Shown piece by piece: positions 1-40,254 of a stretch of 40,254 nt of DNA; the first letter of the stretch is position 1; every line of letters starts with the position of its first letter. The notes under the pieces are model-generated. The model worked only from the letters and a program-made list of their open reading frames with translations, did no database searches and was not told the DNA's origin. Position numbers and translations under genes: made by a program. Source of the DNA: a virus (taxonomy: Duplodnaviria; Caudoviricetes); IMG/VR virus record IMGVR_UViG_3300023261_000004, positions 1 to 40,254 of that record, one strand, 5' to 3'.

Positions 1-3000
1 ATCCGTTCCTGCGGTTCCAGACTGTCCCAGAGGCCCTGCACGTATTCACTGAACGCCGGCCCTAACTGCGCGTTCTGGATCTGCATCCGCCACAGCGCCT
101 GGGACCGGTGGTAGTCGATCTGGCCAGTCTCCCTATCGAACACCACCTCCATGACCGGGGGCGCGGGCCGTATCCCCTGCCGCTCCAGAAACTCCAGATG
201 CACCGAGCTCAGTTCATACAGGACCCCGATCCCCTGCTCTTCCAACGCCTCCAGTTCTTGGTCATCGTCGATCGCTTCGTCCGCGATCGCTTTCCATTTC
301 TTGACCAGCGGCCCCAGCACCCGCTTCATCGCCTTACGACTGAGCTTGCGCACGATCTCCGGGTAGCGCGGGCTGTAGATGTCCGCACCAAACACCTTCG
401 CGCCCTTCGACGGGTCGGCCAGTTCCCGGTCCCCCAGCAGCGTGATGTTGCCGAACCCCTCCAGCGCCTGCGCCACGCCGGTAATAGCCAGCGAGGGCAC
501 GGCGAAAAACCCGCCCAGCTTGCTCAGGACCTGGCGCAGTTTCCGTTCGGTGGTGTTGTGTTGCAGGATGAGCGGCGGGGGGCCCGCCGGCACGCCGGCA
601 TTGAGGCCCCAACTGGTCATGATCTCGGCAAACCGTCCCGGGCCGAGGTTGGGATACTCGCGCAGGATCGTCACCAGGCCCTCGACCATGCGGGCCGCGA
701 ACACCGCGTCGTCGGGCAGCCGAATGCCGGCTTCCTCCAACGCCTCCACGAGGCGCATCGCATCCGACGCCGCGGTCTGGTCGCTAGCGCGATACAGCCG
801 CAGGGCCGCGCGCGCCTTGCCGGTCGGCTCGAGCGGCTGCCCGAGTTCGTCTACGTCTTCGTCGGCGAAGGGGTCGACTTCTTCGGCGGCGGGATCAACG
901 CCCAGGCCTGGTCGTATTCCACCGCGTTCCGCGGCACCTTGCCCTCCAATTGCCGCGGGATCGTCGAGCGTAGCTCCGGGTCGAGCGGGAAGTCGGGCCC
1001 CTCCCCCATAGTGCAGGCTGCCAGGTAGCTCGCCTTCGTCAGGGGCCAGCCCTGCTCCAGCATCAGCCCAAGATGGTCGTCCCATCGGGCGCGTTCGTTC
1101 AATTCGCGCAAGGATCTTTCGTCGAGTGGCATCAATGTCTATTGTGCCAGACGTGAACTCCTTCCAGATCGCCTGCACGTCCGACAGCAGGACCTTCTCT
1201 GCCTGGTTTTTCACTCTTTTTTCGGCGGCCGGGAACAGCAGGCGCACCGCTTCCCAGGTCACCGACTGCACCTCGCGCGCGGTGATCGGCGGCAACCCCT
1301 GCGCACGCCGCTCGTCGGACAGTTGTTTCGCCAACCGGAAGTAGCCCTCGGCCACCACCACGTTCAGACCCATCAGCCCGTTCTCCTTGATCCCGGGCGG
1401 GGCGTCGAGCGTGTTGGCCACGAACCGGTCGGTGCCGGCCAGCGGCTGCATCACGAACGCGGCCGCGGCGTGCGTGTCGATCGTCACCACGTTGGCGTTC
1501 GACGGGTCCACCAGGTTCATGTAGAACGAGCGCACCTTGTGCTTGCCGCCGAGGCGCGCGTGGATGTTCAGGGCGCTGCCGTTGTCCAGCACCGCGATGG
1601 CATTAGCGATCTGCGGATAGGTGCCCCAGCCGACCCGCATGTCTTTCGTGCGCCCGCGCGCGTCCGGGTTCGTCTGCATCCGCTCTTGAAACCCGCCCTC
1701 GGGCGTAATGACGTGATACCAGCGCTGGTCCGCGTTCTGCTGCTCGTCCACCTCGCGCAGCATGATGGCCTTGCCGGGATAGCCGATCTCGGACCACGTC
1801 CGCCCCAGGTAGTTCGCCTCGGCGTAGGCGATCTTCTTCTCCTGCGTGGCGCGCGTGAACTCGAGGTTCTCCTTCTGTTTCTTGGTCAGCTTCTGCGTGC
1901 GCACCCGCTTGGCGAAGCTGTCGAACATCGCCTGGTCGAAGTCGGGGTTACTGAGCTCTAACTGCGCGAACAGGTCCGCCACCCGGAACGCCAGGTTCAT
2001 GTTCTTGAACCAGTCCATCTGCGGCGACAACGAGGCGATCAGGGCCGCGCCCTGGTTGATCGACAGGTTGTGCCGGTCGGCAATGCGCTGCGCGAGGTTG
2101 TGCCCGCCCTGATACCAGAGGCGGGCGCGCTCGCGGATCTCCGGTTCGAACAGGTCCCACAGCCACCGCAGGTTCTCGGTGCCGCGCTGGATGAAGTCCT
2201 CGATCACGCGCCGGTCGCTCCGGCGCTTCTCCTGCGGGGTGAGCATTTCGAACGAGCGCAGCTTGTCGGCGTAGCGCTTGATCGCTTTCGGATGCGAAGC
2301 CAGCAGCACCGGCAGCTGCGTCGTCAGCGGGTCGGTGGCCGGCTGCGCGTCCGGGCCGTCTGGCACGCGCGTCGAGATATACAGCACCCGGCCCACGAAC
2401 TTCAGCGGGGCCACGGCCAGGTTGTAGAGGTTCAGTTTGTAGGCTTTGGCCTTGGCCTTCTTCGGCTTCGGCGCCGGCTCCGCGCCGGGCTCGACGGGCT
2501 GGTCGAATTCCTCGAGTGCTTCGTCTCGCGCGATCCCGACCGCTTCGCGCGCGTCCTCGAGCAGCCCGGCCGGCAGGACCTGCTCGGCCTCGTCGCTGGC
2601 CAGCCAGTCCTCAAGCGAGCGCGCCACGTCGGTGTCGGCGCCGGTGTTCTGCGCCACGTCGCTGACGTTGCGCGTGGCCTGCGCAAACGCCTCCAGCACC
2701 CGCGTGGCGGCCTCGTCGCCGAGGCGCTCGCCGAGCTCGCGCTCCTGCTGCTCGGGGTCGAGGATCCGCCAGACAGCGTCCTCGACCGCCGCGGCCTGCG
2801 CTAGGCTGCGCTGCTGCTCCGCTGCTGCGGTTTCGGCTTCGGCCGGTGCGGTGACCGCTTCAGCGGCTTGGCCGGGTGGGATGGTGGTGTCTGGGGCGGG
2901 GCCGGGGCCAGGTGCAACTCCGGGCCCAGCAGCAACCGCCGCAGCCGCTCCCTGTCGAAGGGCATTCTGTGCCTCATCTTGGGGCACCTGACCCTCAAGC

Positions 3001-5081
3001 GTCAATGGCTGGGGTGTGCCCGCCTCGGGGGCGACTGCACTGGGTGTGCCAGTCGGGGCCGCCGCCGGGCGCGGGCGGGCCGCCGCCGCGATGCGCGGGT
3101 CGATCGTGCTGCGCACCACCAGCCCGTAGTCGGCGGCCAGGGCGCGGATGTCCTCGCCCATGTCGACCGCCGTCTGCCCGACCCCGGCCGCCCACAGTCG
3201 CGCCACCTTCACCGCGTCCCCGCGGGTGTAACGCCGGGTCAGCACCAGTTGGTCGGCAATGTCCTTGGTGACCGCCGCCAGCTGCTGCTGCGGCGTCTGC
3301 GGGGTTGGCTCCGCGCCCTCCACCGGGGCCCCGGCCTCGGCCGGCGTGTCCTCGAGGTTCTCGAGCTCGCCGATGGCCGCGCGCGCCTTGGCGAATTCGC
3401 GCGCCTCGATCCCGTTCCACTCCCGCGGGGCCACGCGCAGCATGTCCGCCAGCGCCGTGTTGTGCTCGGTCGGCGCCAGCATGGTGCCGTAGCGTTCGAT
3501 CGGGATCTGGAGGTCGACGCCAGCCTGCTTCGCTTTCTCGAGCGCGCCCGCTTCCCCGAGCACCGAGTCGGCCATGCCGTCCGGGTCAATGTCCTGCTTC
3601 TGCCAGTACTGGTCCCAGAGGTCGGTCGGGGCGTAGACGTAGGGGATGGAGCGCCCGGCCGCGCGCTTCAGAAAGGCCTGGGCGGCCTCGGGCGCGTCCT
3701 TGACCGTGTCGCTCGCCGCCGCCACGTCGCCAAACGTCGTGAAAAACTGCGTGATCGCCGGAGCGTCTTTGGCCTCGCGCACCCCGCGCACCGCCTGCGT
3801 GCCGGCCGGCAGCCCCACGACCAGCGACATGGACGTGGCCGCCTCGAGGTATTCGTTTTTGACTTCGGTGACGATCTCGGGGAGCGTGCGGTGCGTCGGC
3901 TCGTCCTCGGTGGCGGCCTTCCCGAGCTCTTCGGTGACGATGGCCACGATCCGCTGCAGCGCCTCCATCGGCGCCTCTTTCAAGAGCAGCGTCTGGGCAT
4001 ACACCTTGCCGGCGTGCGCGAGCGCGGCCCGCACCGTGCGCCGGCGCAGCACCTCCTTGATCGCCCGGCGCCCCACGGCCCCGACCATCTTCTGGCCGAC
4101 CGGGGTCTTCTTGAAGGCCTTCACGAGGATCCCGAGCTCGCCCACCTCGAGCGCCCCGTTGATCGCGCCACTGGCCAGGGCCGCGGCACGCGCGGCGTCC
4201 GGGTCGATCTTCCGGCCCTGCGCGTCTTCGAAGTCCTTGAATTCCTTCCAGGCTGCGCCGGCCTCCTGCGCGAACGTGTCCTCCCAGATCCCGACCCGGC
4301 CCGTGTAGCCGGCGGCGATCGAGCCGACCCCGCGGCCGACCATCAGCGGGTTGCCAATGGCCCCGCGCGCGAGCAAGGCGGCCCCGCCGCCGACCACGAA
4401 CCCCCCGGCGTAGCCCATCGCCGCGCGCCGGCCGCCGCTCGCCATGCCGAGGATGATGTTCGGCAGCACGCCAATGTTGCCGGTCACGGCCTTGCGCCAC
4501 CACTGGTTCCCCACGTCGAAGTCGCTGTTGACCGCCACTTCATTTTCCAGCTGGAGCATCGTCTGCTCTTCGGCGTCGGTCAGCGTGTAGCCCTGCGCCT
4601 CCCGCGCGCGCAGGATGTTCGCCTCCCGGCTGGCCATGGCCGTCCACCACGAACGGGCCGGCATAGTGGACAGCCACTCCCACATCCCCAAGCGCGGCAG
4701 TTCGCCGGGCTTGCCGCTGATGGCCGCGGCGTCCGGGTGCTCGGCCAGCCACGACGCCAGGCCGGGCGAGCCGGCCGTGATCGCGCTGTAGGGCACCAGC
4801 GCCTCGCGCGCCTGCTTCTCGAGCGCTGGCACCTGCTGGCTGTCGATCCAGGCCGGCGGCACGCCCAGCACCTTGCCAATGCCCTGCGCCTTGACGCGCG
4901 CGTCCCGGTCCTCGTCCTGCGCCTTGAGGCGCTGCGCCCGCATCCGGGCTTGCAACGGGTCGATCCAGTCGCCGCTGACGACCTCGTCGTAGGGGTTGAA
5001 CGGGCGCGGGGTCGCCGGCTTGACCGGGGTGGGCCCCGGCGGCAGGGCCTTGACCGCTTCGTCGTAGGGGTTCTGCGGCAT
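1..5081 (-). CDS. Giant internal virion (ejection) / polyvalent protein, >1690 aa, 3' end outside window; LPD22-like region (~3400-3700), DUF7178-like domain (~1080-2450), another conserved polyvalent-protein domain (~340-580)
   Basis: ATG at 5081 (MPQNPYDEAVK) overlaps the upstream TGA. Segments translated by hand are open, and its absence from the ORF track fits having no stop inside the window. Motifs: WYQGGHNLA..AALIASLSPQMDWFKN, KVRSFYMNL..VTIDTHA, AREVQSVTWEAVR, HNTTERKL..LGG..VPSLAIT..FGNITLLG..ADIYSPRYP. Third gene after the nozzle, as in podoviruses. Confidence 0.85.
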   Translation of the reverse strand, partial: MPQNPYDEAVKALPPGPTPVKPATPRPFNPYDEVVSGDWIDPLQARMRAQRLKAQDEDRDARVKAQGIGKVLGVPPAWIDSQQVPALEKQAREALVPYSAITAGSPGLASWLAEHPDAAAISGKPGELPRLGMWEWLSTMPARSWWTAMASREANILRAREAQGYTLTDAEEQTMLQLENEVAVNSDFDVGNQWWRKAVTGNIGVLPNIILGMASGGRRAAMGYAGGFVVGGGAALLARGAIGNPLMVGRGVGSIAAGYTGRVGIWEDTFAQEAGAAWKEFKDFEDAQGRKIDPDAARAAALASGAINGALEVGELGILVKAFKKTPVGQKMVGAVGRRAIKEVLRRRTVRAALAHAGKVYAQTLLLKEAPMEALQRIVAIVTEELGKAATEDEPTHRTLPEIVTEVKNEYLEAATSMSLVVGLPAGTQAVRGVREAKDAPAITQFFTTFGDVAAASDTVKDAPEAAQAFLKRAAGRSIPYVYAPTDLWDQYWQKQDIDPDGMADSVLGEAGALEKAKQAGVDLQIPIERYGTMLAPTEHNTALADMLRVAPREWNGIEAREFAKARAAIGELENLEDTPAEAGAPVEGAEPTPQTPQQQLAAVTKDIADQLVLTRRYTRGDAVKVARLWAAGVGQTAVDMGEDIRALAADYGLVVRSTIDPRIAAAARPRPAAAPTGTPSAVAPEAGTPQPLTLEGQVPQDEAQNALRQGAAAAVAAGPGVAPGPGPAPDTTIPPGQAAEAVTAPAEAETAAAEQQRSLAQAAAVEDAVWRILDPEQQERELGERLGDEAATRVLEAFAQATRNVSDVAQNTGADTDVARSLEDWLASDEAEQVLPAGLLEDAREAVGIARDEALEEFDQPVEPGAEPAPKPKKAKAKAYKLNLYNLAVAPLKFVGRVLYISTRVPDGPDAQPATDPLTTQLPVLLASHPKAIKRYADKLRSFEMLTPQEKRRSDRRVIEDFIQRGTENLRWLWDLFEPEIRERARLWYQGGHNLAQRIADRHNLSINQGAALIASLSPQMDWFKNMNLAFRVADLFAQLELSNPDFDQAMFDSFAKRVRTQKLTKKQKENLEFTRATQEKKIAYAEANYLGRTWSEIGYPGKAIMLREVDEQQNADQRWYHVITPEGGFQERMQTNPDARGRTKDMRVGWGTYPQIANAIAVLDNGSALNIHARLGGKHKVRSFYMNLVDPSNANVVTIDTHAAAAFVMQPLAGTDRFVANTLDAPPGIKENGLMGLNVVVAEGYFRLAKQLSDERRAQGLPPITAREVQSVTWEAVRLLFPAAEKRVKNQAEKVLLSDVQAIWKEFTSGTIDIDATRRKILARIERTRPMGRPSWADAGAGLAPDEGELPGSLHYGGGARLPARPGATLDDPAAIGGQGAAERGGIRPGLGVDPAAEEVDPFADEDVDELGQPLEPTGKARAALRLYRASDQTAASDAMRLVEALEEAGIRLPDDAVFAARMVEGLVTILREYPNLGPGRFAEIMTSWGLNAGVPAGPPPLILQHNTTERKLRQVLSKLGGFFAVPSLAITGVAQALEGFGNITLLGDRELADPSKGAKVFGADIYSPRYPEIVRKLSRKAMKRVLGPLVKKWKAIADEAIDDDQELEALEEQGIGVLYELSSVHLEFLERQGIRPAPPVMEVVFDRETGQIDYHRSQALWRMQIQNAQLGPAFSEYVQGLWDSLEPQER
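851..1132 (-). CDS. Small protein (93 aa) overprinted in the +1 frame inside the giant virion-protein gene; candidate immunity/antitoxin
   Basis: MPLDERSLRELNERARWDDHLGLMLEQGWPLTKASYLAAC...PLDPELRSTIPRQL. G/C-ending codons switch from the host frame to this frame across the interval, and the host frame becomes a Gly/Ala/Pro-rich linker. TGGCACAAT (extended -10-like) ends 8 nt before the ATG. Confidence 0.7.
   Translation of the reverse strand: MPLDERSLRELNERARWDDHLGLMLEQGWPLTKASYLAACTMGEGPDFPLDPELRSTIPRQLEGKVPRNAVEYDQAWALIPPPKKSTPSPTKT
2801..2965 (-). CDS. Second small overprinted ORF (54 aa, MPFDRERLRRLLLGPELHL...) inside the giant gene
   Basis: G/C-ending codons in this frame while the host frame has many A/T-ending codons; GAGG 6 nt before the ATG; TTGACG-N18-CAAGAT just upstream. 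Confidence 0.45.
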   Translation of the reverse strand: MPFDRERLRRLLLGPELHLAPAPPQTPPSHPAKPLKRSPHRPKPKPQQRSSSAA

Positions 5082-7180
5082 CAGCGCGGCCCCTGCAGGC
5101 GCGGCGTGGCGGGCGGTGGCGCCTTGGCCGGCTTGACGTAGGCTTCAGCCGCTTCGACCGTCTTGAACTTGCCCAGGTGGTTCCCGGTCTGCTTGTATTG
5201 CGCGATGGCCGCCGTGGCGCTCAACGGCCGGCCGTCCGGGGTCACGGTTGGGATCAGGACCTGCAGCCCGCCGTCTTGGTAGGTCATCGTGCGCGCTAGG
5301 TTCGCCTGCGTGACGGTGCCGGCCTCGACCGGTTTCACCGCCGACTGGGGCTTCGGCGCGGCGGGGGCCGCGGGGGCCGCCGGCGTCTGGCCTGGCAGCG
5401 CCGGCGCGCTCGGCTTGCCGCCGACCCCGTATTTGCCCAACTGGGTCCGATACGCCGAGGTCACGCGCCCGTCTGTGGCCGCGTTGCGCACCGGGTTCTG
5501 CGGGTTGTGGTGGTTGATCGACTCGACGATCTCCTGCACGTCCGCCGCCGGGATGTCTTCGAACCGGATATCCGACCCCCGCCGCACGTCCTTCGACCAG
5601 AACAGCGGGTTCGACAGCGTGTGCTGCACGAGGTTCTGCTTGATGATCTGCTCCCACTCGGGGACCGTCACCGGCTTGCCGTTGCGGCCGGGCGCGAAGG
5701 CCAGGATCCGGCCGTCCAGCCGCACCCGCGCCATGATCTCGGCCGTGCGCGGGTCGTTCGGCTTCATGTCGTTGGCGGCCAACTGCGCCTTCCACACATC
5801 GGCGAAGGTGAATTCGCCGGCGTAGATCTCGGCCAGTTTTTTGTCTTCCCCGGCCAAGGCCGCCGCGCGCCCGCGCAGCGCCTGCTCGTAGTCCTCCTTG
5901 GTCAGGTAGCCGCGGATGCCGGGCGCCTCGAGCTTGAGCGCAGCAAACGCTTTCGGGTTCGTCGACGCCATGGTGATGATCCCGGCCAGGACATCCGGGT
6001 CGCTCACCTTGGCGTAGGGCGACGGCGGCCCGCCGCTCTCCCGGCTGGCCTGGATGTTGGCGATCACCGCGTTCCAGTGCGTGGTTTCGCTGCTGCCAAA
6101 GTCCTTGCGCCAGTGCGCCGGGATCGACAGGAACGTCGGGTTCTTGCTGTTCAGCAGGATCTGCGTGATCTCGTGGTCGCGCGCCTTGATCGCCGCGTTC
6201 TCGGCCATCTGGTCGTCGGACTGTTCCTGCCGGATCAGGTCGAGCACCAACTCCCGTTTCTTGCCCGTGTATTGCTGCTTGGCCGCTTCGCGCTGCTCGC
6301 CGACCGACAGGCCTGACTTGTCCAGCGTGTCGAACGCCTCTTGCGCCTGCGCGGTCAAGTCTTCTTCGTCGACCAGCTTCTCGAGGTCGGCCAGCTTCTC
6401 GCCTTCGATGGCCCCCTGTTGTTTCGCCGCTTCGAACAGCGTGCGCGCCTTCTTGTTCTGTTTGGCCACGACCAGCGCGTTGATCGCGCCCACGTTGACG
6501 TTGCTGCCGAACACGAACTTGGCGCGGTCGGTCTTCTCCTTGCCCCAGCCCAGGAGCCGACCCTGGTCCTCGATCGCCGCCATCCCCTCGCGAATGTGCT
6601 TGGTCATCTGCAGCGGGTCCTGCACTTCCGCAATGGCCAGCGACTGCGAATTCTCGATGCGCGCCGTGTTCTCGTCCACCATCAGTTGGTGCTGCTCGCC
6701 GCTGGTGTGGCGGTAGAGCGTCAGCATGGTCGAGTCTTGGAGCTCGGCGTTGATCTCTTCCCAGGCCAGGCGCTGCTCCGGGGTGTTGATCTCGGGCTCG
6801 ATGTCCTCCCCGAACTTCTTGAGGTCCTGCTGTGCCTTCTCGGGCAGCAGCAGCGCGTTCTCGCCCTTCACGGTCAGGTAGCCGGTCTTCGGGTCGTAGA
6901 TGTTCTGGCGCTTCCACACGTCGGCGCGGTTCTTCAGGCGCATGACGGCGGTGCGGTTGGCGTCGGCGCGGGCTTGCTCGGCGGCCTCGATCCGTGCCCG
7001 TTCGAACCGGCCGGCCAGGACCCCGCCGGTGTAGCCGACCTGCTGCAGCGCTTCGCCGACGTTGCCCTGCGCCTGCGCCAGCGCGGCCCCGGCGGCCACC
7101 GGGGTCAGCACCGCCCGGCGCCGAGCGTTGGGGAGCGGCTGCGGGCCGACTTCGCGCTGGATGCGTGGCACCGTTGGCAT
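5081..7180 (-). CDS. Internal virion (ejection) protein, 699 aa
   Basis: Helical, Ala/Gln-rich, MPTVP start typical of BPP-1-like ejection proteins; C-terminal small domain QVLIPTV.PDGR..S...AIAQYKQTGNHLGKF; coupled to neighbours by TGATG overlaps. Confidence 0.75.
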   Translation of the reverse strand: MPTVPRIQREVGPQPLPNARRRAVLTPVAAGAALAQAQGNVGEALQQVGYTGGVLAGRFERARIEAAEQARADANRTAVMRLKNRADVWKRQNIYDPKTGYLTVKGENALLLPEKAQQDLKKFGEDIEPEINTPEQRLAWEEINAELQDSTMLTLYRHTSGEQHQLMVDENTARIENSQSLAIAEVQDPLQMTKHIREGMAAIEDQGRLLGWGKEKTDRAKFVFGSNVNVGAINALVVAKQNKKARTLFEAAKQQGAIEGEKLADLEKLVDEEDLTAQAQEAFDTLDKSGLSVGEQREAAKQQYTGKKRELVLDLIRQEQSDDQMAENAAIKARDHEITQILLNSKNPTFLSIPAHWRKDFGSSETTHWNAVIANIQASRESGGPPSPYAKVSDPDVLAGIITMASTNPKAFAALKLEAPGIRGYLTKEDYEQALRGRAAALAGEDKKLAEIYAGEFTFADVWKAQLAANDMKPNDPRTAEIMARVRLDGRILAFAPGRNGKPVTVPEWEQIIKQNLVQHTLSNPLFWSKDVRRGSDIRFEDIPAADVQEIVESINHHNPQNPVRNAATDGRVTSAYRTQLGKYGVGGKPSAPALPGQTPAAPAAPAAPKPQSAVKPVEAGTVTQANLARTMTYQDGGLQVLIPTVTPDGRPLSATAAIAQYKQTGNHLGKFKTVEAAEAYVKPAKAPPPATPRLQGPR

Positions 7181-7818
7181 CAGCGTGGCCCCGGAATGCG
7201 CGGCAGGGTATACATCTTCGACGTGGCGTACTGCTGACGGTTGACCAGTGGCTTACGGTCCCCCGGGTGCCCGTAGCCATAGCGCGCCATGGAGTAGTTC
7301 AGGCCGGTCGTGAGGATCCCGCCGGCGCCCTGGATCAGCGCGGCATTCGCCTGCGCGCGCCCGGCCGCCGCCAGCTGCACGCCTTCCTGCCGCGCATACA
7401 GCGCGCGCTTCCGGTTGTCGTAGGCCTCGACCTGGTAACCCCAGGCCGTGCGCGCGGCGTTGCTCGTGATCTGCAGCGCGTCCATTTCCGCCACCGCCGC
7501 GGTATCCGCCTGCACCGCCAAGGCGCTGCCGCTCGACACGTCCACGCCCTGGCCGGCGTAGCCCGCGCGCTGCGCGCCGATCACCCCTTCGATCTGTTCC
7601 TTGTAGCGGTCGGCTTCGACCGCGCCCTGCTCCTTCGCCTCCTGCGCGCTGATGTCCGCCACCGCGGCGTTGTAGTCCATCAGGTCGGCTTCGGCGTTGG
7701 CGGCGGCTTGCGCGGCTTTGCCGCCGCGGCGGGCCGCGCGCACCGACTGCGCCGTGCCGGCCGCAGTCGTCGCGGCCGAGGCAATGAGCAGCGCGGTCGT
7801 GATCGAAATGCCAGGCAT
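7180..7818 (-). CDS. Small internal virion (ejection) protein, 212 aa
   Basis: Hydrophobic N-terminus, GAQRAGYAGQGVDVSSGSALAVQADT motif typical of T7 gp14/BPP-1-like ejection proteins; directly after the nozzle. Confidence 0.8.
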   Translation of the reverse strand: MPGISITTALLIASAATTAAGTAQSVRAARRGGKAAQAAANAEADLMDYNAAVADISAQEAKEQGAVEADRYKEQIEGVIGAQRAGYAGQGVDVSSGSALAVQADTAAVAEMDALQITSNAARTAWGYQVEAYDNRKRALYARQEGVQLAAAGRAQANAALIQGAGGILTTGLNYSMARYGYGHPGDRKPLVNRQQYATSKMYTLPRIPGPR

Positions 7819-7819
7819 G

Positions 7820-10123
7820 TCAGGCTCCCACTTCAATGAACGGCAGCAAGGCCAGGATCGTCAGCGGGGTCGGCTCGGTGTGCCGGATGATGAAGCGCCC
7901 TTCGTCGTCCCACGACGCCAGAATGCTCATCTCGAGCGACTGGCTCACCAGCACGCCGGGCGTCTCCCAGGTCTTCCGCTGCTGCTGCGTCAACGTCGCT
8001 TCGGTCTTGCCGGCCCAGAACCCCTGCACGCTCCGGTCGACGATCGCGGTGATGCCCTGGACGCGCTTCTTCTTCGCGCGCACGTTGCTGCCCTCCACGT
8101 CGAGGCTCAGGCTTTCGAACGTCGGGTAGGGGATCGGCAACCCGACATGCACCACGCTGGCGGCACTCGGCAGCGTGATCGCGTTCCCGCTCACCACGTA
8201 GCCGCCGGTCGTTTCGTGGCCGTTGGCCAGCACCACCCCGTCCGCCACGACCGCCACGCGCATCCCGTCCAGATGCGACAGGATGTCGATCGTGGTCGTC
8301 TCTGACCCGCTGTAGGTCACGCCGCTGTCGGCGAAGAGGCAGCGCGCGGCGAGGTTCGCCGCGGTGATCCCTTCGCGCTGGGCCAGGCGCTCGATGTAGC
8401 GCGTGTCGTCGCTGCCAACCGTGCGCCGGACCACCAGATACAGCACGTCCCCGGTTTCCTCGGGCAGCACGCAGATGTCTTCGATCACGTCCCCGTCGCC
8501 GGTCGTGTGCCGGTGCCACGCCCAGACGTTCTCGGTGGGAATGAACGTCAGCCCGAGCAGCACCCCGTCTGACCCGAGCGCCCACACGATCGAATGCGGG
8601 TCTTTCGAGTAGACCACCTTGATCACCGTGCGCGACTCAAACAGGTGTTGCGCCATGACCGTCAGGTCGGTCACCGACGTGCCCTCCTGCCCGCCGAGGT
8701 CGAACACCAGCACCATGTGCCCGCCGCGGTGGATATACACCGCGCTGTTGCCGACCGTCGTGGCCGGCGCGCGCGCGGCCCCGCCCTCGCCCTGGTTGCG
8801 CGCGTTGATCGCGTCCGGCCGGATCACCCCGTCCTGCCCGTCCCCGAACAGCACCACCGGCCCGCTCTCCGTCAGCAGCACCAGGTTGTCGAGCGGCACG
8901 AGCTCGCGCACCACGTTGTTGTCGTTCGACGCCAGCGTGAAACTGATCGCGTCGTCGTCTTGGATCGGCGAGCTCATCGTGAAGTTGGAGCGGAACCCGG
9001 TGCGACTCATCTCGACGCCGGCCGGGTTGTTGTCGGTATAGCCGAACACCCGGCGCTGCTGGTAGATCGTGCTCATCTCGGGCTTGTCATACGTGCCGGC
9101 AAACGGGTTGCGCTGCACGGGTGGGGTGCGCGTGAAGTCCGGCGCGAATCCCACGTCCTTGAAGTTCTCCTGCTCGGTCGCCTTGCCGATGTAACCGAAC
9201 GTGTTGTTCCCGAACGGGTCGAGGTAAACGTTGTATTCGACCGCGCCGGCCACCGCGGTCCACGTCAGCACGACCGGGTAGCTCTCGGTCGGGATCTGCG
9301 TGTTCGCCACCACGATCACGGCAGACGGCAGGCTCTCTTCGTAGGTGACCTGGTCCACGGCCGTCACGAGGTAGCGGAACGTGCGGTCCCCCGGCACCGG
9401 GTCGTGGCTCGCGTCACTGCCGGTCGGCGGCTGCGACGGTTCGCCCTCGAGAAACGAGTCGGTGGGGGGCGCGTCGATACTCGGGTCCGTCTCGATCGGC
9501 ACCAGCACCCAGCGCGGGGCGCTCGCCAAAGTGTTGGTGTTCTGGAGTTCCATCGGCGCGAACCCCGGGTGCGTGATCGTGATCAGCGCGCCGGTCTGGC
9601 TGAACCGCAGCGGGGCCGGGCTGTTGAACGCGCCAGACGGATACGGGGTCGGGATCTCGTAGATGGTGCCCGGCAGTGGATACCAACTGCTGTCGCTCGG
9701 GTCGGTCGGGTCGCTCCCGCTGTTGTCCGCGGTGGCGTAGTAGATCACGCCGCTGATGGTCACGAGGTCGCCCTGCAGGTAGCTGTCGCTGCCGCTCCAG
9801 GCCGGGACCGTGCTCTCGAGGATCTCGACCGGGGCGCCGTTCTGATGGAACCGGAAGTAGTAGTCCCCGGCCTCGATCAGCACGGCCTGGTCCGCGGCAC
9901 TGAACGTCCACGGGTAAATGAACACCAGGTTCTCGGGGTCGCCGGCCGTGGCGACGTATTGCGTGCCGGCACGGTTGCTGATCCCGCCGCTCTTGCGCAC
10001 AAAGAAATTGACCAGCGCCCGGCAGCCCTGCGTGTAGCGCGCCACGTCCGCGCGCGCGTGCAGGCTCGGGTCGAGCTCGCCACCACTGAAGGCGCGCTGG
10101 AACGCGTAGTCCGCCAGGCCCAT
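7820..10123 (-). CDS. Tail nozzle / tail tubular protein B (767 aa) with CBM5/12-like and Fn3-like insertions
   Basis: QRAFSGGELDPSLHARAD..Y..G..LVNF...GG..NRAGT N-terminus, YQQRRVFG, SRTG..NF, VWAWHRHTTG, YIERL, HLDG..V.VVADG, VHVGLP, P.PLTIL motifs. Confidence 0.9.
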   Translation of the reverse strand: MGLADYAFQRAFSGGELDPSLHARADVARYTQGCRALVNFFVRKSGGISNRAGTQYVATAGDPENLVFIYPWTFSAADQAVLIEAGDYYFRFHQNGAPVEILESTVPAWSGSDSYLQGDLVTISGVIYYATADNSGSDPTDPSDSSWYPLPGTIYEIPTPYPSGAFNSPAPLRFSQTGALITITHPGFAPMELQNTNTLASAPRWVLVPIETDPSIDAPPTDSFLEGEPSQPPTGSDASHDPVPGDRTFRYLVTAVDQVTYEESLPSAVIVVANTQIPTESYPVVLTWTAVAGAVEYNVYLDPFGNNTFGYIGKATEQENFKDVGFAPDFTRTPPVQRNPFAGTYDKPEMSTIYQQRRVFGYTDNNPAGVEMSRTGFRSNFTMSSPIQDDDAISFTLASNDNNVVRELVPLDNLVLLTESGPVVLFGDGQDGVIRPDAINARNQGEGGAARAPATTVGNSAVYIHRGGHMVLVFDLGGQEGTSVTDLTVMAQHLFESRTVIKVVYSKDPHSIVWALGSDGVLLGLTFIPTENVWAWHRHTTGDGDVIEDICVLPEETGDVLYLVVRRTVGSDDTRYIERLAQREGITAANLAARCLFADSGVTYSGSETTTIDILSHLDGMRVAVVADGVVLANGHETTGGYVVSGNAITLPSAASVVHVGLPIPYPTFESLSLDVEGSNVRAKKKRVQGITAIVDRSVQGFWAGKTEATLTQQQRKTWETPGVLVSQSLEMSILASWDDEGRFIIRHTEPTPLTILALLPFIEVGA

Positions 10124-10126
10124 GGC

Positions 10127-12475
10127 CTACGTCCGGCTCCGGGTCCAGCTGGCCTGCCCGTGCGGCGGCTGCTGTCCCTCCTGCGCGGCCACGGCCTTGG
10201 CCTGGTCGAGGATCAGCATGAACATCTGCATACACTCGGTGGCGGTCTTGGCGGTGCGGGTCAGGCCCGGCGCCATCAGCCCGGCCAGCCGCCAGCCGAG
10301 CGCGTCTTCGAACAGCGCGTCGAAGAAGTCCTCCGAACATTCCACCAGGGCCGTGTATTCCAGCACCGCATCCGGCACGTTGGTGTAGATCAACGGCACG
10401 TCGTTGACCCCGTTCCACGTGCGGCCGACCCGGAATTCCTGCGGGGCCGGGTCGAACCCGCGCCCGGCCCCGCCTTCGGTCACCAGCCGGCGCGCGTGCA
10501 GGCAGTCGATCGGATACCGGTAGGCGTAGACCCACTCGTCGGCCACCACCGGGTCGCTGTCGCTGCCGTCGACGAGGTTCATGTAACCGTCGACCGCATC
10601 GGCCCCCCCGGCATACTTGGTGGCGAACGGCCAGTCCCAGTGCCGCAGGGAGGCGCGCAGCGCCAGGTCCCAGAGCTCGGCTGCGGTGTAACCCTCGGCG
10701 GTGGCTTCGTCGAGGTCGGTGATAAAGCGCGTCTGCCCCAGTTTGGCTAGGGCCTGGTTCGTGATCTGGAGGCGGGTAGACACGCAACACTCGCAAACGT
10801 CGGGGGCATTCGTGAAGGTCACCGTGACGGTTTCCCCGACTGACACCGTCAGGTTCACAGAGGCGCTGCCGTTGTTCACCACCGTCGAGGTCAGGTCCCA
10901 GCCGCTCAACGGCGCTTCGCTCACCCCGTAGCCGGTGCCCGCCGGCACGTCAGTGAACACCATGCTGTCGCCAGGCTCAAGCGTGAATGTGTTGGGGTCG
11001 AAGGCGTCCGCCGGGGACATGGTGAACGTGAACACCGGCGTGTCGCTCGATGGCTCGGCCAGCGCGGCCTTTACGACCGTGACCGTGCCGGTGGTCGGCT
11101 CGACCACGTCGCTGTCGTCGCTGCCGTCGCTGTCCGACGTGTCCGGCGTGCCCATCTCCGCCGGCAGCGCCCAGAACGGGCACGAGTGCTCGGGGCCGAA
11201 CAGTTCCGCGTCCGGGTCGTCCGGGTCCACGTAGCCGAAATAGCTGCGCCCCTGCACCTCAAATTCGGCCCCGGCCACGTCACCGGTGTTGGGGTCCAGT
11301 TCCAGGTAGCTGCTGGTGAAGACGCCCGGCACGCCGGCATACAGTTCGTTCTGGTTGAACAGCCGCAGCCAGAACATGTCGGGGTCGTTCAGGCTGTGCG
11401 CGATGCGCGGCACGCTTGAACTGGTGCCATCGGTCAGGGTCACATCGAACGTCGCCAACTGCGTGCCGTCACCGTCGTAGTGCCGGATCGTCAGGGCCGC
11501 AGGGGCGCTGAACTTGCTGAACCCGAACACGAACGTGCCGTCCGAGAGCGCGAGCGCCTCCTTCAACGGGCGCCGGCCCGTGATCCCTGGCGCCCACGTG
11601 CCTAGGTCAATGTCGTTCTGGAGGTCCCAGGCCTTGATCGGCGCCCCGCTGGTATCTTCCTGATACAGCAGGATCGCGTTCGTCAGGCCCAGCGACACCA
11701 CCATGTTCCGCGGCTGCACGCCAATGTCGCGGGTAAACCCGGTCAGCACGCCCGTGGCCCCGTCGATCCCGTAGACGATGCCCGCGACGTTCACGAAAAA
11801 CGTGTCGTCGCGGTTGCTGGTGATCGGGCATTCGTAGTCGAAGGCCGTGTCCAACCCGGCCACCGTCGCCACCAGCGCCGGGGTCTGGTCGTACAGGTGG
11901 AAGTGCCCCTCGTCGAGGTCGAGGATCAGGCTGTAGCCGTTGGGCAGCACCGCCCCGCGCTCGCAGGCGATGAACGTCGGGGTGACGTAGAGCACCCGCC
12001 CGTCCTCGGCGCTGATCACCACGCCTGGCGTGTAACTGCCGTCGCTGCCGGTCGTCCACGTATCGGTCGGGATAAACAGACTGCCGATCGGCGCCCCGGC
12101 CGTGGGGGCGCTCTCGATCGTGATCGTCAGGTCCACCCCGGTGTTGGGCGCGACGACGCTGGCATCCTTCACCTTGAACCAGTAGGTAACGCCCGGCACC
12201 ACCGCAACTATGCCGACACGCCGCTGGTCTTGGATGGGGATCGGCCACTTCGTGGTCAGCGAACCGGGGTCGTCGCCCCAGTAACACTGGGTGAAGGGGT
12301 TGAAGATCGTTTCGTCGGTCGTGTTTTGACGGAACGCTAACTCGCGATCCGCCTCAACCGCGGTGTATTTCCACCACAGTTCCTCGACCACATCGACCGG
12401 CGCTTCGATCGTGGTGGTGAACGGCAGTGCGGTAATGACGATCGCGTCGGCCGCGCTGGTGTTGAGGTTCGGCAC
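10127..12475 (-). CDS. Head-tail adaptor (tail tubular protein A-like, C-terminal ~218 aa) fused to ~560 aa of beta-rich domains including a SpaA/prealbumin-like Ig domain
   Basis: C-terminus ITNQALAKLG..ITDLDE..LRHWDWPFATK..WVYAYRYPIDCL..FDALFEDALGWRLA; preceding GTVTVVKA..FTFT..GYGVSEAPLSGWDLTS..TVTVTFTN; GTG start; lies just before the nozzle. Confidence 0.8.
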   Translation of the reverse strand: MPNLNTSAADAIVITALPFTTTIEAPVDVVEELWWKYTAVEADRELAFRQNTTDETIFNPFTQCYWGDDPGSLTTKWPIPIQDQRRVGIVAVVPGVTYWFKVKDASVVAPNTGVDLTITIESAPTAGAPIGSLFIPTDTWTTGSDGSYTPGVVISAEDGRVLYVTPTFIACERGAVLPNGYSLILDLDEGHFHLYDQTPALVATVAGLDTAFDYECPITSNRDDTFFVNVAGIVYGIDGATGVLTGFTRDIGVQPRNMVVSLGLTNAILLYQEDTSGAPIKAWDLQNDIDLGTWAPGITGRRPLKEALALSDGTFVFGFSKFSAPAALTIRHYDGDGTQLATFDVTLTDGTSSSVPRIAHSLNDPDMFWLRLFNQNELYAGVPGVFTSSYLELDPNTGDVAGAEFEVQGRSYFGYVDPDDPDAELFGPEHSCPFWALPAEMGTPDTSDSDGSDDSDVVEPTTGTVTVVKAALAEPSSDTPVFTFTMSPADAFDPNTFTLEPGDSMVFTDVPAGTGYGVSEAPLSGWDLTSTVVNNGSASVNLTVSVGETVTVTFTNAPDVCECCVSTRLQITNQALAKLGQTRFITDLDEATAEGYTAAELWDLALRASLRHWDWPFATKYAGGADAVDGYMNLVDGSDSDPVVADEWVYAYRYPIDCLHARRLVTEGGAGRGFDPAPQEFRVGRTWNGVNDVPLIYTNVPDAVLEYTALVECSEDFFDALFEDALGWRLAGLMAPGLTRTAKTATECMQMFMLILDQAKAVAAQEGQQPPHGQASWTRSRT

Positions 12476-12487
12476 GGCCGGGCCTGA

Positions 12488-12973
12488 CTACTCCAGCAGT
12501 TTGTCGGGGTCGTCCACCGGCAGGGCGGTCGGGTCCGCCGCGCGCGGGTCCAGCGTCGGGCGCGTCCCCTGCGCCGTCCGCGGCATTCCCGGGATCCCGC
12601 GCTTCACCGCCGCCGCGCGCGGGAACGGGAACGGGTCCGGCGCAAACGCCTTCGGGTCCTTCGGCGGCACCTCGTCGGTCACCTCGAGCATTTGCCCGGG
12701 CTTGAACTTGCGCGGGTCCGTCAGCGTGAACACCTCGCCGGCCCGGATCCGGCGGTTCTCGTGGAACAAGGGCTTGAGCGCCTGCACGCGCAAGGCGGCC
12801 CCGCGCAGCCGTTGCGCGTGTCCGGGCTTGGCGACCCCGCTGGAGGGCTTCAGGCCCTGGACCGGGCCGAGGGCCTGCTCGTGGCGCACGAGCTCGTGCT
12901 CGGGCAGCAGTGGCTCTTCCGGGGGCGCGGGCTCCGGCGCGGGCCGGCCGTGGGCCGGTTGCTTGATCGGCAT
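12488..12973 (-). CDS. Pro-rich hypothetical virion-module protein (161 aa), paralogue of 13034..13678
   Basis: AGGAG SD; shared domain L.VQALK.L...NR.IRAGEVFTL.D.RKFK..QM.EV. Confidence 0.7.
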   Translation of the reverse strand: MPIKQPAHGRPAPEPAPPEEPLLPEHELVRHEQALGPVQGLKPSSGVAKPGHAQRLRGAALRVQALKPLFHENRRIRAGEVFTLTDPRKFKPGQMLEVTDEVPPKDPKAFAPDPFPFPRAAAVKRGIPGMPRTAQGTRPTLDPRAADPTALPVDDPDKLLE

Positions 12974-12985
12974 CAACAACTCCTG

Positions 12986-13025
12986 TCAGAAAGGCGGGGC
13001 GGGCGGGGGGAGGCACCCGCCCCAC
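12986..13025 (-). terminator. Probable intrinsic terminator
   Basis: Minus-strand stem GTGGGGCGGGTG / CGCCCGCCCCGC followed by CTTTCT, just after the stop at 13034. Confidence 0.5.
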
Positions 13026-13033
13026 GGTCGGGG

Positions 13034-13678
13034 TTACTCGGTCTTCTCGGGTTGCGGCTTCTCGGTCGACAGCGTCTGCCGGTTCGCCAGCGACGGCGGC
13101 GGCACGCTCGGTGGCTCACCGGGGTCCGGCAGCGCCTCGGGGTCCGCCTGCGCGTTGCTGGTGGCGTTCCCAAAGTCGTGGTCCTTGCGCTGCTGCGGAG
13201 TCAGCCCGTCATGCGAGGCGAACACCCCCGGCACCATGCCCTCGGCGATCGGCCCCGGCTCGAGCGGTTCCTCGCGCGTGTCCTTCGGGTCGTAGTCCAC
13301 CTCGATCATCTGGTTGGCCTTGAACTTCCGCGCGTCCTTCAAGGTGAACACCTCGCCGGCGCGAATGCTCCGGTTCTGATACCAAAGGTCCTTCAGGGCC
13401 TGCACCTGGAGGCGCCCGCCCTTGCTGCGTTCCTCGTGCCCGGGGCGCTCGTCGCGCTGGTCCGGGTCCCGGTTCTCGGACACCTCGCGCGGCTTCACCT
13501 CGTCCGGGTCCCGCGGCCGGGTCTGCTCGCGGATCTTCTGCAGCCGCGCCTCCTGCGCCGGGTCCCGCCGGTGCTCGTCGCCGACCTTGGTCTTGTCGCG
13601 TGATGCCTGACTGCCGCTTTCCTCGCCACGGGCCCGCGCTGGACGAGCCGCGGGAGTGGGGTTAGTCGTCTGAGCCAT
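13034..13678 (-). CDS. Charged/disordered hypothetical virion-module protein (214 aa)
   Basis: AGGA SD; ~45-aa domain shared with the downstream gene. Confidence 0.75.
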   Translation of the reverse strand: MAQTTNPTPAARPARARGEESGSQASRDKTKVGDEHRRDPAQEARLQKIREQTRPRDPDEVKPREVSENRDPDQRDERPGHEERSKGGRLQVQALKDLWYQNRSIRAGEVFTLKDARKFKANQMIEVDYDPKDTREEPLEPGPIAEGMVPGVFASHDGLTPQQRKDHDFGNATSNAQADPEALPDPGEPPSVPPPSLANRQTLSTEKPQPEKTE

Positions 13679-13681
13679 GGT

Positions 13682-14362
13682 CTAGATCCTCGCTGCCACC
13701 AGTTCGCGGTGGCGGCCGGGAAGGAAGAGTGCGTGCTGCAGCCGCGTCCCGTAGCGCGTCTCCAGCAGCCGGAGGGCGGCCTGGTCCGCCGGCACGTGCC
13801 CGCGGGCGTCGATCCGCTCCCCCGGCAGGTAGGCATACCCCGGGTTCCAACTGAACCCGAGCAGCCGCACCTCTGCCGCCTCTGCCAGCAACGCGAATGC
13901 CGCCGCCGTGACCCCGGCCGACATCGCGTCTTTCGTGTCCTTGTGCGGCCGGGCGCCGGCGTGCACCTCGAGCAGCCGCCGGTCCAGTTGGGTCAGCATC
14001 TCCCAGCGCTCGACCGTCGTGCCCTGCGTGCGGAAGATGCCTAACGTGGTGCGCGGGGCCTCCGGCTCACGGGCCAGGAACACCACCAGCGGCACGGTCT
14101 TGCCGCGGCCCTGGTGCAGCATCAGGTGCGCCAGGCGCCGGCGCGACGGCCCCCACTGGTCGAACTGGCTCGAGCGGCTGTTGACCACCCACACGTCCGG
14201 GTTGCCCTTGACGCTCGAGATGCCTCCATTTACGGCCACCACCTTGCCGCGCACGCGCACGGGGTCGGCCGGCCCCAGCGGGGCCGCGCCCAGCACCGTG
14301 ACCGGATAGCCGGCCAACTGCGCAGCCAGCGCCTGGCGCGTCTGCTCGGTGACCGCGTTCAT
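13682..14362 (-). CDS. Putative glycosyltransferase, GT29/GT42 (sialyltransferase)-like fold (226 aa)
   Basis: ATG overlaps upstream stop (ATGA); VTVLGAAP, VVAVNGG, MSAGVTAAAFAL...VRLLGFS and a late His resemble sialylmotifs L/S/VS. Confidence 0.55.
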   Translation of the reverse strand: MNAVTEQTRQALAAQLAGYPVTVLGAAPLGPADPVRVRGKVVAVNGGISSVKGNPDVWVVNSRSSQFDQWGPSRRRLAHLMLHQGRGKTVPLVVFLAREPEAPRTTLGIFRTQGTTVERWEMLTQLDRRLLEVHAGARPHKDTKDAMSAGVTAAAFALLAEAAEVRLLGFSWNPGYAYLPGERIDARGHVPADQAALRLLETRYGTRLQHALFLPGRHRELVAARI

Positions 14363-15108
14363 AGCGTTGGCCGTGGCGGGCGCATCTGCCGGCCCCGGCG
14401 CATCTCCTGTTGCAGGCGCGCGCGCATCTCGTCTTCGCGCTCTTCCCCGTCCTGGGCGCGCATCGCCGCCAGTTCGTCGAAATGGTGCCGGTCGTAGGCG
14501 TAGAGGTAGGTCGGCTGCAGGAACGAGCTCGAGCCGTCGACCACCACGTCCACCCCGAGCCCGCGCGCCACGCCCATCCAGTAGCCAATGTCCCGATGCA
14601 GATGCTGGTGGTTCACGCCACGCGGCTGGCCGATCCCGTTCAGCACGATCGTGTCCGCGCCCTCGACCAGCGCAAACGCCAGCATCATCCCGACCTGGCT
14701 GTAAAACATCTTGGTCGGGCCCGGCGCCTCGCCCCAGCGCTCGCGGGTCGGGAACGCTGCGCGGATGGCGTCGATCGGGAACCGCGTGGCCCCCGGCACC
14801 ATCTGGAACCGCTCGAGCGCGAGCGCCTGCTGGCTCTTGTGCTGCTCGGGCGCCTGCAGGTAGATCGGCCGGCGGCCGTCCTGCGCGCAATACCAGCGCC
14901 ACGCTTCGGGCCGCCGCTCGGGAATGCCCGGGAAGTCCTTCGTCTTGACCAGCGGGTGCACGTCCACCCACCGGTCCCAGTCCGTCAGCTTGCCGCCCCA
15001 GTAGCGCACATTGCAGCGCGTGCAGCCCCAGAGCTCGGCCGCCCGGCCATACTTCGGGGGCCGCGGGTCCCCCGTGACCTGCGCCCCGTGAATGATGATC
15101 GTGTGCAT
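14359..15108 (-). CDS. Putative glycosyltransferase-like protein, GT29/Maf-like fold (249 aa)
   Basis: IIIHGA..ELWGC..DRWVDVH..SQVGMMLAFALVEGADTIVLNGIG..YWMGVARGLGVDV..S.FL...LYAY pattern. Confidence 0.55.
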   Translation of the reverse strand: MHTIIIHGAQVTGDPRPPKYGRAAELWGCTRCNVRYWGGKLTDWDRWVDVHPLVKTKDFPGIPERRPEAWRWYCAQDGRRPIYLQAPEQHKSQQALALERFQMVPGATRFPIDAIRAAFPTRERWGEAPGPTKMFYSQVGMMLAFALVEGADTIVLNGIGQPRGVNHQHLHRDIGYWMGVARGLGVDVVVDGSSSFLQPTYLYAYDRHHFDELAAMRAQDGEEREDEMRARLQQEMRRGRQMRPPRPTL

Positions 15109-15120
15109 CGTCGGTCCACC

Positions 15121-15157
15121 GAACCCCCGCGCCGGACTGCCGACAGCGCGGGGGCTC
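15121..15157 (-). other. Strong intergenic hairpin after the capsid/cement genes (no U-tract)
   Basis: GAGCCCCCGCGCTG / CGGCGCGGGGGTTC 14-bp stem with two G-U pairs. Confidence 0.55.
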
Positions 15158-15169
15158 GCCACACCAGAG

Positions 15170-15625
15170 CTAAATGCTGTAGCCCTTGGCGTAGGTCATC
15201 CAACTGCCCACGTGCTCGGTCGGCACGATGTAGCAGCTGACCGTGATCGTGTCGTCGGTCCCGAGCTCGTAGCGCGCGCCCAGATACCGCAGCGCGCCGG
15301 TCGACTGGATCGCTTGCGGGATCGGGATGTCGAACGCCGCGCCGGCCGTCAGGGCCGCCGCCGGGATCCGGCGCTTGATCAACTCCACGTGGCTCGAGAG
15401 GTTCGCATTGGCACTGGCCACCGCGATCACGTCGAACGTGTCGGTGAAGCTGCCGCCATCCGCCGCCGCGGCCGTGATCACCACCACGATCAGCGAGAGT
15501 GGCGTGCCGGTGCCGATCCGGTGCTTCGGGGTGATGTTCCCGAGGTCATACGAGAAGTCGCTGTAGGCGTCGGCCGAGGTGACCGCCTGCGCCGTCGACA
15601 GTTCCGCGAGTTTGTCAAGGATCAT
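15170..15625 (-). CDS. Capsid cement/decoration protein (Bbp16-like, 151 aa)
   Basis: MILDKLAELSTAQAVTS...DLG...IG.GTPL.L...LRYLGARY; GGGAG SD; immediately after the MCP. Confidence 0.85.
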   Translation of the reverse strand: MILDKLAELSTAQAVTSADAYSDFSYDLGNITPKHRIGTGTPLSLIVVVITAAAADGGSFTDTFDVIAVASANANLSSHVELIKRRIPAAALTAGAAFDIPIPQAIQSTGALRYLGARYELGTDDTITVSCYIVPTEHVGSWMTYAKGYSI

Positions 15626-15635
15626 GGCTGGCTCC

Positions 15636-16763
15636 CTACACGACCACATCTTCGGTGGAGAGGATCGCGTCGACCGTGCGGATCGGCGTGTCCCCAAAGA
15701 CCATCGTCGGCTTGCCGGCGACGTTGTCGAACGTCAGCCCGCCGCCTTCCATCACGTCCGACCGCACTTGCCGGCGCATGAAGCGCTTCACGGTGCGGTT
15801 CGCATACCAGACCCGGCGCCCGAGGCTGTTCGGGATCCGCTCTTCCGCGTCCCCCATCAGCGTCATCAGGTCGGCCGCGTCACTGACGCTCGAGAGGTTC
15901 GACACGTCGATGTTCGCGATCCGCACGATGTAACGGTAGTCCTTGACCGCGATCCCGGCCTTCCACATCCAGTGGTCCCGATACGCGCGCATCAACGCCC
16001 CCGTGACCCCGTTCGCGTTCTCCACCGTCTCGATCCCGAGGTCTTCGTGCGACAGGCCCGCGGTCGAGCCCTTCGGATAGATCCCGGTCACCGTCTCTTC
16101 GGACCACGCGATCAACCACATCGAGGTGTTGTCGGTCGAGCCCGTGCCGCCGGCCTTGATGATGTTGTCCCCGTTGCCGGCGGTGGTGTCCGAGTAGCGC
16201 ACCGCCAAGCCAATGAATTCCTCGGGCGCTGACGCGGTGCCGTAGATCACCGTCGCCTGCATTTCTTGGTTCATGGCCTCGAGAAACGCGCGCGCTTCCG
16301 AGAGGCGCAGCGCGCCCGGGTTCCCGCCCAGCTGCGCCAGCGCCACGTCCACCTGGCTGTAGGCCTCGAGCATTCCCGTTTGCTCGGTGATCTGGCCCGT
16401 CCGAGACTTGCTCGGCAGCACGCCCTGGTTGATCAGGCGCCAGTAGACGGTCGGCAGCGCCGTGCGGATCGTCGTGAGCTCGCCCGTGGTCAGGTTGCCT
16501 TCCTTCCACGTCATGTCGGCGAGCATCTCATTCGTTTGCGACAGCAGTTCGGCAATGTCCGCGATCTGCCCGTTCGGGTCGAGGCGCTTGGCCTGGTCCA
16601 CCAGCGTCAGGTTCGTGGTGGCCAGCACGGTCACCCCGACCACGGCCAGGCCGAGCAGGTGGAGCCAGGCCGGGCCGGTCGAGCTCGTGGCACTCGAGGC
16701 CGCGAGAGCGGGCGCGACGGCTGCCAGCAGCAGCACGCACGCCAGAGTAAAGCGTCGGATCAT
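15636..16763 (-). CDS. Major capsid protein (BPP-1 Bbp17-like, HK97 fold) with a ~44-aa hydrophobic N-terminal extension
   Basis: TLVDQAKRLDPNG.IA.IAELLSQTNEML.D..W.EGN..TG..T.IRT.LP...WR..NQG, GIYPKGS.AGL, DYRYIVRIANID; AAAGGA SD before ATG 16763; alternative GTG at 16634. Confidence 0.92.
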   Translation of the reverse strand: MIRRFTLACVLLLAAVAPALAASSATSSTGPAWLHLLGLAVVGVTVLATTNLTLVDQAKRLDPNGQIADIAELLSQTNEMLADMTWKEGNLTTGELTTIRTALPTVYWRLINQGVLPSKSRTGQITEQTGMLEAYSQVDVALAQLGGNPGALRLSEARAFLEAMNQEMQATVIYGTASAPEEFIGLAVRYSDTTAGNGDNIIKAGGTGSTDNTSMWLIAWSEETVTGIYPKGSTAGLSHEDLGIETVENANGVTGALMRAYRDHWMWKAGIAVKDYRYIVRIANIDVSNLSSVSDAADLMTLMGDAEERIPNSLGRRVWYANRTVKRFMRRQVRSDVMEGGGLTFDNVAGKPTMVFGDTPIRTVDAILSTEDVVV

Positions 16764-16804
16764 GGGAGCATCCTTTGGATGCGAGGCGTTCGCAGGGGTG
16801 CTGT

Positions 16805-17428
16805 TCACTCCGGGGTCGTCGGGAACAGCTTGGCGATGGTGCTCTTCGCTTCGGGCGCCGAGCCTCCAACCGTAAAGCCGCCGCGGCCGTCTTCGCCCAT
16901 CGCGCGCCCGATGCGCGCCATGAACAAGGCCAGCGGCGTGTAGTTCGCCAGCGCCAGGCGGGCCACGTCCTGATCGAACCGCTGCCGCTCCGGGCTGTCC
17001 GGCGGCAGGGCGAAGTCGAGCGCGCGCTTCATGTCCCGCTGCGCAGCGTCCCGCTGGCCCCCGCCCAGTTCGGCGTGGCTGTTCAATTCGGCCGTCAGCG
17101 CCTCGTGCGTGGCCTTGCGGTCCAAGATGATGTTCCCGACCTCGCCGTCGAGGTCCTCCTGGGTCCATCCGCTGGCCGTGGCCACTTGCGCGAGACGCGC
17201 CTGGTCTTGTGCCCCGATGTAGACCTTGGCCTCGTCGGGGATGGCAAACGTGTAGGTGGCAGGCACCGCCGCAGCCGGCGCCGGAGCGGCGGGCGCAGTC
17301 GGGGCCGGGGCCGCCGCCGCCGGCACGGCCGGCGCGACTGGTGCGACCGGCGCGGCCTCCGGGGCCGGCGTCGACGCAGGAGCAGCCACGGGGGCAGGCG
17401 CAGCAGGGGCAGTCGTCTCAGGTGTCAT
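16805..17428 (-). CDS. Capsid scaffolding protein (207 aa)
   Basis: Ala/Pro-rich N-terminus, P..YTF.IPD, F.ARIGRAMGED, C-terminal AKLF; directly upstream of the MCP. Confidence 0.8.
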   Translation of the reverse strand: MTPETTAPAAPAPVAAPASTPAPEAAPVAPVAPAVPAAAAPAPTAPAAPAPAAAVPATYTFAIPDEAKVYIGAQDQARLAQVATASGWTQEDLDGEVGNIILDRKATHEALTAELNSHAELGGGQRDAAQRDMKRALDFALPPDSPERQRFDQDVARLALANYTPLALFMARIGRAMGEDGRGGFTVGGSAPEAKSTIAKLFPTTPE

Positions 17429-17431
17429 AGA

Positions 17432-17803
17432 TCACTCGTGCTCGTGGGTCGGGGTCCGCATCGAGTCGGCCTCGACCAGTAGTTGCCGCATCTTGGTCCG
17501 GGCCTCGGCGCGCAGTTGCATCACCGCGTTCTCGTCCACGTCGTCGATCGCGCCCCAGAGGTAGCGCCCGACCGACTGCCGCCCGGTGCGACAGGCCAAT
17601 TCCATCGGGTCAGGGATATACACGTCGCTGAACACACCGCTCTGGTCGAGAATGCGGAACAGCACCCGCCGCACCTCGGCAATCTTCAGCGCCACCACCA
17701 GGTCGTTCCGCTCGAGGCGCTGCCGCAATTCCTCCATGCGCGCGCCGGCCGCCACGTCCTGCGGGTCCGCGGCATTGAACGACGGCAGGTCCGGGCGCGG
17801 CAC
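17432..17803 (-). CDS. Bbp19-like head-assembly protein (123 aa)
   Basis: EVRRVLFRILDQSGVF....ACRTGRQSVG motif; between portal and scaffold. Confidence 0.75.
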   Translation of the reverse strand: MPRPDLPSFNAADPQDVAAGARMEELRQRLERNDLVVALKIAEVRRVLFRILDQSGVFSDVYIPDPMELACRTGRQSVGRYLWGAIDDVDENAVMQLRAEARTKMRQLLVEADSMRTPTHEHE

Positions 17804-19531
17804 CTACATCACTCCGTTGAGGATCGCGTCGAGTGGCGAGCCTTCGGCCATCGGCTGGGCCGTGGTGGCCTGCACGGCGCTGGCCGCATCCTTCATGGCC
17901 GCCGCCCCCTGCATCGCCTGCTGGCCCTGGTTCGCCTGCTGCTCGCGCGCGGCGGCTTCCTCGTCCGTATTCAAGGTCCTGGGGTCGGTGCCGAGCGCTT
18001 CCTGATAGTTCTCGAGAATCTGGTTGAAGTTCACCTTGTGCAGCACCGCCGGCACGACCGGCGCCATCGCCAGCACCGTCTGCGTGAACCGGTCCAGGCT
18101 CGACACGCCCACCAGCTTCTGCGCCTGCGCCAGAATGCTCACGTATTCGACGCGCAGCTTGACGTCTTCGATGTCCGGGGGCGCCTCCGGCAACAGCCCG
18201 GCGCGGCCCATCATCCCGAACAGCCGGTCGATCATCGGGTTGAGTAACTCATCGTTCGTGCGCTCCAGCACCGGCCCGAGCGCGATCAGCTTTTCTTCGT
18301 GCCGCTCTTCCACCTCGCGCGCCGTGATCGGCTGCCCCATGCGCTCGCTCTGCGCCAGCATCAGGAACAGGTCTTCGAAGAAGCCTCTGCGGATCAGATA
18401 GCGCGTCTCCTCCGCGTCCTGCGTCAGGTGCTGGTAGCCCTCGAGGCGCGGCTCGTGCACCGGCATGAAGCTCTTGTTGGCGTCCAGCCCATCGACATAC
18501 GTGATGTCCCCGGCCAGCAGGCTCACCTTCTGCGTGCGCAACGAGCTCGGGCCTTTCATCGGCGGGTCGACCGCTTTCTCGACCAGTTGGCCCTTGCGGA
18601 TCATCATCGTTTGCAGCTGCTTCACGTCCCCCAGCACCGTCTGCCCCGGGCTGTCCGTCGCATACGAGTCCTCGCCGGTGATCTCCCAGCGCGGACAGAA
18701 GATCGGAAACTCGTGGAACCCCGACTCGCGCAGGAACTGCACGTCCGGGCGCTCGAGCCCCACCACCCAGTAGCACGAAGTCCACGGCAGGTTCCCGGCC
18801 CACGGGCGCGTGCCATCCGCGTGGTCGTTCGGCTTGATCAGGTGGCAGATGTCAAAGGTGGTTTCATACTCCGACCGGTCCCAGGCCGTCTGCACCTCGC
18901 GCGGCAGCCGACTGCGGTCCAGGCCGCGGGCACCGGTGGCCGCGAAGATCTCGACGATCTGCCGCACGCTCAGTCGATACTCGCGCACGAACGTCGACAC
19001 TCGCCCGCGCGCGTCGAGACTCACCGCATACGTGCCCGCGGCGTAGACGTAACTCCGCACCAGGTCCTGATCGTCATCGAACAGCGCCATCGGTGAGACA
19101 CCGAACAGCCCGTAGTCCAGATACAGACTGTGCAGCCCGTTGTAGGTGTTGCTGCCGGCGAGCACCGCATACATGCGCTGCGTGACGATGTGCAGCCACT
19201 CCTTCACCGGGCCGAATTCCGCCAGGTCGGGGTCCGGCGTGCCCAGCTTGAACCAGGGCCTGGCTGGCGACGTGATGCCGGCGTGCAGGCCCGACTGCAG
19301 GGTCTTCGCCGCGAACTTCGCCGTGCTGTCGACAATGCTCTGGTTGGTCTTCGTGCCCTTGTTCGTGTCGCTGGTCGACCCGCGGTAGCGGCGGGGGTAG
19401 ATGTATTCGGCGATCTCGCGCCAGTGGCTGTCCCAGCCGCCACCGCGCCGAGCCGACACCATCGCCGCGCGCATCTTCTCGTAGCGCTGCCGCCGCTGCA
19501 GCGGGTTCTCCCCGTCGTATAACCCGGCCAT
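17804..19531 (-). CDS. Portal (head-to-tail connector), 575 aa
   Basis: W.EIAEYIYP, L.SGL..GITSPARPWF.L, PRW......Y..SPG, TAREVEERHEEKL..LGPVLER..DELLNP.IDR, VEYVSILAQAQK. Confidence 0.95.
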   Translation of the reverse strand: MAGLYDGENPLQRRQRYEKMRAAMVSARRGGGWDSHWREIAEYIYPRRYRGSTSDTNKGTKTNQSIVDSTAKFAAKTLQSGLHAGITSPARPWFKLGTPDPDLAEFGPVKEWLHIVTQRMYAVLAGSNTYNGLHSLYLDYGLFGVSPMALFDDDQDLVRSYVYAAGTYAVSLDARGRVSTFVREYRLSVRQIVEIFAATGARGLDRSRLPREVQTAWDRSEYETTFDICHLIKPNDHADGTRPWAGNLPWTSCYWVVGLERPDVQFLRESGFHEFPIFCPRWEITGEDSYATDSPGQTVLGDVKQLQTMMIRKGQLVEKAVDPPMKGPSSLRTQKVSLLAGDITYVDGLDANKSFMPVHEPRLEGYQHLTQDAEETRYLIRRGFFEDLFLMLAQSERMGQPITAREVEERHEEKLIALGPVLERTNDELLNPMIDRLFGMMGRAGLLPEAPPDIEDVKLRVEYVSILAQAQKLVGVSSLDRFTQTVLAMAPVVPAVLHKVNFNQILENYQEALGTDPRTLNTDEEAAAREQQANQGQQAMQGAAAMKDAASAVQATTAQPMAEGSPLDAILNGVM

Positions 19532-19794
19532 CAGAGCCCGCCGGGCGTGCGCCGGATGCCCTGCTGGGCCCCGAGGGCCGGCCGGGCCGTGATCGCATTG
19601 AACGGGCGCGCGCGCCGGCGCCTGTATTCACTGCGCGCCACCTGGCCGGCCGCCTGCGCGAAGGCCTCGGTATAGAGCGCGCCCGGGGGCGGGGCCGGCG
19701 GCGGACCCAGCCGGGCGAATTCCGCCTCGCTCGCCGCGGCCTCTTCGGCCCGGTGCCGCGCCTTCCGTCGATGGATCGCACTGAACGCCGGCAT
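19531..19794 (-). CDS. Small basic pre-portal protein (87 aa, starts MPAFS)
   Basis: TGATG overlap with the portal start; position typical of small T7 gp6.7/7.3-like virion proteins. Confidence 0.65.
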   Translation of the reverse strand: MPAFSAIHRRKARHRAEEAAASEAEFARLGPPPAPPPGALYTEAFAQAAGQVARSEYRRRRARPFNAITARPALGAQQGIRRTPGGL

Positions 19795-19797
19795 GGC

Positions 19798-20043
19798 TCA
19801 GTACCGCGGAGCGCTGCCGGTGGTGCCGCTCATGGTGCCGCCGGCCAGGGGCGACTCGCCTTGTTGCGGTTGGTAGGGCTTCTTCGGCCGGCGCCGGATC
19901 CAGTTGGGCAACTGGCGGGCCAGGTTGGCCGCCACACCGATCGGCTGGAGGCGTCCGCCCCACGGGGTCATGCCGCCCTGGCCGCGCCCGCCGGCCACCA
20001 ACTGCCCGATCCCGCCCCCGAACCCGCCACTGAATGCCGGCAT
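19798..20043 (-). CDS. Small Gly-rich protein (81 aa, starts MPAFS)
   Basis: TAATG overlap with the GNAT stop; GAGG SD. Confidence 0.6.
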   Translation of the reverse strand: MPAFSGGFGGGIGQLVAGGRGQGGMTPWGGRLQPIGVAANLARQLPNWIRRRPKKPYQPQQGESPLAGGTMSGTTGSAPRY

Positions 20044-20513
20044 TAGAACCTCTTGATCAACGCCTCTTCGGCGAGCTCATACCCACTGTGGCGCAGCCAC
20101 CGCCCGAACCCCGAGCGCGGAGGCGCGGTCATTTTAAGCACAGCGGCCCCTACTTGTTGTGCCCAATTTTCAGACGCCGCAATGAGTAGTGGCCCCGCGC
20201 GGGTGTCCCGGCGCGCTTCCGGCTCGACCCAGATGCCCGTTTCATCGACCCAGACCCCGCCCGTAAACGGGTTCGTGACCCGCAACAACGCCGCGAACCC
20301 GACCGCCACGCCCTCGGTGTCGAAGGCCAGGATCACCGTGCCCATGGCCGCGGCCTCGAGCTCGAGGATCGCCGCCTGCACCCGCAGCAGCGTCGGCTCA
20401 CCGCCCATCAACCGGCCGGTCGGCGTCTCCTGAATGAACCGCAGCCCCATGCGTCCGACCAGCGCCAGGTCGGAGCCGGCCGGGTTCCACGTTCGCAACC
20501 GCACATCACGCAT
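20043..20513 (-). CDS. GNAT-family acetyltransferase (156 aa)
   Basis: AVGFAAL..ETGIWVEPEARR.TRAGPLLI.ASENWAQQVGA..L.M...L...GY...E motif A/B pattern. Confidence 0.8.
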   Translation of the reverse strand: MRDVRLRTWNPAGSDLALVGRMGLRFIQETPTGRLMGGEPTLLRVQAAILELEAAAMGTVILAFDTEGVAVGFAALLRVTNPFTGGVWVDETGIWVEPEARRDTRAGPLLIAASENWAQQVGAAVLKMTAPPRSGFGRWLRHSGYELAEEALIKRF

Positions 20514-20592
20514 GGAGGCAGCCCCGTCCGAACAGCACCAGCCACACCGCAAAGAAAGCCGCCACCAGCCCCAGGACCAGGCCCTGGACCAC
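20506..20592 (-). CDS. Possible 28-aa membrane peptide (VVQGLVLGLVAAFFAVWLVLFGRGCLHA)
   Basis: Fills the terL-GNAT gap; stop overlaps the GNAT start; start codon uncertain. Confidence 0.4.
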   Translation of the reverse strand: MVQGLVLGLVAAFFAVWLVLFGRGCLHA

Positions 20593-20617
20593 GGCCCAGT
20601 CCGGGCCCGTCCAGCGC

Positions 20618-22123
20618 TTACTCCGCGAACGGCGTAACACGCACCCGCTCCGGTTGGTTGTGCTCGAGGTCCCGGGCCGTGAACGGGTTGCGGTCCCGCA
20701 AGACCTTGCCGCCGCCGGCCATCGGGAACGCCACGCCCAGCGCCGGCTGGTCCGGCTCGTCATAGGTGTTGCTCAAGGCGTCCGCCAGGTCCGGCGAGAA
20801 CCCGAGGCGCTCCTTCACGAGCTCTTTCGGCTCAAGCACGAACTGCCCGCCCAGGAACGTGTAGGTGATCTCGGTGAGCTCGGGCACCATCTCCGGCAGG
20901 TTCGGCAGCCGCCCGCCGTGCCGCACCCCCTCGGCCATCTTCAGCCAGTTGTGACTGCGCCGGTTCTTGTACTGCGGCAAGACCGCCGGCGCACTGTATT
21001 GGATCGGCACCGCCGGCCACCCGCCCGTGTTCAACTGGTCGAAGACCCCGTGGCCCCAGTGCCCGGTGTCGTCAATAAAGATCCGCTCCACCGGCACGTC
21101 GTCGAGCGCGGTCCAGCGCTCGCAGTTGTGCGCCACCCGCCCCGCGATCTGCGTCGTGTCGGCGTTGCGCATGATGACCGGCTGCCAGTTCATGGGCCCT
21201 TGCCTGGGCCAGATCACCGTGCGATCGTCGCCAAACCGCGCCACGTCCACCCCGAGGCGCTTCTGGAACCAGGTGTATTGGACCGGGTCCAGCTTGCGCT
21301 GCATGGCGCGCTGCACCTCTTCGACGCCCAGCAAGGCGTTGATGCTGACCGGCGGGAATTCCCCGAACACATTCACCAGCACCCAGGGATTCTCGCGTCC
21401 ATACTGCGCGATCATCTCGCGCGCCCACTTCACGCTGATGCGCGGGCTGCGCATCGGACTGTCCGGGTCCCCGGTGATCGTCACCACCTGCCACAGCGTC
21501 CGGTCCACCGTGCAGGCTCTATACAAGGGTCCCGTCGTATGCGTGGGGTTGCCGCTGATCAGCAGTTTGGCTTCCCCGTGCTCCGCGTTGGCCAGGATCG
21601 CCTCGAGCGCCACCAGCACCGACTGCGGCACGCCCCCCGCCTCATCCACCACGCCCATGACGTGCGTGGCGTGCAGGCCGGCCAAGGCGTCGGCTTGTTG
21701 CTGCTGGTCCCCGTGCTTGGGCCACGTCCGCAGCTGCGCCCACCACGACTGCGGGTGGCGCTTGTTCACAACGGCGGTCTTGGTCCAGGCCAGCGTCTCC
21801 ATGCAGAACTGGCTCTTGGACAGCCAGGTGTAGAGCTCCGGCCACAAGTTGGCCCTGATGTTCGCCTCGGTGATCGACGTGCAGCCGATGCGGCAGTGCG
21901 GGCGGGTCATCAGGAACCAGAGAATGATCCAGGCCAAGCAGGCCGTCTTCCCCGGGCCCTTGCACGCCTTGAACGCCAGGCGCTCCGTCTCGGGCTGGGC
22001 GATGAGGCGCAGGCCCTCGAGTTGCCACGCGTCCGGTTCCGCCTTGAACGCCTCGCGCACCATGGACCACGGCTGATCCCGCCACCGGTGCAGCGTGGCC
22101 TGGATCAGCCGTTCGTCCGTCAT
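20618..22123 (-). CDS. terL: Terminase large subunit (501 aa)
   Basis: PDAWQ, KACKGPGKT Walker A, GLHA..V..VVDEAGG Walker B, GNPT, GVDVARFGDDRTV nuclease motif, SPDLADAL. Confidence 0.95.
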   Translation of the reverse strand: MTDERLIQATLHRWRDQPWSMVREAFKAEPDAWQLEGLRLIAQPETERLAFKACKGPGKTACLAWIILWFLMTRPHCRIGCTSITEANIRANLWPELYTWLSKSQFCMETLAWTKTAVVNKRHPQSWWAQLRTWPKHGDQQQQADALAGLHATHVMGVVDEAGGVPQSVLVALEAILANAEHGEAKLLISGNPTHTTGPLYRACTVDRTLWQVVTITGDPDSPMRSPRISVKWAREMIAQYGRENPWVLVNVFGEFPPVSINALLGVEEVQRAMQRKLDPVQYTWFQKRLGVDVARFGDDRTVIWPRQGPMNWQPVIMRNADTTQIAGRVAHNCERWTALDDVPVERIFIDDTGHWGHGVFDQLNTGGWPAVPIQYSAPAVLPQYKNRRSHNWLKMAEGVRHGGRLPNLPEMVPELTEITYTFLGGQFVLEPKELVKERLGFSPDLADALSNTYDEPDQPALGVAFPMAGGGKVLRDRNPFTARDLEHNQPERVRVTPFAE

Positions 22124-22126
22124 GCG

Positions 22127-22915
22127 CTACCGCCGCCGCTTCTGCTGCTCAGGCTCAGGCTCCGGTTCCTCGCCTCCGCCCTCGCCCTCGCCGCCTTCGC
22201 CGCCGGTCGGCGGTTCGGTCGGGGGCTGCTGCCCGCCCAGGAGGTCGCCCCAGTTGCCGCTCGCCGGCACGGCCACCCAGCCATGCAGCGGGGACCAGTG
22301 GAACACCAGCAGGCCACCAGGGCCGGGCTGGCCGGCAATGGGCTGACCGGGCACCGGGGGCGTCTCAGGATGCCCGCCCGCGCCGGGTTGCCACCCGACC
22401 GGGGGCCGCGGCTGTCCCGGCAGACTCGGCCAGTTCCCCGGCAGGTTCGGCCAGCCCGCGATCGGGGGTCCGCCCCATCCGCCCTCGCCTCCCGGCAACG
22501 ACCCACCCGGCCACCCAGGCACAGTCGGCCAACCGGCGATCGGGGGCGGTTGCGGCCGTGGCGGTCCCGGCAGGCTGGGCCAGTTTCCAGGCACGCCCGG
22601 CCACCCGGCCACGGGCGGACCGCCCCAGCCCCCTTCGCCACCCGGCAGGCTACCACCGGGCCAGCCTGGCACCGTGGGCCAGCCAGCAATGGGCGGGGGC
22701 TGCGGTCTGGGCGGACCGGGCAAGGACGGCCAATTGCCGGGGACAGACGGCCAGCCCGCCACCGGGGGACCGCCCCACCCACCTTCACCACCGGGCAGAC
22801 TGCCGCCAGGCCATCCCGGCACGGTCGGCCACCCCGGCCGCGGTGGCTCGGGCTGCGGGCCAGGTCCGTCTTCGGTGACCATGATCCCGGTGATCACCAC
22901 ACGTAGTTGTGCCAT
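22127..22915 (-). CDS. Pro/Gly/Trp-rich repeat protein (262 aa)
   Basis: AAAGGA SD; three 50-aa repeats; C-terminal LLVFHWSPLHGWVAVP motif and acidic tail. Confidence 0.8.
   Translation of the reverse strand: MAQLRVVITGIMVTEDGPGPQPEPPRPGWPTVPGWPGGSLPGGEGGWGGPPVAGWPSVPGNWPSLPGPPRPQPPPIAGWPTVPGWPGGSLPGGEGGWGGPPVAGWPGVPGNWPSLPGPPRPQPPPIAGWPTVPGWPGGSLPGGEGGWGGPPIAGWPNLPGNWPSLPGQPRPPVGWQPGAGGHPETPPVPGQPIAGQPGPGGLLVFHWSPLHGWVAVPASGNWGDLLGGQQPPTEPPTGGEGGEGEGGGEEPEPEPEQQKRRR
22400..22834 (-). repeat. Three tandem 150-nt coding repeats (units start at 22834, 22684, 22534), synonymously diverged
   Basis: Unit GWPTVPGWPGGSLPGGEGGWGGPPVAGWPxVPGNWPSLPGPPRPQPPPIA; third unit slightly truncated. Confidence 0.9.
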
Positions 22916-22943
22916 AGCGGTCGGTCCTTTCAAGTCGAAACAG

Positions 22944-23093
22944 TTAGCGGTTAATGGGAGCGTATTGCACGAGCCAGGCAACGCACAGCACCAACACCGG
23001 CACCCACAGCGGCACGTAGCTCGGACGCGCGGCGTGCACCAGGGTCATGATCAAGGCCGCCAACACCAGCACGCCCGTGATCGAAATAGGCAT
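22944..23093 (-). CDS. 49-aa two-TM membrane protein (holin-like candidate)
   Basis: MPISITGVLVLAALIMTLVHAARPSYVPLWVPVLVLCVAWLVQYAPINR, two hydrophobic stretches. Confidence 0.6.
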   Translation of the reverse strand: MPISITGVLVLAALIMTLVHAARPSYVPLWVPVLVLCVAWLVQYAPINR

Positions 23094-23098
23094 GGCCG

Positions 23099-23344
23099 TC
23101 AGAGCGTGACGTTGTGGCGCTTCTGGAGGTCTTGCCCGAACGCGCGCTGCACCTCGTAGAGGTCGTTGCCGTTGCGCACGCGCTGCTCGAGTTGCTGGTC
23201 GTCGTCGCTCGTCCACGCAATGCCGTAATACTGGTAGTAAGCCAGCATCATTGCGCCCGTCGCGTCGAACTTCTCCTGCGTGTTGATCGGGATCGGCGTG
23301 CCCTGGTGCGTCAAGTCGCCTGGGTTGCTGAAGTCAATCGCCAT
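23099..23344 (-). CDS. Hypothetical protein (81 aa)
   Basis: AAAGGA SD, strong G/C third-position bias. Confidence 0.7.
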   Translation of the reverse strand: MAIDFSNPGDLTHQGTPIPINTQEKFDATGAMMLAYYQYYGIAWTSDDDQQLEQRVRNGNDLYEVQRAFGQDLQKRHNVTL

Positions 23345-23355
23345 GGCGGATCCTT

Positions 23356-23586
23356 TCAGTGTTTCAGGAGGTAGACCGTGTCATTCGCGCGGAGAATGAT
23401 GCTCGAGCCGGGCTGCGTCAGGTAGTAGCAGCAGGCCGGCTTGTTCGCCTCGAGCGTGGCATCCGACAGCGTGTATTTGATCGGCGCGGCCCAACTGCGC
23501 CCGCTGGGCCAGGCGTAGTCCGGCGTCGTCATGGCCAACTGCACCGCGGCGAGGTAGGGGATGAGCAGCGCCAGCGTATCGATCAC
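23356..23586 (-). CDS. Hypothetical protein (76 aa), hydrophobic N-terminus
   Basis: GTG start after the upstream stop; fills the gap in a packed operon. Confidence 0.55.
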   Translation of the reverse strand: MIDTLALLIPYLAAVQLAMTTPDYAWPSGRSWAAPIKYTLSDATLEANKPACCYYLTQPGSSIILRANDTVYLLKH

Positions 23587-23596
23587 GGAGCGCAGT

Positions 23597-23725
23597 CTAC
23601 AACGGGCCCAGCAGGGCATAGGCTTGGATCAACAGCCACAGCACCAGCACCACCGCCGCCAGCGCGCCGGCCAGGACCAGCACCACCAGGCCAATGGAGG
23701 CTTTTGGCCGCGCCGGCTCGGTCAT
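23597..23725 (-). CDS. 42-aa single-TM peptide (MTEPARPKASIGLVVLVLAGALAAVVLVLWLLIQAYALLGPL)
   Basis: TGATG overlap with the terS stop; translated by hand. Confidence 0.6.
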   Translation of the reverse strand: MTEPARPKASIGLVVLVLAGALAAVVLVLWLLIQAYALLGPL

Positions 23726-24288
23726 CACGAGGTCGGCTCTGGCAGGCCCAGGTCCCCGCGCAGCGCGCGCGCCAGGACTGAGAGCTCTTCGGACAGGGGA
23801 GATTTCAGCTTGCCGGTGAGCTCGAGAATGGTGCGCCGAGCGTGCAGCTTCGACACCAGCTTGACCTTGAACCCGTCCTTGGTCCGCTCATAGGCTTCGA
23901 CGCTCGAGGCGATCGTTTCGGGCCAGTGCTGCGGGGGCAGTGGGTTGCCGTATTCGTCGAACAATTCGCGGATGTCGCTCTTGGCATCCTGGGCCAGCCG
24001 GCCCAGCGCCTCGGCCCCCGACATGCCCGCCGCTTCAAAGGCTTTCGTGACCTGGCGATGGACGTAAGCCCTCACGTGTGGTTTAGCTAGCGTGCAGCTA
24101 CCTTCGGTGCGGCAGGTATCGAATGAGGCGTCGGCATGGAGCGAGCGCCACGCACCCGCCCCGTTGAACCCATTGCTGAGATAGGCCACGCAGAACGCCT
24201 TTTCACGCAGGCTCAGGCCGTCCCCGTCGACGAGTTCCACGCGGGCCTGGCGGGGCTTGCGGGCGTATTTCCGTTTGGCCTTAGTCAT
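23725..24288 (-). CDS. terS: Terminase small subunit (187 aa)
   Basis: LSLREKAFCVAYLSNGFNG..A HTH, LAKPHVRAYV, A.SDIRELFDE.G, KVKLVSK..A...LEL.G (Terminase_2-like). Confidence 0.85.
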   Translation of the reverse strand: MTKAKRKYARKPRQARVELVDGDGLSLREKAFCVAYLSNGFNGAGAWRSLHADASFDTCRTEGSCTLAKPHVRAYVHRQVTKAFEAAGMSGAEALGRLAQDAKSDIRELFDEYGNPLPPQHWPETIASSVEAYERTKDGFKVKLVSKLHARRTILELTGKLKSPLSEELSVLARALRGDLGLPEPTS

Positions 24289-25012
24289 GGCACAGACACT
24301 CCATCAGGTCAGGGTGGTCGTCCAGGCCGACGAACAGGTCGCCCTGCGCGGCTAGCGCGGCGTAGCTGGGCGCGTCAGCACGGAAGGTGCCGCCGATCCG
24401 CCGCTCTTGCTCGATCCACCACCCGGCGAGGTCGGGCCGGTCACGAATGATCTGGCGACGTTTCCCCGTGCCTTTGAGAAAACAGAGGTCGCAGTTGCCT
24501 TCGTGCGGGCGTAGGTGGAGCGTGAAGGGTTGCGCGGCCCAGAAGGCCCACACGTCCGCGAGGGTCACACCGGCTTCAGCCAGGGGCACGTCGATGTCCC
24601 ACTCGTCGCTCGACGCACCGCGCAACCGGGCCACGCGACGAGGCTCATCCGCGCGCAGGCCCACCGCATTCGTCCAGTGCGCGTAGCCGTGGGCGCGCAT
24701 GTAGTCGCGCATCGGCTTGATCTTCAATTCCTGGGTGCAGAACCGCGCCACCGGGTTGGGCAGGAAGTGCTTATCGGTGATCAGTTGCGTGAAGTAACCC
24801 GGCCGATGCACGGTCACAATCTCGACGCCCCAGTGCGCAGCACAGTCGGCCACGAACGCATAGGTTTCGGCACGCTCCTGGCCCGTGTCGGCAAAGACGA
24901 CGTGAACATCCGGGCGCAGGCCCACGTCGAGCAGTTGCCGCAGCATATAGGCAGAGGTCAGACCCCCAGAAAACGACACCAGTGCCGGCCCGTCAATGGC
25001 GTAGGGGGTCAT
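24281..25012 (-). CDS. Phage PAPS-reductase-like (PP-loop) protein, lambda NinC-like (243 aa)
   Basis: VSFSGGLTSAYM, FADTGQE..ETY.F, RFCTQELK, GLRADEPRR, GNCDLCFLKG, C-terminal CLCHD. Confidence 0.85.
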   Translation of the reverse strand: MTPYAIDGPALVSFSGGLTSAYMLRQLLDVGLRPDVHVVFADTGQERAETYAFVADCAAHWGVEIVTVHRPGYFTQLITDKHFLPNPVARFCTQELKIKPMRDYMRAHGYAHWTNAVGLRADEPRRVARLRGASSDEWDIDVPLAEAGVTLADVWAFWAAQPFTLHLRPHEGNCDLCFLKGTGKRRQIIRDRPDLAGWWIEQERRIGGTFRADAPSYAALAAQGDLFVGLDDHPDLMECLCHD

Positions 25013-25016
25013 CCGC

Positions 25017-25517
25017 CTACTTCTTCTCGGCCTTCTCGGCCGCCGCCGCCGCAGCCTTCTCTTCCGCGGTCACGGGCACGCCGCTGACGATCCGCTGCAG
25101 CCGCAGGTTCGACGGGGGCGCCGGCGGCACGAACGTCGGCGGCACGACCGCGGCGTTACTGTGCGCCGTCTCGATGCCGCCAATGGTGGCCGTCAGGTCC
25201 AGCGACTGGCCCGCCACATTCAAGGCCGTGGGCACGGTGGCCGCGCACGTCTTCGTGTAGGCGTCCGCGGTGGTCGTGCAGGTCACCATCGTCAGCAGTG
25301 TGCCGACCGCGCTGCCGACCTGGTAGATCTTGTAGGGATACCCTTGGGCGGTGGCCACGTCGAACGGCGGCCGGGTACCGCCGGCTGGGGCGGGCGGGCC
25401 GCTGATCTCCCATTGCGCGCGCAAAGTTTGCGTCTGCGCCTGCGCGGTCGAGACACACCACCCGACCAGCGCGAGAACAACCAGAGCCACGCCCACCACC
25501 ACTTGTTGCACGCGCAT
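25017..25517 (-). CDS. Secreted Ig/Fn3-like protein (166 aa) with Sec signal peptide
   Basis: GGAGG SD; MRVQQVVVGVALVVLALVGWCVSTAQA|Q; Cys pair; ETAHSN..PPAPPSNLR Fn3-type end. Confidence 0.7.
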   Translation of the reverse strand: MRVQQVVVGVALVVLALVGWCVSTAQAQTQTLRAQWEISGPPAPAGGTRPPFDVATAQGYPYKIYQVGSAVGTLLTMVTCTTTADAYTKTCAATVPTALNVAGQSLDLTATIGGIETAHSNAAVVPPTFVPPAPPSNLRLQRIVSGVPVTAEEKAAAAAAEKAEKK

Positions 25518-25528
25518 ACCGCCTCCGT

Positions 25529-26077
25529 TCAGAGTGCACATTCCCAGCCGAGCTCGGCCGGGTTCGAATTCGCTGCCGTCGCCTTGAAGCCCAGAAGCTG
25601 GCTGCGGTTGTATAACAGAATGGCCAGGCCGGAGTCTTCCAGTGTGTGTTCTGGGTCCGTCAGGACGTTGCCATCGGCATCCCGCTCCGCGCCTGGCACC
25701 AGCGTCCCGACCAGACTCGAGGGCGCGGTCCCGTTGGTGAAGTAGCGCAGGCTCCCACTGGTCCAGTGCCCCACGCACGTCAGGCTCTCGTCGAGCGTGG
25801 CCGGCTCGCGCCCGCCCAGGTCCTCGGCCGTGAACCAGCGCGTGGTGTTGTCGATCACCATGGTGAACACCACACACGCCGCGGTCGGGTTACTCGTGCA
25901 GGGCGCCTGCGGGGTCTGCGGCGGGTGGTTGTGGTCAGGCGGCACCGGCGCGTCCGGCTCCTGCGTCCAGGCCGCTCGAGGCGCCGGCACCCACGGCACC
26001 GCCGGCCAGAGTAAGTCCGTCCAACTGACTAGCGCGAAGTAGCCGACCAGCACCGCCGCGCGCGCCTCGAGACTCAT
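25529..26077 (-). CDS. Membrane-anchored/secreted beta-sandwich protein (182 aa)
   Basis: Hydrophobic N-terminus, Pro linker, LRYFTNGTAPSSLVG motif. Confidence 0.65.
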   Translation of the reverse strand: MSLEARAAVLVGYFALVSWTDLLWPAVPWVPAPRAAWTQEPDAPVPPDHNHPPQTPQAPCTSNPTAACVVFTMVIDNTTRWFTAEDLGGREPATLDESLTCVGHWTSGSLRYFTNGTAPSSLVGTLVPGAERDADGNVLTDPEHTLEDSGLAILLYNRSQLLGFKATAANSNPAELGWECAL

Positions 26078-26083
26078 GGGGTC

Positions 26084-26164
26084 TCACCGCCGGCTGTCGT
26101 AGATGCCAGTGAGAATGATCACGACGACCACCACCAGAAAGAGCACACCGACAATGCCCAGCAT
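26084..26164 (-). CDS. 26-aa TM micropeptide (MLGIVGVLFLVVVVVIILTGIYDSRR)
   Basis: Fills the gap between two genes almost exactly; translated by hand. Confidence 0.55.
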   Translation of the reverse strand: MLGIVGVLFLVVVVVIILTGIYDSRR

Positions 26165-26165
26165 G

Positions 26166-26561
26166 TCACGGGCGCCGTCCTTGAATGGTGTAGGCGTTCG
26201 ACGGGCCGCTCTCGCAGCAGTTCCCGTCGAAGGCGAAGGCGTAGAGCGTGCGCCGGCCGGGCGTGTTCAGCAGATCGACCGCGCCCTGCGGCAGCGGGCT
26301 GTCGCACAGATGCGTGGTCGGAGTCTGCGTCACGCAGCTGTGCGGCGGGGGCATCGCCACGAACGGCCCGTTCGGGGTCGCACTGTCGATCCGCAGCCGC
26401 ATCGGCATGTTGATCGCCTTGTCCGCCGGCATGTCGTTCAGTTGAAACACGACGCGGTCGGTGGTGTAGACCGGGCCGCGCGTGATCGTAGTGCCGCGCA
26501 CCACCGCGCGTTGCGCCCCGGCCGGCGCGGCCAGCGCCAGGACAAGGATCAGGGTTCTCAT
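26166..26561 (-). CDS. Secreted Fn3-like protein (131 aa)
   Basis: MRTLILVLALAAPAGA|Q signal; Cys pairs; ESGPSN strand end; ATGA overlap with the MTase stop. Confidence 0.7.
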   Translation of the reverse strand: MRTLILVLALAAPAGAQRAVVRGTTITRGPVYTTDRVVFQLNDMPADKAINMPMRLRIDSATPNGPFVAMPPPHSCVTQTPTTHLCDSPLPQGAVDLLNTPGRRTLYAFAFDGNCCESGPSNAYTIQGRRP

Positions 26562-27853
26562 AGCGCGTCTACCTCTGCTATGCGCCGGCCGATCCAGGCC
26601 ATCACGGGCACCGCCATGCTGTTGCCCAGCGCCTTGTAGCGCGGCCCGTCGGCGGCCGCTTTCCCCCGATAGGGGATGAGCGTGTAGTCATCGGGGAACC
26701 CCTGGAGGCGCTCGCATTCTCGAGGGGTCAGCCGGCGCACCGCCATGGCGGTCGCGGCGACGTTCGACAGCCGGAAGTTGTGCGTGCCCTCGCGGGTGTA
26801 GGTGCGGGCTTGGTTCGCCGCCACCGGGTCGGCGAGCTCCGCGAAGGCCACGAGCGGTGCGCCGTCACCCAGGCCCGTGCTGCCAGACTCGGCCTTGAGC
26901 GGCGGCACCACGTCGGACGGCCCGTTGTCCTGCGCGCCGAGGGGATGGGTGACCGCTCCGCTGATGTCTGGGTCTTGGCGGTTGTGGAAGGCCACGGCGT
27001 GGCTCGAGCACTCGCGCAATGTGAACATCGGATCACCTGGGTTGCCCATGGCGCTCCCGTCTCTGGCGATGCCCCTGTCGCCACGACCCTTCGCCCCGTC
27101 AAGAATCGGCACGGGGATCAGCCCGCCGTCGCAGTCGAAGTCGGTCCCGAGGCCACCGCCCGCAGTGCTGCGGCTAGGGAGTGTGGGAGCTGTCATCGCC
27201 ACCAGCGCCTCGGCCTCTACGCGCTCGTTGCCCGTGCGACTGAATGGAGGGCCGCCGCCAACTGTGGGGGCAAGTCTTTGCCCCGCGTCTCGGCTCGGCG
27301 CAGGATCCCCGCGCAGGCTCGCATACTCAATGAGAACCGCTGCGGCACGTCGCCAGTCTCCAAGATGGCCGACAACGAACACGCGCTTCCGTCGCTGGGC
27401 CAGTCCGAAATACTGAGCGTCAAGAACGCGGTAGGCGAACCCATACCCGCACTCTGCCAGCCCTCGGAGCAAGGTGCCAAACGCCCGTCCTCCGTCGGCG
27501 GACAGGACACCGGGGACGTTCTCCCAGACCACCCATCGGGGCCGTAGTCGAAGAGCAATTGCAAGGTAGGTGAGCATGAGCGAACCACGCGGGTCATCCA
27601 AGCCCGCTCGCAGTCCCGCGACACTGAAGGACTGGCAGGGAGTTCCGCCGACGAGAACATCGACAGCTGCACCATCAAAGGTCCAGTCCTTGAACCGGGT
27701 CATGTCGCCCAAGTTGGGCACGGTTGGGTAGTAGTGCGCCAGCACCGCGCACGGGAACGGGTCCACCTCGCTGAACGCCACGGGCGTCCACCCCAGCGGG
27801 TCCCAGGCCACGGTGGCCGCCTCGATCCCGCTACACACGCTCAGGTAGCGCAT
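26558..27853 (-). CDS. C5-cytosine DNA methyltransferase (431 aa), M.EcoHK31I alpha-like
   Basis: SVCSGIEA (motif I variant), GGTPCQSFS (IV), WENVPG (VI), QRRKRVFVVG (VIII), RRLTPRECERLQGFPD (IX), YKALGNSMAVPV (X). Confidence 0.95.
   Translation of the reverse strand: MRYLSVCSGIEAATVAWDPLGWTPVAFSEVDPFPCAVLAHYYPTVPNLGDMTRFKDWTFDGAAVDVLVGGTPCQSFSVAGLRAGLDDPRGSLMLTYLAIALRLRPRWVVWENVPGVLSADGGRAFGTLLRGLAECGYGFAYRVLDAQYFGLAQRRKRVFVVGHLGDWRRAAAVLIEYASLRGDPAPSRDAGQRLAPTVGGGPPFSRTGNERVEAEALVAMTAPTLPSRSTAGGGLGTDFDCDGGLIPVPILDGAKGRGDRGIARDGSAMGNPGDPMFTLRECSSHAVAFHNRQDPDISGAVTHPLGAQDNGPSDVVPPLKAESGSTGLGDGAPLVAFAELADPVAANQARTYTREGTHNFRLSNVAATAMAVRRLTPRECERLQGFPDDYTLIPYRGKAAADGPRYKALGNSMAVPVMAWIGRRIAEVDAL
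27217..27678 (-). CDS. Overlapping alternative-frame polypeptide, M.EcoHK31I beta-like (~153 aa)
   Basis: SLSAILETGDVPQRFSLS.RACAGILRRAETRGK.LP..L..AL; third-position GC of the MTase frame drops in this interval. Confidence 0.7.
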   Translation of the reverse strand: MMVQLSMFSSAELPASPSVSRDCERAWMTRVVRSCSPTLQLLFDYGPDGWSGRTSPVSCPPTEDGRLAPCSEGWQSAGMGSPTAFLTLSISDWPSDGSACSLSAILETGDVPQRFSLSMRACAGILRRAETRGKDLPPQLAAALHSVARATSA

Positions 27854-27857
27854 ACGG

Positions 27858-28406
27858 TTACCAGGGAATGTCGTCCGCCGTCAGGTGGATCAACCCGTCG
27901 TCAGGCGGGGGCGGGGTCCAGACCACCGGGAACGCATTGAACACGTCTTGCGGCACAAAATACGCCGGCGGCCGGTCATTCGGGGTGCTCTCATACTCTT
28001 TGCGCACCCCGTGCCGGCCGATGATCCACCCGCACAAGTCGTAGCGCACCAGGTCATGCTGCACCACCAGCACCCACGGGTGATCGATCGTCGGCTTGGC
28101 CACGTCGTCGGGCCGGATGATCAGCCGCCCGTCGTGGTGCGGGGTCATGCGAACCTGCTCGACGCCAAGGTCTTGGTCGTCCTCCCAGGTCGTGCCGGCG
28201 CCGAACCAGTAGCGGTCCAGGCCTTTGGCGCACGCCATCTCGCCCAGGCACCCCTGAATATGGCGCTCCAAAGAGTCGAGGTCGTTCCCGTGCTTGCCGT
28301 TGTCGGCCTTCGCCGCGATCCCGGCGTCGTTGCGGATCTTCGCCACGAACCGCGCCAGTTGCACCTCGCGCGGGCGCAGAACCACGGGGATCCTCTGGGG
28401 CTTCAT
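27858..28406 (-). CDS. Conserved phage protein, possible PD-(D/E)XK-like nuclease (182 aa)
   Basis: G.LGE.A.AK...YW..D.DLG..QVR.T...GRLIIRP.D...VLV...GWI.G; ATGA coupling. Confidence 0.65.
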   Translation of the reverse strand: MKPQRIPVVLRPREVQLARFVAKIRNDAGIAAKADNGKHGNDLDSLERHIQGCLGEMACAKGLDRYWFGAGTTWEDDQDLGVEQVRMTPHHDGRLIIRPDDVAKPTIDHPWVLVVQHDLVRYDLCGWIIGRHGVRKEYESTPNDRPPAYFVPQDVFNAFPVVWTPPPPDDGLIHLTADDIPW

Positions 28407-29401
28407 GCCGGCACCGCCCGGTGCCAGAGCCTAGCGTCGTTTCCGAACACGCGCCAGCCCGCCGCCGGCTTGCGCCCGAACAGTTCCACCCGCGCGCCCT
28501 CGGGCCAGTGTTTGTCCAGATACTGCCGGAAGAAGTCCGGCTTGGCCGAATGCTCGGTCTTGCGCTCGACGTAGACCGACCGCGGTAGTTCGCGCGGCAC
28601 GTCCGGCGTGCAGCTGCCACGCGTGCAGATCAGGAACAGTTCCACCGACCCCTCGGTGTAGAACCCGCCGGCGCCACGCACCTTGTCCCAGACCAGCAGC
28701 GCCTTGTACACGAACCCCCAGGCGCGCAGGACATCGTAGGGGCCAGGGTCGTCGTAGAGCAGCGGAGCGGGCACCCAGAGCCCCAGAACGGCATCCGGGG
28801 TCGTGTGCGCCTTCACCGGCAGTTCGCACAACTGGTCGATCGACATGACCGGGTAGTGCTTGCTCGAGCTCGAGCCACTCGGCTGCGCCTGGCCGTAGGT
28901 CCAAGGCGGGTCCGCGAGCCACACCCGATACTGCCCCTCCAGCGCGGCCTGGCCCTGGACGGTGGCCGCGCGCTTGCGGACCCGCATCTCTTCGCGCACC
29001 TCGCGCTGACCCCAGCCCTCGGCCACCGCTTGGTCGATCACCTCATCTATAACTATCGACGGTTGCGCGCTGAGCGGGTAGTAGAGGCTGATGTCCACGT
29101 CCGCCCGGCGCTGTGCCACCGGCACCCGCCCCAATTGCCGCAAGTTGATCAACGTCTGCCGCGCAAACCCGGTCAGTTCCTGCGCCTGCTCGATGCGGTC
29201 GGCCCAGTCCGTCCGGCCATCCCCATAGAGCAACCAGTCCGCGAGCCACCAGCCCGCGCGCAGATAGGACCGCCGCGCGTATTCACCGACCGCCTGGTGT
29301 TCGTCGAAGGTCGGCTTGCCCGTCACCCGCAGCCGGGTGGCCGACAGCACGTAGGGACCGATCGTGATCGGCGCGTCGTCGAACGACAGTTTGCGCCCCA
29401 C
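28403..29401 (-). CDS. MT-A70 family N6-adenine methyltransferase with extra N-terminal helical domain (332 aa)
   Basis: YRVWLADPPW, HYPVMS, L.LW, WGF.YK..LVWDK, EHSAKP, ELFGR, GW.VFGN. Confidence 0.9.
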   Translation of the reverse strand: MGRKLSFDDAPITIGPYVLSATRLRVTGKPTFDEHQAVGEYARRSYLRAGWWLADWLLYGDGRTDWADRIEQAQELTGFARQTLINLRQLGRVPVAQRRADVDISLYYPLSAQPSIVIDEVIDQAVAEGWGQREVREEMRVRKRAATVQGQAALEGQYRVWLADPPWTYGQAQPSGSSSSKHYPVMSIDQLCELPVKAHTTPDAVLGLWVPAPLLYDDPGPYDVLRAWGFVYKALLVWDKVRGAGGFYTEGSVELFLICTRGSCTPDVPRELPRSVYVERKTEHSAKPDFFRQYLDKHWPEGARVELFGRKPAAGWRVFGNDARLWHRAVPA

Positions 29402-29403
29402 GG

Positions 29404-29778
29404 CTACACCTCGGCCTCTTCCACCGGCGTGCCGCTCGGGGCCGCACTCACCTGGTCCTTGGCAATATGCACGGCCAGCTTGTCCGCGCCCTTCAGCCGG
29501 TCCAACCGGATGCCGTTGGCCGTGTAACTGTCCACGCCCTTCTCGGCCATCTCGCGCAGGGCGCTGGCCTTATAGGCCAGTTCGTCCATGCGGTTCTGCG
29601 CGTCACTCGACCGCACTTCCGCCAGGCCGTGGCACACCGCGTCCAGCTTCCGGTTCCGCACCTGCTCGGTCCCCGGCAGTTGCGCCTGGCGGGGCAGCGT
29701 CGGGCGGGTAGTCCCGCTGCCGTTCGTCATCTTCTGGGCCGTGGGTTTCTTCGCGTCGAACCGGTGCTTCTTCGCCAT
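29404..29778 (-). CDS. Hypothetical protein (124 aa)
   Basis: AAGGAG SD; helical, good codon bias. Confidence 0.75.
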   Translation of the reverse strand: MAKKHRFDAKKPTAQKMTNGSGTTRPTLPRQAQLPGTEQVRNRKLDAVCHGLAEVRSSDAQNRMDELAYKASALREMAEKGVDSYTANGIRLDRLKGADKLAVHIAKDQVSAAPSGTPVEEAEV

Positions 29779-30268
29779 GTCGCTCCTTCGGAGGTCTGCC
29801 GCCGGCCTGCAGCCGGCCGTATTCCGCGATCAGCAGGGCATCCGCGATCGCATGGGTGATCTTTTCCTTCGGGAACCAGCGCTGCGCCAGGATCTTCATC
29901 ACCCGCTTGTCGCCGGCGTGCGGCACGATCCCCAAGCCGCGCTGCCAGGTCCAGGCCGTGACCAGCGTGTAGGCCACGCCGGCCGCGCGCAGCGCCATCT
30001 TCAACCGCCCGTCCTGCTGGCCAAACGTGAACGCGCTCACAACCCCCATCTGGGGCGACGAATGCACCGCCTCGACCCAGGCCCGGCACGGGTGCCCGGC
30101 GGCCTTCGCCTCGCGCCGGGCGATCGTCAGCCACGCCAGGAGGTCCGCGTCCACCTCGGGCATCGGCGTCGTCGTCACCACCGTGCCGCGGTGGTCGAGC
30201 AGCGCCAGTCCGCCGCTCTTGCCCGGGTCCGCGCCGACGAAGTAAGCCATGCGTTTGCGCGCCGTCAT
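29603..30268 (-). CDS. Phage RuvC-like Holliday junction resolvase
   Basis: VGADPGKSGGLA, VEAVHSSP.MGV.SAFTFG, W.RGLG, ADALLIAEYG; low-complexity tail overlaps the next gene. Confidence 0.85.
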   Translation of the reverse strand: MTARKRMAYFVGADPGKSGGLALLDHRGTVVTTTPMPEVDADLLAWLTIARREAKAAGHPCRAWVEAVHSSPQMGVVSAFTFGQQDGRLKMALRAAGVAYTLVTAWTWQRGLGIVPHAGDKRVMKILAQRWFPKEKITHAIADALLIAEYGRLQAGGRPPKERHGEEAPVRREETHGPEDDERQRDYPPDAAPPGATAGDRAGAEPEAGRGVPRPGGSAVE

Positions 30269-31668
30269 TCTGATCCAGAAGTCGGCTTCGGGGCCACCAG
30301 TTTTCCCGGTGATGCCGGCCGGCGCGGAGCCCGCACCCGCTCCGGCAACGGCTCGCCACCGTCGTGGAATTGCTGCGTCGACCGGTCGAACGTCAGGTTG
30401 AGTGTGCCGGCGTTCCCGTTGCGCTGCTTGGCCACAATAAATTCAGTGGTGCCGCTGGCCAGGTGGTTCGGCCGATACAGGAACGCCACCATGTCCGCGT
30501 CTTCTTCCAGCCGCCCGCTCTCCCGCAAGTCCGACAACTGCGGGCGCGGGTCCATCCGTCCATCCGCGGCCCGGTTCAATTGCGACACCAGAAACGTGGC
30601 CACGTGCAGGTCCCCGGCGATCTCGTTCTTGGTCCGGGTGCTGATGTCTGACATTTCGGCGTAGCGGTTGCCCTGGTTGCGCCCCTCGAGCTCGCCCGGG
30701 ATCAGTTGGGCGTAGTCGATCACCACCAGGTCCAGGCCCCCCTCGGCCTTGATGCGCCGGCACGCGCCACGGATCTGCCGCACCGTCTGCCCGGGCCGGT
30801 CGTCGATCAGGAGCTCGAGCGTGCTCAGGCGCTCCATGCCGTCCGCGATCCGCGCGTGGTCCTTCGCCCCCAGCACCCCACTCTGGATCCGCGTGAGTTC
30901 GACCCCGGACAAGACCGCCAGCAGCCGGTCCCGTAGATGTTTCACGCGCATCTCCAGCGAGAAGATCACCACCCGCTTGCCGGCCTCGCTCGCGGCGATG
31001 GCGGTATTGAGCAGCCACGTGGTCTTCCCCATGCTCGGCCGCGCGGCCAGCACGTTCATGTCCGCCGCCTGCCACCCGAACGTCAGGTCGTCGACCGACT
31101 TGAACCCCGTGGGAATGCCGGTCACCTCGCCCTGGTGCGCGTGCCGCCATTCCAAGTCGTCGAACAGCCCATTGATCAGGTCCTTGGCCTTGACGTGCCC
31201 GGCCGGGCGCTGCAGATGCAGGTCGAGGATCGCCTTGTCCGCCGCGGCCACGATCGTGTCGGCACTCTCTTCCGCGGCGTAGGCCTGCGACAGGATCCGG
31301 TTCGTGGTGTCGATCACCTGGCGCAGCCGATACTTCTCGCGCACGATCGCCGCGTAGTGCGCCACGTTCACCGACCGCGGCACCCCGTCCGTCAGGCTCG
31401 CGAGATACCCCGGCCCGCCGACCGCCTCGAGTTCGCCGGTGCGCTCGAGCTCGTCCTTGAGCGTCGTAAAGTCGCACGCCACCTTGCGCTCCAGCAGCCG
31501 CACCATGGCCAGGAACAACTGCCGGTGCGCCAACCGGTAGAATTCCTGGCCGGTCAGCGTCTGGTCGATCAGTTCCAGCGCGGTGTTGTCGATCAGCAGC
31601 GCGCCCAGCACGCTCGTTTCCGCCTCCAGGCTGTGCGGCAGCGTGTCGTCTTTCGGGGCCTTCTTCAC
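30265..31668 (-). CDS. dnaB: Replicative DNA helicase DnaB (467 aa)
   Basis: LPHSLEAETSVLGALL, AARPSMGKTT, FSLEM, VVIDYAQL, SQLNR, PQLSDLRESG.LEEDAD, AKQRNG; GTGA overlap. Confidence 0.95.
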   Translation of the reverse strand: MKKAPKDDTLPHSLEAETSVLGALLIDNTALELIDQTLTGQEFYRLAHRQLFLAMVRLLERKVACDFTTLKDELERTGELEAVGGPGYLASLTDGVPRSVNVAHYAAIVREKYRLRQVIDTTNRILSQAYAAEESADTIVAAADKAILDLHLQRPAGHVKAKDLINGLFDDLEWRHAHQGEVTGIPTGFKSVDDLTFGWQAADMNVLAARPSMGKTTWLLNTAIAASEAGKRVVIFSLEMRVKHLRDRLLAVLSGVELTRIQSGVLGAKDHARIADGMERLSTLELLIDDRPGQTVRQIRGACRRIKAEGGLDLVVIDYAQLIPGELEGRNQGNRYAEMSDISTRTKNEIAGDLHVATFLVSQLNRAADGRMDPRPQLSDLRESGRLEEDADMVAFLYRPNHLASGTTEFIVAKQRNGNAGTLNLTFDRSTQQFHDGGEPLPERVRAPRRPASPGKLVAPKPTSGSE

Positions 31669-32153
31669 CGGGGCACCCGCATCTCCGCGCTGATGGCCTG
31701 CGTGTGGTCCGCCGCCGTCCGGCAGCGCGGGACGTGCCGGCAGTCCGCCGGCGGGGCCCCGAGCATGAAACTGTCGGTGCGTTCCGCGCCCCAACGGTTC
31801 ACGCTGCTGGCGAACAGCGCAAACGGGTGCCGGCGCTCGACGTAATACGACTCGTTGCTCGCGAGGTAGCGTGCGGCCCGGGCCTCGAGGTCCTCGGGCT
31901 GGAGCGTCCGCAGCAGCCGCTTCCACTGCGGCCGGTCCTTGGCGTAGGTCCACACGTATTGGCCGATCTGCCCCGGCGTGTAGCGCTCGCACCAGCAGTA
32001 GTCGAAGGCCTGCTCCAGGCGCTTCAAGTCCTCGCCCTGCGTCGTGCCCCCGGTCTGCAGCGCATACAGTTCTTTGTTGATCGCCGCGGCCTCCATCAGC
32101 AGCGCGTCCTGTTTCGCCAGTAACCGCGCGATCTTGTCGTCACTCCCGGCCAT
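31665..32153 (-). CDS. Putative replication initiator C-terminal-like / helicase-loader protein (162 aa)
   Basis: F...W..RY...KDR..WKRLL....LE.....YL...E.YY...RHPF..F...VN pattern; coupled to dnaB. Confidence 0.55.
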   Translation of the reverse strand: MAGSDDKIARLLAKQDALLMEAAAINKELYALQTGGTTQGEDLKRLEQAFDYCWCERYTPGQIGQYVWTYAKDRPQWKRLLRTLQPEDLEARAARYLASNESYYVERRHPFALFASSVNRWGAERTDSFMLGAPPADCRHVPRCRTAADHTQAISAEMRVPR

Positions 32154-32156
32154 ATG

Positions 32157-32366
32157 TCACCCCTTCCGGTTCATCAGTCGCGGCGTCGGGTCGAACGGGG
32201 CCGGCGCGGCGTTCAGCTTACGTCGCACCTCCCGCCGTCGTTCAGCCGCCTGCCGTTGCTGCGCTTCCCACTCGGCCGGCCGGCGCTTCCGTTCCTCCGC
32301 TTCCCACTGTTCCAGCTTCGTCTTCCACCCGCCCTTCAGCCGGTGTGCCGCGTTCCTCCAGGCCAT
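32157..32366 (-). CDS. Hypothetical basic protein (69 aa)
   Basis: AAGGGGG SD; G/C third positions. Confidence 0.55.
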   Translation of the reverse strand: MAWRNAAHRLKGGWKTKLEQWEAEERKRRPAEWEAQQRQAAERRREVRRKLNAAPAPFDPTPRLMNRKG

Positions 32367-32845
32367 CCGTCCCCCTTCGACCTTTCAGCCAACGGTTGCC
32401 GTCCATCCGGAGGCCAGAGGCCTCTCCCAAGGGAGGGCAGGCCTCTGGCCAGGAAACTCCACCAACGGGGGTTTACCGCGTTTCAGCCACTCGGCCGCAC
32501 GCCACCACGTCAGCCCCAGAGGCGCAGCGGCTATCGCGGCAGCGGCGAACCTGCCGGGAAAACACGCCCCAGGTGCGGCCAGTATTTTGGGCGGTTCTGC
32601 TCGCCCCCCTCTTCGCGGCCTGGCCGTGGCCACCGCGCCCGCCCATCGGTTACCCCAGTTGGCGGGACGTGCCCGACGTAACCGCCTGGGTGGTTGAACC
32701 CGCCCACGGCTACGTTGCGAACCGACTACTTGTGTGTTGGAAGGCTTTCCGGCTACCATGAACGGCAGCCGGGGCCTGCCTACTACAGGCGTTCGGTGAG
32801 ATCTGCGGCCGGCGAAGGCTTCCCACCTTCGACCGGCCGCGCGCT

Positions 32846-32874
32846 TTTATAGGATCTTTCCCGCCGCAGATCAA
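32846..32874 (-). promoter_or_regulatory. sigma70-type promoter P3
   Basis: TTGATC-N17-TATAAA, followed by a GC hairpin at 32805-32840. Confidence 0.7.
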
Positions 32875-32878
32875 CCCC

Positions 32879-33106
32879 TCACAACTGGTGGGGGCCTTTT
32901 GTCGTGCGCCGTCTATTCCTGGGCCTCCGCTCCAGATACGTCTCCACGGCTTCGGCCATCGTCAAGCAGTTGGCCCCCAGGAACAGCCCCAGCAGCACGC
33001 GGTCGATGGGGTCGGTCACCTTGAGATAGATGCACAGCACCGGGAACACCAGCAGCCACACCATGAACAGGCCGTGGTAGATCTCCACGATCAGCCGGGC
33101 GCTCAT
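32879..33106 (-). CDS. Small two-TM membrane protein (75 aa)
   Basis: ATGA overlap with the helicase stop; hydrophobic segments. Confidence 0.65.
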   Translation of the reverse strand: MSARLIVEIYHGLFMVWLLVFPVLCIYLKVTDPIDRVLLGLFLGANCLTMAEAVETYLERRPRNRRRTTKGPHQL

Positions 33107-34965
33107 CGCGGATACCGGCGGGCCTTGGCCACGTTGATCAACTGGCCGGCGGCCCCCATCGTCAACGGTTCCTTGAACGGCACCCGCAGCTTGCGCAGGT
33201 AGTCCAACTGCTTCTCCGAGGCCGGCCGTTCTTTCCAGCCGGCATCCCGGGCCAGCAGGCGCTGGACGTTCCGCCGCTCCCGGCCGACCCAGAGCTCGGC
33301 CGCCACCAGCGCCGTCGCCTCAGTCGGGTAGCCACTGCCGAGGGAGCGCTGCCGGGTGTCGAGGCGCTGCTCCTTCGGCCCGTCCGGGTCCCGCTTCTGT
33401 TTCCACGTCAGGGCCAGGTCCCACTTCCCCAGCAGGTCCTGGCTGGCCTCGAGCGTTTCGGTCCCCTCGAGGCCGTCCGGCGTCTGCCACGGGTAGCTGA
33501 TGCGGAACGCGTCCGACAACTGCAGCCAGTCCAGGCGCGTGCTCTGCACGAGCTCGCCTGACAACGGGGCCACCTTCCACACGTCGACCCGCTGGGCCCG
33601 GGCCCGCAGCTGCGCCAGGGTCAGCCGGCCGTCCTTGAGCAGCGCGGCAATGTCGAGGTTGGGGTGCTGCTCCTGCAGCGCCTTGAGCTCGGCGTCGAGC
33701 GCGTCGAGCGTCTGGTCGTCCGCCGGGACCAACCCCGGCGGCAGCCCGTAGAGCACCGGCGCCGTCTGGAGACTGTGCCGGCGGGACACATCGACGATGT
33801 CGATCACCACGCACCGGTCCTTGCCGGGGTGCGGGCGCAGGCCGCGCCCGGTCATCTGCTCGTAGAGCGTGGCGCTCTTGGTCGGCTTCGCGTGGAGAAT
33901 GCACTCGACCATCGGCAGGTCGGTGCCCTCGGTCAGCACCATACAATTCGCGATGCCCTGCAGCGTGCCGTCCCTGAGGGCCTGCAGCATCGCCCTGCGT
34001 TCGTCCTTGGGCGTTTCTCCAGACAGCGCAGCCCAGTGGTAGCCCGCTTCACAGAACGCGTCAGCGAGGCTGTGGGCGTGCGCCACGTCGACCGTGAACC
34101 CGAGCGTGCTCCGTCCTTCGGCGAGCTCGCGCCAAGCCGCCACGGCCAAGGCGTTCCGCTCGGTGAGATTCACCGCCTCGGCCAGGTCCTTCTGGTTGAA
34201 TTCCCCGGCCACCGTCCGCACGTCGTCCAGGCTGCAGTCGCTCTCAATGGCGTGCGCCTCGATCGGGACCAGATACCCGTCCTTGATGGCCTGCTTGAGC
34301 TCGTAGCTGTAGGCAATGGACTGGAACACACAGCCGAGCCCGATGGCATCGGTGCGGTTCGGCGTGGCCGTGACCCCGACCAGCAGCCGGTCCTTCGGCG
34401 CCGTCCGGTCCCAGCCCGCCAAGGCCTGCTCCATCTCAGCCGTGTCGGTGAATTCGATCGCCTCGATCCCCTCCACGTCGGTGCCCTCGGCCGGCGGCAG
34501 GAACCCGAGGTGGACCAGGGCGGTGCGGTAGGTCGGCGCGGCGGCGTGGTGCGCCTCGTCGATGATGACCAGCCGGAAGTCATGGTGGCGGATCAGCCGG
34601 GTCAGCCGGGTGAACTTGCGCGCGGCCAGCGTCTGGATGCTGGCCACCACGCAGTCGGCAAAGCTCGACGCCACGCGCGGGCCCTGCTCCACGTCCACCA
34701 TCCAGTCCGGGTGCTGGGCCTGGATCTTCTCCGCGGCCTGGTCGAGCAGTTCTTCGCGGTGCGCAACGACCAGCATTTGCGCGCCCCGGCCCCGGTGCTC
34801 GAGCAGAAACGACCCGATCCGGTCCCAGGTCGGCATGGCCGCAAACGTGACCGTCTTGCCGGTGCCGGTGGGTTTCTTCACCAGCAGCCGGCGCTCGCCC
34901 CAGGCCAGGTGGTCGGCCACCGCCTCGAGCGTAGCCGTCTGATACGGGCGTAGGGTCGGGGCCAT
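33103..34965 (-). CDS. SF2 DEAH helicase, Irc3/ResIII-like (620 aa)
   Basis: LRPYQ, PTGTGKT, DEAHH, TATP, LTEGTDLP, QMTGRGLR; ATG overlaps the upstream TAA. Confidence 0.92.
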   Translation of the reverse strand: MAPTLRPYQTATLEAVADHLAWGERRLLVKKPTGTGKTVTFAAMPTWDRIGSFLLEHRGRGAQMLVVAHREELLDQAAEKIQAQHPDWMVDVEQGPRVASSFADCVVASIQTLAARKFTRLTRLIRHHDFRLVIIDEAHHAAAPTYRTALVHLGFLPPAEGTDVEGIEAIEFTDTAEMEQALAGWDRTAPKDRLLVGVTATPNRTDAIGLGCVFQSIAYSYELKQAIKDGYLVPIEAHAIESDCSLDDVRTVAGEFNQKDLAEAVNLTERNALAVAAWRELAEGRSTLGFTVDVAHAHSLADAFCEAGYHWAALSGETPKDERRAMLQALRDGTLQGIANCMVLTEGTDLPMVECILHAKPTKSATLYEQMTGRGLRPHPGKDRCVVIDIVDVSRRHSLQTAPVLYGLPPGLVPADDQTLDALDAELKALQEQHPNLDIAALLKDGRLTLAQLRARAQRVDVWKVAPLSGELVQSTRLDWLQLSDAFRISYPWQTPDGLEGTETLEASQDLLGKWDLALTWKQKRDPDGPKEQRLDTRQRSLGSGYPTEATALVAAELWVGRERRNVQRLLARDAGWKERPASEKQLDYLRKLRVPFKEPLTMGAAGQLINVAKARRYPR

Positions 34966-35216
34966 TAGAACGCTACGACCTTCGCCCCGACTTGCTTGGC
35001 GAAGCGTGTGGCCTTGGCGCGGGTCGTCCAACCGATGTCCTGCGTGACCGTGCCGCGGATGAAGTCTTCGCGGGTGGCGTAGAACTTCACCACCACGTAG
35101 GGGTGCTCGTCCTTCATAAAGACCACGGGCTGTCCGGGCTTCACCTTGGCACCGTCTGCCAAACTCTCTGCAAACGTCTTCTCGCGGGCATCGCGGGGCG
35201 TGGTGTCGTTGGCCAT
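34965..35216 (-). CDS. Hypothetical early protein (83 aa)
   Basis: GGAG SD; directly behind promoter P2. Confidence 0.7.
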   Translation of the reverse strand: MANDTTPRDAREKTFAESLADGAKVKPGQPVVFMKDEHPYVVVKFYATREDFIRGTVTQDIGWTTRAKATRFAKQVGAKVVAF

Positions 35217-35249
35217 GTCACTCTCCGTTCGGTTGTCCGGGTTCCTCGC

Positions 35250-35310
35250 CGCCGGGGGTCACGCCCCGGTCGACGAGTAAGAGACTACTACTTGTGTGTC
35301 TGAATGTCAA
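35250..35310 (-). promoter_or_regulatory. sigma70 promoter P2 plus 5' hairpin
   Basis: TTGACA-N17-TAGTCT; 24-nt TCGACCGGGGCGTGACCCCCGGCG identical to 37969-37992. Confidence 0.85.
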
Positions 35311-35387
35311 CGCTTGTTGATCTCGGGCGCAATGAACAACCCGTAGAGCGCCAGCACGAACAAACATCCAACCAGAATGGTGGCCAT
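35307..35387 (-). CDS. 26-aa TM micropeptide (MATILVGCLFVLALYGLFIAPEINKR)
   Basis: GAGGGAG SD; its TGA lies inside the TTGACA of P2. Confidence 0.6.
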   Translation of the reverse strand: MATILVGCLFVLALYGLFIAPEINKR

Positions 35388-35396
35388 GTCACTCCC

Positions 35397-35528
35397 TCAC
35401 TTTCGTTTCCGCTTGGGCCGCCACCCCGTCTTCCGGAGGGTGCCGTAGACGTAGGCAGCGGCCCGTTTCTTCCCCAGCCCCAGCTTCTTCGCCCGTCGCT
35501 TTAGCTTCCGCTCCAGGCGCTTCGGCAT
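35397..35528 (-). CDS. 43-aa highly basic protein (MPKRLERKLKRRAKKLGLGKKRAAAYVYGTLRKTGWRPKRKRK)
   Basis: AGGTG SD; translated by hand; likely nucleic-acid binding. Confidence 0.7.
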   Translation of the reverse strand: MPKRLERKLKRRAKKLGLGKKRAAAYVYGTLRKTGWRPKRKRK

Positions 35529-35531
35529 GGG

Positions 35532-36455
35532 TCACCTATGAGCGTGAAAGACCGTGTGCGTTGGGACGCGCAGTGGCTTGTCGGCTGGCCCCTTCACAAA
35601 CGGGTGGATGTAGATCGGCCGGATACCATCCTTGTAGGGTTGCTGCCGCCAGTGGCCGGTCACGATCCAACGGCACGACCACTCGACCGGTTCTGCGTTG
35701 GGATCACGCGGGGCGTCCGACTCAAGCCGGCGCAGTTCGATGATCTTCACGGTGCTGGCCACCGGGGTGTCGAATTCGCGCGCCAGTTGCTTGCGCCGAT
35801 GCCGCTCGACGTGCCCGTCACTGGTGACCAGAATGCGCTGGCGCAACCAGGCCGCGGCGGCAATGACGAAGCGCATTACCTCGTAGCCCCGGCGCAGCCG
35901 AAACGTGTCATCCTCTACCCCTCCGAACGACAGCGCAACGTCGTCGCGGACATTGCCGAGCGTGCGATCCGGCGGGATCGCATAGACCGACGTTGGCATC
36001 AGGATCGACGGTTCGTCGTCAGCGCGGCGGGACCACCGGTGAACGATCAGGGCCAGCCGCTCCGGTGCGTCAGGCGGACCCAAGACTACCGGGCCGATCA
36101 CGATGGCACCGATCTCCCGACCCACCCGTGTAGACGTGTCAGGGTCTGGAAGCGCAATCGGCACCGGCTCGTCGAACCACCACCAACTGACACCACTGGG
36201 CAAGTCCTCCAGGCGCAGCGTCGAAGAGTCGGGCACCGACAGCGCGGCAGCTTGCACCGCCGCGCTCGTCGGCCCACTCCAGCAATAAGTCTCGGCGTGC
36301 GGCAGCAGAGTCGTGGCACCTTCAGCGGCAAAGCGCAGACCTGACAGGCTCAGGTCTGACGGGTCTGCCGCCTCGCTTACATCGAGCATCCAGTGCGCCG
36401 TGCGTAGCACGGCATACTGCTGCTCCAGCGCTCGCATCCATGGGCGGTCGTGCAT
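35532..36455 (-). CDS. Hypothetical phage protein (307 aa) with C-terminal GHWR motif
   Basis: GAGG SD; WIVTGHWRQQPY...IYIHPFVKGP.DKP motif common in phage proteins; weaker codon bias. Confidence 0.75.
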   Translation of the reverse strand: MHDRPWMRALEQQYAVLRTAHWMLDVSEAADPSDLSLSGLRFAAEGATTLLPHAETYCWSGPTSAAVQAAALSVPDSSTLRLEDLPSGVSWWWFDEPVPIALPDPDTSTRVGREIGAIVIGPVVLGPPDAPERLALIVHRWSRRADDEPSILMPTSVYAIPPDRTLGNVRDDVALSFGGVEDDTFRLRRGYEVMRFVIAAAAWLRQRILVTSDGHVERHRRKQLAREFDTPVASTVKIIELRRLESDAPRDPNAEPVEWSCRWIVTGHWRQQPYKDGIRPIYIHPFVKGPADKPLRVPTHTVFHAHR

Positions 36456-36464
36456 GGCCGCACC

Positions 36465-37451
36465 TCAGAACGTCGTGGTGGTCTTGCGCGCCTGCACACC
36501 CGGCCAGGTGTTGATCAGTTCCCGCAGTTCGGTGGCGTAGCGGTTGACGCGCGCCACGTCCACCATCAGGACATCGGGCGGCACCTCGCCGCGGAGCGCA
36601 GCCTCGTGCAGCGCCTGCAGGTCGGTGATGTCCGCCGACCACGTCGTGCGCTCGCGCGCGCCGGACGCCTTCTGGATGTTCGGCCGCACCGGCGCGTTGA
36701 CGAACGGGATCGCCGGCTCCTGCGACACGGCCACGGCCTGCCGGCGGATGGCTTCGGCGTCTTTCAGCCCGTTGATCGCGGACGTGATCTTGCCGAGGGA
36801 CATCAGACGGGCGGCACTCTTCAACGAGTCTTTGTAGCCGGCCAGGACCGCGGCCTGCTGCGCGTTGCCGGTCTTCGCCATCTGCTCGACGAACTTGCGC
36901 TCCCGGTCGGACAGGTCGGCCGACGCCTCTTCGCGCTCGACGGCGCGGCGTTCCAGTTCCGCCAGTTCTTCCTGCTGCCGCTGGCGCGCTTCCTCTTCGG
37001 CCTTGCGGATGGCGCGCTCTTCCATCTCGCGGGCCAACCGGCGCTGTTCTGCGGTGTAGGTGTTGTGGAGGCCCTGGAGAATGCCGGCGCTCTGCTCCAG
37101 GGGCTTCGTCACCTCGGCGCGGGCCTGCGTCAGGCGACGGTGGATCCGAAAGAAGGCCCCCGTGAACGGCTCGGCGTGTTCCTCGGCCAGCTTCAGCGCG
37201 TTGCGGTCAGCCAGTAGGTCCTCCTGCAGCGCGAGGTCCTCGGCTTCGGTCACCGGCGCCTTGCGCTGGCGCGACTGTTCCAGGCGGTCCTTGGCCACCG
37301 CCACCATGGCCTTGTTGCTGCGCCACCAGTTCGCCAGGTTGTCGAACCACGGCAGCACCAGCGCGTGCTCCTGCTGGACGAGGGCCACCTCCGCGGGCAG
37401 CACCTCGGCGTCGATCACTTTCTTCTTCCCGTTCCCGTTGGTCTTGGCCAT
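36465..37451 (-). CDS. Coiled-coil phage protein (328 aa) with an internal TerS-like HTH
   Basis: TAATG overlap; R.TW...ITD....P..L.VD...N......PGV C-terminus typical of recombination-module proteins. Confidence 0.8.
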   Translation of the reverse strand: MAKTNGNGKKKVIDAEVLPAEVALVQQEHALVLPWFDNLANWWRSNKAMVAVAKDRLEQSRQRKAPVTEAEDLALQEDLLADRNALKLAEEHAEPFTGAFFRIHRRLTQARAEVTKPLEQSAGILQGLHNTYTAEQRRLAREMEERAIRKAEEEARQRQQEELAELERRAVEREEASADLSDRERKFVEQMAKTGNAQQAAVLAGYKDSLKSAARLMSLGKITSAINGLKDAEAIRRQAVAVSQEPAIPFVNAPVRPNIQKASGARERTTWSADITDLQALHEAALRGEVPPDVLMVDVARVNRYATELRELINTWPGVQARKTTTTF

Positions 37452-37705
37452 TAGCGCACCACCTTGTCGCCGGGCAGCACGGTATAACTGCCGGTTTCCG
37501 CGAACCGCTTGGCGTAGAACCGGTCGGATGCGGCGTTCATGCGCTTGGCCCCGCGGCGGCGGGTTTCGTTGAAAAATGCCCGGTGCCGCTGCACCGAGTC
37601 GGCCACCGCCGTGAACTTCGCCGGCGTGTTGCCAAGGGTTGCCAGTTCGTCATCGGTCATCGCCCGATATTCCGCAACTAGTGCGTTGTATTTCGTAGTG
37701 GCCAT
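37451..37705 (-). CDS. Hypothetical early protein (84 aa)
   Basis: AGGAG SD; AKRMNAA motif. Confidence 0.7.
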   Translation of the reverse strand: MATTKYNALVAEYRAMTDDELATLGNTPAKFTAVADSVQRHRAFFNETRRRGAKRMNAASDRFYAKRFAETGSYTVLPGDKVVR

Positions 37706-37723
37706 GTCACTCACTCCTGTCGG

Positions 37724-37954
37724 TTACTTCGGAAATTCCTGCTGCACCTGCGCGCGGCAGGCATCGCACCCGATCCACTTCGCACGGTCGGCGGCGTTCA
37801 TGCGCTTGGCGTCGGTGTAGGGCACGTCGTAGGCGGTCAGCGTGCCACCGCACGCGGTGAAGGTATGGCCGAACCCGTCGTTGATCCGACGCCCGCGGCG
37901 ACGGACAACGACACGAACGTGGGCGCGAATGGCGGCGAATGTGCGGGCACTCAT
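37724..37954 (-). CDS. Hypothetical Cys/His (zinc-finger-like) protein (76 aa)
   Basis: AAGGAG SD; H..TACG..GCDAC; AKRMNAA motif; first gene behind P1. Confidence 0.7.
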   Translation of the reverse strand: MSARTFAAIRAHVRVVVRRRGRRINDGFGHTFTACGGTLTAYDVPYTDAKRMNAADRAKWIGCDACRAQVQQEFPK

Positions 37955-37968
37955 GACTCACTCCTTCT

Positions 37969-38028
37969 CGCCGGGGGTCACGCCCCGGTCGATGAGAGAG
38001 ACTACTGCTTGTGACACACAACTGTCAA
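37969..38028 (-). promoter_or_regulatory. sigma70 promoter P1 plus 5' hairpin
   Basis: TTGACA-N18-TAGTCT; same 24-nt hairpin as P2. Confidence 0.85.
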
Positions 38029-38037
38029 GCCCCTCTC

Positions 38038-38556
38038 TCACCGCTCCATCCGCGACAGCTTCTCCAGCACGATCAGCGGGGCCGAATCGGTGACCGGTTC
38101 CAACACCCCGACCCGCTCTTCCCGCGCGATCAGGATCCAGTATTCGCCCGGCTCCCCGGCAAAGGCGCACGCCTCCATCTGCCAGGACACCGGGCCGTTG
38201 GTCCCGTCTGCCGTCCGCGGCAGCACCCGCAGCGTGCCCTTGTGCAGGCTGATCACCCCTTCTCGGTGCCGCCATCCGCACAACGTGATCAAGTTGTCCA
38301 CCTGCGAGCGCAGCCCCTTCGGATCGCCGCCCATGCCCTTGTGGGTCAGGTGCGCCACCTCCGGGTTGTAGCCGCGCTCCCGACATCCGCAGAAGGGAAA
38401 GCGGCACCTAAAGCCGTCGCGGGCCGCGGCGGTCAGCTTGTTGGTGCGCTCCTGCCGGGCGACGAGATAGCGCCGACGTTGCTTCTCGATCGTGCGCGTC
38501 TTCGTCTTGAACATCGGGCCAGCATGTCTCGGGGGCCAGGATTGGGATTCGTCCAC
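38038..38556 (-). CDS. HNH endonuclease (172 aa)
   Basis: RDGFRCRFPFC..EVAHL.HKGMGG...NLITLC..RH....H; AAGGAG SD before the GTG. Confidence 0.85.
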   Translation of the reverse strand: MDESQSWPPRHAGPMFKTKTRTIEKQRRRYLVARQERTNKLTAAARDGFRCRFPFCGCRERGYNPEVAHLTHKGMGGDPKGLRSQVDNLITLCGWRHREGVISLHKGTLRVLPRTADGTNGPVSWQMEACAFAGEPGEYWILIAREERVGVLEPVTDSAPLIVLEKLSRMER

Positions 38557-38616
38557 GGCTCAACTCCTTCAGCCAGTGACTGGAACAGCGCAGCGCGTGC
38601 CGCGCCTCGAGCCACC

Positions 38617-39204
38617 TCAATAGCGCCCGCATACCCGTAACACCTCGTAGGCCTCGGCCAGGTCCCGCGGGTCGTCGTGCCGCTCGACCTTGTAGCCACC
38701 GTCGAACCGCAGGTAGCAGCACCACCGGCGCGTGTGCTGCGGCGGGATGCCACTCTCGACGCTGTCGAGGATCGCTTCCAGCGCCGTCTGGACCGGGTGC
38801 CACGGGGCTTTGCCGCCGGTCTTGATTTCCCACACGCCGCGCACCCGGTGCAGGTTCAGCACCCGGTCGATCCGGCTGCAGTAGCGGTGCGTCGGGTGGC
38901 TGCTCAGTTCTTCGACGTGCAGGATGTCCGGCTGCAGCGCCCGCATACAGGCGACGTGCGCCAGCAGATACGGCTTCCACCCGTGCGTGACCCCTTCGGG
39001 TCGGCTGATCAGCCCGAGGTCGTAGTCGGCGGTGCGCGCGTGGACCCACGTCCCGCGCTCCGCGGCGTCGTCGTCGAACCACCGGTCGTCGATGCGCCCA
39101 GCCTGCTTCAGTAACTGCGTGATCCCGGGCAGCACCTCGCCCGTCTCCTGTTCGATGTAGTCGTGGCGGCCGGCGTCGAACCGCACGTCGAGGTCGTTAG
39201 CCAC
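38617..39204 (-). CDS. PD-(D/E)XK nuclease (Cas4/YqaJ-like exonuclease; 195 aa)
   Basis: H.Y...PGITQLL, ERGT.VH, E....YCSRIDR...WEIKTG....QTA. Confidence 0.8.
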   Translation of the reverse strand: MANDLDVRFDAGRHDYIEQETGEVLPGITQLLKQAGRIDDRWFDDDAAERGTWVHARTADYDLGLISRPEGVTHGWKPYLLAHVACMRALQPDILHVEELSSHPTHRYCSRIDRVLNLHRVRGVWEIKTGGKAPWHPVQTALEAILDSVESGIPPQHTRRWCCYLRFDGGYKVERHDDPRDLAEAYEVLRVCGRY

Positions 39205-39502
39205 GGGGCCGCTCCAGCAATCGCCGCAGACTGGCGCGCATGACCGGGTCGGTGTCCCAGCGGTCGACCGCCGCCGCCAGGTAGTTCTGTAAGTGCTCGA
39301 CGACGGGCCCGTGCTCGTGCTGCGGGAACGTCGCCGACACCGCGTGCGCGGCCATCTCGATCAGCGCGGTGGCGATGGTGCCGCCGTCCACCGTGCCGGC
39401 CGGGATCGTCTCGATCAGCGCCACCGTCAACCGCGCGATCGTCTCGGTCAGCACCAAGTGGTCGGCCTCGCCGCCCATCCGCAGGCCGTCATCGTCCGTC
39501 AT
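39197..39502 (-). CDS. Hypothetical helical protein (101 aa)
   Basis: AAGGA SD; packed between recombination genes. Confidence 0.7.
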   Translation of the reverse strand: MTDDDGLRMGGEADHLVLTETIARLTVALIETIPAGTVDGGTIATALIEMAAHAVSATFPQHEHGPVVEHLQNYLAAAVDRWDTDPVMRASLRRLLERPRG

Positions 39503-39504
39503 GG

Positions 39505-40254
39505 TTATCCTTCCTCGCCCGGATCGCGCGGCAGCTGCAACGGCCCCGGCGCCTCGAGGGCCGCAATGATCGCGTTATAGTCCTTGCGCTTGATCTCAGC
39601 GCTGCCGCTCACGGCATAGCGCGCCCCGAGCCACACGGCCACCTCGTCGACCGGCCGGCGCATCCGCTTGGCGGTGTCCCACAGTTTCCGGGCCGCGGGT
39701 TTGGTGATCGGTTCATCGCCGTCCGGCATGTCGGTGGCCGGGGTCTGCGCCGGCGGGGCCGGCTTGGGCGCGGCCTGGCGCGAGGGCGCGCGCTGCTCGT
39801 TCCACATCGGCGGGTCGTCCTTCCGGCGCCACACCTTCTGCTCCTTGCCGTCCCGGCTCTGCACCGTCACGCACACGCCTAGCTCGCGCGTCATGCGCTC
39901 GCGCCAGTCGTAGTCCCACAGTTCCAGCCACACCCCGATCCGCTTGCAGCACCGGCGCAGGGCGCTGGCAACGGTGCTCTCGACGGCGTCCCCGAAGGTC
40001 TGGTCCGGGTTGCTCTCGTGGTATTCCTGCTGCCCCCAGGCCGCGGCCACCGGCGCCCCGCCGATGTGTAGGACGTAGGGGCAGACAATGCAGCGCTTCT
40101 GCCCGTCGAACGCCGGCCGTCCGATCGGCACCAGCGCCCAGCCGAACCGGCCGAACGCTCTATTGAGCAGCCGGGTGTATTCGGTGTGCGCCAAAAACAT
40201 GACGGGGTGGCGCTGCGGCAAGAACCTGATGCGCCCGACCGGCGGCGGCTCCGA
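39505..40254 (-). CDS. Rad52/Sak-type ssDNA annealing protein, Mgm101-like; 5' end outside window
   Basis: Frame is open to the window edge; EYTRLLNRAFGRFGWALVP, A.GQQEY, SALRRCCKRIGVWLELWD, KVWRRKD. Confidence 0.8.
   Translation of the reverse strand, partial: SEPPPVGRIRFLPQRHPVMFLAHTEYTRLLNRAFGRFGWALVPIGRPAFDGQKRCIVCPYVLHIGGAPVAAAWGQQEYHESNPDQTFGDAVESTVASALRRCCKRIGVWLELWDYDWRERMTRELGVCVTVQSRDGKEQKVWRRKDDPPMWNEQRAPSRQAAPKPAPPAQTPATDMPDGDEPITKPAARKLWDTAKRMRRPVDEVAVWLGARYAVSGSAEIKRKDYNAIIAALEAPGPLQLPRDPGEEG

Follow-up and report, generated by a model that had tools for sequence, protein, structure and literature searches.

The window, that is, the whole 40,254-nucleotide stretch of caudovirus DNA analyzed here, carries portal, capsid, tail and T7 gp14-family genes, followed by a 699-aa gene and then by a giant gene. 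From this gene position we infer that the giant protein is packaged and injected. Its frame had been described in a sequence-only reading as staying open, and it runs uninterrupted until it exits the window. In locus L001, which is near-identical to the window, the frame is open for at least 1,045 further codons past the QSxTW motif. Hence, the giant protein is larger than ~2,300 aa. The features of the giant gene are as follows (all on the minus strand).

3..5081: giant polyvalent (ejection-type) gene, an open frame whose 3' end lies beyond the window
1098..2339: DUF7178 domain, giant-protein residues ~915-1328 (Pfam, 71.5 bits), with a predicted HhH-GPD glycosylase-like fold
1141..1149: candidate extended -10 element TGGCACAAT, which ends 8 nt before the ATG of the nested gene and is identical in locus L002
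851..1132: nested +1-frame gene of 93 aa (ATG at 1132, TAG at 851-853), from a small acidic helical family without a name
855..1070: Gly/Ala/Pro linker of the host frame over the nested gene, stop-free and weakly constrained in sequence
276..572: PBECR5 domain of the host frame at residues 1504-1602 (53.6 bits), downstream of DUF7178

DUF7178 and PBECR5 occur in one chain within a virion gene block, as is characteristic of a phage polyvalent protein. The giant protein thus resembles the polyvalent proteins of the main text of Iyer et al. (2017; PMC5512222), which are likewise multi-domain, encoded in the virion gene block and equipped with a PBECR domain. Its DUF7178-bearing relatives also carry LPD22, LPD38, ART-PolyVal, InPase, PBECR5 and portal domains. 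This varied company fits the expectation for a mobile module, and DUF7178 is indeed spread over many polyvalent architectures. In P0038, a phage portal domain is fused to DUF7178, which supports a virion location of the domain.

Elsewhere in the window, a 510-aa ORF (15636-17428, minus strand) contains the major capsid domain at residues 197-510. Its long 5' part overlaps a 207-aa ORF (16805-17428), and the true capsid start is probably internal to the 510-aa ORF. A gene for an Mgm101-family single-strand annealing protein lies at 39508-40221 (minus strand), and a cluster of PAPS-reductase-domain, C5-cytosine methylase and MT-A70 methylase genes at 24281-29401 (minus strand).

A conserved gene in the +1 frame of a giant-protein linker

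The host frame of the giant gene has a GC3 of ~0.9 over most of its length, which drops to ~0.5 at 1180-880. Here, a 93-aa ORF with G/C-ending codon bias had been noticed in the +1 frame, and the codon statistics agree: over the nested ORF, GC3 is 0.85 in the +1 frame vs. 0.49 in the host frame, and the codon log-likelihood is +0.21 vs. -0.22. Among 628 control windows of 93 codons from 17 other window genes, the +1-frame log-likelihood averages -0.58 (sd 0.25, maximum 0.46) and the +1 frame is open in 6%. Locus L002, whose domain is 62% identical to that of the window, retains the nested ORF, which is also 62% identical. The nested protein follows the family motif D-P..L..L...G.PLTRENYL.LAY....P..L.AE.E..LP. 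An assembly artefact is ruled out because the same layout is seen again in numerous independent contigs as well as in genomes of isolates. The stretch 851-1132 encodes a conserved 93-aa protein and a stop-free linker of the giant protein in two frames. The nested ORF had been placed at the very end of the DUF7178 domain. The domain does lie directly upstream, but the ~20 initial codons of the ORF overlap its last helix and its P-x-W motif as well as the linker.

We then consider how the nested frame might be expressed. Two sequencing runs with a small share of matching material yielded nothing but short, scattered pieces, none of them displayed over 851-1132, and are uninformative on expression. 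The TGGCACAAT element proposed 8 nt ahead of the ATG is present at 1141-1149, and TGGCACAATAGAC is kept unchanged between L002 and the window. Of the 10 loci in the clade of the window, 4 have TGnTAnnnT at the homologous position, which speaks for the near-leaderless internal promoter that had been postulated; against it stand a sigma-70 promoter scan with 0 sites and the C at position -12 in the window. Across the whole family, the extended -10 is weaker: it is found at the homologous site in 7/59 loci, and in at most 1/22 loci without a downstream copy. Within 22 nt of an ATG it is found in 5/72 loci vs. 10/1,198 control ATGs. A near-leaderless internal promoter is plausible for the window's clade, with TGGCACAAT as a candidate element only.

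The start codon itself bears on another explanation, in which the +1 ORF would be a C-terminal extension of the domain made by programmed frameshifting. All 110 nested copies found (see below) lie in the +1 frame and start inside the domain end, as such an extension would. However, an open ATG is retained at one site in 7/10 loci of the window's clade despite a varying host residue (D, H or N), GAT is chosen in 8/11 GC-rich loci vs. 68/236 control Asp codons, and free-standing and opposite-strand copies exist. Frameshifting is hence scarcely credible.

A frame-specific dN/dS comparison, which the sequence-only reading had suggested, reveals purifying selection in the small frame. Pooled over non-overlapping pairs of nested loci, dN/dS of the small frame is 0.19 (13 pairs, 634 codons) or 0.33 (20 pairs, 989 codons), whereas the host frame over the bases shared with the small gene yields 1.76 (13 pairs) and 1.64 (20 pairs). 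Free-standing copies read in the host frame behave much like nested ones (1.58 and 1.65), and the enzyme domain ranges from 0.06 to 0.11. The window/L002 pair alone has 11, 14 and 12 differences at the three codon positions over 54 codons and exhibits no position bias. The host frame is stop-free across the small gene in 70/92 loci vs. 11.3 expected from synonymous resampling, and in 25/39 low-GC3 loci vs. 0.6 expected; for the window alone, the chance of a stop-free host frame is 0.31. Together, the low dN/dS of the small frame and the excess of stop-free host frames show that the linker is selected for openness and the small protein for its sequence.

The term "overprinted" in the sense of a de novo origin does not hold, since the family also occurs free-standing, in another frame or on the opposite strand. 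With 40 downstream and 4 opposite-strand copies among 206 loci and a weakly constrained host frame, de novo overprinting is ruled out. What is found is an independent small gene through which the giant frame continues in some loci. On the domain tree (midpoint-rooted, with weak deep support), nested and downstream layouts interchange 7 times vs. a mean of 26 in shuffled trees.

A small-protein family linked to DUF7178

For the comparison, alignment A1 retrieved 582 viral and 453 metagenomic DUF7178 loci, of which the best 80 each were used, together with all of the 45 genomic ones. With L001, L002 and the window these are 208 sequences, 206 of which could be anchored on QSxTW; 4 are near-copies of the window. 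A seed profile was built from 23 unique copies, taken only from loci in which a stop closes the host frame where the domain ends. Run against 18,660 segments, it recovers the ORF of the window at 25.1 bits (E 6.6e-6, Z fixed at 10,000) as well as 99 copies nested in +1 across the 206 loci. After iteration, the family is nested in the +1 frame in 110 loci, downstream in 40, where it lies next to the domain or overlaps its end, on the opposite strand upstream in 4 and absent from 52, one of which is incomplete; absence was judged within the ~2.5 kb fetched around each locus. Nested copies in the +2 frame number 0 in the 206 loci. At 90% identity, the 159 clusters divide into 79 nested, 35 downstream, 3 opposite-strand and 42 without the family. 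The predicted +1 or adjacent ORF thus follows the domain in its homologues, with the small gene nested or directly downstream in 150/206 loci.

The linkage holds in the reverse direction as well. A search with the small protein alone retrieves 127 loci, and the best 80 all (80/80) adjoin DUF7178, with 69 nested, 10 downstream and 1 divergent; these 80 represent 60 unique sequences, many of them close kin, and the overlap of the query with the domain biases the result. Linkage nevertheless outlasts the loss of overlap (L243, L279, L042, L134): L243 has a divergent copy beside DUF7178 and L279 a copy 515 nt away from it. A small gene just upstream of DUF7178 on the opposite strand (L042, L058, L134, L135, L243) represents a third layout.

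This distribution matters for the possibility of an independent passenger gene whose linkage to DUF7178 would stem solely from the overlap of its 5' end and promoter with the end of the domain. A passenger would fit the position of the first ~20 codons and of the candidate promoter within the last domain helix, as well as the many unrelated small genes nested in such giant genes. Yet the small gene stays by DUF7178 without any overlap when it lies upstream on the opposite strand (4/206 and L243), and adjacency is kept across a gap or in the +2 frame (L279, L286, L162, L178). A mere passenger is thus very unlikely.

The family is large, with 2,461 clusters (50% identity, E<=0.001). The model of the small protein is confident and helical (pLDDT 87.5), and its core has a mean net charge of -4.1, with negative values in 89% of the 105 members. 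The same 105 members match no common family in Pfam or PHROG (one stray match each), and NCBIfam and PADLOC return nothing meaningful for the 6 members submitted. In structural searches, the best PDB match reaches Z 3.0 and no viral match appears at E<=0.001, which does not prove a new fold; the best Atlas match (score 0.78) is unnamed. P0041, P0042, P0043 and P0122 contain the small domain in two tandem copies. Among cultured carriers are Jannaschia seohaensis DSM 25227, Pseudofulvimonas gallinarii DSM 21944, Bradyrhizobium strains and phage LS06-2018-MD07. In the GenBank record of the latter, the nested member (26.7 bits) is present but unannotated, and in the cultured phage OP947163 annotation missed a nested member inside a single CDS. 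The module is a real, widespread and unannotated dual-coding unit.

Predicted fold and putative active site of the DUF7178 domain

The domain upstream of the small gene had been taken for an enzyme, and its predicted structure (pLDDT 92) points the same way. In a wide structural search of 48,161 chains, ranks 1-19 all belong to HhH-GPD-type glycosylases or to Qng1, a related hydrolase. The best match is OGG2 (3n0u; Z 8.7, rmsd 3.7, 182 residues aligned), followed by Qng1 (Z 8.6 and 8.1) and AGOG (Z 7.2), with the first unrelated row at Z 5.0. A second structural comparison agrees, and OGG2, Qng1 and AGOG score within 1.5 Z units of one another. These fold scores are moderate and near the noise range of the tool for helical models. 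Foldseek against the PDB gives no match at E<=0.001, profile searches with the domain give none at E<=10, and a sequence search of the PDB gives none apart from one chance myosin-fusion row. The viral library and the Atlas return only uncharacterized or DUF7178 proteins. We found no literature on DUF7178.

The residues that might form an active site lie in one segment.

1470..1538, minus strand: putative active-site segment HKVRSF...TIDTH, with Lys at 1536-1538, Asp at 1476-1478 and His at 1470-1472

In domain numbering these are K268, D288 and H290. They are invariant in alignments of 20 and 105 sequences. The pattern used to search for the loci included K268 but neither D288 nor H290. The catalytic pair of hOGG1, Lys249 and Asp268, is 19 residues apart (as given in PMC3397491), and the Lys-Asp spacing in DUF7178 is 20. 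Judged by spacing and context, K268 and D288 may be equivalent to this pair and have a putative catalytic role. The DUF7178 domain is thus predicted, from its model, to be an HhH-GPD-type DNA glycosylase/lyase. It shares with OGG2 (3n0u), AGOG (1xqp), EndoIII and Qng1/DUF2419 a predicted helical fold (Z 6-8.7) and has the invariant Lys and an Asp-x-His with hOGG1-like spacing. In contrast to these glycosylases, it lacks a sequence-level match and has a dedicated partner gene, and it contains insertions and is roughly double OGG2 in size. In the OGG2 family, 8-oxoG is read by the carboxyl group of a C-terminal lysine that is strictly conserved, according to the same source (PMC3397491). Membership in this family is rejected because the window domain is internal and has no free C-terminal lysine.

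A glycosylase fold would also suit a benign enzyme that repairs or processes bases of phage DNA, or a Qng1-like nucleoside hydrolase, with the small protein setting its timing. The near-equal scores of OGG2, Qng1 and AGOG are in keeping with this, as are the domain's solitary occurrence in some phages and the C5 methylase, MT-A70 methylase and PAPS-reductase-domain protein encoded in the window. A phage with such a cluster may carry modified bases of its own making, a point of possible relevance for the substrate of the glycosylase. However, DUF7178 keeps company with the conflict domains PBECR5, ART-PolyVal, InPase and a SAM-lyase-like domain, and repair glycosylases are not known to be accompanied by a dedicated partner gene next to their own. 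A benign role is hence distinctly unlikely.

A putative inhibitor inside the gene of its proposed effector

We favor as the best reading, and consider somewhat probable, that the giant protein injects a predicted glycosylase effector and that the acidic small protein is its cognate putative inhibitor. This reading is suggested by the two-way linkage, the MuF-like layout, the acidic core and the unrelated +1 ORFs at the same site. The layout of a C-terminal domain followed by a small downstream gene, classic for toxin/immunity pairs, occurs in 35/159 clusters. In at least three loci that lack the family (L184, L186, L195), an unrelated codon-biased +1 ORF occupies the same place. In such a scheme, the small acidic protein would be made from its own start codon, probably from the near-leaderless internal promoter, and would bind the domain during synthesis of the giant protein (and in a lysogen), so that the DNA of the producer is spared. 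Ejection would free the enzyme to excise bases from DNA in the new cell, be it that of the host or of a competing element, and expression of the small gene in this cell would shut the enzyme off again. Owing to nesting, domain and inhibitor could travel as one in-frame cassette to any place inside a polyvalent gene.

The toxin/immunity logic of the sequence-only reading survives in the classic layout of these 35/159 clusters, but not as an obligate pair: 42/159 clusters keep the putative catalytic residues without a partner in the DNA fetched. K268, D288 and H290 are retained in 36/36 partner-less representatives, and about one quarter of the intact DUF7178 domains have no small-family partner nearby. 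In the cultured phage CRP-738, the domain is at the C-terminus and no family member lies within 9 kb on each side. No residue distinguishes domains with a partner from those without. The net charge of the domain averages ~0 across relatives, hence charge complementarity with the acidic small protein is not general. A helper that can be dispensed with explains partner-less domains with catalytic residues more easily. The small protein might thus be a positive partner, i.e., a chaperone, a packaging adaptor or an activating subunit, for which two-way linkage is equally expected. Its acidic core, the toxin/immunity-like downstream layout and the loci with unrelated ORFs at the same site argue against such a partner, which we regard as fairly unlikely.

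Adjacency alone need not mean inhibition, given that other small genes are nested in giant genes. Among 142 representatives, codon-biased nested ORFs number 46 in the +1 frame and 0 in the +2 frame, and 27/46 belong to the DUF7178-linked family. In 16/36 partner-less representatives, the protein continues from DUF7178 into an in-frame domain, and 3/10 of the scanned post-DUF7178 domains match the SAM-lyase family at E 1e-4 to 0.15, i.e., below the cut-off. A second recurrent nested family follows the in-frame domain behind DUF7178 in partner-less loci, and a further +1 candidate is present in the window.

L120:3623-4342, L173:3659-4378, L027:3626-4345: S-adenosylmethionine lyase-like in-frame domain in partner-less loci (weak matches)
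L028:4197-4355, L100:4158-4448, L167:3229-3522: second recurrent nested +1 family, PLPDGHP.KGG.I.FGG
2801-2977 (window, minus strand): second candidate in the +1 frame, MRHRMPFDRERLRRLL... (58 aa), within a further giant-gene linker of low GC3

The N-terminus, the stop position and an upstream TTGACG-containing stretch of the 58-aa candidate are conserved in L002, and PHROG returns no match for it. In P0082, a motif similar to PLPDGHP.KGG.I.FGG is fused to the DUF7178-linked small family.

Among known systems, the lambda Rz/Rz1 spanins are the closest in architecture. There, a small gene lies inside its partner gene in the +1 frame, and relatives have embedded, overlapped and separated versions. 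The DUF7178 module likewise has a whole small gene in the +1 frame of its partner and a layout that varies among relatives. Unlike Rz/Rz1, it pairs a soluble acidic helical protein with an enzyme domain rather than forming a membrane/lipoprotein lysis pair, and its host gene encodes a multi-domain protein of >2,300 aa. In temperate phages, a small (<150 aa) putative immunity ORF follows 89.4% of 191 muf toxin genes, as reported in the main text of Jamet et al. (2017; PMC5576092), in which the term "glycosylase" is absent. The DUF7178 module resembles MuF toxins in that an enzymatic domain of the virion module is accompanied by a small ORF, most clearly in the 35/159 clusters. It differs in that a MuF domain is absent from the window protein and from 13 scanned DUF7178-bearing relatives, and in that DUF7178 mostly sits in the interior of a giant ejection-type protein, with the small gene embedded in the +1 frame and a predicted glycosylase as the effector. 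The Rehh DNase toxin is blocked by small acidic, mutually unrelated immunity proteins (bioRxiv 10.64898/2026.09.22.753552), which recalls the small acidic protein beside a predicted DNA-attacking effector. Rehh, however, is an HNH-type enzyme of bacterial secretion systems for which the abstract does not mention nesting, and we claim no homology. By analogy, the module would work like a MuF-type toxin/immunity pair and be built like Rz/Rz1, as a member of neither. The main text of PMC5512222 contains neither "overlap" nor "glycosylase". Nested partner genes in polyvalent or ejection proteins were not found in the literature searched, largely that outside subscription journals; the supplements of PMC5512222 could list the domain under another name.

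As a wider proposal, which we advance tentatively and rate as somewhat less probable than even, giant ejection genes could be compact toxin/immunity arrays in which each injected effector is able to carry a +1 inhibitor in the following linker. DUF7178 would then be a new class of virion-delivered DNA glycosylase effectors, the family of 2,461 clusters would be inhibitors of HhH-fold glycosylases hidden from annotation, and the PLPDGHP.KGG.I.FGG family after the SAM-lyase-like domain would be another inhibitor. A Pfam DUF frequent among uncultured phages gains a predicted enzymatic fold and is tied to a large unnamed small-protein family, which annotation misses when it is nested. If the inhibitor reading is true, the DNA glycosylase is a weapon that phages inject, and dual coding is their means of self-protection. 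The odd Gly/Arg/Ser/Ala-rich linkers of polyvalent proteins would then be explained, and the family would be a source of protein inhibitors for glycosylases related to OGG1, MUTYH and NTHL1.
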